A stretch of DNA of 64,000 nucleotides, from assembly GCA_965204575.1 (NCBI GenBank), contig OZ241993.1:480001-544000 (forward strand). Reading direction: 5' to 3'. The DNA comes from an uncultured candidatus Porisulfidus sp. GTDB taxonomy: Bacteria; Pseudomonadota; Gammaproteobacteria; Poriferisulfidales; Poriferisulfidaceae. Each line of letters begins with the position of its first letter. Position 1 is the first letter of the stretch. Shown here one piece after another: positions 1 to 64,000 of this stretch. The notes below the pieces were generated by a model. The model was not told the origin of the DNA. It was given only the letters and a program-made list of their open reading frames with translations, and ran no database searches. The translations under genes were made by a program, and so were the position numbers.

Positions 1-1
1 C

Positions 2-208
2 GACGCCTACCAGGACTACGAAGCAACGGAAATCCACGAGGCCGCGCTCAAGGAGCTCGGACAATCGCTCGACCTGGAGGTGGAGCCCCAGGTCGTGCAA
101 GTAGAGAACCAGACACGCACGCTTACCGGGTCGGTCGAAGACCAGTACCAGCAGTGGCACGAAATCCTGAACGAGATCTACCTGTCGGAACGTGGCGGCC
201 TGAATTGA
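2..208 (+). CDS. C-terminal fragment of a conserved hypothetical protein (first visible gene of the motor/vWA operon)
   Basis: Frame 2 is open from the window edge (DAYQDYEATEIHEAALKELGQSLDLEVEPQVVQVENQTRTLTGSVEDQYQQWHEILNEIYLSERGGLN*). Its TGA overlaps the next TTG start. Confidence 0.75.
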   Translation, partial: DAYQDYEATEIHEAALKELGQSLDLEVEPQVVQVENQTRTLTGSVEDQYQQWHEILNEIYLSERGGLN

Positions 209-933
209 TCCCAGTCGCACTGGCGCTGGCGGCGGGGCTAACCGCAGGAACCGCCGCGGCCGAGGGCATCCAGGATCGGGCACTTCGCGCCATGCTGGAT
301 TCGGATTGGACCCGGGCGGTCGAGTTGTGGGCAAAGGTGGACGGGCAGCGAGCCCGGGAATACCTTCAGCAGGCCCGGGCGGAACTTCAGTATCAGCGAA
401 CCCGGTCCCTGCTGGACGAGGCCCGTGCAGCCCGACAGAAAGAAGACTGGGCTGCGGCCGATGCCGCCTACCTCAAGGCACTGGCCATTTCGCCCCATTT
501 GAAGCCGGCGCACCAAGGCCGAGAGCAGGTCGCCCTGTACATCGAGGCATACCGGCGGCTGGACGCGTTGAAACTGCCGGAAGGCCTCTACGACAAGGTC
601 ATCCGAGCCCGGGCGAAAGAGTGGCTCGCCTTTGTCCGAGAGAAACGACTCGGTGACCGAAAGATCGACAAGGCTCGCACAGGGCTTGTGGAGGCATTGA
701 AGCTGGCGCAAATCCCGGTCTCCCTGGTCCTGACTTCGGACAACCAGTCCGAAATTGAAATTTACGGCGTCGGGAAACTCGGGCGGCTCGAACGCCAGAC
801 CCTGAAGTTGATCCCAGGTGACTACATCGTCGTCGCCAACCGGCCCGGATACCGAGATGTTCGCGCGACGCTGAAAGTGCGTCCCGGCAAGGCTCTTACC
901 CTGGACATCCGATGCACGGAGTCGATCCGGTGA
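205..933 (+). CDS. Exported TPR-like helical protein with C-terminal PEGA-like beta domain
   Basis: TTG start overlaps the upstream stop. Signal peptide (PVALALAAGLTAGTAAA), TPR-like helices (WAAADAAYLKALAISP), PEGA-like tail (LIPGDYIVVANRPGYRD). Confidence 0.7.
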   Translation: MIPVALALAAGLTAGTAAAEGIQDRALRAMLDSDWTRAVELWAKVDGQRAREYLQQARAELQYQRTRSLLDEARAARQKEDWAAADAAYLKALAISPHLKPAHQGREQVALYIEAYRRLDALKLPEGLYDKVIRARAKEWLAFVREKRLGDRKIDKARTGLVEALKLAQIPVSLVLTSDNQSEIEIYGVGKLGRLERQTLKLIPGDYIVVANRPGYRDVRATLKVRPGKALTLDIRCTESIR

Positions 934-2747
934 TTCTTGAGCACGAACCGGTCCAGGCCAAGCCATACCGGCCGCCCAAGCGGGAAAGGCGCCGCAAACG
1001 GCCTTCAGCACCCCGATTCCGTGGGGCGGGGCTTGCGGTCCTGCTGCTGGCGCTGATGACGGCAGGAGCCTGGTACGCCATGGGGCAGGCGCAACTCATC
1101 AGCTTCGAGACCGATCCCGCAACCGCCACGGTGCACCTCGAGAGCCCGCACATGATGGTGAACGGGCAAGCCTTGCTCTGGCGTGGCCGGCATATCGCGA
1201 ATGTGGAAGCAGAAGGCCACTATCCCCGGCAGATCGAATTCCAGGCGGGAGGAGACGCGCCGCGCACCGTGCAGGTCACTCTAGACCCCTTGCCGGGCAA
1301 ACTCCGGGTTTCCACGACCCCTGAAACCGAGGGGAAAGTCCGGGTGGACGGCGAACACGCCGGGAAGATCGGAGAAATACTGGAGGATCTCTCCCCGGGT
1401 CGGCATGTCGTGCAGGTCAGCGTGGAGGGCTTCAAAATGCACCGGCAAACGGTAGAGATCGAGGGATACGGCCAACTGACCGAGATCGAGATTTCGCTCC
1501 AAAAAATCGCGGAACCCGCCTTGCTGACGATTTCCAGTACGCCCGAGGCCGCGGATATATTGATCGACGGCACTTGGCGGGGACGGACCCCGAAGCGGAT
1601 CGTGTTGACTCCCGATACCCGGGTGGAGGTCGCCCTGCTATTTCCCGGGCATGCCCCGGACCGGCAAACCTTTAAGCTGGAGCCCGGCCGGCAAAGCCAC
1701 ACAGTCACCCTGACACCACGCCTTGGCACCCTTGAACTTTGGCCGACGCCAACTAACGCGACGGTCCGCGTCGATGGACAGGTAGAGCTCCGGCGCCAAC
1801 TGCAGTTGGCACAGCGGGCCCATACCGTGGAGGTTTCCGCGCCGGGCTATGTAACAAAGAAATACACCGTGGTGCCCCACCCGGATACCCCGAAGCAACT
1901 TTTCGCCGTCTTGCAATCACAGGCGGAGGTCGAATACTCCCGGCGCCAGAAGCATGAACGGGGTCGCGGGCTGGTCTTCGTCGAGTTCCGGCCCCGCGAA
2001 TCGTTCGAGATCGCCACGACGCGCCGCCGCATCCCGGTGCGCCTAACCCGATCGTTCGCGATCATGGACAAGGAGGTCACCAACGCCCTTTACCGGCGCT
2101 ACCGGGCCGGACATGACTCCGGAGAAGTGTTCGGCAAGCGCCTGGACCGCCCGAGCCAACCGGTGGTGCGGGTCAGCTGGGCGGATGCCGCATTGTTCGC
2201 GAACTGGATGAGCGAACAGGTAGGGGTTGCGCCATTCTACCGGGTGCGCGACGGACAAATCGTGGGATTCGATGCGCAGGCGACCGGATACCGGTTGCCG
2301 AGTGAAGCCGAATGGGTCTGGTTGACCCGTTCCGGAAAGCGGCATGCCTGGGGTGACTTCATGCCGCCCCCGGACCGGTTCGGCAATCTGGCGGACGCTT
2401 CCGCCTCCGACATCGTGCAGCCGACACTGGAAGGATACAACGACGGGTATGCCGTCAGCGCCGACGTCGGAAGCTTCCCGCCTTCGGGCAAGGGGTTGTA
2501 TGATTTGCCGGGCAACGTGGCGGAATGGATGCACGACGTGTTTCTCGACAAGCTGCGGGTTTCGGCCCGGCCGGAGACAGAGCGAGTCAATCCGCTGGGC
2601 GAAGCCAGCGGCCAGTACTACGTTATCCGGGGATTCGGATGGCGCGACGGCGGGCGCAAGGAGTTGAGCCTGAGCAACCGCCGCTACGACCGCGACCCCA
2701 AGGACGACGTGGGGTTCCGGCTGGCTTATTACCTGGAGAAGCCATGA
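930..2747 (+). CDS. Membrane-anchored multi-PEGA + FGE-sulfatase (SUMF1-like fold) protein
   Basis: GTGA overlap with the previous gene. N-terminal TM helix, repeated PEGA motifs (STPEAADILIDG, GRHVVQVSVEGF), FGE-fold motifs EVTNALY, PVVRVSWADA, YRLPSEAEW, GLYDLPGNVAEW, VGFRL. Confidence 0.85.
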   Translation: MILEHEPVQAKPYRPPKRERRRKRPSAPRFRGAGLAVLLLALMTAGAWYAMGQAQLISFETDPATATVHLESPHMMVNGQALLWRGRHIANVEAEGHYPRQIEFQAGGDAPRTVQVTLDPLPGKLRVSTTPETEGKVRVDGEHAGKIGEILEDLSPGRHVVQVSVEGFKMHRQTVEIEGYGQLTEIEISLQKIAEPALLTISSTPEAADILIDGTWRGRTPKRIVLTPDTRVEVALLFPGHAPDRQTFKLEPGRQSHTVTLTPRLGTLELWPTPTNATVRVDGQVELRRQLQLAQRAHTVEVSAPGYVTKKYTVVPHPDTPKQLFAVLQSQAEVEYSRRQKHERGRGLVFVEFRPRESFEIATTRRRIPVRLTRSFAIMDKEVTNALYRRYRAGHDSGEVFGKRLDRPSQPVVRVSWADAALFANWMSEQVGVAPFYRVRDGQIVGFDAQATGYRLPSEAEWVWLTRSGKRHAWGDFMPPPDRFGNLADASASDIVQPTLEGYNDGYAVSADVGSFPPSGKGLYDLPGNVAEWMHDVFLDKLRVSARPETERVNPLGEASGQYYVIRGFGWRDGGRKELSLSNRRYDRDPKDDVGFRLAYYLEKP

Positions 2748-2962
2748 AACGGCTTTGGTGGGTGTCCCTGTACGCGGCGGCGGCCCTGGCGTGGGCCGAA
2801 GAGCCTCCTGCACCGCAAGCGGAAGAAGAGGACCGCGAAGTCATCGAAGTCCTGACCGAGGAGGATCTCAAGCGGGAGGCCCCGCAGATCACGCTCAAGC
2901 AATTGACCCCGAAAGAAACCATTTCCCTCGACCAAGCCGTGGATATGCCCAGTGACATTTAA
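2744..2962 (+). CDS. Small exported acidic protein
   Basis: ATGA overlap, signal peptide MKRLWWVSLYAAAALAWA, acidic linker, C-terminal PKETISLDQAVDMPSDI. Confidence 0.7.
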   Translation: MKRLWWVSLYAAAALAWAEEPPAPQAEEEDREVIEVLTEEDLKREAPQITLKQLTPKETISLDQAVDMPSDI

Positions 2963-3833
2963 ACTGAACAACCTGACCGGGCGCTGGCGCGAACACGAAG
3001 TGTTCTGGCAATTGCTGGCGTTGGCGGTGTCGTTCGTGCTGGTGCACGCGGCGTATGAACTGGTGGTGCGCCCAGTCGCCTATGAGGAGTTGCAGCGCCA
3101 GGCCGTTGCCGAGGAACAGGCTGAAATCGCACCGCCGACGCTTGGCGCGCGGATCGCCGTAGTCGTCAAGGACTACGAGCAGGAGGCCTGTTTTGTCGCC
3201 CTGTTCTGGGCACTTGCCATCATGTGGATGAAGCTGATGAAGCTGCGCTTCGCGCGAAGGCTGCTGAGCCAGCGTGGCCGGCAAGACGAGGAGAGTTTCC
3301 TGGAAACCCGGGAAACCGATCTGGTCCTGCCTCAGGCGCATGACCGGGCACGCTTCACCGACGTTCGGGAGTACGTGCGAATGCAGGGCTATGGCAGTAC
3401 CGTGCTCTACCGGGCTGCCGACGCCTGTCTGGATCGCTTCTTCACGACGCATTCCGTATCGGACGCCACTGCGGCCATGAAGGCCAGTTGCGAGATGGAG
3501 TCGGACCGGCAGGACACCGAACTGGCACTGGTGCGTTACCTGACCTGGGCCATTCCTTCGCTTGGATTCATCGGCACGGTGCGCGGGATCGGCGCGGCCC
3601 TGGGGCAGGCCGAAGAAGCCACGCGCGGCAACATCGGGCCGGTGACGGAAAGCCTTGGCGTGGCATTCAATTCAACGTTTGTCGCCCTGCTGATCAGCCT
3701 GTTCATCATGCTGCTGCTGCACAAACTGCAGGAAGCCCAGGAGTCGCTGGTACTGGATGCCCAGGAGCATTGCCAGCATCACCTGCTGCGTTACCTGCGG
3801 GAGCGGACGCGGACGGATGAGCCTTCTTCTTAG
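2952..3833 (+). CDS. MotA/TolQ/ExbB proton-channel family protein
   Basis: Four hydrophobic segments. Signature WAIPSLGFIGTVRGI...LGVAFNSTFVAL. Confidence 0.9.
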   Translation: MTFKLNNLTGRWREHEVFWQLLALAVSFVLVHAAYELVVRPVAYEELQRQAVAEEQAEIAPPTLGARIAVVVKDYEQEACFVALFWALAIMWMKLMKLRFARRLLSQRGRQDEESFLETRETDLVLPQAHDRARFTDVREYVRMQGYGSTVLYRAADACLDRFFTTHSVSDATAAMKASCEMESDRQDTELALVRYLTWAIPSLGFIGTVRGIGAALGQAEEATRGNIGPVTESLGVAFNSTFVALLISLFIMLLLHKLQEAQESLVLDAQEHCQHHLLRYLRERTRTDEPSS

Positions 3834-4728
3834 AATCGACAGCTACGCGCTGGCACAGCCCGACGGCACCGACTGGCGGGTCGAGTGGTGCTTGGCCCGC
3901 CGGAATTCAAAAGACGGTTGGCGATTCGGCAAGGATGCAGGCGAACGGCTGCAGCCCCGACGCACCGACAAGGAAAACAACGAATACCTGGAAGCACCGG
4001 GGACGGGAGAAAGCCGAGGCACGTCGAATATCGACCTTGCGTATTTGCAGTTGCGGGAATTCCTGCCGGAAGGGGAAGGCCCGATCGACCTTTCGGTGAG
4101 CGGAGGCATTGATCAATTGCGGCTCGAATGCTTGCTGGGCGTGCTGGAGGCCTTGGGCTACACGCCCCGAAGTGTATTCCCGACCGCACTGCTGGCAGCC
4201 CGGGACCTTGAACCCGGCCGCCACGGCATCATCGAACTCGGGCGCAGCCGCAGCTGGGTCAGCACCATTGACGTCCAGCCGGACCGTGCGCGACTGGAAT
4301 CGGTCCAGGATTACGGAGACTTTGGCTTCTATCACCTCTTCACTCAATGGATGGAGAACGCGGCGGAGGCCTTCGCGGCCCAGCACCGCTTCGATATGCA
4401 TCGCAACCTCGCGGCAAACCGCGGGCAGCTGTTCGAACAAATGTGCCAAGGCTTCGCCGGGAAATCCGGACAGATCCGGCTCACTCTGGATTCCCGGCCC
4501 GTGACGCTGGACGAAAAGATCTTTCAGGCCCGCTGGCCGAAGTCTTCTCTCGATACGGAGGGGCTGGAGTTCCTGCTGCTGCCTCCCCTGACGCGGGTAT
4601 TGCCGCTGCCGGAACAGGGGTTGGGTCTCCCTCTCTGCGCCAATCCCACGCCCCAGGCCGTCTCCGACCTGGACGCCGCCGTGCCGGAAGACGGGCAAGC
4701 CCGCCGCTGCGTGGCTCTCTCCTGCTGA
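3817..4728 (+). CDS. Cytoplasmic hypothetical protein, possibly a degenerate actin-like (GspL/PilM/MreB-like) fold
   Basis: ATG at 3817 overlaps the motA-like gene. No signal peptide. The motif HGIIELGRSRSWVS resembles an actin-like phosphate-2 strand. The fold call is inference. Confidence 0.55.
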   Translation: MSLLLRIDSYALAQPDGTDWRVEWCLARRNSKDGWRFGKDAGERLQPRRTDKENNEYLEAPGTGESRGTSNIDLAYLQLREFLPEGEGPIDLSVSGGIDQLRLECLLGVLEALGYTPRSVFPTALLAARDLEPGRHGIIELGRSRSWVSTIDVQPDRARLESVQDYGDFGFYHLFTQWMENAAEAFAAQHRFDMHRNLAANRGQLFEQMCQGFAGKSGQIRLTLDSRPVTLDEKIFQARWPKSSLDTEGLEFLLLPPLTRVLPLPEQGLGLPLCANPTPQAVSDLDAAVPEDGQARRCVALSC

Positions 4729-5772
4729 ATGTCCAGACGCCGCCGCAGCCGTTTCCTGAACCCGTTCGGCCTGGCTTTCCTGGATGTCATGTCCTGCGGA
4801 CTGGGGGCCGCGGTCCTGCTGTTCCTGATCATCGACCACAACCTGACCGAGCTGGCGCAGGCATCGGAAAGCGGCGAGGGAGATATGCAACTGCTGGAGC
4901 AGTCGATCCAGGAACAGGAAGAACTGATCACCGAGCACCGCAGACAGATGCGTCAACTGCAGCGCGAGCTGGAAAGCCTGGCGCAGCAGCGCGTGTCCGC
5001 CATCACCACCCAGGCCGAACTTAGCGCCCGCCAGCCGAAGGCATCCGACACGGCCCGGCTGGAACGGGAACTGCGCGAGCGCAAGAAGAAGCTCCAGGAA
5101 GCGGAGAAAAGCAAGCAGCTGAGGGCAAAAGAAGGAGAAGGGCAACGCCAGTACGTGGCCGGCTTCCGGGTCGAGGGCCGCCGCATCTTGATCCTGCTGG
5201 ATCGCTCGGCCAGCATGCAGGACGAGCGAATCGCCACGATCATCCGAAACAAGTTTCTCCCGGTGAAATACCAGGTCGAGAGCTACAAGTGGCGCTGGGC
5301 GCGTTCCATCTTCGAGTGGGTCCTCTCACACCTGCCGCAAGAGGCGCAATACCAAGTCTGGGGGTTCAGCACGACGGCGAAGCCGGCACTGCCGGGGAGC
5401 GGATGGCTGCCGGCAAAAGACGAGAAACGGATGGAAGAGGTCATCTCGGCCGTGCAGGGCTGGGTTCCTTCGGGGGGGACCCGCCTCGATACGACTCTCA
5501 AGGAGATTGCCCAGATCAAGCCCAGACCGGATGCAGTCTATCTGATTACGGACGGCCTGCCGACACAGGGAAAATCCTGGTTCAAGAAAAATCGGGTCAG
5601 CCCTTCCCAGCGCATGGATTTTTTCCAAGAGGCAACGGGAGGCATTGCGGGCCCGCCTTTCAACATTGTCCTGCTTCCGCTTGAAGGCGACCCGGCAGCG
5701 GCCGGGGCCTACTGGGGATTTGCGATGAGGACGAACGGGCAATTCCTCGCCCCGGCGGAGGACTGGCCATGA
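4729..5772 (+). CDS. Single-TM, coiled-coil, vWA-domain protein (ExbD/TolR-like N-terminus)
   Basis: TM segment FGLAFLDVMSCGLGAAVLLFLII, heptad region, MIDAS LLDRSASM ... GGT ... ITDG. Confidence 0.85.
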   Translation: MSRRRRSRFLNPFGLAFLDVMSCGLGAAVLLFLIIDHNLTELAQASESGEGDMQLLEQSIQEQEELITEHRRQMRQLQRELESLAQQRVSAITTQAELSARQPKASDTARLERELRERKKKLQEAEKSKQLRAKEGEGQRQYVAGFRVEGRRILILLDRSASMQDERIATIIRNKFLPVKYQVESYKWRWARSIFEWVLSHLPQEAQYQVWGFSTTAKPALPGSGWLPAKDEKRMEEVISAVQGWVPSGGTRLDTTLKEIAQIKPRPDAVYLITDGLPTQGKSWFKKNRVSPSQRMDFFQEATGGIAGPPFNIVLLPLEGDPAAAGAYWGFAMRTNGQFLAPAEDWP

Positions 5773-6734
5773 GGCGCGTCCGCCGGCAAGCCGACAACCA
5801 TTTGTCGTTTCTCGACGTGGTCAGCTGCGGATTCGGGGCCATGGTGCTGTTGATCCTGATCACTAAAACCACTGTGGGTGAGCCGGTCGAAGACCTTCGG
5901 GCCCAAATCGAAGCACTGCAGGAACAACTCTCACGCATCATTCAGGTCCGGGCAAGCCTGGCAACCGAACAACTTGCGGTGCAAACCCGGGTGCACGCTC
6001 AGCAGGAGAAGCTGCAGGACGAGCGGAGGGCCGTAGAGGAAGCGCGGCAGGCGAACGCTGGCGCCCAGGCGCAGGCCCTGATCGAGGCAGACCTGAAGAC
6101 CGCGCTGCAACGCCTCAATGAAGAAATGCGGCGGCTGAACCTGACTGCATCCAAGCCGGATGTGATCGGGGGCATCCCGGCCGACAGCGAATACATCATC
6201 TTTATTGTCGACACGTCCGGCAGCATGAAACGGTTTGCCTGGGAGGCCGCCAGGCAGCAACTGGTGGCTCTGCTGGACGCCTATCCGAAAGTGCGCGGAC
6301 TCCAAGTGATGAACGACATGGGCACGTACATGTTCAGCGGCTACCGGGGGCGCTGGATTCCGGACACGCCCGCACGGCGGAAGGTCCTCCTGCAACGCTT
6401 TGACTCCTGGCATTCGTACAGCAATTCGAGCCCCGTCGAAGGCATTCTGGAAGCCATCAAGCGGTTCCGCATGAAGTCCGACAAAATCAGTCTGTACATC
6501 TTCGGCGACGAATATACCGGCGAGTCAATCCAGCGGGTGATCGACACGGTTGAAGATCTCAACTACCGGGATGGGGAGCGGCAGGTCCGCATTCATGCGG
6601 TCGGGTTCTTCACCCGCGCGCAGATTGAGAAGATTGATCCGAAATACGCCGACACCACCAGCCGGTTCGCGGCACTGATGCGGGAATTGACCCGGCGCAA
6701 CGGAGGGACTTTTCTAGGGGTTACGGTGGATTGA
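5769..6734 (+). CDS. Single-TM, coiled-coil, vWA-domain protein (paralogue of the previous gene)
   Basis: TM segment LSFLDVVSCGFGAMVLLILIT, coiled coil, MIDAS IVDTSGSM ... FGDE. ATGA overlap. Confidence 0.85.
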   Translation: MRRVRRQADNHLSFLDVVSCGFGAMVLLILITKTTVGEPVEDLRAQIEALQEQLSRIIQVRASLATEQLAVQTRVHAQQEKLQDERRAVEEARQANAGAQAQALIEADLKTALQRLNEEMRRLNLTASKPDVIGGIPADSEYIIFIVDTSGSMKRFAWEAARQQLVALLDAYPKVRGLQVMNDMGTYMFSGYRGRWIPDTPARRKVLLQRFDSWHSYSNSSPVEGILEAIKRFRMKSDKISLYIFGDEYTGESIQRVIDTVEDLNYRDGERQVRIHAVGFFTRAQIEKIDPKYADTTSRFAALMRELTRRNGGTFLGVTVD

Positions 6735-6747
6735 AACTTAAAGAGAA

Positions 6748-6767
6748 ACGCCTCCCGGAGGAGGCGT
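6748..6767. terminator. Hairpin between convergent vWA and ankyrin genes
   Basis: acgcctcc-cgga-ggaggcgt, 8-bp perfect stem. Confidence 0.55.
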
Positions 6768-6816
6768 CGGGCCAGCGATACTCTCACTGGCGGGGATCGA
6801 AATTGTACACCAAGAT

Positions 6817-7455
6817 TTAGCCTGGGTGGGTCAAGATTTCTGGATCCATATTTATTTTCGCCCCAGCATTAACCAGAAGTTGCTGGATTTGAAAGTTTGA
6901 ATTGTACCGAGCCGCAAGGTGCAACGGCCTGTTCCCATTTCTGTTTTCCGCATTGACGTCTGCGCCTGCGTCAATCAGAGCCTGCAATGCTTCTTTGTTT
7001 AAATTGTCCTCCGCCGCATAATGCAACGGCGTGCACCCGCCTCCACTTTTCGCATGAACATCTGCGCCCGCATCAATCAGGGCCTGCAGGACTTTCTTCG
7101 AATTGTGCGGCGCCGCAAAGTGCAACGGCGTGTACCCGCTCTCGGTTTTCGCACGAACATTCGCGCCCGTGTCAATCAGAGTCTGCAGGACTTTCTTCGA
7201 TTTGTTCCGCGCCGCATAGTGCAGCGGCGTGCGCCCGCCCTCGGTTTTCGCATGAACATCCGCACCCGCATCAATCAGAGTCTGCAGAACTTTCTTCGAA
7301 TTGTCCCCCGCCGCAAGGTGCAGCGGCGTGCGCCCGAACTTATCTTTCACATGAACATCCGCGTCCATGTCAATCAGGAACTGCACGACTTTATTCGATT
7401 CGTCAAAAGCCGCGTCAAGCAACAGCGTCGTGTCCCTACTCTCGTCCTTTGCCAT
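6817..7455 (-). CDS. Ankyrin-repeat protein (about 6 repeats)
   Basis: Repeated G-x-TPLH-x-AA...LIDAGADV units at 33-aa period. Confidence 0.95.
   Translation of the reverse strand: MAKDESRDTTLLLDAAFDESNKVVQFLIDMDADVHVKDKFGRTPLHLAAGDNSKKVLQTLIDAGADVHAKTEGGRTPLHYAARNKSKKVLQTLIDTGANVRAKTESGYTPLHFAAPHNSKKVLQALIDAGADVHAKSGGGCTPLHYAAEDNLNKEALQALIDAGADVNAENRNGNRPLHLAARYNSNFQIQQLLVNAGAKINMDPEILTHPG
6880..7400. repeat. 99-bp tandem repeats encoding the ankyrin units
   Basis: Recurrent tcaatcagag-ctgcag-actttcttcga and ttttcgcatgaacatc at about 99-bp spacing. Confidence 0.85.
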
Positions 7456-7523
7456 ATGTCCCTATGCTACCACCCTAGCCTGAGAGTAGCCCCTGAACAA
7501 ATAACAAGGGGGCTTCAGAGTTT

Positions 7524-8348
7524 TCATAGCCGATGGGTGATCGCCAAGCGAAAGACTTCAAGTTCATTTTCAACCCTATATAAGCAAGGTTCCCGAGGGC
7601 CTCCCGGCCCGCAAGGGTTGTTGCCAGAGCGATTCACGTGGTGGTGGTTCTTTCCAAAATCCAGGTGAAGCCCCTCTAATCGCACCACCCAGCCTCCAGT
7701 CAACTGGACTTCGGCGCCAAGCCCGGCAACCCAGCCGGTTTCCGTCGAGCGATCATGAAAGGAATCGTCGAGATCCACCATCGCAGGTCGGTTCGGTCCA
7801 AAATCAATGTCGGTGACGAAGTTTTCGATCCGGGCCCATGCCATCCCTCCCGTGGCAAACACCGTCACAGAGCCGAACGATTTCTCGATTCCGACCCGGA
7901 CCGTGGTGATCCACTGAAACTCCGCCACGGCCGTCTCGTCAAGACCCTGGGGGTCGAGCTGGTTGGTCCGTGCTTCCAGGTCACCAATGGTCCCGTCCAG
8001 TTCAAGCCGGATCGAGGCATCGCCGAAGGTGAATTTCTTTCCGATCAGCGCGCCGCCGACGAAGCCGGAGTCCTTGTAGCGAGTCACTGAACCGGGATTG
8101 CCCCAGTTCGCAAAACCATCCGTATCGATTAGTCGATTGTCGGCTTGGGCGGAACCCACGAAAACACCCGCATAGGCTCCCGACCCATGGGGGCCCGACC
8201 AATCTTCCGCAGCAAAAACGGGGCCGCTTGCCGCAGCGATGAGCAGGGCGAACGCACCCAACGCCATTCCGTACAAAGCACCATTGTTCCTGTGTTCAGG
8301 CAAAGAAAATAGTTTCATTGTTACCTCGCTCCATGGCAATCCGGCCAT
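7524..8348 (-). CDS. Outer-membrane beta-barrel protein (Omp25/RopB-like)
   Basis: Signal peptide, DWSG..GAYAGVFVG start of the mature protein, TGWVAGLGAE, VRLEGLHLDFG strands. The true start may be a later Met. Confidence 0.8.
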   Translation of the reverse strand: MAGLPWSEVTMKLFSLPEHRNNGALYGMALGAFALLIAAASGPVFAAEDWSGPHGSGAYAGVFVGSAQADNRLIDTDGFANWGNPGSVTRYKDSGFVGGALIGKKFTFGDASIRLELDGTIGDLEARTNQLDPQGLDETAVAEFQWITTVRVGIEKSFGSVTVFATGGMAWARIENFVTDIDFGPNRPAMVDLDDSFHDRSTETGWVAGLGAEVQLTGGWVVRLEGLHLDFGKNHHHVNRSGNNPCGPGGPREPCLYRVENELEVFRLAITHRL

Positions 8349-8361
8349 GCTCGGTTGGGCT

Positions 8362-9093
8362 TTAGTCGATCCGTGTTCCGCGGTGGATCGCCACGATCCC
8401 GGCGCTCAGATTGAAATACTGGCAGGATGCGAATCCCGCGGCACGCATCATTTCGCGCAAGGTCCGTTGATCCGGATGCACGGCGATGGATTCCGCCAGG
8501 TAGCGGTAGCTGTCGCGATCCCCGGCCACCAGTTCACCAAGCTTCGGCACGGCCTGATGCGTGTACGCATGATAGAGCGGCTCCAGCCAAGCGGCCGGTT
8601 GGGAGAATTCGAGCACGACCGCCAGTCCGCCGGGACGCAGCACCCGGTACATATCCTGCAAGCAGGCCGAGGGGTTCGTGAAGTTGCGCAGGCCGAACCC
8701 GACCAGAACCCGGTCGAACGACTCCGACTCGAAAGGGAGCGTCATCGCATTTCCCTGTACGGCCGGGATATCCGTCAAACCCTCGTCCAGCAGCCGGTCC
8801 CGGCCTTGGGTCAGCATGCTGCTGCTGAAGTCGCATAGGACCACCTGTCCTTCCGGGCCGACCTTCGAGCGAACCAGCCGGGCCAAGTCGCCAGTGCCGC
8901 CAGCGAGATCCAGCACACGTTGACCCTCCCGGAGTTGCGCGAGCAGCGCAAACGTGCGTTTCCAGACCCGGTGCAGCCCGAACGACATTAGGTCGTTCAT
9001 CAGGTCGTAGCGAAACGCCACCGACTCGAACACCTCGTTTACAAGACGGGTTTTCTCGTCCGGCTCGACCTCCCGGTAGCCAAAGCGCGCCAT
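8362..9093 (-). CDS. ubiE: Ubiquinone/menaquinone C-methyltransferase
   Basis: YDLMNDLMSFGLHRVWK, VLDLAGGTGD, FGLRN, YRYLAESI. Confidence 0.95.
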   Translation of the reverse strand: MARFGYREVEPDEKTRLVNEVFESVAFRYDLMNDLMSFGLHRVWKRTFALLAQLREGQRVLDLAGGTGDLARLVRSKVGPEGQVVLCDFSSSMLTQGRDRLLDEGLTDIPAVQGNAMTLPFESESFDRVLVGFGLRNFTNPSACLQDMYRVLRPGGLAVVLEFSQPAAWLEPLYHAYTHQAVPKLGELVAGDRDSYRYLAESIAVHPDQRTLREMMRAAGFASCQYFNLSAGIVAIHRGTRID

Positions 9094-9097
9094 AGGA

Positions 9098-9463
9098 CTA
9101 GTTTTCCGTGACCTTCCGCTCGATCCCGGCCTCTTTCAGGCGGTCCAGGTAACGTTGCCAGCGCATCTCAAAATCGCGGCCCAGTTCGTACAGGTAGTCC
9201 CAGGAATAAATGCCCGTATCATGGCCGTCGCTGAACATCAGTTTCACCGCATAGTGGCCGACCGGTTCGATCGCATCGATGGCGACGTCTTCCTTGCCGA
9301 CCTGTAGGGTTTCCTCTCCCGGACCGTGGCCCATGACTTCGGCCGAAGGTGAATGTACCCGGAGATATTCGCAACTCAGCCGAAAGCGCTCTTCGCCGAA
9401 CGCGAGTTCCAAGACCCGGGAACGTTGATGCAAGTGCAGTTCTGTCGGAGTATTTTGACCCAT
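9098..9463 (-). CDS. DUF971 / gamma-butyrobetaine hydroxylase-like N-terminal domain protein
   Basis: EYLRVHSPSAEV.GHG, VGHYAV..FSDGHDTGIYSWDYL. Usual position upstream of ubiE. Confidence 0.9.
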   Translation of the reverse strand: MGQNTPTELHLHQRSRVLELAFGEERFRLSCEYLRVHSPSAEVMGHGPGEETLQVGKEDVAIDAIEPVGHYAVKLMFSDGHDTGIYSWDYLYELGRDFEMRWQRYLDRLKEAGIERKVTEN

Positions 9464-9490
9464 CCGTATATTTTGCCGGAAATTAGAAGC

Positions 9491-10399
9491 TTAATCCCGC
9501 CGCCGTGCTCGCGGATGCGTGGAATCGTAAGTCTGGGCTAGGTGCTGATAATCGAGGTGTGTGTAAATCTGCGTGGTGCTGATGCGGCGGTGCCCCAGCA
9601 ATTCCTGCACGGCACGCAGGTCGCCTGATGATTCCAGCAGGTGGCTGGCGAAGGAATGGCGAAACAAGTGGGGATGCAGCGCCTGGTCGCTTCCTGAGGC
9701 ACAGCCAAACTGGCGCAGGCGCATTTGCACGTTACGGGCCGACAGGCGCCGTCCCCGCTGACCCACAAACAGTGCGGTCTCCTCGGAATGCGCCATCTTC
9801 CCGCGCACATCAAGCCAACCACGCAAAGCCTTCAGCGCCATGCGCCCGACTGGAAGCTTTCGCTCCACCCGGCCTTTCCCGAGAACCAGAACTTCTCCAG
9901 CCGCCATGTCCAGGTCATTGCAATCCAGCCCCACCAGTTCGGACAGGCGCATGCCACTGGAATACAAGAGCTCGAACATGGCCAGGTCCCGGTATCCCAG
10001 CGGGCCATTCGGCGTCGAATCCAGCAGGCGCATCACGGCATCGACATCCAGTACCTTGGGGAGCGTCCGGGGCTGCCGGGGGGCGCGAACCCCACTCGCC
10101 GGGTTGTCCGCCCGGCGATGGGTCGCCACCAGATGATCGTAGAACCCGCGCAACGCCGACAGGACGCGCTGGATGGATCGCGGGGACCGCCCCTGCCGGA
10201 ACAAATGCGCGGCATAGCGCTGAACGTCGCCTTCATGCGCCTCGGCGGGTTCGGCCGATTGTTCGCCGAGCCAGCGGATGAATTGCCGAATATCGCTGGT
10301 GTAGCCAGCGACGGTATGCACCGAATAATTGCGTTCCCAGCGCAACTTGGCCTGGAATTCCTCCAGCCACTTTTTCGTGTCTTCTTCGAGCTTGCTCAT
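9491..10399 (-). CDS. xerC: Tyrosine recombinase XerC
   Basis: Start MSKLEED at 10399. RDLAMFELLYSSGMRLSEL, HPHLFRHSFASHLLESSGDLRAVQELLGH, TTQIYTHLD. dapF-DUF484-xerC synteny. Confidence 0.93.
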   Translation of the reverse strand: MSKLEEDTKKWLEEFQAKLRWERNYSVHTVAGYTSDIRQFIRWLGEQSAEPAEAHEGDVQRYAAHLFRQGRSPRSIQRVLSALRGFYDHLVATHRRADNPASGVRAPRQPRTLPKVLDVDAVMRLLDSTPNGPLGYRDLAMFELLYSSGMRLSELVGLDCNDLDMAAGEVLVLGKGRVERKLPVGRMALKALRGWLDVRGKMAHSEETALFVGQRGRRLSARNVQMRLRQFGCASGSDQALHPHLFRHSFASHLLESSGDLRAVQELLGHRRISTTQIYTHLDYQHLAQTYDSTHPRARRRD

Positions 10400-11079
10400 G
10401 GAGCCTTCCGAGGCTCGCAAAACCGGTTGATCAAGGCTGCCGTGAGATCGGCCACGTGTAGGAGCAAAGTGGTGTCGCCTTCGCGGTCGATGCCCGGCGG
10501 CAGTTCCCGGCAGAGGATGCCGAAGCGCCGTCTCCGCTTCAGGGGCGCAATGACCAAGGTGTCCGAATCCACGCTTGATTTCGGCCACAGCATCTGTACG
10601 GTTTCGCGATCCGTCAGGATCTGCGGACCCTTTCGGAATACGGTCATGATCGCACGCACTAAGGGCGGATGCTCGGGAATCTTGTATTTGGCGGCAGCGC
10701 GCGGGATTTCCGGTCGCAGCCGAATGGCCCAACCGGCGTTCGGAAAATGGCGAAGCAGACGCCTTTCCTGTGCCTGAATCGCGGCCCCTAGAGTGCCTGG
10801 ACGATCCTGCAGGCTTTCCGCCGCCAGGATCAGGGCATGGTCGATCAGCTTCTGGTTGCGGCTGGCCATCTGGAACAAGGCTTCCAGATGTGCATTGTGT
10901 TCTCGCAACCGGCGGGCCTGGTACGCCTGAAACGAAATGGTCCCGTCCGAATCCCGCGGCAACTGCATCTGCTCCAGCAGTTCCGGCCGGCCAGCCAAGA
11001 AATTGGGGTGTTTTTCGAGCCAAGCCTGAACCTGTGCCGCGGACAGCTCGCGTGACGCAGACTTGGACTTCGGACTCAT
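10396..11079 (-). CDS. DUF484 (YigA-like) protein
   Basis: V.AWLEKHPNFL...PELL, ISFQAYQARRLRE. Located between dapF and xerC with ATGA overlaps. Confidence 0.8.
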   Translation of the reverse strand: MSPKSKSASRELSAAQVQAWLEKHPNFLAGRPELLEQMQLPRDSDGTISFQAYQARRLREHNAHLEALFQMASRNQKLIDHALILAAESLQDRPGTLGAAIQAQERRLLRHFPNAGWAIRLRPEIPRAAAKYKIPEHPPLVRAIMTVFRKGPQILTDRETVQMLWPKSSVDSDTLVIAPLKRRRRFGILCRELPPGIDREGDTTLLLHVADLTAALINRFCEPRKAP

Positions 11080-11906
11080 AGTTCCACGGAACCAGTATAG
11101 GCATACTCCGCACTGCCCCGCAACACCACCGGCTGATCCTCGCCTTCCCAGTGCACCTGGAGGTCTCCGCCGGGAAGCGACACCACGACATCCTCCTGAA
11201 GTTCTCCCGCCAGCCGGCCCGCAACCACTGCCGCACAAGCCCCGGTACCGCAGCCCGGAGTTTCGCCGACCCCGCGCTCCCAGACCCGCAGCCGGATATG
11301 CCGAGGCGTGGAGATTTCCATGAAACCCACATTGGCATGCCGGGGGAATCTCGGATGGGTCTCGATCCGGGGCCCCAGAATGTTCACCGGCGCACTGCCG
11401 ATCGCATCGACGGTCAGCACCGCGTGCGGATTGCCCATGGAAACTGCGGCAATTGAATATTCCTTTCCGCCCACCTCCAAGAGGTAAGTGGGGTGGCGGC
11501 CTCGATTCGAAAAGGGAATTTCGTCCGGTTCCAGCCTCGGAATGCCCATATTGACGCTCACCGAGCCGTCATCATGCAGTTGCAGAATGACTTCTCCCGA
11601 AGGTGCGCGTGCGCGCTGGTTCGAGGCATCTGCATACTTTCGATCGGCAGCATAACGGCCCAAACAGCGTGCGCCATTGCCGCATTGCTCCACTGACTGG
11701 CCGTCGGCATTGTAGATCCGGTAGGAAAAGTGGATGTCGGGGTCCGGATCCGAGTCCAGGAACAACACCTGATCACATCCGATCCCGACGCGTCGGTCCG
11801 CGAGTCTTCGCAATTGGGCCACCGTCAGGGAAACCTCACGGTCCCAGGCATCAAGGACAACGAAGTCGTTGCCCAGGCTGTGCATTTTGGTGAAGTCGAG
11901 TCGCAT
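11076..11906 (-). CDS. dapF: Diaminopimelate epimerase
   Basis: FTKMHSLGNDF, CGNGARC, SMGNPH, RVWERGVGET.GCGTGACA. Confidence 0.96.
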   Translation of the reverse strand: MRLDFTKMHSLGNDFVVLDAWDREVSLTVAQLRRLADRRVGIGCDQVLFLDSDPDPDIHFSYRIYNADGQSVEQCGNGARCLGRYAADRKYADASNQRARAPSGEVILQLHDDGSVSVNMGIPRLEPDEIPFSNRGRHPTYLLEVGGKEYSIAAVSMGNPHAVLTVDAIGSAPVNILGPRIETHPRFPRHANVGFMEISTPRHIRLRVWERGVGETPGCGTGACAAVVAGRLAGELQEDVVVSLPGGDLQVHWEGEDQPVVLRGSAEYAYTGSVEL

Positions 11907-12044
11907 CGGTGCATTTTACTTGCTTGAGCAAATTCTTATTTAAACTAGTAATTTCAGTAGGAAGCAAACCTGTAACTCTGGGAAATATCCCCATTTGGTA
12001 TGATGCGAGAGCCCGTCCAGAAATCTGCTGTCTGAAAGGAGAAG

Positions 12045-12965
12045 ATGGCCAGTCATCCCGCCCAACAAACATCGGCGGAAGCTTTCTCTAAAGCGCCTCT
12101 GCGACCGCATGTGCCCACTGAAAAACCTGGGATTCTCGACAATGCCGACATGGCATGTGAGGATAATCTGAAGTATATGCGGAGGTTCAAGGATGGCGTG
12201 ATGGGCCTAATTGTTACCTCTCCACCATACAACCTTGGAAAATCGTACGAACAACAATCCTCTTTAGATGCCTATCTAGAGCATCAAGACAGAGTGATCA
12301 GTGAATGTGTGCGTTTGCTCAATTCGTCTGGCTCCATCTGCTGGCAGGTCGGAAATTATGTAGAAAAGGGAGAAATTGTGCCCTTGGATAACGTCCTGTT
12401 CCCCCTATTCAAGAAACATGGCCTCAAACTGCGAAATCGGATCATATGGCATTTCGGGCATGGCCTGCATTGCTCACGGCGATTTTCTGGACGATACGAA
12501 ACAATTAACTGGTGGACAAAAAGCGACGATTACACCTTTCATCTTGATCCAGTTAGAGTACCGTCCAAATACCCGAACAAGAAATACTTCAAGGGTCCGA
12601 ATGTAGGAAAACTATCGGGAAACCCCAAAGGGAAAAATCCTAGTGACGTCTGGATATTTCCAAACGTCAAAAGCAATCATGTCGAGAAAACAATTCACCC
12701 ATGTCAATTCCCTGTAGAACTGGTAGAACGGCTGGTGCTTTCCATGACCGACCCCGGGGATGCGGTTTTTGACCCCTATATGGGAGTAGGTTCTTCTGTA
12801 ATAGCCGCTCTGATGCATCAGCGCATAGGCTACGGGTGTGACACCGAAAAGGAATATGTTGATGTCGCGTGGGAAAGAGTCCGCGCGCTACAGTCAGGAA
12901 AGCTACGCACACGGCCAATGGGAAAGCCCGTTTACGACCCAGCAAAACCGAATGGCGGCCATTAA
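12045..12965 (+). CDS. Site-specific N4-C/N6-A DNA methyltransferase, beta class
   Basis: Motif IV VTSPPYN precedes HPCQFP and motif I FDPYMGVGS. Visibly lower GC than the flanks. Confidence 0.92.
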   Translation: MASHPAQQTSAEAFSKAPLRPHVPTEKPGILDNADMACEDNLKYMRRFKDGVMGLIVTSPPYNLGKSYEQQSSLDAYLEHQDRVISECVRLLNSSGSICWQVGNYVEKGEIVPLDNVLFPLFKKHGLKLRNRIIWHFGHGLHCSRRFSGRYETINWWTKSDDYTFHLDPVRVPSKYPNKKYFKGPNVGKLSGNPKGKNPSDVWIFPNVKSNHVEKTIHPCQFPVELVERLVLSMTDPGDAVFDPYMGVGSSVIAALMHQRIGYGCDTEKEYVDVAWERVRALQSGKLRTRPMGKPVYDPAKPNGGH

Positions 12966-13577
12966 ATGCGCATCGCGGCCAAATACTCGCACATGAATGG
13001 CGAGGAATTTCTACTAGTCCACAAGCCAAAATTGTGGCAGGAGGTTCAAGATGTTATCGCATCAGTCGATGCGGAAGCATGTCGGACTAAAGTCTCGAAA
13101 GAAATAACAAAAAGAGGCAGACGACTTTATTCGCCAATCGATATGAACAAGGCCTTCAAAAATGGATTGGAAGGTTTTGGCTGGAAGTCTGAAAGACGGA
13201 ATTTCTGGGTGACGCAAAACGAACAGTTGCTCCGGGACACTCTGCACATGCTTCCTGATGAGCAAAAACAGGCAATCTTAGGTGCTGGCCATGAGCCTAT
13301 CTTGTCCTACAATCAGACAGATTTCGTGAAGGCGCGAATTGCGGTAGAGGTACAGTTCGGCAAATATGCTTTCGTGGCTCATGATCTGTTCGTAAAACAT
13401 TTAAGTTTTTTTGTTTCAGATGTTATCGACGTAGGCATTGAAATACTCCCCATGAAAGAACTTGAAACCCAAATGTCGTCAGGTGTTCCATATTTCGAGC
13501 GAGATTTACTGAATATCCTGAGACAGGGACGGGGAGTGCCTGCGGTTCCCTTAGTCCTTGTAGGTGTTGCTCCGTAA
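12966..13577 (+). CDS. Type II restriction endonuclease, BglII/BstYI family
   Basis: YSHMNGEEFL start, NQTDFVK.RIAVEVQFGKY catalytic motif (E-x-Q). Abuts the methyltransferase. Confidence 0.88.
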   Translation: MRIAAKYSHMNGEEFLLVHKPKLWQEVQDVIASVDAEACRTKVSKEITKRGRRLYSPIDMNKAFKNGLEGFGWKSERRNFWVTQNEQLLRDTLHMLPDEQKQAILGAGHEPILSYNQTDFVKARIAVEVQFGKYAFVAHDLFVKHLSFFVSDVIDVGIEILPMKELETQMSSGVPYFERDLLNILRQGRGVPAVPLVLVGVAP

Positions 13578-13612
13578 ATCTGAATGCTAAATAGCACGTG
13601 AAAGGCTAATAC

Positions 13613-14338
13613 TTAGCCAAATTTTTTAAACACATTCAGAAGCAGAATTTCTAAATGATGTGCTGCCGTGTTGGCACCAACCTTCAAAGAATTTGGATGG
13701 CCACAACTATTGCGGAGGTCAAGGCAACGCTTCAGTTCATTCTTTACATTTTTCCCAATAATGGAACATGCTGCGACCCGGTCTAAAAAATCTGCTTCCC
13801 TCAAGATGCCTAAATCATCCGTTGTCTTTGCATTTTTCCATTTGGGATTCACACGTTTCATCTCTTTATTGAATTCGTCCATGCATTTTTTGCACACATG
13901 GCTTTGCAAGACAGCCATAGCACCGACCCAAGACATAACAATTGCTGATCTATAGAGCTCAGCTTCATAGCATTTAATCGCTTCTTCCACAAAAGTATGT
14001 ATTTCATCATTTTTAATGTGCAAGAGTTCTGTTCGGAGATCCGTCGCCACTCGTATCGCCGCAGGACTGATTTTGGTGACACCAAGATTTCTTAAATGCT
14101 GCTTTCCTGAATCAGTTATTTCCCATCCATCCTCTACTCTAATCGCTAACCCTCGGCTACTGCCCAAAGAGGCCGACAGGTTCCAAGTTTTTGGTACCTG
14201 AAATCCGGCCTCCCTAGCGCAACTTCTTATTTCTTTCACTTGGCATGGTCTATCCCATGTCGCAAGAACTAGTAATAACTTGTCGCGTTGCGACAGTTCA
14301 CGCTGTAGCCAAACCTTTAAGTCACTCCTGCTTAGCAA
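13613..14338 (-). CDS. wHTH-like + HEPN-like domain protein
   Basis: TTG start at 14338 preceded by GGAGG. N-terminal wing GWEITDSGKQHL. C-terminal EEAIKCY...YRSAIVMSW and R-x4-H motif RNSCGH. Confidence 0.7.
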   Translation of the reverse strand: MLSRSDLKVWLQRELSQRDKLLLVLATWDRPCQVKEIRSCAREAGFQVPKTWNLSASLGSSRGLAIRVEDGWEITDSGKQHLRNLGVTKISPAAIRVATDLRTELLHIKNDEIHTFVEEAIKCYEAELYRSAIVMSWVGAMAVLQSHVCKKCMDEFNKEMKRVNPKWKNAKTTDDLGILREADFLDRVAACSIIGKNVKNELKRCLDLRNSCGHPNSLKVGANTAAHHLEILLLNVFKKFG

Positions 14339-14828
14339 GTTTCTCCTCCAATACCTTCCTTTCTTTAGGTGAAAGTGTGTACGTGTCCTTTCCAACAAGG
14401 CGCAAGCGATCAGCCTTCACCAATCTCTCAAGATACTGGGTAAGGTTGCTGTTGTAAGTCCTCTTGTAGAAGGGCGCGGCAGCTTTCATGGTAGATAAGA
14501 TCTCTTTCCGGCTCACGCTTTCCTTTCCTTCAATCAATACCAACCTCACCGACGCGGCGATTATCAAATCTGGGCCAGATTCCACCGCGAGGATTGTTGC
14601 AATGGTATTCGTAGAAAGGTCAGTTTCAATTGATGGTCTTGCTAAACCTCCGGGGGCCTCACTGGAAGCCTCTCGGCCAGTAGATAAAACATATCTATTC
14701 TCCGTATAGAAACCAATGGTTTTCTCTATGAGATTAAATATGTCCTCTTTAAGAAATGCCTCGTCCCCTTCGTAAGAGACCTCAAATCCGCCCATTTTTA
14801 TATGTATTTTTGCTATATCTCCGGCCAT
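14322..14828 (-). CDS. Hypothetical protein with probable C-terminal winged helix
   Basis: RBS GGAGG. SRKEILSTMK...NLTQYLERLVKADRL...TYTLS. Overlaps the HEPN-like gene. Confidence 0.75.
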   Translation of the reverse strand: MAGDIAKIHIKMGGFEVSYEGDEAFLKEDIFNLIEKTIGFYTENRYVLSTGREASSEAPGGLARPSIETDLSTNTIATILAVESGPDLIIAASVRLVLIEGKESVSRKEILSTMKAAAPFYKRTYNSNLTQYLERLVKADRLRLVGKDTYTLSPKERKVLEEKLAKQE

Positions 14829-15058
14829 GGTATTACCTCCAAAAATGATATAATAAGCATATTTGCTTATTCCATCATCTATTATGGCGCCTTTTTTTAG
14901 AATTGCAAGGGTTTATGTTTGGCGCTATGGCGAGCCCAAGATTGTGCAACAGGATGGATGTGCCCTTCCCCCAAGCCTTCTCGCTGTCTTGGCTGCGGGT
15001 TTGCCAGACCGTCGGGATTTGGCTAGAATACGCGCCCCCTGACGGTTCAATCCTCCTC

Positions 15059-15370
15059 ATGTACGCAGTCATCGAAACCGGCGGCAAGCAATACCGTGTC
15101 CAGCCCGGCGACATCATCCGGGTGGAGCGTCTTGCGAACGAGCCCGGCGACAAGGTCGAATTCGACCGCGTGCTGCTGGTGGCAGACAAGAAGAAAACCC
15201 ATATCGGCACACCGCATGTGGAAGGGGGGCGCGTTGCCGCTCAAGTGACCAACCACGGCCGTGCGCCGAAGATCGAGGTGGTCAAATTCCGGCGGCGGAA
15301 GAACTCCCGGACCCGTACCGGGCACCGGCAGCATTGGACCGAACTCGAAATCAAAGATATTCAGGTGTGA
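15059..15370 (+). CDS. rplU: 50S ribosomal protein L21
   Basis: [14 protein letters not shown]...GHRQ. Confidence 0.97.
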
Positions 15371-15377
15371 GGCAGCG

Positions 15378-15638
15378 ATGGCACACAAAAAATCAGGTGG
15401 CAGTTCCAGGAACGGGCGCGATTCCGAGTCCAAGCGGCTCGGCGTAAAGCGCTTCGGCGGCCAGCAGGTTCGCGCCGGAACCATCCTGGTGCGCCAGCGT
15501 GGCACCCGTTACCGGCCCGGATCTTTCGTCGGCTGCGGCCGCGACCATACCCTGTTCGCCAAGGTAGACGGGACTGTGGAGTACCGCTCCCGCGGGCGCG
15601 AAAGCCGCACGTACGTATCGGTTAATCCGGCCGGATAA
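15378..15638 (+). CDS. rpmA: 50S ribosomal protein L27
   Basis: [24 protein letters not shown]. Confidence 0.97.
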
Positions 15639-15654
15639 TCCATCCGGCCTGGCT

Positions 15655-17890
<2,236 letters not shown>

Positions 17891-17894
<4 letters not shown>

Positions 17895-19207
17895 TTCCGC
17901 AAACCGAATACGCACGGCGGCGCAAGAGGCTCATGCGCCGGATCGGACCGGATGCGGTGGCCTTGATCCCCGCGGCCCCGGCCCGGGTTCAAAGCCGCGA
18001 TGTCTACTGGCCGTACCGGCAGGACAGCGATTTTCTGTACCTGACCGGGTTCCCGGAGCCGGATGCCGTCGCGATGCTGCTTCCCGGACACCCGGGCGGC
18101 GAGTTCGTGATGTTCTGCAAGCCGCGCAATCCGGCCGTCGAGCAGTGGGAAGGCGCGCTTGCCGGTCTGGAGGGAGCCTGCGAGCGCTACGGGGCGGATG
18201 CGGCCTACCCCATCGAGAAGTTGAACGACATGGTCCTGACGCTGCTCCGGGAACGGCAGACCCTGTGCTACGCACTGGGACAGGACGGAGACTTCGACGG
18301 GCGGGTTGCCCGCTGGATCGACCAGATGCGTCTCCGCAGCCGGACCGGCCACAATCCTCCGGAGGAATGCCGCCTGCTCGACCGGGACCTGCACGAGATG
18401 CGCCTGTTCAAGAGCCGCAGCGAGATCGCACTGATGCGCAAGGCTTCCGCCATCGTGACCGGTGCCCACCGCCGCGCCATGGGCACGGCGAAACCGGGAT
18501 GCTACGAGTACGAACTGGAAGCCGAGCTGGTGTATGAAACCCAGCGCCACGACATGCGTTTCGCTTATTCCAGCATCGTGGCTTCGGGCCGCAATGCCTG
18601 CACGCTCCATTATTCCGAGAACTCCCGCCGAACCAAAGAAGGCGACCTGGTCTTGATCGACAGCGGGGGCATGCTGGCCGGTTATGCCAGCGACATCACC
18701 CGCACCTGGCCGGTGAGCGGCCAGTTCACGCCTGCGCAACGGGAAATTTACGAGCTGGTCCTGGAGGCGCAGCAGGCGGCCATCCGCCGGTGCGTTCCCG
18801 GCAACACCTGGGACGACCTCCACCGCGCGGCAACCCGCGTCCTGACCCGGGGCCTGGTGCATCTGGGGGTGCTGAAGGGACGATGGCAGACCCTGTGGAA
18901 AAAGGAGGCGTACAAACCCTATTTCATGCACGGGACTTCTCACTGGCTGGGCATGGACGTGCACGATGTCGGCGAATACCGCGTCAACGGGAAGTGGCGA
19001 GGGCTGGAACCCGGCATGGTCACCACGGTAGAACCTGGGCTCTACTTCACGCCGGGCCTCAAAGGGGTGCCGAAGCGATTTCGCGGCATCGGGGTGCGGA
19101 TCGAGGACGACGTGGCGGTCACCCGCAAGAGGCCGGACGTGCTCAGCGCGGGCCTGCCTTCCGATCCGGACGATATTTGTCGTCTCGTGGGGGCGGCGGC
19201 ACAGTGA
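17891..19207 (+). CDS. pepP: Xaa-Pro aminopeptidase
   Basis: YRQDSDFLYLTGF.EP, YASDITRT, HWLGMDVHD, TVEPGLY, GVRIEDD. Confidence 0.95.
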
Positions 19208-20439
19208 GCGAAACTGGAACGAACCCAGACCTGATTATCGCCGGCGGCGGGCTGGCCGGCCTGGTGCAGGCCGTTCTGCTGGGCTCTTCCGGTTGGAGAA
19301 TCGCGGTGCTGGAGCGCAGCGACGGGCTTTCGGCCCTGGCCGACCCGCGCAGTCTCGCCTTGTCCGAAAGCACCCGGCGCATCCTTGATTCGGTCGGGGC
19401 ATGGGACGCACTCTCGTCCGAATGCGCACCGGTGTCGCACATCGATGTCTCCCAGCGTGGCGCTTTCGGGTCGACCCGCCTGCATGCCGAAGACGAACAA
19501 TTGCCGGCTCTGGGCTATGTCGTGCCTGCAGGAACTTTGGCCGGGATCCTGCGCAAGGCGGCCGATGACTTGCCGAACTGCGAGATCCTGACACAGACCT
19601 CCGTCGAACGGGTACAACCTCAGGAGACCAGCATTGAACTGAAAATCAGGAAGGACACCACCCCGCAGACCGTGTCCGCGCGTCTCCTAATTGCGGCAGA
19701 TGGGGCGCGGTCGGCCTTGCGCGATGCCCTGGGGCTGCACGCGGAAGAAGTGGATTACGACCAAAGCGCCGTAGTCGCAGAAGTGGAAATGGATCGGGCG
19801 GCGGAAGGCTGGGCATACGAGCGTTTCACCGACACCGGCCCTCTGGCCCTACTGCCACACCCGTCGGGCCGGCGAGCTTTGGTTTGGGCGTTGTCCCGCG
19901 AAGGCGTCCGGCAGGCCCGGACCTGGCCGGATTCCAGGTTCTGCCGCGAGCTGCAGCAGGTGCTTGGGTCACGCGCCGGCCAAGTCGTCGATGCGGGGCC
20001 GCGGAATTTTTATGATTTGACGTTTCGCCGCGTCCGACAGAGAGTCGGCACCCGCAGCGTCCTGGTCGGCGATGCAGCCTACGGCTTTCACCCGGTCGCA
20101 GCACAAGGATTCAACCTGGTTGTGCGGGATGCTGCATGGCTCGCCCAGGAACTTCGGGATGCCAAGCAGGAAGGAGCCGACCCGGGCGACCCTGAACTGC
20201 TCGAAGGATACGCCTGCTCGCGTGACACGGATGCGCGAAGAGTCGCCGGATTCACGGACTTCCTCGCCCGTGGGTTCGTGATGCGGAATCCCCTGATCCG
20301 CGGTGCGCGTGCCGCCAGCTTGTTTGCCTTGGAAAGCATGCCGCAATGCCGGACCCGGCTGATCCGCTTCGGAATGGGTGCAGACCTTCCGCAGGCTGAC
20401 CTGGCCTTGAAAGTGAAGGAAGAGCAGACCCATGCCTGA
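19204..20439 (+). CDS. ubiH: 2-octaprenyl-6-methoxyphenol hydroxylase (FAD monooxygenase)
   Basis: GTG start, GGGLAG, ADGARS, AYERFT..GPLALLP, HPVAAQGFNL. pepP-ubiH synteny. Confidence 0.85.
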   Translation: MSETGTNPDLIIAGGGLAGLVQAVLLGSSGWRIAVLERSDGLSALADPRSLALSESTRRILDSVGAWDALSSECAPVSHIDVSQRGAFGSTRLHAEDEQLPALGYVVPAGTLAGILRKAADDLPNCEILTQTSVERVQPQETSIELKIRKDTTPQTVSARLLIAADGARSALRDALGLHAEEVDYDQSAVVAEVEMDRAAEGWAYERFTDTGPLALLPHPSGRRALVWALSREGVRQARTWPDSRFCRELQQVLGSRAGQVVDAGPRNFYDLTFRRVRQRVGTRSVLVGDAAYGFHPVAAQGFNLVVRDAAWLAQELRDAKQEGADPGDPELLEGYACSRDTDARRVAGFTDFLARGFVMRNPLIRGARAASLFALESMPQCRTRLIRFGMGADLPQADLALKVKEEQTHA

Positions 20440-21628
20440 TGTGGCGGTAATCGGCGGGGGTGCGGTCGGCTTGACCACCGCCGCATTGCTGGCGCGATCC
20501 GGATTTCAGGTCGAACTGGTCGAGCAACGGGAACTGCCACCGAAAGAACCGGGGCCGGACCCCGAAATCCGGGTGCTGGCGCTGACTCCGGCATCCGAAG
20601 CGATTCTGCGGGCCTGCGGGGCGTGGAAAAACCTGGACCTCGGCCGTATCCAGCCCTGGACCCGGATGCAGGTCTGGGGGGAACCCGACCACGACGGGGT
20701 CGAGTTTCTGGCATCCGACATCAACAAGCCGCAGCTTGGGCATATCGTGGAAAACACGGTGCTGGTCCGGGCGCTGCACCAGGCCCTGCAAGATGCCGGC
20801 GTGACACTTCACTGCCCAGACTCGGTCGCCCGGTTTGAGCCTTATTCGTCCGGCGTCACTTTGGAGCTGGAATCCGGTGCACAACTGGACACTCGCCTAG
20901 TCGTGGCGGCGGACGGTGCGGATTCGAAAACCCGGTCACTGGCTGGACTTGAGTGGGATTACCAACCGTATCGCGAGCAGGCCATCGTCGCGGAAATCGA
21001 AACCGAACTGCCAGGCGAACCGACAGCATGGCAGCGATTTACTGTGGATGGTCCGGCCGCTTTGTTGCCGTTATTCAACCGACATTACTCGCTGGTCTGG
21101 TCGACAACCCAAGCCGAAGCGCTGATTGATTTGGATCCGGGCGAATTCGAAGCCGAACTGACGGAGGCCGTAGGAGGGCGCTTGGGCGCGATGCATCTTC
21201 GCGGGTCACGCGTAAAGTTCCCGTTGGGCCGCGGTTGCGCACCGCACTGGTGCGCGGATGGCATCGTGTTGGTCGGCGATGCAGCGCATGTCGTGCATCC
21301 CCTGGCTGGACTGGGCCAAAACCTGGGGCTGATGGATGCGGCCGTTTTGCAGGAGGAAATTGCCATTCATTCGCTCGGCCTGCGTGCCTTGCGCGCATAT
21401 GAGCGCCGACGCAAGGGCCCGGTCAGGGCGACTCAATATCTGCTCGAAGGATTTCGCCTGGGCTTCGGCAGCGGATGGCAGGGCTTCAGGCAGGCGGGAG
21501 ACCTGGCGATGGAATTGACTGGCCGGTATCGGGCGGTGCGGAGATTCTTCATTCACCAGGCGGACGGATGTCTGGATGGGCCCAGATGGCTACGCGCAGG
21601 CGAGGCTTTCCCGGGCAGTAGGGCATGA
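20432..21628 (+). CDS. UbiI/UbiF (VisC) family FAD-dependent hydroxylase
   Basis: GGGAVG, ADGADS, AWQRF...GP.ALLP, GDAAHVVHPLAGLGQNLG. Follows ubiH. Confidence 0.85.
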   Translation: MPDVAVIGGGAVGLTTAALLARSGFQVELVEQRELPPKEPGPDPEIRVLALTPASEAILRACGAWKNLDLGRIQPWTRMQVWGEPDHDGVEFLASDINKPQLGHIVENTVLVRALHQALQDAGVTLHCPDSVARFEPYSSGVTLELESGAQLDTRLVVAADGADSKTRSLAGLEWDYQPYREQAIVAEIETELPGEPTAWQRFTVDGPAALLPLFNRHYSLVWSTTQAEALIDLDPGEFEAELTEAVGGRLGAMHLRGSRVKFPLGRGCAPHWCADGIVLVGDAAHVVHPLAGLGQNLGLMDAAVLQEEIAIHSLGLRALRAYERRRKGPVRATQYLLEGFRLGFGSGWQGFRQAGDLAMELTGRYRAVRRFFIHQADGCLDGPRWLRAGEAFPGSRA

Positions 21629-21777
21629 AATCTTCAAGGACGACTCCCTGAAGCCAAGAAGACCCGCAAGTTCTACAACCCGAAAAACAAAAGGGCGCCG
21701 GGAAAACCCCAACACCCTGATGCCGACCGGGAAACCCCAATCCTTATCTCCTGTTGTCCCCCAAGTTCACTCATGCG

Positions 21778-23043
21778 TCACCCCTGGAGGTCGTAGAACA
21801 ACCCGGGGTACAGGAACGCGCTGCTGATTTTTTCCTGCACCGCCCCAAGGACTCCGGCACGACGCATTTCTTCGCCCCAGCTTGAGCGCACGGTCTCGAC
21901 CACCCGGGTGAAAATTGCCTCCGCCTCGGCGGCATCCAGAAAAAAACGGGATGCTGCGCTCAAAAGATTCTCCTTGTTCGCATTGCGCCCATAGCGCCCA
22001 CAGTCCAAGGCCAAGGATCGGCGTTCCATTGAAATTGCCGGAGAGACGGTCAGGTCGTACGCTGGGCTCAAATGCCAACCCCGCCGCGGTGCCAGCAAAG
22101 CGTGATTGCGCGGATGGTCGTCTAGATTTGAGATGGCCGCATTGAAACACATCCGCGTAAACAGCTCTTTTAGGTCCTGTTCGGGGCTGGCACTGCTGCG
22201 ACGAATTTCGTCCGCCAGCAAGAGATAGGACCAGCGGTCGCGGTCCACGAGCACCCCTTCGACCAGCAACACGGTCATGGCGCTGACCATGCGGTGGCGG
22301 AAATAGCCATTGCCGGATTTCTCCCGGTCAAACCTTCGCACCAGCAACACATCACGTCCGCCGACGGATTCGACCCGGGTCTCCGCCACATTCAGTCCAC
22401 ATGAACAAGCCAAATTCATCAGTGCATGCTCGACCCTGGGGGCAGAGTAGACATCCTCGTCCAATCCGAACTTGGCAAGCCAGAGTGCGCCGTCGTGTTC
22501 AATCGAGACTTTGGGTCGGGCTCCGCCCATGGACGTCCCCGCTTGCAGAAGGGAAAGAATCCGCTCCTCGTCCGAATCCGCTGGAACCGGAGCATCCCGC
22601 ACGACGGCATCCGCCACCTCCTGGAGTCGAACCAAGCTCCCCAACGAACCGAAGCAGTGCGAATCTTCCGGCGGCGTGGAAGTCGTCCCGAAGCCAAGGG
22701 CGCCCGCGCGATCGTCCGGGCCTTCCATCAGGTAGTCGAACTCTTCGAGACGCGGCAGGCCTTTCTGTCTTTCGAGCATGCGCCGCCCCCAGTCATCCGG
22801 CATCGAGTCCCGGATGGCCCCGAAAAATCCCTCCATGCGCGCAGTTTCGTGGATTTGGGTGCTGAGATGCAATTCGACCGGATCAAGCGCGACGGCATTC
22901 TCGCGCTCCAAGTAACCTCGCTCGTAGATGAATTGCCCCCGCGAAACGCCGCCTCCAACGCTCACAGCGAATGTCCCGGCCGTTACAGGCTGCACCTCTC
23001 CGGGCAGGAAGATGTAGACGAAGCAACGGCGGTCGGAAGTCAT
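21778..23043 (-). CDS. hipA: HipA-family kinase toxin
   Basis: P-loop GTSMGGARPK, W.AKF, RRFDR, N.DDH.RNH, LSPAYD. Confidence 0.9.
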   Translation of the reverse strand: MTSDRRCFVYIFLPGEVQPVTAGTFAVSVGGGVSRGQFIYERGYLERENAVALDPVELHLSTQIHETARMEGFFGAIRDSMPDDWGRRMLERQKGLPRLEEFDYLMEGPDDRAGALGFGTTSTPPEDSHCFGSLGSLVRLQEVADAVVRDAPVPADSDEERILSLLQAGTSMGGARPKVSIEHDGALWLAKFGLDEDVYSAPRVEHALMNLACSCGLNVAETRVESVGGRDVLLVRRFDREKSGNGYFRHRMVSAMTVLLVEGVLVDRDRWSYLLLADEIRRSSASPEQDLKELFTRMCFNAAISNLDDHPRNHALLAPRRGWHLSPAYDLTVSPAISMERRSLALDCGRYGRNANKENLLSAASRFFLDAAEAEAIFTRVVETVRSSWGEEMRRAGVLGAVQEKISSAFLYPGLFYDLQG

Positions 23044-23375
23044 ACGGACAATTTCGTGCGCCGCCTCACCTTTTGCGGCAAGCGGGAAAGATCAAGCGCT
23101 TTCCCCTCTTCGTCCGTGTCCGGGTCCGCTAAACCGTAGGCATCCCGAATCAATCCCAGTGCCCACAGGGCACCGAAGTAGGCCGCGACCGAAGCACCCG
23201 GCTTGCCTTTCTCGACATCCGCAAGAGTCAGGCGGGACGTGCCTATTCTCTGCGCAACGTCGTCAAGACGGAGCCGTCGCCGGGTGCGGGCAATGCGGAT
23301 GTTTTCTCCGACTTTCCTGAGCGCATCCTCCACGGCGCCGGGCGGGGCGGAGGTGATCTTGGATTTTCCAGGCAT
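23040..23375 (-). CDS. XRE-family HTH antitoxin (HipB-like)
   Basis: GENIRIARTRRRL...VAQRIGTSRLTLADVEKG. ATGA coupling to hipA. Confidence 0.85.
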   Translation of the reverse strand: MPGKSKITSAPPGAVEDALRKVGENIRIARTRRRLRLDDVAQRIGTSRLTLADVEKGKPGASVAAYFGALWALGLIRDAYGLADPDTDEEGKALDLSRLPQKVRRRTKLSV

Positions 23376-23797
23376 GGTTTCCCTCAATGGCACACATTGG
23401 CGTATATCGTCCAAAAAATTATAGCATGTTCGGCACTATAAGCATAAATAAATATACTTATAATATTATCAAGAATATTATTCTATTCTTTACCTTCCGT
23501 TAGTAGCGCGCAGAACAGCCTCTCTTGGCGCCAACTCAGTTGTTGCCCGGCCCAAGCAGGCCACGATAAGGCACAATTCAGGAAAAAAGAGCGGCCACAT
23601 GGGGCGAGTTCCAAAGGTACGCGGCGAAGCGGCTTTAGGATCGTCAAGTATATAATTCCCAATATTTTTCAGGCTCATTTCTCGTTGGAAACCGCTCACG
23701 CTTCAGGCTCATCTGTCGTGAGAAACCGGCTTCTCCTCAAGCTTTTTTCCTACAAAAGGGGCGAGAGGTCCCTCGTTTCATATATAATGCGCCGCCT

Positions 23798-24064
23798 ATG
23801 GCCAATTCAGCCCAAGCCCGCAAGCGCGCCCGTCAGGCGGACTCCCACCGTGAAGCCAACATGGCACTGGCATCGCGCTACCGCACTTTCGTCAAGAAGG
23901 TCGTCAAACTGATCGAGGAAGGCGATCGCGAGCAGGCCCTGCAATCCTACCGGGAAGCCATCCCCGTAATCGACAGCGCGGTGACCCGCGGGTTGATCCA
24001 CCGCAACAAGGCAGCTCGCCAGAAAAGCCGCCTGAACGCGCGAATCAAAAGCCTCAGCGCCTAA
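23798..24064 (+). CDS. rpsT: 30S ribosomal protein S20
   Basis: MANSAQARKRARQ...IHRNKAARQKSRL. Confidence 0.97.
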   Translation: MANSAQARKRARQADSHREANMALASRYRTFVKKVVKLIEEGDREQALQSYREAIPVIDSAVTRGLIHRNKAARQKSRLNARIKSLSA

Positions 24065-24119
24065 TACCCTGCCGGGATCTTCCCGGGATGTCGTCCTCAT
24101 AATCCACGAGGAGCGTCAT

Positions 24120-24890
24120 TTATTTCTCCGATTCTGAAGCGTCTGGATTTTCTTCGACGATTCCGGCCACGAATGCCCATGCCCGATCCGCTAGGTGGCG
24201 ACGGTCCAGGCCAGCCGGGTCGATTGCCGGGCCGATGTGCACCTCTGCCTGGATGGAGGCGCATCCGAGAATTCCCAGGATGCTGGCAACCAATGTTTGC
24301 TGATCCACGTAGGGCACCTCCGGATGCACGCCTTCCGGGTGTGGATAACGCAACGCGACCGGTTGCACCTGCATTCCACTCTCAATCGCTGCCGCAAAAA
24401 GGCGAGGATGGAACGGAAGCACGGCGTGGCCTTTCCCTGTTGTCCCTTCCGGAAAGACTGCGACGCTTTGCTGTCGTTTGAATGCTTTTCGGATTCCCTC
24501 GATGCTGCGCCGTGCCGCGCCTTCGCCTCCCCGCTTAATAAACAGCGTCCCACCCGCCCGGGACAAGCGGGAAATCAGCGGCCACTGGGCGACTTCCGCC
24601 TTGCTCAGGAATGCCACCGGCACAGCCGAGCCCAGCACCATGATGTCCAGCCAGGAGATATGGTTGCACACCACCAGGCAGGGGGCTTCGGCAGGCTGTC
24701 CGACTACAGACACCTGAACGTTCAGGCAGGCCAAGACCCGTCGGTACCATTCCTGGTTCTTCTGCTGCGCCTCAGGATCCGGGGGGGTGGATTTCAACGC
24801 GCGGAGATGTTTCGCGTTTCCATGCACGAGCCCCCATCCGAGAGGGGACAGCAGCCGAAAAAACCGCCACAGGCCGCGAATCAGCTTCAC
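24120..24890 (-). CDS. Lysophospholipid acyltransferase (PlsC/OlsA-like)
   Basis: NHISWLD (HX4D) and FPEGTT. Confidence 0.88.
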
Positions 24891-26905
24891 GAGACCTGGA
24901 CTCTTTCCTTGAAGGCGTCAAAAGACCGGACCGGCTCTTCGCAAGTCGGGCCGATGCAGACATAGGCCACCGCCTCACCCTGCGCCGGCTTGTCCTGAAG
25001 TGCTGGCGGAAGATCCTCCATGTCTTCGCGAATGGCGTAGCAATCCGCCTTGAGGTTGCCGCGCCAAGCTGCGGACTTCCAGCGCCCCAACTCCGGCTCG
25101 TTGCCCCGCAGGATGATTTGCGCGGGAGGCTGTTCCACCACAAACCGGGCCTCCATGAACCGGGCATGTTCCTGGGGTGCCTGCACAATGGCGCCCTGTG
25201 CGCCGGCCAGCGTTCGCTCCGCCAGCCCCACCCATTCGCTCCGTGCAAGCAGGTGCCCGATCCGGATCAGCCCTTCGCAGGCGGCCGCGCAGCCGGATGG
25301 GGCGACATCGTCCGCCAGAAGTCGGGGGCGAACCAATAATTCCTCGTGATCATGCGACGTAAAGAAAAGGCCTCCATCGGGGTCCGCAAACTGCTCGGCG
25401 ATGACTCCGGCAAGTTGTTCGGCGAATTCCAAGTTCTCGTTGCTCCAGCGCCCCTGCAGCAGCAAAAGCGCCGCTTCCAGCATGAATGCATAGTCGTCCA
25501 GATACGCATTCAGGTGCGCCTTCCCCTGGCTGAAACTCGCCTTCAATCGCTGGCCGTCCCACAACCGCTGCCGCACGAAATCGAACGCGGCGGCCGCGCT
25601 GCGGAACCAGTCCGGCTCGTCCAGCTGACGCGAAGCCAGAATCAGGCCGCGGATCATCAGGGCATTCCAGCTGGTCAGCATCTTGTCGTCCAGTCCCGGG
25701 CGGATGCGGGCCGAGCGGGCTTCGAACAGGCGCTGCAGGTCCTGCTCGAACATGCCCTGGAGTTCTTCAGCCGGCTGCCTGGTGTTCGCCGCGGCTTCCA
25801 GCATGGTCCGGAAACCGTGCAAATGCCAGCGTCCCTCGAAATTCGCCGGGCGGTCCAGTCCGAACCGGAACGCAAAAGCCGGGTAATGTTCCTCCGGGAT
25901 CAGCCCCTGAACCTCTTCCGGCGTCCATAGGTAAAACTTGCCTTCCTCACCTTCGGAGTCGGCATCCAGGCTGGAATAGAAGCCGCCGGATTCATCCTGG
26001 AGTTCGCGGGTGACGAACGAAACGATGCCCGCCGCCGCCGCCCGCAGCGGCGGGGATTCCGTGCGCGTCCAGGCCTCTGCGTAAAGCGGCAGCAGGAGGG
26101 CCTGGTCGTACAGCATTTTCTCGAAGTGAGGGATCATCCAGTGCGCATCGACCGAATACCGGTAGAAACCACCCCCGGCGTGATCCTGAATCCCGCCCTC
26201 GGCCATGCACGACAAGGTGTGCGTGACCATGTGTTGCGCCCGCGGATTGTCCTGCTGCTGCAGCCACTGCAGTTGGGTCGGCCGCGCGAATTTCGGTGCG
26301 CCGCCGAATCCCCCGTCCCGCGCATCGAATGCTTGCGCCAAGCCTTCGATGACATCGGCCTCAAGCCTCTCCGGCCAGGGAGTTGCTTGGGGCAACTGAT
26401 GAATTTGCTGGAGTGCGGCGCAGACCGATTCGTTTTGCTTGGCCAATTCCTCGGCATGCTCGCCGTACCACTCCGCGACCCGCTCCAGTATTTGGCTGAA
26501 CGCCGGCAGTCCGTGGCGGGGCTCCGGCGGGAAGTAGGTGCCCCCGAAGAAAGGGACGCGTTTGTCCGGCGTGAGGAACAGGGTCAGCGGCCAGCCCCCG
26601 CCTCGCTGGGTCAACAGCATCTGTGCCGTCTGGTACAGCTTGTCCAGATCCGGGCGCTCCTCGCGATCCACCTTGATGTTGACGTACAGGCGGTTCATCA
26701 ACGCCGCCGTCGCCGAGTCCTCGAAGGACTCGTGCGCCATCACGTGGCACCAATGGCAGGCGGCGTAGCCGATCGACAGCAGGATCGGGCGCCCGCTGTC
26801 ACTTGCTTCGCGCAACGCTTCCTCGTCCCACGGATACCAATCCACCGGGTTGTCCGCATGCTGACGCAAGTAGGGACTGGAAGCTTCGGTGAGGCGATTC
26901 GGCAT
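24887..26905 (-). CDS. YyaL/DUF255 thioredoxin-like + six-hairpin domain protein
   Basis: [38 protein letters not shown]. Confidence 0.92.
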
Positions 26906-26960
26906 GACAGCAACGGCTCTTTAAAAATTATACGGTGCGGGCTTTTGTTAAACTTTTCGG

Positions 26961-27737
26961 ATGCTACTTGACTGGGACCCGGTCGCTCTTGCGATAGGCC
27001 CCGTGCGCATCCACTGGTACGGCCTGATGTACGTACTCGGATTCGCCGGGTTCTGGCTGCTTGGCATCCGCCACGCACGCCGGGCACATACTCCGGTTGC
27101 GCCCGAACAAGTGAGCGACTTGTTGTTCTATGGCGCTCTCGGCGCGATCCTAGGCGGCCGGCTGGGCTCGGTCCTGTTCTATCATTTCGACCGCCTCCTG
27201 ACCGACCCCTGGATGATCCTGCGTATCTGGGAGGGCGGGATGAGTTTTCACGGAGGCCTGATTGGAGTGCTGGTCGCAATCTGGCTGTGGCAGCGAAAAT
27301 CGGACACCGGCTGGCTCGCTGCCGTTGACTTCTGCGCGCCCATGGTGCCAATCGGACTGTTCTTCGGCCGGATCGGGAACTTCATCAACGGCGAACTCTG
27401 GGGGCGATCCACCGACCTGCCATGGGGCGTGATTTTCCCGGCGGCGGGTCCCGAGCCACGCCACCCGAGCCAGTTGTACGAAGCGGCGCTGGAGGGCCTG
27501 CTCCTGTTCGCGGTTCTCTGGTGGTTCGCCCGGAAGCCCCGGGCCGTCGGCGCAGTCGCGGCAGTCTTCGCCCTGGGCTATGCCGCGGTCCGCTTCGCGG
27601 TGGAATTCGTTCGTCTGCCGGATGCCCATCTCGGTTATCTCGCGTTCGGCTGGCTGACCATGGGTCAGTTGCTCTGCATCCCGCTGGCACTGGTCGGATT
27701 CGCCTTGGCTTGGCACGCCCGGAGTGCCCGGTCATGA
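26961..27737 (+). CDS. lgt: Prolipoprotein diacylglyceryl transferase
   Basis: [37 protein letters not shown]. Confidence 0.96.
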
Positions 27738-28528
27738 AGCCTTACCTGGACCTGCTGCGCCACGTGCTGGAAAACGGAGCCGAAAAGGCTGACCGCACCG
27801 GGGTCGGCACTCGCTCGGTCTTCGGTTACCAAAACCGTTACGATCTCGCCGAGGGGTTCCCCTTGGTCACCACCAAGAAAATTCATATCAAGTCCGTGGT
27901 TCACGAACTGCTGTGGTTCCTGCGCGGTGAGACGCAGGTGCAGTCCCTCCAGGAGCATGGGGTAACGATCTGGGACGAATGGGCTGACGAGACCGGCGAT
28001 CTCGGTCCGATCTACGGTCGCCAGTGGCGCAGTTGGCCGGGTCGGGACGGCGCCGGCCACGACCAGATTTCCACTCTGACCGAGCAACTTCGAACCCAGC
28101 CGGACTCGAGACGTCACTTGGTCTGCGCATGGAACGTCTCTGAACTCGACCGCATGGCTCTGGCGCCTTGCCACGTACTGTTCCAGTTCTACGTGGCGGA
28201 CGGGAAACTTTCCTGCCAGCTCTACCAACGCAGCGCGGACTTGTTCCTCGGCGTGCCGTTCAACATCGCCTCATACGCGCTTCTGACCCTGATGGTGGCG
28301 CAAGTCTGCGACCTGAAACCCGGAGAGTTCATCCACACGTTCGGTGATGTGCACTTGTACCAAAACCACCTGGAGCAAGCCCGCACCCAGTTGGCGCGTG
28401 CGCCGTACCCCCTGCCGGATCTGCGCCTGAATCCCCAGGTCCGGGATTTGTTCGAGTTCGGCTACGATGACATCCGGCTCGAGAACTACCAGAGCCATCC
28501 ACACATTGCAGCCCCGGTGGCCGTCTGA
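27734..28528 (+). CDS. thyA: Thymidylate synthase
   Basis: DRTGVGT, ELLWFL.G, MALAPCH, YQRSAD.FLGVPFN. Confidence 0.97.
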
Positions 28529-29019
28529 TGATCATTTCCGCCATTGTCGCCATTTCCCGCAACGGGGTCATCGGGCACGAGAACTCGCTTCCCTGGCACT
28601 TGCCGGACGATCTCAGGAATTTCCGGCGCATCACGCTCGACAAGCCGGTGATCATGGGCCGCATGACCTGGGAGTCCCTCCCAAAGGGCCTGCCCCGCCG
28701 CCGCTGCATCGTGATTTCGGGCCGTCCCGTCGAAGGGGAATGCGAGTGGGCGAAAAGCCCGGATGAAGCCTTGGAACTTTGCGCCGGAAGCCCCGAGGTG
28801 ATGATCATCGGCGGCGTGAAGGTCTACCATCACTTCCTGCCGCTTTGCGACCGGCTCTACCTGACCGCGGTCGACGCCGACATCAAGGGCGATGCCCGGC
28901 TCCCGGAACTGAACCTGTCAGCATTCGCCCTGCAGCATGAGCAGCATCACCCGGCGGACGACCGGCACGCCTACTCTTTCCGCCATCAGGAGTTTTTCCG
29001 GATCAAGGCTCGCTGCTGA
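28528..29019 (+). CDS. folA: Dihydrofolate reductase
   Basis: LPWHLPDDL..F, VIMGR.TWES, IIGG. Confidence 0.93.
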   Translation: MIISAIVAISRNGVIGHENSLPWHLPDDLRNFRRITLDKPVIMGRMTWESLPKGLPRRRCIVISGRPVEGECEWAKSPDEALELCAGSPEVMIIGGVKVYHHFLPLCDRLYLTAVDADIKGDARLPELNLSAFALQHEQHHPADDRHAYSFRHQEFFRIKARC

Positions 29020-29828
29020 CACAGGATCTGGGTGGGCACCGGACCGCTCGGCTCCAGCCGCAGGGCCGTCAGCTTTCTCCCCCAGACGCAACCGGTATCA
29101 ATCCCCCAGACGTTGTTGCCGGAATAAAAGCCCAGCGTCGACCAATGGCCGAAGATGATCCGCGTCCTGCGCGTCCTGCGCGCCGGGGCCCTGAACCAAG
29201 GCGTCAATCCTCTTGGGCATTTCACGGGTGAGAGCTTGCAGTCGAGATCGACCCGTCCCTCGCCATCCAGGTAACGCAGGCGAGTCATGACATTGGTGAT
29301 GATCCGCAGGCGCTTGAGGCCGGTGTGCGAATCCTTCCAGCGGCGCGGGCGAGGACCGTAGAGTTTGTGGATTTTTTCCTTCCAGTCGTCGCTGCGGAGA
29401 AACTCTTCCAGTTCCCCGGCAAGCCGCAAGGCCTGTTTCAGCGACCACTCGGGCAGCAACCCCGCATGCACCATCGCGTAGTCGAGCTTGGGATCATAGT
29501 GCATCAGCGAGCGTGACCGGAGCCAGTCGATCAGTTCGTCGCAATCCGGGGCCTCCAGAATTTCCTGCAGGTGCTGCTGGGAACGGGCCGGAATCGGAAC
29601 CCCCGCCGCCAAGGCAAGCAAGGTGATGTCGTGGTTGCCGAGTACGCAGACCGCGCGAGACCCCAGATCGCGAATGTAGCGAAGAGTCTCCAAGGATTTC
29701 GGGCCCCGGTTGACCAGGTCACCCACGCACCAGAGCGTGTCCTTGCGAGGGCGGAAGCCCGCCTGCTTTAGAACGGCACAGAGTTCGTCCAGACACCCCT
29801 GGATGTCGCCGACGGCGAAGACGGCCAT
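28986..29828 (-). CDS. apaH: Symmetrical Ap4A hydrolase
   Basis: GDIQGC, GDLVNRGP.SL, LGNHD, FGHWS, DTGCVWG. Confidence 0.95.
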   Translation of the reverse strand: MAVFAVGDIQGCLDELCAVLKQAGFRPRKDTLWCVGDLVNRGPKSLETLRYIRDLGSRAVCVLGNHDITLLALAAGVPIPARSQQHLQEILEAPDCDELIDWLRSRSLMHYDPKLDYAMVHAGLLPEWSLKQALRLAGELEEFLRSDDWKEKIHKLYGPRPRRWKDSHTGLKRLRIITNVMTRLRYLDGEGRVDLDCKLSPVKCPRGLTPWFRAPARRTRRTRIIFGHWSTLGFYSGNNVWGIDTGCVWGRKLTALRLEPSGPVPTQILCQQRALIRKNS

Positions 29829-29834
29829 CCCGAT

Positions 29835-30218
29835 TCAGTGCAGGGAATGGGGGGTGGACAGGGTAAATGCGGGGATTTCGGCATCGAAGCAAGTGCCGTC
29901 GTCTCCCAGCATTTGATAGGACCCGTGCATGGAACCGACCGGAGTCTGCAACACGGTGCCGGAGGTGTAGCGGAAAGTTTCGCCCGGGGCCAGGTACGGC
30001 TGCTGGCCGACCACGCCCTCGCCATGCACTTCCTGGCGGTTCTCGGCACCATCAAGAATGATCCAGTGCCGGCTGACCAGGCGCGCCGGCAAACTGCCGG
30101 TGTTGGTGATGGTGATGGTGTAAGCGAAGACGAAACGACTGTCGTCCGGCTCGGACTGGTCCGGGAGGAACTGAGTCTCTACCTGAACATCGATGTTGTA
30201 GTCCTGCGTGGATGACAT
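29835..30218 (-). CDS. apaG: ApaG protein
   Basis: FAYTITI.N, L.SRHW.I, GEGVVGQQP. Confidence 0.95.
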   Translation of the reverse strand: MSSTQDYNIDVQVETQFLPDQSEPDDSRFVFAYTITITNTGSLPARLVSRHWIILDGAENRQEVHGEGVVGQQPYLAPGETFRYTSGTVLQTPVGSMHGSYQMLGDDGTCFDAEIPAFTLSTPHSLH

Positions 30219-30415
30219 GCGAGCAAAGGATACTGGGATACCGCCGCGAATTATACCGGGTTGCGGAAGCAGGGAAGCGCCTTCCGATTGGAGTTGCAGT
30301 TCACCTAACCGCCCGCATTACGAGTTTGGCAGGCATTCTTTTATTTGAAGGCGCCTTGGAAAACCTTCCCAAGGCATTCCAAGGCAACCGGGGTGATCCG
30401 CCGCTGGAATCCCCG

Positions 30416-30724
30416 TCAGCCGAGCGCGTCGAGCCCTTTCTGGTCGACGAGGTTAAGCAATTTGAGAGAAGGGCCACTGGGTTGCTTTTCGCCCTGCTCC
30501 CATTTTTGCACGGTGGACAGACTGGCATTCAGATACGCGGCAAATACCGCCTGGCTGGCCCTGCAGCGCAATCGCAGTCTTTTGATCTGCCTAGCGCTGT
30601 ATATCTTGACGGGCGGCAAACACAACGCATCAAACTCACGCATCGTGGTTGCGTCCATCACGCCCGCCTTGTGCAGGCCTTTCGCCGTTTCGTGAACGAC
30701 CTCCAGAATCGGTTTATTCGCCAT
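30416..30724 (-). CDS. XRE HTH antitoxin (HigA-2-like)
   Basis: TMREFDALCL, SQAVFA.YLN.S.STVQKWEQG.K.PSG. Confidence 0.88.
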   Translation of the reverse strand: MANKPILEVVHETAKGLHKAGVMDATTMREFDALCLPPVKIYSARQIKRLRLRCRASQAVFAAYLNASLSTVQKWEQGEKQPSGPSLKLLNLVDQKGLDALG

Positions 30725-31094
30725 CTTTCTTTACCTCCACCAGTTCTTTAGCCTCAAGCGCCTTGTCGATTTGTGTCTCGCCATAATTCAGCAGATCCTC
30801 TGCTAGCCGTCGCAATGCCCTGAGCTCAGAATCAGAGATGGTCGCGCGAGCATTCTTGGCGAAGCCGTAGACGAAGAACACGCGGTGGTGGTCCCGTTTG
30901 AACACCAGCAAGACCCGCGCGCCACTACTTTTGCCGCGACCCGGCAATGCGACTCGTTTTTTGAAGACATGTCCACCAAGGTCCGCATCAACTAAACCAT
31001 GCCGCATCTCCTCGACTGCCGTGAGAAAACTCGTATCAGTCAGCCTTTCCTTGCTCGCCCAACGATGAACCCACCGAGTCTTGAAAACACGCAT
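30714..31094 (-). CDS. RelE/ParE-superfamily toxin (HigB-2-like)
   Basis: MRVFKT, DADLGG.VFKKRVA..GRGKS.GAR, FVYGFAKN. Toxin-first gene order. Confidence 0.88.
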   Translation of the reverse strand: MRVFKTRWVHRWASKERLTDTSFLTAVEEMRHGLVDADLGGHVFKKRVALPGRGKSSGARVLLVFKRDHHRVFFVYGFAKNARATISDSELRALRRLAEDLLNYGETQIDKALEAKELVEVKKDGE

Positions 31095-31101
31095 GGCGTG
31101 G

Positions 31102-31134
31102 AGCAAAGTATAGCATTTAGTGCTACACTTTGCT
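31102..31134 (-). promoter_or_regulatory. Palindromic operator overlapping the -10 box (TATACT) of the relE/higA operon
   Basis: agcaaagt-a-tagca-tttag-tgcta-c-actttgct. Confidence 0.7.
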
Positions 31135-31215
31135 GGAAGGAGTTCCTATATGGACACGGCTGAAATCGAAGCCACAGACACTTCGCCTGACAGCCAACGC
31201 ATCCGTCGAAAGGCA

Positions 31216-34200
31216 TTATATGGTCTCCCGCATGGGCTCTGCCTGCGGCAGGGCGCACAGCGCGTTCACTAACCGCATTTGCTCCACCGTCGCGCAATTT
31301 GTATTCAGAAGCCGCGGAGACGCGAATACCAGGCTCAGTCCCTGGCCTCGGCTGATCGCGACGTTAAGGCGCTCTCGCGAAAGCAGGAAATCCAGTCCGC
31401 GGGAGGTTTCCTCGGCCGTCGAGGCGGCCATCGAGACCAAGGCGACCGGCGCCTCCTGTCCTTGGAATTTGTCGACAGTGCCGACACGAATGTCAGGCAG
31501 GGCGTCGGAGAGCGCGTTCACCTGGGCATTGTAGGGCGCAACCACGATGACGTCGCTCTCGCGAAACGGGCACCGGTTTCCGTTTCGGTCAGTCCATGTA
31601 CCCGCCAACAATCTGTCGATCGTTCGACCGACGGCCTCCACCTCTTCAGGGCTGACCTGCGCACGGCTCTCATGCTCGACCGGCACGCGCCACGCGCCGG
31701 AGGGAGGGAGGTCTGGCGCTTCGACGACCTGAAGCGCGACCGAGGGGTGGCTGCGCAACCGGCCTTCGTAGAACTGTGCGGAAACATAGCCGCAGAGGTC
31801 GGGGTGCATTCTCCGGGTTTCCGGCAGGAAGATGCCGCGTTCCGGGGTGACGTTCCTCCCCTCTCCCAGCATCCAGTCGAGGCAGGAAAGGTTGGCCGGG
31901 TGCGGGTGTGCGCCCTGGGTCACCTGGGGAAGCTGGCGGGGGTCGCCGACAAGAACGAGATTGGCGGCGGCATTGGACATCGCGATCAGGTTGGCCAGCG
32001 GGACCTGCCCGGCCTCGTCGACGAAAAGGCAACCGAAGGCGCCCCGAAATTCCTCCCGTGAAAAGAGCCAGGCCGTTCCGCCGACGATACGGGCGGAGTG
32101 GATCGCGGCAGCCTGATTGTCCTTCACGCAGGAAACGGCTTTCTCGTATCCCTGCGGGAGGTCGGTTCTGGCCGAAACCTTGTGGGCGATTTTTACATTG
32201 CCAGTGCCTTCCTCGCGCAACGCATGGACGCATTCCATCAGAACGTTGCGAATCGCCTCGTGACTGTTCGAAGAGACCGCGACGCGCCGGCCGTCCCGGA
32301 CCAGCGCGAGAATGGCGCGCGCCGTGACATAGGTCTTGCCGGTGCCAGGCGGCCCCTGGACCGGAAGGACGGACTGATCCAAAGCCCGCACCGCCGCGAT
32401 CAGACCCTGAAGCGGTTCGGATTTTTCATCCAAGGGAAGCGGAGGCGGGCCGCGGAAGCGGGGAGGGTTGCGCGACAGGACGTCTTCGGCCGCCCGGTTG
32501 CGGCGGGAGTTGCACTGGTCCATCACAACCTTTCGAATGGCCCCGGGAATCGAGCCCGGATTCAGGGCGAAGCCAGGGAGCAAATCCAACTGGTCGGGAA
32601 GTGGCCATCTCGAAGAGGAATACAAGAGAATCTTCCGGCCGCCCCGATCAATACCAGAGATTTCGGCCGAGGCGAAAAAACCGTCCGGACTTGCGAACAG
32701 GGCGGACTGTCCCGCTCGCAGTTTCGTCTCCTGCGGCGGATAGCGGTATTCGCGCCCGTGCGAGCCCGCCTTGCCGGATGCGACCAAACCGGCCAGACAT
32801 TCCAGGTCGTCGCAAAGATCCTCGAACTCTTTCGCCTCGGCATCGAAGACAGCCCAGGCCTGAGGCTTTTTCTCGCGCCAGTGGAACACGCCAAGATCGA
32901 AGAGCATGCTCCGGCGCTCTTCCGGCAAGCCGGATGCGGCAAGCAGGTCCGCGAGTCCCTTGTTCTCGTCCTGTTCCCTCGCCGCCCTCGGCGTCTCCCC
33001 CTCCCGGGCCCGAGGCCAAGACCCTTCCGGCCGAATACCGATCAGCCAGTCGCGCAGTTTTTCAAGCGAGAGGCAGTCGAGGCGGTTGTACTCCTCGAGT
33101 TCCGCGAGGATTCCATCCTCGCCCGTCTCGCGCCACTTCTCGTAGGCGACGATCGAGTCGCCGCCGGACGCGACTTCCCCGTCACGGGGCATGTCGTAGA
33201 AGGCCTCCATGTCCTTGAGCGAATAGGAGGGCTCGGAAGCGAACACGCCATTGCGCACGACGGCGTAGAGATCGACGAAGCGCTCTTCCCGCAACCAGCA
33301 GTCCAGCCGCGCTTCACCCAGGCCATGCCGCATGGCGAGCTTGCGCAGCTTGGTGATCTCGTAAGACGCGTAGTGATAGATGTGCGCGTCCGGGTGGTGC
33401 ACGAAATGTTCTTCGAACCGATTGAACAAGGATGCCAGTGCTTCCTTCTCCGCCGCATGATCGTGCGCCCATAAAGCGGTGAATTCCTGCCCGTCCCAGA
33501 CACCGTGGAGATATTCCAGGCCGTCCGACCCTGCCTCGGCGTAGTGCGGGTCCCCCTCGATGTCGTAGAACAGGTCACCGGGGTCGGGCCGCGGCATCAG
33601 GTCGAAACCCTTCCCGGGAACTGGGGGCCGCAGCTTGAACGAAGGCCCGCCGGTCTTGCGGGCGTGCTGGAGCCGGGCCTGCTCGCGCAGTTTCTCCGTG
33701 GTCTCGTCGGCAAGCCTGAGAACCTTGCCTTCGTGCTGGGCGAGCGCCTCCACCGTCCGGACCCCGGTCGCTTCCAGCTTGGCGACCTGGCTCTTCCGGA
33801 TCCCGGCGATCCGGTAGAGGCTATCCGTCTCCTTCCATTCTTCGGCGCAATGCTCCCGCCAGCGGCAAAGGTCGCAGAAATCACATGGAACCGGACGGGT
33901 AGGCGGGGGCGTCCGGACGAAATCCTCAAGTTGTTCGCGTGTGGCGCGCGCGTAGTCGGAGTGTTCGGCCAAGCGAACAGTGGCCCGCTCGCCCGAGCCG
34001 AGCTGGACATGGGCGCAGTCCGGCGCGAGGCCCTGAACCTCTGCGAGAAGGTCGGAGTAAAGCGCCAACTGGAACACGTGGTCCGGAGCAAGTTTGCGTT
34101 TCAGTTTGGTGTCCATGACCTCGTAGGAAAACGGCCCTAATTCGGATGGGGCCGACACGCGCTCCAAGAAGTCCGCGTAGCCGCCCCACATTCCGTCTAC

Positions 34201-34512
34201 AAGCGCGCCTTGGTAGATGATGTCTGGCCCGGCCTCTAAGGCTTCGCGCGTGGCACCCGCCGACTCCCCAAGAGAGAAACCCTCCGCCTCAATTCGCACG
34301 ACCGTCTTGCCTTCGGCCTCAAGCTGCGAAAGATATTCGGTCTCGTGCTGCTCGCCGCGCCTCTGCAGCAGGACGGTGTCTTCGCTGTCCCCGACCGGCG
34401 TGAGATCGTCTCCCTGAAGATAGGCGAGGTCGAGTTGCGTCGCGTGCGGGCAGGCAGTGAACCGCTTGAGGTCCGAGGCCGACAGCCGGATTCCTTCACC
34501 GTCCTTTCTCAT
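31216..34512 (-). CDS. TM0106-family RecB/Cas4-like nuclease + RNase H-like domain + SF1 (DNA2/NAM7-like) helicase
   Basis: GYADFL...EVMDTK (PD-D/ExK), Cys cluster C...CDLCRWREHC, FYDIEGDP...YNRLDC, GPPGTGKT, DEAGQ, GDPRQL, TVDKFQGQE, RLNVAISR. Confidence 0.88.
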   Translation of the reverse strand: MRKDGEGIRLSASDLKRFTACPHATQLDLAYLQGDDLTPVGDSEDTVLLQRRGEQHETEYLSQLEAEGKTVVRIEAEGFSLGESAGATREALEAGPDIIYQGALVDGMWGGYADFLERVSAPSELGPFSYEVMDTKLKRKLAPDHVFQLALYSDLLAEVQGLAPDCAHVQLGSGERATVRLAEHSDYARATREQLEDFVRTPPPTRPVPCDFCDLCRWREHCAEEWKETDSLYRIAGIRKSQVAKLEATGVRTVEALAQHEGKVLRLADETTEKLREQARLQHARKTGGPSFKLRPPVPGKGFDLMPRPDPGDLFYDIEGDPHYAEAGSDGLEYLHGVWDGQEFTALWAHDHAAEKEALASLFNRFEEHFVHHPDAHIYHYASYEITKLRKLAMRHGLGEARLDCWLREERFVDLYAVVRNGVFASEPSYSLKDMEAFYDMPRDGEVASGGDSIVAYEKWRETGEDGILAELEEYNRLDCLSLEKLRDWLIGIRPEGSWPRAREGETPRAAREQDENKGLADLLAASGLPEERRSMLFDLGVFHWREKKPQAWAVFDAEAKEFEDLCDDLECLAGLVASGKAGSHGREYRYPPQETKLRAGQSALFASPDGFFASAEISGIDRGGRKILLYSSSRWPLPDQLDLLPGFALNPGSIPGAIRKVVMDQCNSRRNRAAEDVLSRNPPRFRGPPPLPLDEKSEPLQGLIAAVRALDQSVLPVQGPPGTGKTYVTARAILALVRDGRRVAVSSNSHEAIRNVLMECVHALREEGTGNVKIAHKVSARTDLPQGYEKAVSCVKDNQAAAIHSARIVGGTAWLFSREEFRGAFGCLFVDEAGQVPLANLIAMSNAAANLVLVGDPRQLPQVTQGAHPHPANLSCLDWMLGEGRNVTPERGIFLPETRRMHPDLCGYVSAQFYEGRLRSHPSVALQVVEAPDLPPSGAWRVPVEHESRAQVSPEEVEAVGRTIDRLLAGTWTDRNGNRCPFRESDVIVVAPYNAQVNALSDALPDIRVGTVDKFQGQEAPVALVSMAASTAEETSRGLDFLLSRERLNVAISRGQGLSLVFASPRLLNTNCATVEQMRLVNALCALPQAEPMRETI

Positions 34513-35279
34513 CGTGCCATCCCCGAAGCCCGGAACAACCGCACAAATTCTTCGCCCGACAATGACTCGGCTCTTCGTTGGGAATCAATACCCGTTTCGG
34601 TCCACGCTCGATCCGGAATTTCCGGCAGATTGTTGCGCAATGTCTTCCGTCGCGATGCAAATGCCCGGCGAACCAGACGCGTGAAATCCTTTCGCTCCTC
34701 CTCTTCAATCGGAAGGCTCTCCTTGGGCACCAATCGCACGACGGTGGAGACGACCTTGGGTGGCGGGTCGAAACATTCCGGCTCGACATCAAGCAGCATC
34801 TCCACCTGCATCAGCAGTTGAGCTACCACCGATAACTGCCCGCGCGATGGGTCGCCCGGGGGCGCGGCGAGCCGCTGCGCGACTTCGCGCTGCACCATTA
34901 CGGTCAGATCCGCCAGATGTGTCCGCAACTCCATCCAGCGTTGCAGGAGTGCGGTCGCGACGTTATACGGCAGATTGCCCGCCAGTCGCAAACCTCTCGG
35001 ATACACCGAAAGGTCCGCGCGCAGCGCATCCGCACAACGGATCGTGACTGCCGGGTTGTCAGCAAACTGCCGTTCCAGATGCGCAGCAAGATCCGAATCC
35101 TTTTCGATGGCGATCAGGCGCTTCGCCTGCCCCGCCAGTGAATGCGTCAGTGCACCGCGGCCAGGCCCAATCTCGACCAGAGTGTTGCTGGGACCGATTG
35201 CCGCGACAATTTCCTCGATCTTTGCCGGGTCGGTAAGAAAATGCTGCCCCAGGCGTTTTCGCGGCGGTGGCAGGGTCAT
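34509..35279 (-). CDS. rsmA: 16S rRNA m6,2A dimethyltransferase
   Basis: RKRLGQHFL, EIGPGRGALT, GNLPYN, PPPKV.S, RRKTLRN. Confidence 0.95.
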   Translation of the reverse strand: MTLPPPRKRLGQHFLTDPAKIEEIVAAIGPSNTLVEIGPGRGALTHSLAGQAKRLIAIEKDSDLAAHLERQFADNPAVTIRCADALRADLSVYPRGLRLAGNLPYNVATALLQRWMELRTHLADLTVMVQREVAQRLAAPPGDPSRGQLSVVAQLLMQVEMLLDVEPECFDPPPKVVSTVVRLVPKESLPIEEEERKDFTRLVRRAFASRRKTLRNNLPEIPDRAWTETGIDSQRRAESLSGEEFVRLFRASGMAR

Positions 35280-35281
35280 GG

Positions 35282-35683
35282 TCAGGCGTCGCGCTGCCAG
35301 ACCCGGTCAGCACCTGCGTAGATTTCCTTGATTTCCATCAGAACCGCGCCACGCCCGGGGTAGGAGTCGTCCAGCCAGCCGTGTTTCATCGCTTCGAATA
35401 CCGGTCCGTCCGAATGGTAGGACAACGGCCCTTTCAACTGGTAGGCGCGCCGGGGCTGGGCCAGAAAGACCAAGGCACCCGGACTGCCCGCATCAATATT
35501 GGTCCGGGTCTTGTCCATGGCATTGTCCGCCACAACTAACTGAGCTTCATTGGTTAAGTTCATGCAAAGCACCCAGATCACGTTTGGTGTGCCGTTCGCG
35601 CCAACCGTGGCCAGAGTGGCCAGCGGCTCTCGTTCTTCCCACGCCTGAAGGAACTCTGCCGGCAACGGGGGGACAGGATTCAC
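35282..35683 (-). CDS. Pyridoxamine 5'-phosphate oxidase-like FMN-binding protein
   Basis: LATVGANGTPNV, ADNAMDKTRTNI, YQLKG. Confidence 0.8.
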   Translation of the reverse strand: MNPVPPLPAEFLQAWEEREPLATLATVGANGTPNVIWVLCMNLTNEAQLVVADNAMDKTRTNIDAGSPGALVFLAQPRRAYQLKGPLSYHSDGPVFEAMKHGWLDDSYPGRGAVLMEIKEIYAGADRVWQRDA

Positions 35684-35907
35684 GGGAGTCGGTGTTTGGG
35701 GATAGGTATTTTCTCTTTATCTTCCTGCACTGCTGCCATCCAAGCAGCAAAAGCATCGCGAGCCTCTGCGATTGCTTCCTCGACAGTGTCTCCATCTGCA
35801 ATGCATCCTGGCAAGTCGGGAAAGGTGACCACATAGCCTCCACCCTCATCTTCTGGAATGGGAGAGAGATTGAACAAGTAATCCTCGAATTCTTTTGCCT
35901 TATTCAT
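35680..35907 (-). CDS. HicB-family antitoxin (short, no DNA-binding tail)
   Basis: EDEGGGYVVTFPDLPGCIADGDTVEEAIAEARDA. Confidence 0.85.
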   Translation of the reverse strand: MNKAKEFEDYLFNLSPIPEDEGGGYVVTFPDLPGCIADGDTVEEAIAEARDAFAAWMAAVQEDKEKIPIPKHRLP

Positions 35908-35948
35908 TGTGCCGCCACAATCAATTCCACTAAGTGTTTGGTATTCAT
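35904..35948 (-). pseudogene. 14-codon mini-ORF, probable internally deleted hicA
   Basis: MNTKHLVELIVAAQ*, with ATGA overlaps to both the pdxA stop and the hicB start. Confidence 0.5.
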
Positions 35949-36931
35949 GCCGCTTCTGCCCAATGCCGAGCAGCGCGTATCTGCTCCGCTGCACAGTCAA
36001 CAGCCTCGAACAGGCTGCCGGGGTCTGCCTGCCCCGTTCCCGCAAGACCCAGAGCGGTGCCATGATCAACCGAAGTGCGCACGTACGGCAGCCCCAGGGT
36101 CACGTTCACGGCCTGTCCGAACCCGAGTGTCTTGAGCACCGGCAACCCTTGATCGTGGTACATGGCGAGAAACGCGTCGATCCCTTCCCGTTCGACGAAA
36201 GCGGTATCCGCCGAAACCGGACCTTCCACCTGATGGCCGCGTTCGCACAGTGCCTTGATGGCCGGAGCGATGACTTCCTGTTCTTCGCGACCGAAATATC
36301 CGCCTTCGCCGGCATGAGGGTTGAGCCCCAGCACGCGGATCTTTGGCTGGGCAAGGCCGAATCTCGACTGCAATCCGGAAACTAGGATTTCCAGGATGCC
36401 GACAAGGCGTTCCCGGGTCACCGCCTTCGGCACCTCGGCCAGCGGAAGATGCGTTGTTGCGAGCGCGACGCGCAGGGATTCCGCGGTCAACAGCATGACC
36501 GGTTCACTGTTCGCCTGCTCGGCCAGATACTCCGTGTGACCGCGAAACGGAAGGCCCGCAGCCAGCAAGGCGCTTTTTTGCACCGGCCCGGTCACCAGCG
36601 CATCGAATGTCCCGTCCAGGCAACCCTGCCCGGCTTCGGTGATGCTTTCCAGAACGTACGGGGCAAACCGCGCCTCGGCGACTCCCGGTCGGGCCTGGCC
36701 CTGCATCGGGATGGGGCGAACTTCCAGCGCATCCGGCGGTGGGGCAGCATCCGGGCGATACCCCACGATCTGAACCGCTTGCCCAAGTTCTTCGGCGCGC
36801 TGCCTGAGAAGATCCGGATCCGCGAATACGACGCAGCGCGCGGGGTTTTCTCTTTGCGCCAATGCCAGCAGCAGATCCGGTCCGATTCCACCGGGTTCGC
36901 CCGCGGTCACTGCCACGCGCAGTTCAGACAC
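35945..36931 (-). CDS. pdxA: 4-hydroxythreonine-4-phosphate dehydrogenase
   Basis: GEPGGIGPD, GHTEYLA, GLNPHAGE, AMYHDQGL, RTSVDHGTA. Confidence 0.96.
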   Translation of the reverse strand: MSELRVAVTAGEPGGIGPDLLLALAQRENPARCVVFADPDLLRQRAEELGQAVQIVGYRPDAAPPPDALEVRPIPMQGQARPGVAEARFAPYVLESITEAGQGCLDGTFDALVTGPVQKSALLAAGLPFRGHTEYLAEQANSEPVMLLTAESLRVALATTHLPLAEVPKAVTRERLVGILEILVSGLQSRFGLAQPKIRVLGLNPHAGEGGYFGREEQEVIAPAIKALCERGHQVEGPVSADTAFVEREGIDAFLAMYHDQGLPVLKTLGFGQAVNVTLGLPYVRTSVDHGTALGLAGTGQADPGSLFEAVDCAAEQIRAARHWAEAA

Positions 36932-38213
36932 CCTGTTCCTCGGTCATGTAGCGGACATAGGAATTGTTCAGCATCCGCCGCAACCAGATCTCGATCTCGT
37001 CGTTGACCCGCGAGCGGGCGAGATGGTTCAGCGCGCGTGTGCGCAGGGTCGATTCGGTCTCGTCCACCTTGCGGCGTTCCAGAACCTGAACGATATGCCA
37101 GCCGAATGAAGATTGGAACGGTTCGCTTATCTCATCGATTTCCAGCCGATTCATCTGTTCTTCGAAATAGGGGTCCAGCATTCCCGGCGAAGCCCACCCC
37201 AGGTTTCCTCCATCCGAAGCCGAAGCCGTATCGTCCGAATGTGAGCGGGCCAGGTCCTCAAAACGATCACCGCCATTGATTCGGTCCTTCAGCGTATTCA
37301 GCTGGGCAAGGGCCTCCCTATCATCAATGAGGGCATTGGGACGAATCAGGATGTGACGTGAGCGGGTCTGATTCACCATGACCTGTTCCCCGCCTTCCTT
37401 GTCCGCCAGATAGAACAAGTGAAAGCCACTGGGGCTTTGAAGCGGTTCCGTGACCCCTCCGATTTCCAGCTTGGTGATTGTGTCCGCGGCAAAACTAGGC
37501 AGTTCCGCTTCGACACGCCAGCCAATATCGCCCCCATTGAGGGCATTGCGGCCATCCGATTCGGTCAGGGCAAGACTGGCGAAGCTCTCCCCGCCGCGAA
37601 CCCGTTCGGCCAAGGCCTGTGCCTTAGCTCGGCGCCGATCTTTTTCCCTGGGAGCCATCTGCCCCTGCGTTGCGATCAGGATGTGATTCAGTTGGTACCG
37701 GTTGTCGGTCTGAAGACGGTCCGCATGCAACCGGAGAAAGTTGTCGATCTCGTCTTCAGTTACACGCACCAGGCGGCGAGACTCGATTTGCTGCAGATGC
37801 TGGGTTAGCAACTGCTCGTGAAGGTAATTGTAAAAGCTGATGAAGTGAATGCCTTCTTGCTCGATCTGGCGACGAAACTGTCGGGGGTCCATTCCGTTGC
37901 GTTCCGCCAGCGAACGGATTTCCTTCACTACCGCATCGGGGGGCAGGGAAATCCCGCGTTTCTCGGCAAACTGCATTTGCAGCCGGGCCATCACCATGTA
38001 TTCCAGAACCTGGGCGAAAAACTGCTCCTTCGGCGGCAGTGGCATCCCGCTTTGCAGGATCTGTTTCCCGATGATCGAAACGCGTTCTTCGAGCTCCGAC
38101 TGGGTGATGATGTCTTCCTCGACCACCGCCACGACCCGATCCAGAAGTTCAGCCGTCGCAACCCCGGACCCCAATGCCAGGATCAAAGCTGCACCGCGAA
38201 TCAACGTAACCAC
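36924..38213 (-). CDS. surA: Periplasmic chaperone/PPIase SurA
   Basis: LDRVVAVVEEDII, two parvulin domains (HILI, GG.LGW, FGWHI). Synteny with lptD and pdxA. Confidence 0.93.
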   Translation of the reverse strand: MVTLIRGAALILALGSGVATAELLDRVVAVVEEDIITQSELEERVSIIGKQILQSGMPLPPKEQFFAQVLEYMVMARLQMQFAEKRGISLPPDAVVKEIRSLAERNGMDPRQFRRQIEQEGIHFISFYNYLHEQLLTQHLQQIESRRLVRVTEDEIDNFLRLHADRLQTDNRYQLNHILIATQGQMAPREKDRRRAKAQALAERVRGGESFASLALTESDGRNALNGGDIGWRVEAELPSFAADTITKLEIGGVTEPLQSPSGFHLFYLADKEGGEQVMVNQTRSRHILIRPNALIDDREALAQLNTLKDRINGGDRFEDLARSHSDDTASASDGGNLGWASPGMLDPYFEEQMNRLEIDEISEPFQSSFGWHIVQVLERRKVDETESTLRTRALNHLARSRVNDEIEIWLRRMLNNSYVRYMTEEQGV

Positions 38214-40477
38214 GCCGACTCCCCGTCCATTTCCCGATGCATGCGGGTTTCGACGTCTTCGCCAACTCCAGCCAAGCCATGGAAACGAACATGGAGCAGC
38301 ACGCGATCATCGTACTCCCCGCCCGGCAACCCCGATTCTCGCCGCACCTTCCATGCGCCAATCCCGACCGTCATGCAGCACCCGCGGTGTTCCAAGGCAG
38401 TCAGCAATTCCAGGCTGCGGTCTTCATGAAAGTCATAGCGGTAGCGAAAAGCCAAGTGCCAGTTGTCACCCAGTGGCAGCAGCGCCTGTGCGTCCGCCTG
38501 TTCCAGTTCCGGCTCGCCCGGTACCCCCAATGCCGGGTTCCCGACGTACTCCACGTTTCCGGCCCGGTGGATGTAGCGAACCTGAACGCGTTCGTCGTCA
38601 TTGCCGTCCCAGCCGAGCATGTGAGAGGCCCAGGTGATGTCGTTGCCGTCGCGGTTCGGATCGTAGCGGAACGCGGACCGGACCTGGAGTTGCGGCGTCG
38701 GCCGCCATTCCATCTGCGCCGCCCAGGCGGACTTCGAGTCATCACCCTCGCCCCCCTTGATCAGGCCGCCTGGCGAGCGGAAATACCAGACCCGTCCAAT
38801 CTGTGCCCGCAACTTGAGATAGCCGGAGATCGGGTCGATCACCCGCGTCGTAAGCCCGGTCGCCACAAGGTCGGCACCGCCGATCCGGTCGCGCCCGGCA
38901 GCCCGGGCACCCCGGAACAGGGCGTCGTAGTCAAGTTCAAATCGCCGGGAGTCAAAGTCCGGGATGTCCGAATGGTCGCGGCGCTGGCGGTTGAGGTAGA
39001 AAAGTTGCGGCTCCAGAGTCTGCAGGGCGCCACTCTCCAGTTGGCGCTCGAAGCGCATCCGGGCATCGACACTGAAGATCGGCAGGGTCCGGCTTGGAGT
39101 CCCTTCCAGCTCTTCTCCCAATAGTGCTGCCGCTTTTTTCGCCTCGCCGGAGAAATCAAGATCGTACTGTGTGTGGCGCCACTGCAGGCGAGGCGTCACC
39201 TGCCAGCCAGTCCCGGCGAAGCGGCGTGCGACCGTCAGCCCCGCATCGTAGCGCTCGCCCTCGACGTGCAACGTGTCCAGGTCGCCTCGGAATACGTCCA
39301 CCGCCAGCATCGGCGACAAAACCAGGCCGGTCGACGGCATCTTATAAGAGCCTGCAGCGCGCACCTGAGGCAGTTGGTCCCACTGTTCACTGTGGCCTTT
39401 GAGCGGGTCGCTTCCGGTCACCGCGGCACTGACGGTCCAGTTATCGGAGCGCCAGGCCACGCGGGCCTCCTGACGCAACCGGGTCGTTGACAGATCGTGA
39501 ATCCCTGCCTTGAAATCCTCCAGGTAGGTCCCGTCGGACACGTTCGTGTAATTCACCTGGTAGTCCCATCCGCTCGGGCGAACCGCACTGTGCCGCCAGT
39601 GCAGCAGGTAGCGATCATCGTTCGCCTTGTTGTCGCTCAGAAACTCCGCCTTGGCCGTGCCGGCCCCATGATGCGTCCGGTAGCGACCACTGGGTTTGAT
39701 CTGGAGCCCCCGCCGACCCAGATACCGTGCCGACAGCACCGCATCGTAATGCGGGGCAAGGTTGAAGTAGTACGGCAGTTCCAGCGAATAGCCCAGATCG
39801 TCGGATGTCCCGATTTCCGGTGTCAGCCAGCCGCTCATGCGCTCCTCGCCGACCGGAAAACCCACCCAGGGCAGGTACATCACCGGCATGGAACCGACTC
39901 GAAGGACGATGTTGCGCGCCTCGCCCTGCCCCACATCCGGATCGATGCGGACAGATTTCGCCCGCACGTTCCAAGCCGGGTTTTCCAGACCACAAGTGGA
40001 ATAGCTGGCCTCTTCCGCCTCCAGCTTGCCATTCGGAGTCCATGTCATCTGCCGCATCTCGCCGGCCCCGCCGCCACCTAAACGAAAGCGGGCTTCGGGG
40101 ACCTTCGCCCGGCTCTCCCCATATTCCAGCTCCACCTGTTCGGCCTCCAGCGCAATTCCCGGCCCACTCATCCGGACCCCGCCGCTGAAGGAAATGCGTT
40201 CCTGTTCTTCGTCGATTGCCGCGGAATCCGAACTGGCGCGCAACGCGCCGTGGCGCACCCGGACATCCGAGCTTAATTCAACCCGGCCGTTTTCGCGTAC
40301 TATTTGCCCCGCCTCTAGTTCGAGTTCTCCGTCTCCGCCGGCTTCCGCGCCGATTTCGATTGGTCCGCAATGCGCCGGTTGCAATGGTTCCGGTAGTGGT
40401 AGGGAATCCTGGGCTCCGGCTCCTGCTACCCAAGCCCCCAAGGCCAAAGAAAGCAGGATGCGGTGGAAAATCAGCAT
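38201..40477 (-). CDS. lptD: LPS assembly protein LptD
   Basis: YSTC, PYYFNLAPHYD, QTLEPQLFY, C-terminal GCC. lptD-surA-pdxA order. Confidence 0.92.
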   Translation of the reverse strand: MLIFHRILLSLALGAWVAGAGAQDSLPLPEPLQPAHCGPIEIGAEAGGDGELELEAGQIVRENGRVELSSDVRVRHGALRASSDSAAIDEEQERISFSGGVRMSGPGIALEAEQVELEYGESRAKVPEARFRLGGGGAGEMRQMTWTPNGKLEAEEASYSTCGLENPAWNVRAKSVRIDPDVGQGEARNIVLRVGSMPVMYLPWVGFPVGEERMSGWLTPEIGTSDDLGYSLELPYYFNLAPHYDAVLSARYLGRRGLQIKPSGRYRTHHGAGTAKAEFLSDNKANDDRYLLHWRHSAVRPSGWDYQVNYTNVSDGTYLEDFKAGIHDLSTTRLRQEARVAWRSDNWTVSAAVTGSDPLKGHSEQWDQLPQVRAAGSYKMPSTGLVLSPMLAVDVFRGDLDTLHVEGERYDAGLTVARRFAGTGWQVTPRLQWRHTQYDLDFSGEAKKAAALLGEELEGTPSRTLPIFSVDARMRFERQLESGALQTLEPQLFYLNRQRRDHSDIPDFDSRRFELDYDALFRGARAAGRDRIGGADLVATGLTTRVIDPISGYLKLRAQIGRVWYFRSPGGLIKGGEGDDSKSAWAAQMEWRPTPQLQVRSAFRYDPNRDGNDITWASHMLGWDGNDDERVQVRYIHRAGNVEYVGNPALGVPGEPELEQADAQALLPLGDNWHLAFRYRYDFHEDRSLELLTALEHRGCCMTVGIGAWKVRRESGLPGGEYDDRVLLHVRFHGLAGVGEDVETRMHREMDGESAWLR

Positions 40478-40517
40478 AGAAACAACCTCGCGGCCCGACG
40501 CCGCAAGATAGTGTATT

Positions 40518-41807
40518 CTACTGTGGGAAAGATAAAGGAAAGTTGGCAGACAGGTCTCTACCTGATTTCCCTATTTCTTGACGCTTCACAGGCCGAGCAA
40601 CCCTCTCACGGGGTTGCCCGCCACCTCCACGTCCAGCCGCCCCATTCCCGAAGGCCAAGATGTTCAATGCGGCGTTTACATCCGCATCGTCCGTGTGCCC
40701 GCAAACGGTGCACTTGAATTCTGACTGCGAAGGACGATTCTCCTTCGACACATGCCCACATTGATGGCACGTCTGGCTAGTGTACGCCGGACGCACCTTG
40801 CGCACCTCCATCTTGTAGCTCAGGCAGTTCTCCAACACGCCCCAGCAGGAAACTAGGATCTTTCGATTCAGCCTGGATTTCGCTTTAACATGTTTACCTT
40901 GTTTCTCCGTCGTGCCTTTGGCCGATTTCGTCATGTCTTTGATGTTCAGATTCTCAATATAAGCGAGGTCGTACCGCGAGGCGATGCCTTTACTGGTGTG
41001 GTGCGCCCAGTTCAGACGGGCGAAACGTTCCGCTTGGTATGCCTTCTGCAACCGCACTTTCGTAATCTTCCGCCGATTGCTTCCTTTCATCTGACGGGTT
41101 ATTTTGCGCTGGTATCGCTTCCTCCGGGCGATCTTCTTCTCAATATCCGGGCCTGGGTGTTTGGTTCCATCAGAAAGAACCGCCCAACGGCCATCCGACA
41201 CATTGCGGTCAATCCCAACCTCCCTTATAGCGTGAGGAAGACTACCCTGTATGCTTACTTCGTAAGTCAGGTAGGCGTACCAGTTCCCGCACTCATGCCG
41301 GATTCGCCCGGACTTGAACTCGCCATGCGGATACGGGTTAGCTCCTGCAAGTTTCATCCACCCGATCTTTTGCACATACAGGCTGTCGCCGGAGATTCTC
41401 GCAGAGACATAATTGATCGGAAACGAAGGTCTGGTGGTATGCTTGCCATGGAATCGTGGAGGTTTCCGGTTGAGTTTGCCTCCTGCCTTCACATCGGCAA
41501 AGAACGCTTTGTAGGCCATCTCAATGGGCTGAAGGGAATTCTTGACGATATAAGCCGAATAACCCTGCAACCACTTGTAACTGTGTTGTCTAAGTATTGT
41601 GAAAGTTTTCCCTAGTCCCGGTGTCGGAACGGTTTTCGTGGACATAAAGTAGAAGTTGCATGATCCCCAAGCTTCATGTTCATCCCTGAGCTTCCCAACC
41701 ATGTGGTTCCAGACGAACCGACAGGCTCCAGCAGTGCCATGCAACTGCCGATGCTTTCGGCTTGAGCCAGGATACAGGCGATAGCGTACGATGCGGTGGG
41801 TTTTCAT
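40518..41807 (-). CDS. tnpB: IS200/IS605-family RNA-guided endonuclease TnpB
   Basis: YRLYP...GACRFVWN, RuvC triad GIDRN / IENL / DADVNAALNI, Zn finger CHQC...CTVC. The start at 41807 fits the promoter spacing. Confidence 0.93.
   Translation of the reverse strand: MKTHRIVRYRLYPGSSRKHRQLHGTAGACRFVWNHMVGKLRDEHEAWGSCNFYFMSTKTVPTPGLGKTFTILRQHSYKWLQGYSAYIVKNSLQPIEMAYKAFFADVKAGGKLNRKPPRFHGKHTTRPSFPINYVSARISGDSLYVQKIGWMKLAGANPYPHGEFKSGRIRHECGNWYAYLTYEVSIQGSLPHAIREVGIDRNVSDGRWAVLSDGTKHPGPDIEKKIARRKRYQRKITRQMKGSNRRKITKVRLQKAYQAERFARLNWAHHTSKGIASRYDLAYIENLNIKDMTKSAKGTTEKQGKHVKAKSRLNRKILVSCWGVLENCLSYKMEVRKVRPAYTSQTCHQCGHVSKENRPSQSEFKCTVCGHTDDADVNAALNILAFGNGAAGRGGGGQPRERVARPVKRQEIGKSGRDLSANFPLSFPQ
40558..40700 (-). 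ncRNA. Candidate omegaRNA/reRNA overlapping the tnpB 3' end
   Basis: Expected position for a TnpB guide RNA, with a stem-loop and a TCAA terminus. Boundaries are approximate. Confidence 0.45.
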
Positions 41808-41813
41808 CAGGCA

Positions 41814-41842
41814 ATTCTCCATCGGCGAAGACTGCCTGTCAA
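41814..41842 (-). promoter_or_regulatory. Sigma70 promoter of tnpB (probably leaderless)
   Basis: TTGACA-17 nt-GAGAAT-6 nt-ATG on the minus strand. Confidence 0.65.
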
Positions 41843-41891
41843 CTTTCCTTTATAGTTTTCTCTAATATTTCTCTTTTAGACCGACCTTATC

Positions 41892-43115
41892 ATGCCTCCC
41901 CCCGCACCCTCCAACAACTCACACGGCAGGTTGCGCCGGTTTTTCCCATCGAGGCGGCAAGGGCTCTGGTCGATCGGCGTCCTCGGCCTGTTCGGCTTCG
42001 CGGCCTATGCTTTGGTTGCCACCGCGCCGCAGCCGGAAGCAGTCCTGACCGACCTGCCAAGTCTCACGGTAGAAACGTACACGGTGGTGCGGAAGGATAT
42101 CGCACCGCATGCCACCTTCACGGGCCGCCTGCAGCCGCGCCGCAGCGCGGCATTGCGCTTCGAGGTTTCCGGCCAGTTGCTGCATCGTGCGGCTGAACCC
42201 GGGATGACCGTTTCCGCCGGCGACACGCTACTGGTTCTCGACGACCGGGACTTCAAGGATCGGGTACGCACCGCCGAAGCGGAATTGCGCCTGGAGGAAA
42301 GCGGCATCGAGCGGGACCGGGTCCAGCTGGAACAGGCGACCCGGCATCGCGAACTGCAGCGCGAAGAAGTTGCGCGTCACACGCGGTTGGGCGAGCGTTC
42401 GCTGCTCTCGCAGTCTTCACTCAACGCCGCCGAGCAGAAACTCACCGAACTGGAATCGCGGGTGGCCGAACTGACGCATTCGGTCGAGACGGGCGAACAG
42501 CGCCTCGCGTTGAAACAGGCGAAATTCGACCAAGCCCGCCGGGATCTTGCCCGAACCCGGCTGACCGCACCCTTCGACGGACGCGTCAACACCGTGCTCG
42601 CCGAAGTCGGCGACCGCATCACCGGCGACCAGACGGTGGCTTCCGTGGTCGATGTGACGGAACTGGACTTCTACGTGGAAGTCGACGGCGCCACCGCCCT
42701 TGCGCTGGAACTCAACCAGGAAGTCACGGTGAAAACCGGAGAGGAAGAGCGCCCCGGCATTTTGGTCGCCCTGCAGACCGATCCGGACCCGCGCACTTTC
42801 ACGCATGCGGTTCGCATCCGGATCCCCGGCGACCGTGCCGCGCCGGGGCAGTTGGCCGTTGCCCGGCTGCCCCTGCCGATCATCAGGAACGCGCTGGTGG
42901 TGCCCGTGGAGGCCCTGCGAGTGGATGCGGCCGGCCAAGCCGTGTTCCGTATCGAGGGGCAGTCGCTGCAGCGCATCGCGGTCACGCCCGGACCCCGCGT
43001 CGGCCCCTGGCAGGTGATCGAGTCGGAATTGGAGGAAGGAGACCAGATCGTCGCCCGTGACGCCGCGGCCATGGATGTCCGTCGTCCCATCCGCGTGCGT
43101 GAACGGACGCCATGA
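41892..43115 (+). CDS. RND efflux periplasmic adaptor (MFP)
   Basis: N-terminal TM, FEVSG, lipoyl halves (GMTVSAGD, APFDGRV...EVGD), coiled coil. Confidence 0.9.
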   Translation: MPPPAPSNNSHGRLRRFFPSRRQGLWSIGVLGLFGFAAYALVATAPQPEAVLTDLPSLTVETYTVVRKDIAPHATFTGRLQPRRSAALRFEVSGQLLHRAAEPGMTVSAGDTLLVLDDRDFKDRVRTAEAELRLEESGIERDRVQLEQATRHRELQREEVARHTRLGERSLLSQSSLNAAEQKLTELESRVAELTHSVETGEQRLALKQAKFDQARRDLARTRLTAPFDGRVNTVLAEVGDRITGDQTVASVVDVTELDFYVEVDGATALALELNQEVTVKTGEEERPGILVALQTDPDPRTFTHAVRIRIPGDRAAPGQLAVARLPLPIIRNALVVPVEALRVDAAGQAVFRIEGQSLQRIAVTPGPRVGPWQVIESELEEGDQIVARDAAAMDVRRPIRVRERTP

Positions 43116-46100
43116 TCCGTTTCTCGCTGCACAACCCGCTACTGGTCAACCTGGTGCTGGCGCTGGTGCTGGTGCTGGGCTTGCTGGCCTGGCATTCCAT
43201 GCCGCAGGAGGTGTTCCCCACCTTCGATCGCGACATCCTTCAGGTCCGCACCACCTTCGAGGGCGCCTCGCCGGAAGAGGTCGAGCGCCAGATCACCATC
43301 CCGATCGAGGAAGCGCTGGATTTTCTCGTCGACATCGATTCCGTCACTTCACGCTCGCAGGAAGGCCTGTCCACCATCCAGTACAAGCTGCTGGAAGGCG
43401 CCGACCCGGACGAATTGCTGCGCGAGATGCGCACCGAGATCGACTCCATCGAGGATTTTCCGGAAGATGCCGACACCCCGCAGGTCAGCCGGCTCAAGCA
43501 TCTGATCCCGGTGATCAGCATCGCCCTGCACGGCGAAGCGCCGATGTCGCTGATGTACGACGTGGCCGACGAACTGCGGCGGAACCTGCAACAGATTCCC
43601 GGGGTTTCCGGCGTCGGCGTGACCGGCAAGCGGGACTGGGAAATGTGGGTGGAACTGGATCCGCACGAACTGGCTGCGCGCGGGGTGACTTTGGATGAGA
43701 TCACCGCAGCGCTACGCGGCAACCTGCGCGATACGCCAAGCGGCATTATCCGCAGCACTGAAGGCGAGATCCTGTTGCGCGGCATGGGCGCGAAAAGCGT
43801 CGAGGCGATCGGGGAAGTCGTGGTGCGGCACAACGCGCAAGGCGGCCAGTTGCGGATTCGCGACCTGGGCCGGGTGTCCATGCAGCTGGAGGAACCGATC
43901 ACCATGGGCCGGTTCAACGGGATGCCGGCCGTCAACATGACCATTTCCAAGAGTGCCCACGCCTCCACCTACGAGGTCACCACCCGGGTCCGCGAGGAGA
44001 TTGCGCGGTTTGTGCCGCCCGAAGGCGTGCAAGCCAGCTTTTTCATGGACATGTCCCGGTTGATCGAAACCCGCGTCAACACCGTCCAGGCTTCCGGCAT
44101 GGTGGCGCTGGTGCTGCTGCTTTTCTCGCTGTATTTCCTCCTCAACTTCCGGATGGCCCTGATTACCGCGATGGGAATTCCCGTAGCCATGCTGACCGCC
44201 GTCATCGTGATGGCGCTGCTCGGGTACAGCATCAACATGGTCAGCATGTTCGCGTTCCTGGTCGTGCTCGGGCTGGTCGTGGACGACGCCATCATCATCT
44301 CTGAAAACACCCACCGTCACATGGAGGAGGGAATGGAAGCGCACGAGGCCGCCTATATTGGCGCGCGCGAGGTCATGTGGCCGGTGCTGGCTTCGATCTT
44401 CACCACCATTGCGGCGTTTCTTCCCCTGCTCGGCGTCTCCGGCATCCTGGGCAAGTTCATCGAGGTGATCCCGGTGGTGGTGGTCGCGGCGCTGGCCGGC
44501 TCCCTGCTGGAAGCTTTCCTGATCCTGCCCTCGCACGCCGCAGAAATCCTGAAATTGCGGCATACCGAGCACAACACGGAGCGTTGGCACGCCTTCCTGG
44601 ACCGCTACCGTTCCCTGCTCAAGTGGAGCATTCAGAACCGCTACCTGGTCGCCAGCGCCACGATCGGCGTACTTGTGGTCACGCTGGCCTTCATGTTCAC
44701 CCGGATGCCTTACACCCAGTTCGACGATGTGGAAAGCAACCGGTTCCTCGTCAATATCGAGGGCCCGAACACCTACGGCCTTGCCGACTCCGACGCGCTG
44801 GCCGAGCGCATCGAAAACGTCATCTACGAAGTGGTCGAGCCGCATGAACTGAAGAGTTTGCAAACCAATGTCGGGGTGAACATGATCGGCTTCGACCAGT
44901 ATGCGGTCAGCAGCCACTACGTGCAGATCAGCGTCAACCTGACCGCTCCAGCGCCCGATGGGTGGATCGAGGCCTACGTCTCCCCCCTGATCAACATGAA
45001 ATTCCGGAACCGGGGCGTGCGCGAACGCACGACCGAGGAGGTCCAGGCTGAAGTCCGGGCGGCACTGAAAACGGTTCCGGGAATCCAGCGCATTGCTTTC
45101 CAGGGCGATCAGGCTGGCCCCGCCGGCGCCGACATTGAGGTTGGCGTTATCGGACCGGATCTCGGCCTCCTCCAGCATCACGCCGAGCAAGTCCGGAACT
45201 ACCTGGCCCGCCTTCCCGGCGTCGAAGACGTCCGGCATGACTTGGAGCCCGGGAAAATCGAATACCAGTACGCCCTGAACTCGCGCGGGCGGGAACTCGG
45301 CATCACCCAGACCGAACTCGGCACTGCCGTCCGCATGGGATACCAGGGGACCAAGGTGATCTACATCAGCCAAGGCGACTTGCGCGTGCCGGTCCGGGTG
45401 CTGTACCCGCACATGACGCGATACGACTCCGCGGCCTTCGACCGCCTGCCCATCACCACGGACAGCGGCACGGTCTATCTCGACGAGGTGGCGGACATTA
45501 CCACGACCCGGGGCCTGTCCACGGTGCGGCGGCGCAATGCCGAGCGGATGGCGACCATCACGGCCGAAGTGGACCCGGCGATCACTTCGCCGGGCGCCGT
45601 CTTGACGCTCCTGAACAATGAATTCGCCCACCGCTTCCAGTCCTTGAGCGACTATCAGATGATCTACCTGGGCGAGAAACGCGAGACGGACATCGCGGTC
45701 GTCGACATGAAACGCGCCGCCGTTGCGGCGCTGGCGATCATCTTCTTCATCCTGGCCGCCCTGTTCCGGTCCCTGCTCGACCCGCTGGTGGTGATCGCCG
45801 CGATCCCGTTCGCACTGATCGGGGTGGTGATCGGCCATTCCCTCGCCGGGATCCATTTGCAGTTCCTGTCATTGATCGGCATGCTGGCGCTGGCGGGGGT
45901 CGTGGTCAACGACTCCCTGATCCTGATCAATTTCGTGAAGCAGCTTCGCCAGCGCGGCCATGAACGCATCGAAGCGGTGCTGCTCGGCAGCCGGGCGCGG
46001 TTCCGCGCCATCCTGTTGACCACCGTCACCACCTTCTTCGGCGTGTCGCCACTGATCTTCTTCGCGAGCGGGCAAACCCGGTTCCTGGCGCCGATGGCGA

Positions 46101-46234
46101 TCAGCCTGGGAGTCGGCCTGGTGTTCGCCACCGTGTTAATCTTGTTGGTCCTTCCCTGCTTCTACCTGATCATGGACGACTTCCGGCGATGGCTGGCCAG
46201 CCTGCGGGCTCGCCTTCAGAGGGTCCCCGCATGA
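43112..46234 (+). CDS. RND permease (AcrB/MdtC-like)
   Basis: GASPEEVE..IT.PIEE, GLVVDDAII..EN, GVVVNDS, RFRAILLTT. Confidence 0.93.
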   Translation: MIRFSLHNPLLVNLVLALVLVLGLLAWHSMPQEVFPTFDRDILQVRTTFEGASPEEVERQITIPIEEALDFLVDIDSVTSRSQEGLSTIQYKLLEGADPDELLREMRTEIDSIEDFPEDADTPQVSRLKHLIPVISIALHGEAPMSLMYDVADELRRNLQQIPGVSGVGVTGKRDWEMWVELDPHELAARGVTLDEITAALRGNLRDTPSGIIRSTEGEILLRGMGAKSVEAIGEVVVRHNAQGGQLRIRDLGRVSMQLEEPITMGRFNGMPAVNMTISKSAHASTYEVTTRVREEIARFVPPEGVQASFFMDMSRLIETRVNTVQASGMVALVLLLFSLYFLLNFRMALITAMGIPVAMLTAVIVMALLGYSINMVSMFAFLVVLGLVVDDAIIISENTHRHMEEGMEAHEAAYIGAREVMWPVLASIFTTIAAFLPLLGVSGILGKFIEVIPVVVVAALAGSLLEAFLILPSHAAEILKLRHTEHNTERWHAFLDRYRSLLKWSIQNRYLVASATIGVLVVTLAFMFTRMPYTQFDDVESNRFLVNIEGPNTYGLADSDALAERIENVIYEVVEPHELKSLQTNVGVNMIGFDQYAVSSHYVQISVNLTAPAPDGWIEAYVSPLINMKFRNRGVRERTTEEVQAEVRAALKTVPGIQRIAFQGDQAGPAGADIEVGVIGPDLGLLQHHAEQVRNYLARLPGVEDVRHDLEPGKIEYQYALNSRGRELGITQTELGTAVRMGYQGTKVIYISQGDLRVPVRVLYPHMTRYDSAAFDRLPITTDSGTVYLDEVADITTTRGLSTVRRRNAERMATITAEVDPAITSPGAVLTLLNNEFAHRFQSLSDYQMIYLGEKRETDIAVVDMKRAAVAALAIIFFILAALFRSLLDPLVVIAAIPFALIGVVIGHSLAGIHLQFLSLIGMLALAGVVVNDSLILINFVKQLRQRGHERIEAVLLGSRARFRAILLTTVTTFFGVSPLIFFASGQTRFLAPMAISLGVGLVFATVLILLVLPCFYLIMDDFRRWLASLRARLQRVPA

Positions 46235-46968
46235 ATTTCCGGATTGCCTTGACACTGGCGCTGATGGTGGCGGGCTCCGGCGCACCCGCGCAGGAGGAAG
46301 ATGCCGAATTCCCGTTGTCGCACGCGGCCGTACGCCTAATGCTGGAGCAGGCCGACGACGCCGCCCTGAAAGCGCAGGAACGCCATTTCCCGGAACATTA
46401 CGACACCTTGGTGTCTCAATTGGTCGAACTCCAGCGGGCCGATGATCCGGAGCAGGCCAGCCTGGCGCTGGCCCGGGCGTCGCGGCAGAACTGGGCCCGG
46501 TACAACGAACTGGTGCGCCAGGGCGACCCGGCCGACTGGCGCGAACTGGTGATCAAGCGGAGGGATTTGTTCGCATTGATCGGCAAGACCGATGGCGCCG
46601 AACGATGTCTTGCCTACGAATACCAGGGCACGCAAGCGCTGACCACCAGCGGCAACCCGGCCTATCGGAAGCCGGCGAGCGACTATATCGGACTGTTCAT
46701 CAACACGGCGGCGCGGGCGCGGAGTGCGCCCCGGCAATGGCGGGAGACCCAAGCCGCGGATTTGGACCTGCTGTATGCCACCCTCGAAGCGCAGGAACCC
46801 GATCCCGCACTGCTGGCCGCCTTGCGCCCCGAAGACGCCGTGCATCCGCGGTTCTGCGAAGCCATGGTCGCGGTCATGGATGCCGCCCTGACGCTGGAGG
46901 GCGAGCCGGGAGCCTTGGTTTGGCGGTTTCTCGTGACGACGGGAAACGTAGAGAAACCCGAGGACTAG
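46231..46968 (+). CDS. Exported hypothetical protein
   Basis: ATGA overlap with the RND permease, signal peptide [20 protein letters not shown]. Confidence 0.7.
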
Positions 46969-46996
46969 GGGTCGTTCCGCGTTTTTCAGCGCACCT

Positions 46997-49009
46997 TCAC
47001 AGCAGCGGCGCAATCACCAGGCTGACGATCGCCATGACGTTGATCAGGATGTTCATGGACGGCCCGGACGTGTCCTTGAACGGATCGCCGACCGTGTCGC
47101 CGACCACGCAGGCATGGTGCGAATCGGAACCCTTGCCGCCATGATGACCCTTCTCCACATATTTCTTGGCGTTGTCCCAGGCTCCGCCCGCGTTCGCCAT
47201 CATCAGCGCCAGAAGCACGCAACCGAGCAACGCCCCGCCGAGCATCCCGCCTAGCGCCTGCGGGCCCAGTCCGAACCCGACGACCACCGGCGCAATGACA
47301 GCCAGCGCCCCGGGCGGGATCATCTTCCACAGCGCCGCCTTCGTCGCAATATCCACGCAACGGACCGTGTCCGGTTTCCCGGTGCCTTCCAGCAGGCCCG
47401 GAATCTCCTTGAACTGGCGGCGGATCTCCTGGATCATCTCGAACGCGGCGTCTCCCACCGCGGTCATGGTGAGCGCCGCGACAATGAACGGGAACGTCCC
47501 GCCGATAAACAGGCCGACCAGCACCAGCGGGTCGTTCAGCCGAAGCTCGATGGCGTCGCCCTGGCCGTGGGCGACTTCAGCCAGGAACGCCGTGATGATG
47601 GCCAGCGCCGCAAGCGCGGCGGCGCCAATCGCGAACCCTTTCCCAATCGCGGCCGTCGTGTTGCCGACTTCGTCGAGCGTATCGGTGATGTGCCGGGTTT
47701 CCTCGCCCAATTCAGCCATTTCCGCAATGCCGCCGGCGTTGTCCGCCACGGGCCCGTAAGCATCGATCGCCATGGTCATGCCGACCGTGGCCAGCATTCC
47801 GACCGCGGCGATGCCGACCCCGTAGAGGCCTGCCACCATATGCGCGAAATAAATGATGGCGGCGATGGACAGTACCGGCACGGCCACCGACTGCATGCCG
47901 GTTGCGAGGCCCCGGATCATGACCGTGGCGGGGCCGGTCTCCGACGCGTTGGCGATCCGCCGCACCGGCGAACCCGCCGTGAAATATTCCGTCACCAAGC
48001 CGATGATGATGCCGCCGACGGCGCCGGCCAGCACCGCGATCCAGATGCCGGAAGCCAGCTCGAAGTAGCCGATGATGAAGTGCGCCAGCACGATGAACAG
48101 CACGGCCGAACCGAAAGTGCCCAGGCGCAAGGCGGCATCAGGCCGGCTGTGCACCCGGCTGCGGACCAGCAGGATGCCGATCATGGAGCACGCGATCCCG
48201 GTCGATGCCAGCGCCAGCGGCAGGAACATCAGTACCTGCTGGGGACCCAAATCCGCCAACACCATCGCCGGCAGGGTGGACGCCAGGGCGATGGTCGCGA
48301 TGATCGACCCGCAGTACGACTCGAAGATGTCCGACCCCATGCCGGCGATATCGCCGACGTTGTCGCCGACGTTGTCGGCGATCACTCCCGGATTCCGGGG
48401 ATCGTCCTCCGGGATTCCCGCTTCGATCTTGCCGACCAGGTCCGCGCCCACGTCCGCGCTCTTGGTGTAGATGCCCCCGCCGACACGCGAGAACAGAGCC
48501 ACCGAAGAAGCGCCCATGCCGAAGCCGTGGATGATATGCGCGGTCGCCGGATCCTGTCCATAGATCAGGTAGAGCGAGCCCAGGCCCAGAAGGCCGACCG
48601 CGGCAATGGTCAGGCCCATGATCGAGCCACCGTAAAAAGCCAGGGACAGCGCGGTCGGGGCGCCCGCCATGTTGGCCGCCACGGCCGTGCGGACGTTGGC
48701 CCGGGTCGCCGTATACATGCCGATGAGGCCGGCGAGCGACGAACAGACCGCTCCCGTCAGGAAAGCGGCCATGGTGTGGACCCCCAGATCGGACAAGGCG
48801 ATCGCAACCGCCACGACCGCGGTGAACAGGTACATCACCAGATATTCGCGACGCATGAACGCCATGGCGCCCTGCTGGATTTCCCGGGCAATCTCGACAA
48901 CCCGTCCGTGGCCTTCAGGGTAGCGCAGGATGATGCGGTACAGAAGAAGGGCCGCCAATAGTCCGGCAACCCCCAGCACCAGCGGCATGTGATCAAGTGA
49001 AACGTTCAA
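46997..49009 (-). CDS. hppA: Membrane-bound pyrophosphatase, K+-dependent type (probably Na+-pumping)
   Basis: [55 protein letters not shown]. Confidence 0.93.
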
Positions 49010-49042
49010 GGTTCGGCTCCTTCCTATGGAGTTGGGGGTGGC

Positions 49043-49273
49043 TCAACCGCCCGTAACAGGAGGGAAAAAGGCGATTTCGTCACCGTCCTGGATTTTGGCG
49101 TCAAGCGCAGCATGCCGGGCATTGATCGCTGCCAACACCCTTGCATCCGGTTCCTGCTTGACCAAGGCTTTCCAGACGTCCTGCACGCAATCCAGGCCGT
49201 TCGCCTCGATTTCAACGCTTTCGCGACCGATCCGGTCACGGAGGCTGGCAAAAAATCGAACCGTGATGCTCAT
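49043..49273 (-). CDS. moaD: MoaD/ThiS sulfur carrier
   Basis: VRFFASLR...GDEIAFFPPVTGG C-terminus. Confidence 0.88.
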   Translation of the reverse strand: MSITVRFFASLRDRIGRESVEIEANGLDCVQDVWKALVKQEPDARVLAAINARHAALDAKIQDGDEIAFFPPVTGG

Positions 49274-49361
49274 GGGCAGGGGCTTTGTTACGGAGCATTT
49301 TACCCCTGCAAGCGTTTTGCGTCGGTGCCAAGACACGCAGGCATCATGCGATAATGAGCCG

Positions 49362-50873
49362 ATGGATCGTTGCCGCCCCACTATCCTGGTCATCCTGGAC
49401 GGGGTCGGCATCAACCCCGACCCCCAAAACAATGCCTTGGCCCAGGCGCAGACTCCGCGGCTGGACGCCCTGTTCTCCGAACATGCGTTCACCCAGTTGC
49501 AAGCCAGCGGTGCCGCAGTGGGCCTGCCGGACGGGCAGATGGGAAATTCCGAGGTCGGGCACATGATTATGGGGTGCGGGAGCATCGTCCTGCAGGATCT
49601 GGTCCGCATCGATCAAGACATTCGTGACGGCTCATTCTATGAAAACCCGGTTCTGCTGGAATCTGTCCGTGAAACGGCCGCGCGCGGCAGCCGGTTGCAC
49701 CTGCTTGGCCTGGTGTCCGACGGCGGGGTGCATTCCCACGTCCGTCATTTGCTCGCGTTGATCGAACTGGCGCGACGTGAGAGCGCCGTGCCACATGTCC
49801 ACATGTTTACCGACGGGCGGGACGTCCCCCCGCAAAGCGCCTTGGACTACCTGCCCGAACTGGAGGCAGCGCTCGAAGGCCTCGGCTCCGTCGACACCGT
49901 GTGCGGCCGGTATTACGCGATGGATCGTGACCGCCGTTGGCCGCGCACCCGGCGTGCTTTCGAGGCGATTGTCCATGGGCGGGGAGTTTCTGCGCCGGAT
50001 GCGGCCGCCGCCATCCGGCAGGCTTATTCAAAAGATCTCGGCGACGAATTCATTGAGCCCGCCGTCTGCGCGGGTGCCGCGCCACTGGCACCGGAGGACC
50101 TCATCGTGTTCTTCAATTTCCGAAACGACCGCCCGCGGCAATTGGCGGAGAGCCTGAGCCGACCGATTTTCAAGGAATTCGACCGCGGGAATTACACACC
50201 CGCGAAACTGGTGACGATGACTGAATTCGGCCTTGACCAGGGCGTGCCGGTTGCGTTCGAGGAGGCCCAGCCCGAGGTGACGCTGGCGGAAATCGTCAGC
50301 CGTCAGGGTATCCCGCAGCTGCATTGTGCGGAAACCGAAAAATACCCCCACGTTACGTTCTTCTTCAACGGCGGGCGCGAACCGCCGTGGCCGGGAGAAC
50401 AGCGCGTGATGCTGCCTTCGCCGAACGTCGAGACCTACGACCAATGCCCGGAGATGAGCGCAGAGGCAGTCGCGGATGCGGTGGTCGACGCCATCCGCAG
50501 CCAGCAGTACGGATTCATCCTGGTCAACTTCGCCAATGCCGACATGGTCGGCCACACGGCGCAGGCAGACGCGATCATCCGGGCGATCGAAGCGCTGGAT
50601 GCCCAGGTCGGGCGGATCGTCGACGCCGCGGAAGAACACGGCATGGCCCTGATGCTGACCGCCGACCACGGCAATTGCGACGAGATGATCGATGCGGACG
50701 GGCGCCCCCACACCCAGCACACCACGCATCCGGTTCCCTGTGTCGTCATGGACCAGTCCGGGCGCCACCTGCGCGACGGCGGGGGGCTTGGAAACGTCGC
50801 ACCGACCGTGCTGGACCTGATGGGCCTGGAGCGCCCGGCGGGAATGCCCATGGACAGCCTTCTGACTGCTTGA
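49362..50873 (+). CDS. gpmI: 2,3-BPG-independent phosphoglycerate mutase
   Basis: ILDG.G, QMGNSEVGH, SDGGVHSH, GRYYAMDRD, AETEKY.HVTFFFNGG, ADHGN. Confidence 0.96.
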   Translation: MDRCRPTILVILDGVGINPDPQNNALAQAQTPRLDALFSEHAFTQLQASGAAVGLPDGQMGNSEVGHMIMGCGSIVLQDLVRIDQDIRDGSFYENPVLLESVRETAARGSRLHLLGLVSDGGVHSHVRHLLALIELARRESAVPHVHMFTDGRDVPPQSALDYLPELEAALEGLGSVDTVCGRYYAMDRDRRWPRTRRAFEAIVHGRGVSAPDAAAAIRQAYSKDLGDEFIEPAVCAGAAPLAPEDLIVFFNFRNDRPRQLAESLSRPIFKEFDRGNYTPAKLVTMTEFGLDQGVPVAFEEAQPEVTLAEIVSRQGIPQLHCAETEKYPHVTFFFNGGREPPWPGEQRVMLPSPNVETYDQCPEMSAEAVADAVVDAIRSQQYGFILVNFANADMVGHTAQADAIIRAIEALDAQVGRIVDAAEEHGMALMLTADHGNCDEMIDADGRPHTQHTTHPVPCVVMDQSGRHLRDGGGLGNVAPTVLDLMGLERPAGMPMDSLLTA

Positions 50874-50904
50874 GCCTAGATCGCTGGAGGAACTTCCAGC
50901 CCGG

Positions 50905-51300
50905 TCAGCGGTTTGGCAGCACCTGGATTTCCGGACACCGCAAAAGCCGCGAGTCCGCGGTAACCAGCCTGAAATCAAAGACTTTGGCGGTCGCGACAAT
51001 GAATCGGTCGGCCGGGTCCTGATGGTCAAGGACAATGTTGCGGCTGGCTGCCGCGACATCGAAAGTGATCGGCGCTTCCATGACAGGGGACGCCTTCATG
51101 GCCTTGTCCAACCAACCCGAGGGGTCGCGGTCAAGCGTGATGCGGCCGCGCTCGGCAAGCATCAGGGTTTCCCACAGGCTGATCGGAGAAAGTCGCAACG
51201 CCGTCGTTTCCGTGGCGAGTGCCTGCTTGACCTGTTCGGTCAGCCGATGCGGCTCAAGCAGCCCCCACAACCAGATGTGCGTGTCGAGAAGGAGGGCCAT
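50905..51300 (-). CDS. VapC PIN-domain toxin
   Basis: LLDTHIWLW, SPISLWE, HQDPADR, VTAD. Confidence 0.9.
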   Translation of the reverse strand: MALLLDTHIWLWGLLEPHRLTEQVKQALATETTALRLSPISLWETLMLAERGRITLDRDPSGWLDKAMKASPVMEAPITFDVAAASRNIVLDHQDPADRFIVATAKVFDFRLVTADSRLLRCPEIQVLPNR

Positions 51301-51303
51301 TTG

Positions 51304-51540
51304 TTATCCGAGCGCCTCCCAATCCGATGCTTCTGCTGCGGGAGCGATGAGATCGTCGTGAATCTCGCCGGAACCCTCCATGGCGCCGAGCCAGTCGCCG
51401 GCCGGGCCCGGCGGCAGTGGAAGAATTCGGGCAAGCGGCTTGCCAAGGCGGGTGACGAGAACCGGTTCTCCCGTCTTTGCGACCCGGTCGAGAACCGATA
51501 GGCAAGTGGCCTTAAATTTCGAGATTTGCATTTCAATCAT
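51304..51540 (-). CDS. Phd/YefM antitoxin
   Basis: ISKFKATCLSVLDRV..TGEPVLVTR.GKPLA. Confidence 0.9.
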   Translation of the reverse strand: MIEMQISKFKATCLSVLDRVAKTGEPVLVTRLGKPLARILPLPPGPAGDWLGAMEGSGEIHDDLIAPAAEASDWEALG

Positions 51541-51546
51541 GTGTAT

Positions 51547-51575
51547 ATAATACCATAGTCAACGACTATGGTCAA
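51547..51575 (-). promoter_or_regulatory. phd-vapC promoter with palindromic operator
   Basis: TTGACC-17-TATTAT-6-ATG. Palindrome accatagtc-aac-gactatggt at 51552-51572. Confidence 0.75.
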
Positions 51576-51699
51576 TTCTATGGGTGCGGCGCCGACAGGC
51601 GGAAATCCTCAATATATTCGCATTGAAAAAAGCACCGGACTTGCCCGCCAGCATGTTTTCAGGCAAAATTATCGGCTGTTTCCCTCTTTATCTCCCTTC

Positions 51700-52449
51700 A
51701 TGCGACCGCGCCTTCTCCCCCTGTTACTGTGCTTCGGCCTGGTCGGCGGGTGCGGCATCGGCCTGGACGACCTCGACTTGTCGGCGATCGACATCGGACT
51801 CGGCGAGGATGCCGGCGACAACGTAATTGAGGCCGGCGCGAAGCATTTCGTTTCCTGCAATCTCGGCCAGGAATGCGATTACTTGTGGCAGCAGGCTCGG
51901 CTCTGGCTGGATCAGAACGCCCGTTTCTCCGTCGAACTGAAGAACGAGGTCACCCTGACTGCTTTCAGCCCGGCGCCTGACCGATACCGCGACGAGTTCC
52001 AGTACCGGGTTACGAAAATCGCGCACCAAGGCGGTGTTGCCACCCTCCAGGTGGAAGCATTTTGCTCGGATACAGAAGCTTGCGGGTTCGCACCGGTTGA
52101 ACAGGTCTACAAAATCAACGAATTCCTGCGCAACCACAAGCGCGCGCTGAATGAAGGCATGGTCGAACTGGAGAGATACGACGAACCGGAACTGCCCCGC
52201 GCCACGGCTCCGGCCGGCGAGGAAACCGATGGCGTGCTCTCCGACATCTCGCTGGAGAAGGAATATCGCCGCGGCCAGTTCCACAGCCAGGCCCAGGACG
52301 CGCTGGTCGGCGCGGGCTGCCTGAAACAAAGCAAAATGTCGCTACTTAAATCCGATGGCGGTGAAGATTTATATGAAGTCAGCTGCCTGACCGGAATCCG
52401 TCACGTCGTCTTTCGCTGCACCCGGGACGGGTGCTCGGTTCTCCAGTAA
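51700..52449 (+). CDS. Cys-rich lipoprotein of unknown function
   Basis: Lipobox-like LVGG-C after a hydrophobic leader, several Cys pairs. Confidence 0.7.
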   Translation: MRPRLLPLLLCFGLVGGCGIGLDDLDLSAIDIGLGEDAGDNVIEAGAKHFVSCNLGQECDYLWQQARLWLDQNARFSVELKNEVTLTAFSPAPDRYRDEFQYRVTKIAHQGGVATLQVEAFCSDTEACGFAPVEQVYKINEFLRNHKRALNEGMVELERYDEPELPRATAPAGEETDGVLSDISLEKEYRRGQFHSQAQDALVGAGCLKQSKMSLLKSDGGEDLYEVSCLTGIRHVVFRCTRDGCSVLQ

Positions 52450-52478
52450 GTCCGCCTCCGGCAGGCCCGCCGGACTTA
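52447..52478. terminator. Hairpin between convergent genes
   Basis: taagtccg...cggactta. Confidence 0.45.
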
Positions 52479-53240
52479 GCTGAACTCCGCCACCACGGGA
52501 GTGTGGTCCGAAGGACGCTCCCAGCGACGCGGAGTTTTGTCGATATGGCAAGCCGTGCAAAGCGCCGCGGCAGCCGGGCTGGCGAGAATCAGGTCAATGC
52601 GCAGTCCGATGTTGCGGCGGAATGCTCCCTGCCGGTAGTCCCACCAGCTGAAACTGTCCGGTTCTTGTTCGAATCGCCTGAAACAGTCTTCGAAGCCTAT
52701 TTCCTTGATCGTTGCCAATGCTTCGCGTTCCGGCGTCGAGCACAGGATCCGTTCCCGCCAAAGATCCGGGTCGTGCACGTCTTCATCTGCGGGCGCGATA
52801 TTGAAATCGCCCAGGATCAGGTAACGCCCATGCTTCTGCAAATCTAGCGCAACGAACTCGGCCACTTTCGCCAGCCAGTGAAGTTTGTGATCGTACTTGG
52901 GGTCGCCGACATCCCTTCCATTGACGACATACAGGTTGAGAATTCGCCATCCGTCGGCCGTCACGCCCAGGATCCTGCGGTCCGGATCATCCAATCCCGG
53001 GATGTCGGTCGTGACCCCCGTGACCGGCTGTCTCGTCAACACGGCGACGCCGTTGTAGGTTTTCTGGCCGGTGAAAGTTGACTCATATCCGGCCTGCCCG
53101 ATCTCCTCGCACGGAAAATCCGCATCCACCACCTTGGTTTCCTGCAGGCACAAGACATCAATCGGATTGTCTTGCAACCAATCCAGCACGTGTGGCAAGC
53201 GTACCCGCAGCGAGTTGACGTTCCAGGTTGCGACCTTCAT
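52476..53240 (-). CDS. xth: Exodeoxyribonuclease III
   Basis: MKVATWNVNS, LQETK, YNGVA, GDFNIA, FSWWDYR, SDH.PV. Confidence 0.95.
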   Translation of the reverse strand: MKVATWNVNSLRVRLPHVLDWLQDNPIDVLCLQETKVVDADFPCEEIGQAGYESTFTGQKTYNGVAVLTRQPVTGVTTDIPGLDDPDRRILGVTADGWRILNLYVVNGRDVGDPKYDHKLHWLAKVAEFVALDLQKHGRYLILGDFNIAPADEDVHDPDLWRERILCSTPEREALATIKEIGFEDCFRRFEQEPDSFSWWDYRQGAFRRNIGLRIDLILASPAAAALCTACHIDKTPRRWERPSDHTPVVAEFS

Positions 53241-55276
53241 GCCGCCAAACCCATCTGCTTCAATAACGCGCTTGGGCTTGGCGGGCGCCCCCGGAATGCC
53301 TCGAACATCTCGGCTGCCGATCGCACGCCGCCCGCAGAGAGGACGCAGTCCGCAAAGCGTTTTGCGGTCGCCTTGTTGAACAGGCCTTCTTCCTGGAAGG
53401 CCGCGTAGGTGTCCCCGGAAAGCACTTCTGCCCACTTGTAACTGTAATAGCCTGCCGTATAGCCGCCGGAGAAAATGTGTTCGAAGCTGTGCGCGGTTCG
53501 GACGAATTCCGGCGTTTCCATTATGTCGATCTCACGGCGGACTTCAGCTAGCAGTTTCTCAACCTGCGCGCCATCTTCCGGCCGGTATTCCAGATGCAGC
53601 CGGAAATCGAACAGCGCGAATTCCAGTTGGCGCATCAGGTCTAGGCCCGCATTGAAAATCCGGCTGTCGCGCAGACGCTCCGCCATGTCTTCCGGCAACG
53701 GTTGCCCGGTTTGGTAATGCCGGGCAAAGCGATTCAGCACTTCGGGTTCCCAGCACCAGTTCTCCATCCATTGGCTGGGCCACTCAACCGCATCCCACTC
53801 TACTCCCTCGATTCCGGAAACTCCGGCGCAATCGACCCGGGTCAGCATGTGATGCAGGCCATGCCCGAATTCGTGGAACAGGGTGACGACGTCCGTGTGC
53901 CCGAACAGCGCCGGCGTATCGGCCGTTGGCGGCGAACCATTGCAAGTCAGGTAGGCTACGGCCGGCTGTGTGCCCGTCCCGCAACGGCGGCGGTGAGCGC
54001 AGGTTCCCATCCAGGCTCCCCCGTGCTTGTGCGGGCGAGCGTATGGATCCAGGTAGAACTGCCCCAGAAGCTCCCCGTGCACATCATGGATTTCGTAGAA
54101 CCTTACGTCCGGGTTCCAGACCTCCACGTCGTCGCGTTGGGAAATCTTCAATTGGAAAAGGTCTGCGGCAAGGTCCAGCATTCCTTGGATCGTCGCGTCC
54201 GCGACAAAAAACGGCTTGAGCTCCGCTTCCCGCAAGCCGTACCGGCTGATTCGGAGGCGTTCTCTAACCCAAGCCTGATCCCAACGCTGCATGTCCTCCA
54301 GCCCTAATTCATTTTGAGCAAACTCCCGGAGTTCCCCCCATTCATTTTTAGCCTGTTCTCGGGCGCGTCCCATTAAGTCATAGAGAAAATCCAGCACCTG
54401 CGAGGGGGTTTCAGCCATTCGCGTAGCCAAGGCGTGGTCTGAAATAGTGTCGAAATCAATTAATTGTGCCTGCTCATGGCGTAAACGGAGAATTTGCTCA
54501 ATCAAGTCGGTATTGTCGTACTTTCCGGCGTGGGGGCCCTGGTCCGATGCACGGGTCGTATATGCCACATAAACCTCGTAACGGAGGTCCCGATCATCCG
54601 CATAGGCAAGAATTGCCTGTACGCTAGGAGGCATAAGGCTGATCCGCCAGCCATCCAGGCCGTGTGCCTCGGCATCCGCACGCAGCATTTCCCGGTGAGG
54701 GGGCGGCACGCCCTCCAAACGCTCATCTTCCCCAAGCACCAGTGACCAGGCGCCAGTCGCATCGGTAACATTGTCTGTAAAGCGGGCGCAACAGGCTGCC
54801 AGTTCCTGCTCGATCTCCGCAAAACGCTTCTTTTTCTCTTCTGGCAGGTGAACACCCCCCAGCCGATAATCTCTCAGGGCGAGAATGACCTCCTTCTGGC
54901 GCGGCGCCGACAAATCCGACCAGGCATCACTTTCGCGAAGTTTCTTGAAATGCAAATATAATTCCTTATTATGCAATAATTCTGTGCTATATTCCGTTAT
55001 TTTCTGCAAACATGTATTATAGGACTCCCTCCATTCGGGGCTGTCGCAGACCGCGCGAAGGTGCTGGACCGGGGAAAACGCTTCTTCGAGCCGGCTTCCC
55101 ATCTCCTCCAGGGGAAGCAGCAACGAGACTTCGTCCGGAGAATCCGGATTCAGGTCTTTAATCCGAGCCCGGTTATCGGCAAGAATCGATTCGATCGCCG
55201 GGCATGCATGTTCCGGAAGAATCCGGCCGAACGCCGGCAGCGACCGCGCCTCCAGAAGGGGGTTGGCCGAGTCCAT
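53237..55276 (-). CDS. prlC: Oligopeptidase A (M3 family)
   Basis: TLFHEFGHGLHH, WDAVE.PSQ.MENW, AGYYSYKWAEVL. Confidence 0.94.
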   Translation of the reverse strand: MDSANPLLEARSLPAFGRILPEHACPAIESILADNRARIKDLNPDSPDEVSLLLPLEEMGSRLEEAFSPVQHLRAVCDSPEWRESYNTCLQKITEYSTELLHNKELYLHFKKLRESDAWSDLSAPRQKEVILALRDYRLGGVHLPEEKKKRFAEIEQELAACCARFTDNVTDATGAWSLVLGEDERLEGVPPPHREMLRADAEAHGLDGWRISLMPPSVQAILAYADDRDLRYEVYVAYTTRASDQGPHAGKYDNTDLIEQILRLRHEQAQLIDFDTISDHALATRMAETPSQVLDFLYDLMGRAREQAKNEWGELREFAQNELGLEDMQRWDQAWVRERLRISRYGLREAELKPFFVADATIQGMLDLAADLFQLKISQRDDVEVWNPDVRFYEIHDVHGELLGQFYLDPYARPHKHGGAWMGTCAHRRRCGTGTQPAVAYLTCNGSPPTADTPALFGHTDVVTLFHEFGHGLHHMLTRVDCAGVSGIEGVEWDAVEWPSQWMENWCWEPEVLNRFARHYQTGQPLPEDMAERLRDSRIFNAGLDLMRQLEFALFDFRLHLEYRPEDGAQVEKLLAEVRREIDIMETPEFVRTAHSFEHIFSGGYTAGYYSYKWAEVLSGDTYAAFQEEGLFNKATAKRFADCVLSAGGVRSAAEMFEAFRGRPPSPSALLKQMGLAA

Positions 55277-55281
55277 TCTCT

Positions 55282-58810
<3,529 letters not shown>

Positions 58811-58815
58811 GGAGT

Positions 58816-59973
58816 TCAGGCCTTCATCGGCATGATGATATGTTTGCTGCTTCCCTCCGCGGGGGTGATCAACATACTGCTGTTCCCGTCATTCACCGCC
58901 AGCACGGCGTTAGAGCCGCCCAAGGCTTGGAGTGAATCTATCAAGTATTTGATATTTATAGATATTTTTACTTCTTCTTCTGCGCCGTCATCCCGATCGA
59001 TCTTCATTTCAACTTGTTCTTCGCCGGTATCGCCCTTGTTGTTCCTAGCGCCGATTTCAAGGTTTTCGCTGTCCTTGAACGTGAGGATAACCGCTTGCGT
59101 CAATTCGTCCGTGACCGGAATGATTCGTTCTGCGGCTTTGATCAACGCTTCCCGGCTGATTTCGGCCCGCAATTTCCGTTCCGCCGGCACCACTCCCCGG
59201 TAATCAGGGTATTTTCCGTCCACCAGCATCGTGTGGAATGCGCATCGGTCCCCGGACAGCTCCAGCCTCAAGTGGTTTCCGGCCAGATGAAGGACCAGGT
59301 CCTGTTCCTGATCAGTCAGGATCTTGGTTAATTCTTCCACTCCCTTGCTGGGAATGATCGGCTGTACCGGCTCCTCCACCCCCGTCTGGATCGCGTGCTC
59401 GGCGACAGCCATGCGGTGCCCGTCCGTCGCGACCGCGGTCACCGAGTCGGGGCCGACATCAAGCAAAACCCCCAGCAGGTAATACCGCATATCATTCTGG
59501 GCCATCGCATATCGGACACTGGAAAGCAGCGAGCGGAGGATGTTCTCAGGCAGGGAAAGTTCGTACTCGTCGTCCTGGGAAGTAATCCCCGGGAACTCGT
59601 TCGCATCCACGACGACCAGTTTGTAGCGGCTGCGTCCATGCGAAACGTTCATGGCCTTGCCGTCTCTCTCGAGCTCAAAGCAAATCTTTGCATCGGCAGA
59701 GAATCGAGAACAGATGTGTAGAAGAGTCGAGGCCGGTACGGTGCAGGGCTTCAGGTCCTCGCCCTCGACCGGGATGTGGAATGCCAGGCGCAAGGTGTTG
59801 TCGGTCGCGGTGAACCGCACGCCGCCCTTCTCCGGCTCGATCAAGATGCTCGCCACTGCATTGACGGCATCGGTACCCGACACAGACGCATTTAGAGACG
59901 CTACGTCCGGCGCAGTGCTCGCCAGCTTCCGGAGCGGATCAACGAGTGCCTGCTGTTCAATAGTGAATTTCAT
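58816..59973 (-). CDS. dnaN: DNA polymerase III beta clamp
   Basis: MKFTI, ATD, AMA.ND.RYYL.G, VATDGHRMA, DGKYPDY..V.P, IIMPM. Confidence 0.94.
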   Translation of the reverse strand: MKFTIEQQALVDPLRKLASTAPDVASLNASVSGTDAVNAVASILIEPEKGGVRFTATDNTLRLAFHIPVEGEDLKPCTVPASTLLHICSRFSADAKICFELERDGKAMNVSHGRSRYKLVVVDANEFPGITSQDDEYELSLPENILRSLLSSVRYAMAQNDMRYYLLGVLLDVGPDSVTAVATDGHRMAVAEHAIQTGVEEPVQPIIPSKGVEELTKILTDQEQDLVLHLAGNHLRLELSGDRCAFHTMLVDGKYPDYRGVVPAERKLRAEISREALIKAAERIIPVTDELTQAVILTFKDSENLEIGARNNKGDTGEEQVEMKIDRDDGAEEEVKISINIKYLIDSLQALGGSNAVLAVNDGNSSMLITPAEGSSKHIIMPMKA

Positions 59974-60171
59974 AATTTAAATTTACTGTTATTAGTGTTG
60001 GCCAAAGTCGTGGAAAACCCAGATAATTATAGACGAATCAACTAATTATACAATTCATGGCACGTGGAGAACAATGGTTAGGCTTGGGTTAAAGCAGGAG
60101 TTCAGGCTGATGGTTCACAATTGTCCGTGGTTTGTTCGCAGGTCATCCACAAAACTATATTCTAGCCCTGT
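59974..60171. other. Probable oriC
   Basis: AT-rich. DnaA-box-like 9-mers at 60009-60017, 60063-60071, 60132-60140 and 60143-60151 (TCATCCACA). Perfect IHF consensus AATCAACTAATTA at 60036-60048. GGCC plus a trio-like tract next to dnaN. Confidence 0.6.
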
Positions 60172-61515
60172 TCAGCTGAGTAGCTTCCGCTTGAGATTCC
60201 GATAGTCAGCCTGGGTCTGCTCATCGTTCTCGTCCAGCCGCTTTTGGATCTTCTGGCAGGCGTACAGGACGGTGGAATGATCTCGGCCCCCGAAGGACTC
60301 GCCGATGCTGGCCAGACTCATCTGCGTCAGTTCATGCAGCAGCTTCATGGCCATCTGCCGGGGCAAGGCGATCGCTTGAGGGCGGCGCTGGGAGTCGAGC
60401 TCCTCTTTTGTCACGTCGTAGTAGGTGGCCACGGCAGACTTGATTTGGTTCGCATTGAGGAGGCGGTCCCGCACGGGGACGATGTCGCGCAGACAGTGGC
60501 GGGCGAAATCCACGTCGATCTCCTGCCTTCCGACATTGGCCTGCATGATGACGCGGGACAGCGCGCTTTCCAGTTCGCGTACGCTGCCGACGGTCTTCTC
60601 CGCAATAAACCAGGCGACCTTGTTGGGAAGATCAATGCCGCGTTGCTCCGCCTTGCTGAGAAGGATCGCCGCGCGGGTTTCCGTGCTGGGCGGATCGATC
60701 GCGCAGTACATGCCGCCGCCGAGGCGCGACTTCAGCCGGTCTTCCATCCCCTCGATCTCCTTGGGGTAGCGGTCGCAGGTGACGACGATCTGGCGTTGCC
60801 GGCCGGTCAGCGCATTGAACGTGTGGAAGAACTCGTCTTGCGAGCGCTCCTTGCCGGCCAGAAACTGGATGTCATCGATCAGGAGCACATCGACGGAACG
60901 GTAATACGCCTTGAAAGAGTCAATCCGGTTGTGCTGGAGCGCGCTGATCAGGCTTTGCACGAACTGCTCGCAATGCAGGTAGACCACGCTGGTGCTCGGC
61001 TGGTTCTGCAGAATCGCATGGCCGATCGCCTGCATCAGGTGGGTCTTTCCGAGGCCAACCCCGCCATAGATCAGGTAGGGGTTGTAGTCATCGTTTCCGG
61101 CCTGCAGAGAGACCAGCTCGGCTGTCGCGTACGCTAGCTCGTTGGAGTGGCCGCGGACGAATTTGTCGAAGGTGAACTTCGGCAACAGGCGGTCCGAGTA
61201 ATTGAGGTCGATACCGAAATCGGGTGCGCGCGTCTCGGTCTTTTGGGGGAGAGAAGGGGGGCTCTCGGTTGAAACAGACTGGGTGCCCACGCGAAGGTCG
61301 ATGCTCAGGTCTTCACTGGCAAGCGCCCGGACGTAATTCTCGATCCGGTCCATGAAGCGGTTGCGGACCTGCTGGAGCAGCACCATGTTGGGTGCCAGGA
61401 GCAGGAGAGAGGTCGGAGATTCTTCGGCGTGCAGCGGGCGAACGAAAGTATTGATGTCCTGCTCAGTCAGTTCTGCTTCCAGGTGACGAAGGCAGCCTTG
61501 CCAGATTGCGGACAC
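60172..61515 (-). CDS. dnaA: Chromosomal replication initiator DnaA
   Basis: YNP..IYGGVGLGKTHL, LIDDIQF, EFFHTFN, RQMAM.L, FGGRDHSTV. Confidence 0.97.
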   Translation of the reverse strand: MSAIWQGCLRHLEAELTEQDINTFVRPLHAEESPTSLLLLAPNMVLLQQVRNRFMDRIENYVRALASEDLSIDLRVGTQSVSTESPPSLPQKTETRAPDFGIDLNYSDRLLPKFTFDKFVRGHSNELAYATAELVSLQAGNDDYNPYLIYGGVGLGKTHLMQAIGHAILQNQPSTSVVYLHCEQFVQSLISALQHNRIDSFKAYYRSVDVLLIDDIQFLAGKERSQDEFFHTFNALTGRQRQIVVTCDRYPKEIEGMEDRLKSRLGGGMYCAIDPPSTETRAAILLSKAEQRGIDLPNKVAWFIAEKTVGSVRELESALSRVIMQANVGRQEIDVDFARHCLRDIVPVRDRLLNANQIKSAVATYYDVTKEELDSQRRPQAIALPRQMAMKLLHELTQMSLASIGESFGGRDHSTVLYACQKIQKRLDENDEQTQADYRNLKRKLLS

Positions 61516-61714
61516 GATATCCCCTCGATTGTTGTTGTCATAATTCCGGCTTCAGGTCCGAAAGAAGCCGGGGGGACAAGAGACTATACCGAACCGAAAA
61601 AGGCGGTTTCAGAAGTATTGGATATTCCAGCGAGATTAAAATTCACCGGCGAAAAGCCTGTCCGTATCTAGTTGATTTATATCGTAAAGATTTAGAATAT
61701 AGATAACCCTTTGA

Positions 61715-62200
61715 TTATGGCAGGATTTCGATTGGTGTGCCCAATTCCACCAGGTCCCAGACCTCCCGCATGTGGGGATTGCTGATCGCGATGCAGCCGT
61801 CGGTCCAGTTTGGCCCATCGAACATCAGCAGGTTCCGTTTCTCGAGAGTGGGCATGCCGTGGATCATGATGTCGCCGCCGGGGGGCTGTCCGGCCGCTTC
61901 TGCCGCGGCGCGGTCGGTTTCGTTGGGATAGGAGATGCGCAGGGCGCGGTAGAAACGACTCTGCCGCTTTCGCTCGTGCAGCACGTAGCGCCCCTCGGGG
62001 GTCCGCCTGTCTCCCTGGTGCCGCTTGTGGCCAACCGGATTGCCGCCCAGGTAAATGGGGAACTGGCGAACCACTCGCGTCCCGACCATCAGTTGCAAGA
62101 GCCCGTCGGACTTCCGCACGACAACCCGGTCGACCGGGCTGGCTGCATGCGCCGCGGCAATTCCGAAAGCCAGGATCGCCGCGAGCAGGCCCGGTTTCAT
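61715..62200 (-). CDS. L,D-transpeptidase (YkuD) family protein
   Basis: GDRRTPEG.Y, ISYPN, IMIHG...WTDGCIA. Confidence 0.9.
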   Translation of the reverse strand: MKPGLLAAILAFGIAAAHAASPVDRVVVRKSDGLLQLMVGTRVVRQFPIYLGGNPVGHKRHQGDRRTPEGRYVLHERKRQSRFYRALRISYPNETDRAAAEAAGQPPGGDIMIHGMPTLEKRNLLMFDGPNWTDGCIAISNPHMREVWDLVELGTPIEILP

Positions 62201-63054
62201 CGGGCGCCCCCTTCGTCTGGAGGGGAAGGCATGGGCCCGACCAGAAGAGCCGGGTCGACCCGGACGTCGAACCAGTTCATCCGCCAGTCCAGATGCGGGC
62301 CGGTGGAGCGCCCGCTGGATCCGACCCGGCCGATTTGCTCGCCGGCCGCGACGGTTTGGCCGACGACGACATCAATGTCCTGAAGGTGCAGAAAAGTTGA
62401 AGACACGCCGAGGCCATGATCCAGAATAAGAGTTGCGCCAGTGTAATACATGTCCGGATGCGCGAGCGTGACTTGTCCGGAAGCGGGCGCGAGCACAGGG
62501 GTGCCGGCCGGCGCCGCGATGTCGATCCCGTAGTGCGGGTTGCGCGGTTCGCCATTGAGGACCCGGCGGCTTCCATAGACACCGGTAATGATGCCGGCGA
62601 CAGGCCAGCGGAAAGGCTCCAAGAAGCCCCGGAACGCACTGTGCACGGAGCGGGCCCCCCTGACCTCAGCCTGGTCGCGCTTGATTCGCGCCAAGTCTTC
62701 CGGATTCGGTGTCACCATTTTTTTGGGAAGGCCCTTGATGTGCTGGGTCTGGTACTCACGCGCCTTGATGGCGAGAGTCCGCTCGAAGACGGAGGAGGAA
62801 CCGCTTATCCGCAGGACGGCCTGCGGGGAGTGTTCTCGCCCGAAGCCGATAACAAAACGTCCGTCTTCGGTTGTTGCCACCGCCTTGCCGTCCAGTGTTA
62901 CCGTTTGGCCGGGCTCGATCTGCCCGCGAACGAGCCCGCCCTGGATTAACGAGCCATCAAGAACGACATCCATGGCGTTTACGGCTGTGATGCATAAGGG
63001 CAGCAGTCCGGCAACTGAGAAGCATACGGCAAGAAATCGCGGCCTCATATCCAA
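62197..63054 (-). CDS. M23 family metallopeptidase
   Basis: HYGIDIAAPAGTPV, DHG.G..S.F.HL, GRSTGPHLDW. Confidence 0.92.
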   Translation of the reverse strand: MDMRPRFLAVCFSVAGLLPLCITAVNAMDVVLDGSLIQGGLVRGQIEPGQTVTLDGKAVATTEDGRFVIGFGREHSPQAVLRISGSSSVFERTLAIKAREYQTQHIKGLPKKMVTPNPEDLARIKRDQAEVRGARSVHSAFRGFLEPFRWPVAGIITGVYGSRRVLNGEPRNPHYGIDIAAPAGTPVLAPASGQVTLAHPDMYYTGATLILDHGLGVSSTFLHLQDIDVVVGQTVAAGEQIGRVGSSGRSTGPHLDWRMNWFDVRVDPALLVGPMPSPPDEGGAR

Positions 63055-63114
63055 AGTAAAGTATAGGGGAGGCTCAATTTTACTCCGGCCACGGATTACA
63101 CATGCTCGGTTCCG

Positions 63115-63915
63115 ATGCTTGATTTGTCACCCAGCCTGGAAGTGACCGGCGATGACCTTCGCCAAGAAGGCGAGAGCCTTGCGCGGTTGCCGGGAACATG
63201 GGACGTCTTCGTTGCGCATTTGGGCGATCAGACCGCGGAAAGTTTCGTGCAGGACTGCGTGCGCGTGCGGCAGTTCGGCCACCGGCCGGTTCCGCACCTG
63301 ACGGCGCGGCGCTACCGGAATCCCGAGCGGTTGGCGGAAACGCTCCAGTTCCTGAGAGACGGGGCGGCGGCGCGGGAAGCGTTGATTTTGGCTGGCGACG
63401 CGGAACCCGCCGGCTCGCTGAAAGACAGCCTCGATGTGGTGAATTCCGGGGTGCTTGAGCAGAGTGGATTTGAGCGAGTATGGTTCTCCGGCTATCCCGA
63501 AGGACACCCGAAAATCAGCGGAGACCACTTGGCAGGCGCGTGGAAGAAAAAACGTGAATGGTCGGAGTCCTGCCAGATTCCGATTGGCGTGGTCACGCAG
63601 TTCGCGAAAGACCCTGAAACTTCGGTGGAGTGGTGCCGGAGGCAGGGATTTGCCGATCAGGGGGTCGGGGTGCGAATCAGCCGGTTTCTGTTTGCGCGCC
63701 CGGAAATCCTGGCGGATCTCGCGAGGCTGGCAGGGATGCCGGCGTTTCTGCAGATGGTCCGGGAGTCGGGTGGCGCCCCCTATGTCCGCGGCCCGGGCGC
63801 AACGGGAGGAAAAGAGCCGGCACTGCCGCTTTGCGCGCCCCATTACATGGCCCTGGGCGCCTTGGGCCAGACCATTGCGGAATTGATCGAACTTTTCGGG
63901 GGAGGGGGGGACTAA
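63115..63915 (+). CDS. Divergent methylenetetrahydrofolate reductase (MetF)-like protein
   Basis: PVPHLTARR, LILAGD, GYPEGHP, VTQF. The C-terminal third is poorly recognisable. Confidence 0.7.
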   Translation: MLDLSPSLEVTGDDLRQEGESLARLPGTWDVFVAHLGDQTAESFVQDCVRVRQFGHRPVPHLTARRYRNPERLAETLQFLRDGAAAREALILAGDAEPAGSLKDSLDVVNSGVLEQSGFERVWFSGYPEGHPKISGDHLAGAWKKKREWSESCQIPIGVVTQFAKDPETSVEWCRRQGFADQGVGVRISRFLFARPEILADLARLAGMPAFLQMVRESGGAPYVRGPGATGGKEPALPLCAPHYMALGALGQTIAELIELFGGGGD

Positions 63916-63969
63916 CTTTAAGTAGAATGGCAGCAATGCTGGCCGTCGCAGAACACCAAGGAGGCTGTA

Positions 63970-64000
63970 ATGGGACAACCATTCAAAACAGACCTGGAAA
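63970..64000 (+). CDS. Start of next CDS, possibly formate-tetrahydrofolate ligase
   Basis: GGAGG RBS, then MGQPFKTDLE. This resembles the Fhs N-terminal K(S/T)D(I/L)EIA. Only 10 codons are visible. Confidence 0.35.
   Translation, partial: MGQPFKTDLE

Follow-up and report, generated by a model that had tools for sequence, protein, structure and literature searches.

The nine-gene operon that runs across the start of the window (64,000 nt of contig OZ241993.1, from an uncultured candidatus Porisulfidus sp.) probably encodes an envelope-spanning machine. We assigned a probability of about 0.7 to the reading in which this machine has an ion-driven 5:2 motor, of the type seen in MotAB/ExbBD/TolQR, at its centre and the two vWA-headed proteins g8 and g9 as the axle. 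The 2025 paper 'Origin and Evolution of Bacterial Periplasmic Force Transducers' (Mol Biol Evol 2025;42(6):msaf138; PMC12204202) put forward a motor core of this kind in silico. In that core, tolR/exbD is missing, and the tolQ-like gene is accompanied by 'transpore-helix' (TPH) vWA proteins in heterologous pairs; an AF3 5:2 model of it is given. According to the main text of that paper, TPH motors are mainly Proteobacterial and have no assigned function. The original prediction for this DNA had called the function unassigned; this holds for experiments, but the core had already been described and AF3-modelled in silico (PMC12204202).

Layout and conservation of the operon

Positions 1-6734 of the window contain the 3' end of g2 and seven whole, co-oriented, overlapping genes (Table 1). 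The original prediction of at least eight co-oriented, mostly overlapping genes was correct when the cut g2 was counted. In order from g2/g3, the overlaps are 55, 22, 4, 11 and 17 nt, followed by 0 nt for g7/g8 and 4 nt for g8/g9. The operon had been taken as self-contained in this segment, which proved wrong. Recovery of the upstream sequence, as had been proposed, added g1 and the rest of g2 (L002 12269-14208), which puts the operon start roughly 1.7 kb ahead of the window. The small gene g5, between g4 and g6, had been missed.

Table 1. Features of the operon and its downstream end (window positions unless marked otherwise)
Feature	Length	Position	Strand	Description
g1		upstream of window		acidic secreted protein
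g2	394 aa	3' end 1..208; whole gene C1:479024-480208 = L002 13024-14208	+	lipoprotein; lipobox F-A-G-G-C
g3	259 aa	154..933	+	hydrophobic segment 18-36, helical TPR-like region, C-terminal PEGA-like beta domain
g4	611 aa	912..2747	+	Pfam FGE-sulfatase 3.1e-29, PEGA 1e-18
g5	72 aa	2744..2962	+	secreted; signal peptide, acidic linker, conserved C-terminal peptide
g6	293 aa	2952..3833	+	MotA/TolQ/ExbB-family channel (putative A subunit); Pfam MotA_ExbB 6e-12
g7	303 aa	3817..4728	+	cytoplasmic; predicted Hsp70-NBD/actin fold, degenerate phosphate-binding motifs
g8	347 aa	4729..5772	+	putative B-type subunit 1; Pfam VWA_3 and VWA_2, slightly above cut-offs
g9	321 aa	5769..6734	+	putative B-type subunit 2; Pfam VWA 2.4e-4, slightly below cut-off
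hairpin	9-bp stem	6747..6768	-	GC-rich terminator-like site, 13 nt past the g9 stop

The third-position GC was 0.65-0.77 across all nine genes. This codon-position bias and the conservation in other genomes indicated that the ORFs are real genes and not chance ORFs. The gene-neighbourhood survey that had been proposed found the genes co-conserved, in the same order and strand, at 80 loci from other genomes. Among the 80 loci, tblastn detected homologs of g4 at 79, of g8 and g9 at 77 each, of g2 at 68 and of g3 at 67, and an ORF occupied the g7 slot at 72. Most missing homologs fall at contig ends. The operon is thus real and widely conserved. Most other copies are also flanked by three accessory genes, one for a TPR protein and two for lipoproteins. 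None of the three was detected in this genome, indicating that the periphery of the machine is variable. The present copy is a reduced version, with neither these three genes nor the FHA tail of g7.

The hairpin downstream of g9 lies between the operon and a convergent gene, 6817-7455(-), and is probably a terminator used by both; it is a consensus match only, and the region contains 5 such sites where shuffled sequence predicts 7.5. The neighbours of this copy include ubiquinone, DNA polymerase I and helicase genes.

The surroundings bear on a role in anti-phage defence, in which a MotAB-type complex would sense envelope perturbation as in Zorya. Zorya has a MotA/MotB-like 5:2 complex; there as here, accessory genes accompany a non-canonical MotAB-type pair, and phage sensing had been listed in the original prediction. 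However, no ZorA-D match was found, and PADLOC gave only two weak coiled-coil matches of g9. Pfam detected no effector genes for nucleases or helicases within the operon. The gene order is fixed across many genera, the neighbours do not resemble a defence island, and the operon is kept in a 1.8-Mb genome. We consider defence a very remote prospect.

The channel subunit and the two vWA-headed proteins

As had been claimed, Pfam MotA_ExbB was matched only by g6, and no ExbD/TolR/MotB domain was found in the operon. g6 has four hydrophobic segments. Its pore threonines, T209 and T242, lie within the motifs G-F-I-G-T-V-R-G-I and A-F-N-S-T and are invariant in alignment A1. They match the pore-lining positions in G-T-V-W-G-I and I-A-T of solved TolQ (8odt_A), although the match between the two proteins is weak (E 0.009). 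The NCBIfam TolQ score was 24.7 bits, far below the equivalog cut-off of 221. Relatives at E<=0.001 made up 5688 of the 8000 scored. Judged by sequence, g6 is most likely a MotA/TolQ/ExbB-type channel, the A subunit of the motor. Because it is the sole MotA_ExbB gene of the operon, which has no ExbD/TolR/MotB, we gave the putative role of the latter to g8 and g9.

g8 has a basic N-terminus, a TM helix (residues 17-35), a coiled coil (about 45-125) and a vWA head. g9 is built likewise, with TM 14-32 and a coiled coil at about 39-120, and the two are distant paralogs (22-24% identity). Their TM motifs are F-L-D-V-M-S-C-G and F-L-D-V-V-S-C-G, respectively. The Asp residues (D19 in g8, D16 in g9) lie near the cytoplasmic end of the helix, and neither helix contains His. 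The g8 head carries a full MIDAS (D158, S160, S162, T251 and D275), and the g9 head carries D148-T-S150-G-S152 and D247. Both Asp residues and both MIDAS sets are invariant in the 28-row alignments A4 and A5, and the F-L-D motif was at least 90% conserved among 75 g8 and 73 g9 sequences.

Complex prediction supported a g8:g9 heterodimer. The ipSAE was 0.82 (runs 0.82, 0.77 and 0.83), whereas the best control gave 0.00. The runs shared at least 82% of contacts, with partner pLDDT of at least 76. Among solved complexes, 116 of 157 reached the score mark, as did 2 of 215 mismatched pairs; these counts apply only roughly here because alignments made for this analysis were used. The predicted interface follows a heptad pattern between g8 45-125 and g9 39-120, with head-to-head contacts between g8 336-346 and g9 312-319. 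It begins at g8 45 and g9 39, and the TM helices are not packed together at low error, which is expected if the ring is required and is no evidence of insertion. These results agreed with the original prediction of two vWA-tipped B subunits with a single TM.

Alternatively, g8 and g9 could be TolA/TonB-like force transducers outside the ring, with ExbD/TolR supplied in trans from canonical loci as the axle. A side-binding vWA family is described for other phyla in PMC12204202, and the genome has three ExbD/TolR genes elsewhere (C1:1209361, 1421562 and 1553099). However, each of these is already paired with its own adjacent MotA_ExbB gene. As described in that paper, the side-binding family has an SHLS/His motif in the TM helix and adjoins tolR-like genes, whereas the g8 and g9 helices have the invariant Asp and no His. 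This arrangement therefore seems quite unlikely, and an axle of g8 and g9 within the ring is preferred.

Envelope-side and cytoplasmic partners

The model of g2 (pLDDT 77.3, pTM 0.73) begins with an alpha/beta domain, continues in a long helical hairpin whose turn is hydrophobic and Gly/Ala-rich, and closes with a small C-terminal domain. No Pfam match was found. Residues 44-185 resemble FlgT (Z 10.6), PelC (Z 10.1, rmsd 2.3 over 108), the TolB N-domain (Z 10.0) and CsgG (Z 9.3).

The PEGA-FGE partner had been correctly recognized in g4, which has a short cytoplasmic tail, one TM (39-57) and PEGA/CarboxypepD_reg-type beta-sandwich repeats, with an FGE-fold domain at the C-terminus. The catalytic Cys pair is missing from this domain, and the last 90 residues are Cys-free in 74 of 76 full-length orthologs. 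The nearest solved relatives are the PorK chains 9myj_B (6e-13) and 9mzu_A (7.9e-13); a further solved FGE-fold relative is 5nxl_A, deposited as 'Non-specific serine/threonine protein kinase'.

g4 and g2 raise the question of whether the operon could be a Proteobacterial counterpart to the type IX secretion core, in which GldLM/PorLM drives a PorK/N ring to export or move surface proteins. The two systems would share an ion-driven motor, a B-type subunit that extends deep into the periplasm and a non-catalytic FGE-fold partner (PorK/GldK there, g4 here), and PorK/GldK is nearest to g4 among NCBIfam models as among solved chains. The long periplasmic shaft and the g2 N-domain, similar to ring-forming lipoproteins, also recall PorLMKN. 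However, g4 scored 65.6 bits with the NCBIfam GldK/PorK model against a cut-off of 350, and it is a TM-anchored protein with PEGA repeats, not a lipoprotein. Its A subunit belongs to the MotA_ExbB rather than the GldL type, and the operon has no translocon candidate. The GldM, GldN and SprA models had no match in the genome, but they were silent in every control genome too, which takes the weight from this result. A type IX analogue is distinctly improbable.

g3 had been predicted as a TPR-PEGA partner, and its relatives bore this out. TPR_2 was found in 19 of 23 aligned relatives, PEGA in 2 and Pkinase in 2. In this copy, PEGA was below the cut-off (E 0.0096) and no TPR was matched by Pfam. 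Its C-terminal block is conserved in alignment A3, and its start codon (GTG 154) is uncertain. g3 is a shortened version of the ~510-aa TM-TPR-PEGA protein of other taxa.

g5 ends in L-T-P-K-E-T-I-S-L-D-Q-A-V-D-M-P-S-D-I-COOH. Counting small ORFs that end at or across the start of the MotA-like gene, we found the C-terminus F-x-P-[ST]-E-E-I-S-E-D-x-x-V-x-F-P-x-D-I at 78 of 79 loci (59 of 79 with a stricter pattern). With tblastn, g5 was detected at only 5 of 80.

The actin-like gene of the original prediction corresponds to g7. The actin fold stood, but the start is 3817, not 3757. The model (pLDDT 85.0, pTM 0.84) matched DnaK/mortalin/Hsc70 NBDs best in Foldseek (E 9e-11 to 1e-8, TMq 0.56-0.67), with MreB below them (TMq about 0.48-0.51). 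By its predicted fold, g7 is a degenerate Hsp70 nucleotide-binding domain. Its relatives form a large family, cytoplasmic in every case; in a profile search, 2320 cluster representatives reached E<=0.001, and 1217 reached E<=1e-30. The C-terminal FHA-like domain of ~430-aa relatives, present in most other lineages, is missing here, and Pfam FHA was matched in 1 of 23 aligned members (9.3e-14). In a few lineages, g3 is fused to a Ser/Thr kinase. The g7-slot gene is missing from two loci, L052 and L053, indicating that g7 is not obligatory beside the motor.

These partners would also suit an envelope signalling device. Damage or a ligand in the periplasm would be sensed by the FGE/PEGA/TPR ectodomains, with the MotA-like protein serving as a gated ion channel. 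From there the signal would reach the cytoplasm via the Hsp70-fold/FHA protein and, where present, the Ser/Thr kinase. FGE-fold domains are known in bacterial Ser/Thr kinases, as in 5nxl_A, and the kinase fusions of g3, the bona fide FHA domain in one slot-7 relative and the large cytoplasmic g7 family point the same way. Yet this copy and its clade lack kinase and FHA while keeping the motor, both vWA proteins, g3, g4 and g5. The proton-relay Asp/Thr residues are invariant, which argues for ion-coupled work. A mainly signalling role is unlikely, and signalling and mechanics are not mutually exclusive.

Proposed machine and comparison with characterised systems

In the motor reading, g6 would form a membrane channel ring, and g8 and g9 would replace ExbD/TolR/MotB, with the heterodimer of their Asp-bearing N-terminal helices housed inside the ring. 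The two MIDAS-bearing vWA heads would be held out in the periplasm by a parallel coiled coil of ~80 residues, which would span ~12 nm. Proton flow via the ring would turn or pull the shaft; we infer the 5:2 stoichiometry and the rotation. The head partners are guesses: the inner-membrane-anchored PEGA/PorK-like g4, the TPR-PEGA protein g3, the outer-membrane-type lipoprotein g2 and possibly the acidic C-terminal peptide of g5. On the cytoplasmic face, g7 would act as a scaffold or as a regulator. The operon encodes neither an outer-membrane beta-barrel nor any other evident output device. Secretion, surface motility, uptake and phage sensing, the roles put forward in the original prediction, are candidates only. 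Our best guess for the cellular role is outer-membrane/envelope maintenance or transport rather than motility or defence.

The TPH motors share with this operon the tolQ-like gene without tolR/exbD, two different adjoining genes for TM-tethered vWA proteins, the TolR/ExbD-like helix with a conserved Asp and the Thr ring in the channel (PMC12204202). The reference there is an Idiomarina cluster, and the likeness was drawn from its description. The PEGA-FGE, TPR-PEGA, lipoprotein, Hsp70-fold/FHA and small secreted partners are absent from the main text of that paper, in which 'FGE' and 'PEGA' each occur 0 times and the single 'FHA' match is 'FhaC'.

ExbBD-TonB and TolQRA-Pal, the 5:2 proton motors of Gram-negative envelopes, have the same channel superfamily (Pfam MotA_ExbB) with pore threonines, a single-TM partner with Asp and an output spanning the periplasm. 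However, g6 is not a TolQ/ExbB ortholog and has four hydrophobic segments instead of three. The B partner here would be a heterodimer, in which a coiled coil and vWA heads replace the periplasmic domain of ExbD/TolR, and this copy has no third protein of the TonB/TolA type. The MotAB/PomAB stators also have a four-segment A subunit and a B helix whose Asp lies at the cytoplasmic end, but g8 and g9 lack the OmpA-type peptidoglycan-binding domain, and no flagellar genes lie near the operon. In the Agl-Glt gliding machinery of Myxococcus, as described in PMC9946355, a TolQR-type motor is functionally tied to the vWA adhesin CglB. CglB is an outer-membrane lipoprotein outside the motor, and AglQ/S are ordinary TolR-like proteins.

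Operon layout and the MotA/TolQ/ExbB-like subunit

The source genome is a single contig of 1.82 Mb. Positions 1–6734 of the window hold, on the plus strand, the final 208 bases of one gene (g2) and seven complete genes (g3–g9), in keeping with the original prediction of at least eight co-oriented, overlapping genes. Recovery of the upstream genes had also been proposed as a check. Upstream DNA placed the operon start about 1.7 kb 5′ of the window and yielded two genes, encoding an acidic secreted protein (g1) and a 394-aa lipoprotein (g2). Adjoining operon genes overlap by 4–55 nt or abut, and all nine have a coding-type codon-position GC pattern. The feature is real. Between the g9 stop and a convergent gene lies a 9-bp GC-rich hairpin. 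It was scored as a minus-strand terminator, and consensus sites of that kind were not commoner here than in shuffled sequence; the hairpin may be usable as a terminator by both converging units. The promoter scan was uninformative, giving no sigma-70-like site upstream of g1 and one within the operon on the wrong strand.

Coordinates of the operon genes and of other features discussed in the text (positions are those of the window unless another stretch is named)
Feature	Position	Strand	Length	Remarks
g1, acidic secreted protein	fetched upstream DNA, 12269–13048
g2, lipoprotein	upstream, ending in the window	+	394 aa
g3	154–933	+	259 aa
g4	912–2747	+	611 aa
g5	2744–2962	+	72 aa
g6, MotA/TolQ/ExbB-like	2952–3833	+	293 aa
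g7	3817–4728	+	303 aa
g8, vWA	4729–5772	+	347 aa
g9, vWA	5769–6734	+	321 aa
Hairpin	6747–6768		9 bp
Convergent gene	6817–7455	−
SCP2 and ABC1-kinase-domain genes (ubiquinone-biosynthesis type), UvrD-type helicase, DNA polymerase I	farther upstream of g1	divergent
g3 homologs with N-terminal Ser/Thr kinase	relative loci L057, 2623–4980, and L079, 1925–4354 (titled Woeseiaceae)			best E 8.7e-32
ORF run downstream of the operon	relative locus L009, 11867–14700		142, 148, 189, 148, 142 aa	looks tandemly repeated
Second non-canonical motor pair	source genome contig, 1589558–1591383 (stretch L083, 3558–5383)	−
MotA_ExbB-like protein	in L083, 3558–5383	−	306 aa	Pfam 24.9 bits
P0241	after the 306-aa protein	−	299 aa	TM helix with Asp (F-W-P-S-F-T-D-I-M-M-V-V-V-I-V-F-L), coiled coil of ~150 residues, small C-terminal domain
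ABC ATPase and ABC-2 permease	after P0241

Flagella, TonB uptake, Tol–Pal, gliding, type IX secretion and Zorya defence all run on ion-driven 5:2 motors. Among the operon ORFs, g6 was the only one to match Pfam MotA_ExbB (6e-12). Pfam found no ExbD, TolR, MotB or OmpA domain in any operon ORF, which bore out the earlier claim of a single MotA/TolQ/ExbB gene without an ExbD/TolR/MotB gene. Three ExbD-family genes were found in the genome, all more than 700 kb away, each adjoining its own MotA_ExbB gene. g6 stands well apart from every named ortholog group and does not qualify as an ortholog of TolQ or ExbB: against NCBIfam TIGR02796 (TolQ) it scored 24.7 bits, the equivalog cut-off being 221. 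A flagellar MotAB stator was also rejected: g8 and g9 lack a C-terminal OmpA-like peptidoglycan-binding domain (no OmpA/MotB Pfam match). When g6 was aligned with 13 of the 120 relatives listed, the motifs G-F-I-G-T-V-R-G-I and A-F-N-S-T were invariant, as were T209 and T242. These two residues align with pore-lining threonines of solved TolQ, in G-T-V-W-G-I and I-A-T (E 0.009).

On another stretch of the same genome, a second non-canonical motor pair was observed, with no ExbD-family match at that site.

The vWA pair g8 and g9

g8 and g9 are distant paralogs (22–24% identity). Both begin with a basic N-terminus and one TM helix starting F-L-D-V-x-S-C-G; a heptad-rich stretch then leads to the vWA domain. 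Of the 77 loci having g8 and g9, 27 supplied the relatives aligned with them. The TM Asp was invariant in these alignments (D19 in g8, D16 in g9); no His lies inside either TM helix, and no SHLS/His motif was found. The vWA heads were counted as carrying a MIDAS (D-x-S-x-S with downstream Thr and Asp). For g8, D158, S160, S162 and D275 were invariant and T251 was at least 90% conserved. For g9, D148, S150, S152 and D247 were invariant, and no Thr equivalent was identified in its alignment. Across larger sets of 75 g8 and 73 g9 sequences, the TM Asp, the D-x-S-x-S motif and the MIDAS Asp were also at least 90% conserved. A MoxR–vWA or Bat aerotolerance operon, in which genes for a MoxR AAA+ ATPase and DUF58 accompany the vWA genes, was rejected, as no operon ORF matched AAA, MoxR or DUF58.

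Complex prediction with g8 and g9 gave scores of 0.82, 0.77 and 0.83 (median 0.82) versus 0.00 for the best control; in a rough calibration, with our own alignments supplied, 116 of 157 solved complexes reached this mark, as did 2 of 215 mismatched pairs. At least 82% of the contacts were common to the runs, and partner pLDDT was at least 76. In the predicted interface, residues 45–125 of g8 and 39–120 of g9 pair in a coiled coil that is parallel and heptad-spaced, and the C-terminal strands touch head to head (g8 336–346 with g9 312–319). The two TM helices were not placed together at low error in the dimer model. These models support binding of g8 to g9. A coiled coil of about 80 residues would span about 12 nm.

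Conservation of the operon and its accessory proteins

The g6 alignment was used to scan one genome per species. At least 600 stretches were found; 597 of the 600 listed encode relatives, and the best 80 loci were kept. In the nearest three, g6 identity was 92–98%; they come from metagenome-assembled genomes titled "uncultured Chromatiales bacterium" or "uncultured candidatus Porisulfidus sp.". The original prediction had put forward a gene-neighbourhood survey, and in the best 80 loci the genes proved co-conserved in constant order and strand: tblastn found g4 in 79, g8 and g9 in 77 each, g2 in 68 and g3 in 67. An ORF in the position of g7 was present in 72 of the 80. Six of the eight misses were contig ends and two were real (L052 and L053), where the first vWA gene directly follows the MotA-like gene with no Hsp70-fold gene between. 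Two titles, Cryomorphaceae (L053) and Rhodothermales (L066), stand apart from the rest, which are gammaproteobacterial; binning error or transfer may account for these two. Of 400 genomes sampled evenly within the class, 35 have a g9 homolog (E ≤ 1e-15), representing 29 of 320 genera (a count that includes one genome, G039, flagged as unpublished). Phylum-wide, 20 of 401 genomes had one, 16 of these belonging to one family of another class.

Most loci carry extra conserved genes that, with the queries employed, are missing from the source genome: an upstream TPR protein of ~420 aa is encoded in 44 loci, two downstream lipoproteins of ~230 aa in 55 and 54, and an M48 peptidase in 36. The TPR protein and the two lipoproteins were not found in the source genome by tblastn with single-representative queries. 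Downstream of the operon in locus L009, a run of five ORFs was observed. Titles of the loci include the culturable hosts Microbulbifer, Halioxenophilus, Exilibacterium, Chromatocurvus and Kineobactrum, so the system is directly testable.

g4 starts with a short tail in the cytoplasm and a single TM helix; PEGA repeats and an FGE-fold domain follow (Pfam). PEGA is listed among peptidoglycan-associating domains in PMC7159879. Among solved structures, the FGE domain is nearest to chains of PorK, from the ring of type IX secretion (6e-13). Catalytic formylglycine-generating enzymes have an active-site Cys pair near the C-terminus. The tail of g4 contains no Cys, and 74 of 76 full-length orthologs likewise have none in their last 90 residues; a catalytic role was thus ruled out. 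The PEGA match of g3 was sub-threshold only. Its relatives are mostly TM–TPR–PEGA proteins of ~510 aa; of 23 that were aligned, 19 have TPR_2 and 2 have a Ser/Thr kinase domain fused at the N-terminus.

No Pfam match was obtained for g7. Its model, built with 22 relatives (pLDDT 85, pTM 0.84), best matched the nucleotide-binding domains of Hsp70, DnaK and Hsc70 (Foldseek E about 1e-10, probability 1.00, TMq 0.56–0.67), with MreB lower. The "actin-like" partner of the original prediction was thus correct at the level of the Hsp70/actin (ASKHA) fold. ASKHA phosphate-binding motifs have the forms D-x-G-T-T and D-x-G-G-G-T. The first strand of g7 reads R-I-D-S-Y-A-L, and L-x-I-N-D-x-x-L in the family consensus; no Gly-rich loops were seen in this reading of the sequence. 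We read g7 as a probable non-enzymatic scaffold, since it shows no clear sign of the customary Gly-rich phosphate loops. With the family profile, 2320 cluster representatives were retrieved at E ≤ 0.001, and 1217 passed the stricter limit of 1e-30; the profile also gave weak FHA and Hsp70 matches among solved chains. Relatives of g7 are ~430 aa long and end in an FHA-like domain, which was matched by Pfam FHA (9.3e-14) in 1 of 23 aligned proteins. g7 and its clade lack this tail. The kinase on g3 homologs and the full FHA domain on one protein in the g7 position suggest that a phospho-signalling layer may have been added in the Woeseiaceae-titled lineage. For the short g3 and FHA-less g7 of this clade, joint loss of a kinase/FHA pair was considered. 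This explanation was dropped because the kinase occurs in just 2 of the 23 aligned g3 relatives; the g3 alignment shows that long g3 proteins differ by extra TPRs.

g2 has the lipobox F-A-G-G-C. Its model has an N-terminal α/β domain and, after it, a long helical hairpin whose hydrophobic turn, rich in Gly and Ala, is of low confidence. The α/β domain resembles FlgT, PelC, CsgG and the N-domain of TolB (Z 9.3–10.6; Foldseek E 9e-5 to 5e-3). Because these matches have one small fold in common, the model takes g2 only as far as "outer-membrane-lipoprotein-like". g1 is acidic and of low complexity, and is conserved only in its C-terminal helix (here D-D-I-V-T-R-Q-V-C-E-L-A-E-R-E-E-D-P-E-V). In 62 loci a homolog is encoded upstream of the lipoprotein gene. 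At least one of these homologs, in L026, has a lipoprotein-style Cys ending a signal-peptide-like segment; the signal peptide of g1 itself contains no Cys.

g5 consists of a signal peptide and an acidic linker. By tblastn it was found in only 5 of the 80 loci. In 78 of 79 loci, scanning the g4–g6 gap revealed a small ORF that stops at the start of g6 or overlaps it; the one remaining locus is cut at a contig end. The common C-terminal pattern is F-x-P-[ST]-E-E-I-S-E-D-x-x-V-x-F-P-x-D-I-COOH. Among the 78 proteins, Glu −15 is present in 76, Ser −12 in 70, Asp −10 in 73 and Ile −1 in 78; Pro −4 and Asp −2 were demanded by the search pattern. The C-terminus of g5 is L-T-P-K-E-T-I-S-L-D-Q-A-V-D-M-P-S-D-I. 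This acidic peptide is a candidate ligand for the two MIDAS heads.

Proposed mechanism and comparison with known systems

From the conserved residues, synteny, folds and predicted dimer, we propose a model of stoichiometry, motion, partners and cellular role. g6 would form a ring with the Asp-bearing helices of the g8:g9 heterodimer in its pore, and proton flow would turn or pull the coiled-coil shaft, whose two MIDAS heads would then act, perhaps via the g5 peptide, on partners positioned by g4, g3 and the outer-membrane-type lipoprotein g2. g4 and g3 would be the inner-membrane-anchored, PEGA-bearing parts, and g7 would be a scaffold or regulator in the cytoplasm. A widespread motor class with an adhesion-type domain pair as its shaft would be a new way for membrane energy to reach the outer envelope. 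That a trimmed operon is kept in a 1.8-Mb genome hints at envelope housekeeping rather than an accessory role.

In its fullest form, the reading is of a trans-envelope machine of Proteobacteria working like the PorLM–PorKN core of type IX secretion. Jointly with this, the MIDAS heads of a rotating heterodimer shaft would grip the acidic C-terminal peptide of g5, or g1, and would thereby drive two structures, a PorK-like/PEGA scaffold and a ring of outer-membrane lipoprotein whose fold is of the PelC/FlgT/TolB-N type. We give the whole a probability of roughly 0.15. If true, proton motive force would be coupled to a process at the outer membrane, be it transport, export of lipoproteins or polymers, or tethering of that membrane, and this process would be important enough to outlast genome reduction to 1.8 Mb. 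Within g4, only the FGE-fold part matches PorK; g4 scored 65.6 bits against a GldK/PorK equivalog cut-off of 350. GldM, GldN and SprA had no match in the source genome in searches that also matched 0 of 14 control genomes. Zorya or another catalogued defence system was rejected; PADLOC gave only two weak matches (E 0.0025 and 0.0054), both to the g9 coiled coil.

The closest known relatives are the in silico TolQ-like motors of a 2025 paper (PMC12204202). According to that paper, genes for TM-tethered vWA proteins co-occur tightly with tolQ homologs, without tolR/exbD, and are mostly in heterologous pairs; an AF3 model places the Asp pair within a threonine ring. Such motors are described there in Proteobacteria and Verrucomicrobia, their cellular function being given as unknown. 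Likewise, g6 is a tolQ-like gene without syntenic tolR, exbD or motB and has conserved pore threonines, and the two heterologous TM-tethered vWA genes near it, g8 and g9, encode a conserved Asp in the transpore helix without SHLS/His. The reference cluster of that paper is from Idiomarina; the assignment made here rests on these shared features.

The original prediction had described a system with no assigned function. Its structural reading was largely right; its motor core was already in print as a prediction in PMC12204202. Because the core idea was printed there, the operon is filed with that kind, as a reduced version of a predicted and experimentally untouched motor. A full-text search for the accessory gene set gave PMC12204202 as the sole relevant paper; in its main text, "FGE" and "PEGA" are absent and the sole match to "FHA" is "FhaC". 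To the printed prediction, the present analysis adds a fixed accessory gene set, a universal small protein (g5) with an invariant acidic C-terminal peptide, model-based support for the g8:g9 heterodimer, predicted folds for g7 and g2, and a natural minimal operon in a reduced genome.

Follow-up and report, generated by a model that had tools for sequence, protein, structure and literature searches.

Six branches of prokaryotic TnpB (DDE-1 to DDE-6) have been described as DDE-associated and as possessing symmetrical inverted terminal repeats (PMC10691335). Solo TnpBs are also reported in the text of that study, flanked by ends that barely differ from those of elements with a transposase, so that mobilisation in trans is implied (PMC10691335). 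Regarding the DDE-linked shells concerned, the main text names IS630 (PMC10691335), with ISL2 and IS1031 added in a review from 2026 (PMC13565253). Neither IS1595 nor ISL3 is mentioned in the main text of PMC10691335, the supplements of which may list them. Furthermore, no publication on an IS1595 or ISL3 shell for TnpB was found in literature searches, in which the combination of IS1595 and TnpB was judged by title and abstract. Elements of the IS1595 family of ISfinder reportedly have terminal inverted repeats (TIRs) that start with GG(G), form target duplications of 8 bp and frequently carry passenger genes.

The IS1341 group is described in the sections consulted of two sources as having no TIRs and no target duplication, as relying on a Y1 transposase and as inserting beside a motif of 4-5 nt (PMC13565253, PMC4810608).

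The inserted element, its gene and its boundaries

The locus examined here lies in a window of 64,000 nucleotides (the whole stretch of DNA that was analysed), belonging to a genome that consists of a 1.82-Mb single contig and is 98.75% complete. According to Pfam, it is situated between lptD and an HlyD/AcrB efflux pair. The features are as follows, in window coordinates, with element ends named in the orientation of tnpB and the target duplications by coordinate:

40525 to 41860, reverse strand: inserted element of 1,336 bp with tnpB as its sole gene, delimited by empty sites and TIR alignment
40518 to 41822, reverse strand: tnpB ORF (from the ORF list) of 434 amino acids from the ATG at 41822, or of 429 from the ATG at 41807
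41814 to 41842, reverse strand: promoter-like TTGACA-17-GAGAAT reading into tnpB, a consensus match only (10/12)
40525 to 40553, reverse strand: right-end TIR of 29 nt, enclosing 40532-40553, its inward terminus reading GGGAAAG...
41832 to 41860, reverse strand: left-end TIR of 29 nt, enclosing 41832-41853 and the TTGACA (repeat finder and TIR alignment)
40517 to 40524, no strand assigned: left target duplication, TCTACTGT, present as a single copy in empty sites
41861 to 41868, no strand assigned: right target duplication, TCTAATAT, the same as the left copy at 6/8 positions in the window sequence

TnpB was the sole ORF family identified within 40525-41860, with the stop codon of the gene situated in the flank, just beyond the end of the element. 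The database form of the protein begins at Met6 and thus has 429 amino acids. Three TnpB domains were identified with Pfam, namely HTH_OrfB_IS605 (5.9e-7), OrfB_IS605 (2.9e-9) and Cas12f1-like_TNB (1.8e-18), and TnpB chains of the PDB were found to match the protein at an E-value of 8e-26. The D, E and D residues of the RuvC domain are intact, as the segments GIDRN, IENLN and DDADVNAALN align with GVDLG, VEDLN and DRDENAALN of ISDra2-like chains. Judged by its sequence, this is an intact gene in which the catalytic residues have been kept, as a preliminary description of the locus had already proposed.

That description had also placed the TTGACA of the tnpB promoter in the upstream copy of an inverted repeat, and a promoter scan returned the same placement (41842-41837), the hit being a consensus match only. 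Transcription from this putative promoter would start at approximately the ATG at 41807, and the transcript is possibly leaderless. An equivalent promoter spacing was seen in the alignment of other copies of the element. A TIR that holds the -35 box of an inward promoter is common among insertion sequences, and the left TIR would here double as the carrier of this box.

The inverted repeat itself, described previously as 22 bp long, was recovered with a repeat finder as arms at 40532-40553 and 41832-41853 (22 nt, 91% complementary, 20/22), ranking top among 23 inverted pairs found in 40300-42100. When 40478-40640 was compared with 41790-41891, the top ungapped inverted match scored 17, a value reached by none of 1000 mononucleotide shuffles (mean 7.0, maximum 13).

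Sister genomes of the genus have no element between lptD and the efflux gene, which are adjacent there (L014-L022). The inverted repeat was absent from all nine of these lptD-efflux junctions, and no hairpin occurs there, which answers the question raised earlier of whether the repeat pre-exists as a host hairpin. At four of the nine empty sites the left junction, ...TATTCTACTGT, matches the window exactly through base 40524, so the insert starts at 40525 and the repeat belongs to it rather than to the host. This left boundary was set by comparison of the empty sites with BLAST, while the position of the terminus at 41860 follows from an alignment of the TIR to that of the closest subtype (L034). 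The 22-bp repeat is the inner part of the 29-nt TIRs.

These boundaries revise two points of the preliminary description. The TCAA at 40578, which had been taken as the right end, is internal, the actual end being at 40525, so that the downstream repeat copy, which had been placed beyond the right end, is the terminus itself; and a target duplication, thought not to be clearly present, exists in decayed form (TCTACTGT/TCTAATAT, 6/8). The bases past the right duplication copy (TTCTCTTTTAGACCGACC) align with those past TCTACTGT in one of the empty sites (L014). As the TIRs of the window element (identical at 23/29 positions) and its duplication have decayed, its assignment rests on its relatives.

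Relatives of the element and transposases with the same ends

Sixteen TnpB matches at E<=1e-30 were found in the genome containing the window, where the element has six further near-full-length tnpB paralogues (71-73% nucleotide identity) in addition to fragments. TIRs of the GGGAAYTAT type, approximately 26-30 nt long, are present on all seven near-full-length paralogues and on most of 20 further copies from sister genomes; a check of other tnpB copies for the inverted repeat had been proposed as one that could refute the capture of tnpB by a TIR-type element, and it did not do so. Among 26 elements of the genus, an automated test identified 8-bp duplications matching at 8/8 positions in six and at 7/8 in seven. 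In a mismatched control, where the left flank of one element was paired with the right flank of another, at least 7/8 positions agreed in 9/650 pairs, versus 13/26 for the real pairs; the script mis-located some low-scoring ends, that of the window copy included. A search for relatives with the single protein returned four loci, three of them from the same genus, the wider relatives having been obtained from genome searches. TnpB homologues with 43-63% identity and the same architecture were found in three other genera, which belong to another family within the order, and duplications of at least 7/8 were present in 27 of the 47 elements from the genus and these other genera.

The inner part of the TIR varies strongly between subfamilies, yet both ends of any one copy agree. 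The ends of copy c3, for example, are identical at 28/29 positions, while those of c3 and c6 differ from each other at many. The same TIRs were also found on small cassettes that have no tnpB, such as that at 16578-17142, which has a perfect duplication. A search for MITEs using an 11-nt core of the window TIR, allowing at most one mismatch, gave 20 matches, the real ones among them being tnpB copies only.

A search of 16 genomes of the genus for the 20-nt terminus of one TIR subtype yielded three perfect pairs with spacings of 2.5-3.1 kb, and each pair (in G002, G005 and G012) encloses a protein of 307 amino acids. The one of these three proteins that was scanned against Pfam (L093) possesses DDE_Tnp_IS1595 (E 8e-44) and Zn_ribbon_IS1595 domains, and a search with PF12762 detected the DDE domain in all three. 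The 20-nt terminal pattern is identical between tnpB elements and the three transposase-bearing elements. Cargo of the IS1595 elements consists of DNA methyltransferases, one of them with an HNH domain, or of small ORFs.

PF12762 was found in 13/15 relatives, with the genome of the window having fragments only. Clear TIRs, of the same class as the right-end TIR of the window element, were identified at six of 18 IS1595 loci (L095, L099, L101, L109, L111 and L118), five of which (all but L099) have perfect 8-bp duplications; at the remaining 12, two of which are cut by the locus edge (L097, L098), the automated search identified no clear TIR spanning the transposase. One IS1595 TIR subtype is identical to that of the c4-type tnpB elements, while the TIR of L099 (in G015) resembles the subtype of the window element and L034, that of L101 resembles the L044 subtype, and those of L111 and L118 resemble the subtype of L039, c2 and c3. 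A decayed IS1595 element with a TIR of the general subtype of the window element was identified at approximately 1081541-1084090 of the window's own genome. No intact IS1595 transposase with the exact TIR subtype of the window element was found in the genomes searched, the nearest being L099 and this pseudogene, and a transposase and tnpB were never seen together within one element.

Searches for other types of transposase in the genome were also performed. The Y1 transposase domain (PF01797) gave no matches in the genome, a control search with it being positive in 6/14 reference genomes, and PF00239, for serine transposases and recombinases, likewise gave none; the earlier statement that no tnpA is present thus holds for the genome as a whole. 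A conserved gene of 405-441 amino acids with a weak match to PF01610 was considered as a transposase and set aside, since by inspection its ORF resembles a membrane desaturase and has histidine boxes. ISL3 was also rejected as the mobiliser, as the TIRs of the ISL3 element of the genome are unrelated to those of the window element and match a different tnpB family.

A second tnpB family in the same genome sits between ISL3-type ends.

The window element is very probably a non-autonomous element of IS1595 type that carries tnpB as a passenger and has no transposase of its own, with the two copies of the repeat being its TIRs. As it contains no transposase gene, it is a derivative, non-autonomous cassette and not a member of IS1595 proper. 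It would have inserted by a DDE-type reaction with duplication of 8 bp of the target, and it is presumably moved in trans by a transposase of the IS1595 family. Because the only IS1595 transposase gene of the genome has decayed, the element is probably stranded there. Of the three options put forward in the preliminary description, the capture of tnpB by a TIR-type non-autonomous element is the one supported, by the IS1595-type ends, the 8-bp duplications and the transposase-bearing partners, while RNA-guided autorepression and an invertible cassette are left unsupported.

The agreement of the two ends within a copy could be taken to mean that both match a single RNA, with TnpB and its guide RNA recognising or joining them in a form of RNA-guided transposition that needs no DDE transposase. 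The covariation of the ends between subfamilies is in line with this, as are the 16 TnpB matches in a genome that has no intact transposase gene for the TIR family of the element. Further support comes from G009, in which six near-identical tnpB copies with perfect duplications were found; this complete genome has a single PF12762 match, without a TIR matching that of the six copies, which indicates that a resident cognate transposase is not always visible. A base-pairing reading of the covariation is dispensable, however, as each TIR subtype is shared by IS1595 elements: the two ends have co-evolved with distinct lineages of IS1595 transposase, and RNA is not needed to account for their varying together. 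The TIRs also occur on the cassettes that have no tnpB, duplications of 8 bp are likewise those of IS1595 elements, and no TnpB is known to join DNA. Transposition guided by RNA is hence very unlikely.

The right end, the putative guide RNA and the flanks

Four further features concern the right end and the flanks of the element, named here in tnpB orientation:

40525 to 40760, reverse strand: putative omegaRNA scaffold, overlapping the 3' end of tnpB (alignment A1, 20 copies)
40525 to 40584, reverse strand: predicted terminal hairpin, with the inner TIR as 3' arm and an upstream segment as 5' arm (-16.3 kcal/mol, z -2.27)
40505 to 40524, reverse strand: putative guide, the 20 nt of flank that adjoin the right end, with the duplication first (conservation stop and analogy to the reRNA of Fanzor)
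41869, reverse strand: flank base directly preceding the left duplication, an A in the orientation of tnpB, candidate minimal TAM (purine at 26/26 sites)

The last approximately 235 nt of the element are conserved as nucleotides up to its final base, beyond which the copies diverge. As conservation reaches the last base, a locus-specific guide must start outside the element, and by analogy the guide would be the first 20 nt beyond the right end, beginning in the flank at the duplication. The consensus fold of the putative scaffold comprises 48 mostly invariant pairs, with compensatory change in three of them, two of which belong to the terminal hairpin. When right ends that differ from one another in TIR subtype were folded singly, the same hairpin architecture was found at 8/8 (z-scores -2.3, -2.1, 0.1, -3.7, -2.9, -4.8, -4.2 and -1.9). 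An Rfam search in E-value mode gave no matches in 40300-42000.

The TIR being dictated by the transposase, the upstream arm of the hairpin must have followed its changes, which argues for a selected stem. Such a stem would most simply be the last one of the guide-RNA scaffold, the right TIR having been recruited as its final hairpin. A terminal stem of the guide-RNA scaffold has likewise been predicted, in the text available, for Fanzors in TIR transposons (PMC10711439). The scaffold would then reach the end of the element, with the guide itself in the flank, and TnpB is presumably active.

A signature was also identified in the flanks. Twenty-six unique sites have good duplications, and in tnpB orientation the nucleotide immediately 5' to the left duplication is a purine at 26/26 of them, the first duplicated base being G at 0/26. 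The mirrored position on the right side is unbiased (pyrimidine at 10/26). Whereas a symmetric preference of a DDE transposase should appear on both sides, this signal is specific to one orientation and is possibly a minimal TAM, although it is offered as a lead only. At the occupied right junction, the C of the TIR terminus takes up the corresponding position. In the ISL3-type tnpB family, G was found at the same position at 4/4 sites.

Run X4 contains a second strain with the same insertion, for which 40 differences are listed on 40628-42500. Nine of these lie in the element (~0.8%) versus 31 in 41892-42398 (~4.8%), the divergence of the element being approximately five-fold lower. In the left piece (39900-40648), 64/749 positions differ. 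Recombination, homing or selection are each possible causes of this gradient. A tentative and rather doubtful reading is that TnpB in DDE shells keeps the homing or retention logic of IS605 elements, with a minimal TAM and a guide that begins at the duplication, the contrast in X4 then being due to homing. If so, a purine would be required at the single base 5' of the duplication on the left side, and the invariant CCC of the TIR terminus would put a pyrimidine at that position on the occupied allele, so that the element would be spared while empty alleles are cut. The low divergence of the element in X4 would in that case reflect its homing between lineages.

The properties of the right end also bear on the autorepression put forward in the preliminary description, according to which the right-end repeat, as part of the guide RNA, would act as a mismatched guide by which TnpB represses its own promoter at the left repeat. 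Transcription of the right-end TIR would indeed follow from a guide RNA that extends to the end of the element, and with 20/22 complementarity to the strand opposite the -35 region some binding is conceivable. However, the role of the repeat as a TIR explains it fully, as IS1595 elements and the cassettes without tnpB, which are bracketed by it also, share these TIRs. The inner TIR is held in a conserved hairpin, which speaks against its being a free guide; pairing that is kept by compensatory change and recurs at 8/8 ends is the behaviour of a scaffold. An intact RuvC triad would, moreover, cut rather than repress. Autorepression through the repeat is highly improbable on these grounds.

It is extremely unlikely that this is an ordinary IS200/IS605 element of the IS1341 group, its repeat reflecting similar subterminal hairpins for a Y1 TnpA. 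TnpB is the hallmark protein of that family, the right end does hold a hairpin, and identical palindromes are described as possible at IS605-type ends in the part of the source covering them (PMC3119063). The inverted match, however, extends exactly to the ends of the insert, taking in the terminal 12 nt, which are part of no palindrome, and duplications of 8 bp are present, which by the two accounts consulted the family does not make (PMC13565253, PMC4810608). The genome has no Y1 transposase, and identical ends belong to elements with an IS1595 transposase.

The inverted repeats do flank a promoter-bearing segment between two divergent operons, as the suggested invertible cassette switching the lptD and efflux promoters would require, but this possibility is negligible given that no invertase was found near the element, that the same repeats occur with target duplications at more than 25 unrelated sites, and that the contigs of four runs (X1, X3, X4 and X5; contigs can miss rare forms) have a single orientation, with neither an inversion joint nor an empty-site joint seen.

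Comparison with known systems

The element, as a non-autonomous IS1595-type cassette with a tnpB passenger, can be compared with four described systems. Its resemblance to the IS1341 group lies in the single tnpB of similar size and in the putative guide-RNA scaffold at the 3' end; unlike that group, it has 29-nt TIRs at its exact termini, its family has 8-bp duplications, and its genome has no Y1 transposase. The label 'IS200/IS605 family TnpB' used in annotation can thus mask elements of different transposition chemistry.

With the IS1595 family, the window family shares the start of the TIRs, the 8-bp duplication and the carriage of passengers (DNA methyltransferases, small ORFs and tnpB). 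Unlike autonomous members, the window element has no transposase gene.

Fanzor1 and Fanzor2* of TIR/TSD transposons are, in the portions consulted of their description (Yoon et al. 2023, NAR, PMC10711439), similar in that a non-autonomous cut-and-paste element carries an RNA-guided nuclease of the TnpB family as its only cargo. Those systems are eukaryotic and viral (PMC10711439), whereas the present host is a bacterium, the TnpB is compact at approximately 430 amino acids and the shell is of IS1595 type. The element bears on the origin of Fanzor-like arrangements, and on whether TnpB benefits transposons that excise by double-strand breaks. The presence of another tnpB family within ISL3-type ends indicates that DDE shells have captured tnpB more than once.

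Closest are the DDE-associated TnpBs (Altae-Tran et al. 2023, PNAS, PMC10691335), with which, as far as the main text describes them, the window family has in common the inverted terminal repeats, the position of the 3' end of tnpB at most 250 bp from the end of the element, and ends shared with transposase-bearing elements. It differs from those described there (PMC10691335) in that a transposase and tnpB were never seen together in one element. The window element is a new instance of an arrangement that has already been reported and is rare in bacteria (Altae-Tran 2023), and it provides a clean bacterial case of tnpB as the cargo of DDE cut-and-paste transposition, an arrangement regarded as rare in prokaryotes. 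Its boundaries are defined, and it comes with empty sites, cognate partners that bear a transposase, several co-evolved TIR subtypes and a flank signature that constitutes a testable candidate for a minimal TAM.

The window insertion in a second strain and the tnpB leader

Comparison of the contigs of sequencing run X4 with positions 39900-42500 of the window identified a second strain carrying the same insertion as the window element, a non-autonomous IS1595-type insertion with tnpB as its sole gene. Between the X4 strain and the window, approximately 0.8% of positions differ within the element, 4.8% in the right flank and 8.5% in the left piece, with one additional T present after 41550 in the X4 strain. 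At window 41807-41842, and likewise at the corresponding left end in the other copies, the tnpB -10-like hexamer ends approximately 7 nt upstream of the ATG, and no purine-rich ribosome-binding site was seen there in the alignment. Due to this short spacing and the absence of such a site, the tnpB mRNA of the window element and the other copies may be leaderless.

tnpB and other cargo between IS1595-type and similar ends

The following features were identified on the single contig of the genome holding the window (G000:C1; whole-contig coordinates).

435815-436996: tnpB paralogue c4
1618289-1619468: tnpB paralogue c6
226531-227948, 266610-268029, 362139-363482: third tnpB family, three copies
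16578-17142: small IS1595-type cassette lacking tnpB
~17985-18775: small IS1595-type cassette lacking tnpB
395874: solo IS1595-type terminal inverted repeat (TIR)

Paralogues c4 and c6 share 97% identity over 1,182 bp as well as a common frameshift, yet differ in TIR subtype and 5' leader despite their near-identical bodies. On sequence grounds, body and ends have changed independently of one another, through either homogenisation of the bodies or exchange of the ends. In the third tnpB family (~43% amino acid identity, 458 aa), the ends are similar to the c4 subtype of IS1595-type TIR (...ATAATCCGCAA...).

The same IS1595-type TIRs as those of the window element bracket the small cassettes without tnpB. 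The cassette at 16578-17142 is 565 bp in length, has a perfect duplication (AAAATCGC) and contains two small ORFs (86 aa and 66 aa), for which a Pfam search returned no match. Furthermore, N6/N4 DNA methyltransferase genes were found as passengers of autonomous IS1595 elements in the genus (L091 of genome G002, L092 of G005 and L099 of G015, the latter methyltransferase being assigned from motifs alone), with one of these enzymes fused to an HNH domain.

In the related genome G009, a tnpB element (L129-L132) is present as six near-identical copies with 43% amino acid identity to the window tnpB, with perfect duplications in all three copies examined in detail. The only IS1595 locus of G009 (L103) shows no TIR matching these copies.

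tnpB between ISL3-type ends

A second tnpB family in G000 (~37% amino acid identity, 470 aa) is flanked by ISL3-type TIRs. Its copies, all outside the window, those of the resident ISL3-family insertion sequence and a gene with a weak ISL3 match are located on G000:C1 as follows.

105881-107336, 163656-165115, 410088-411537, 1158419-1159876, 1453210-1454678, 1468268-1469734: second tnpB family, six copies
36846-38195, 236196-237543, 396974-398323: ISL3-family insertion sequence, three copies
793189-793509: L089, weak PF01610 (ISL3) match

L089 is a conserved single-copy gene of nearly all genomes of the genus, and its ORF resembles that of a membrane fatty-acid desaturase, with histidine boxes and an additional C-terminal extension.

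Eight-bp duplications are perfect in two of the six second-family copies and match at 7/8 positions in two more; in all four, a G lies immediately 5' of the left duplication. A literature search turned up no publication that connects TnpB to ISL3 ends. The three copies of the insertion sequence, encoding a transposase of 446 aa, are 100% identical and each has a perfect 8-bp duplication; from its sequence, this element has evidently been active recently. Its TIRs match those of the second tnpB family, for example at 22/24 positions.
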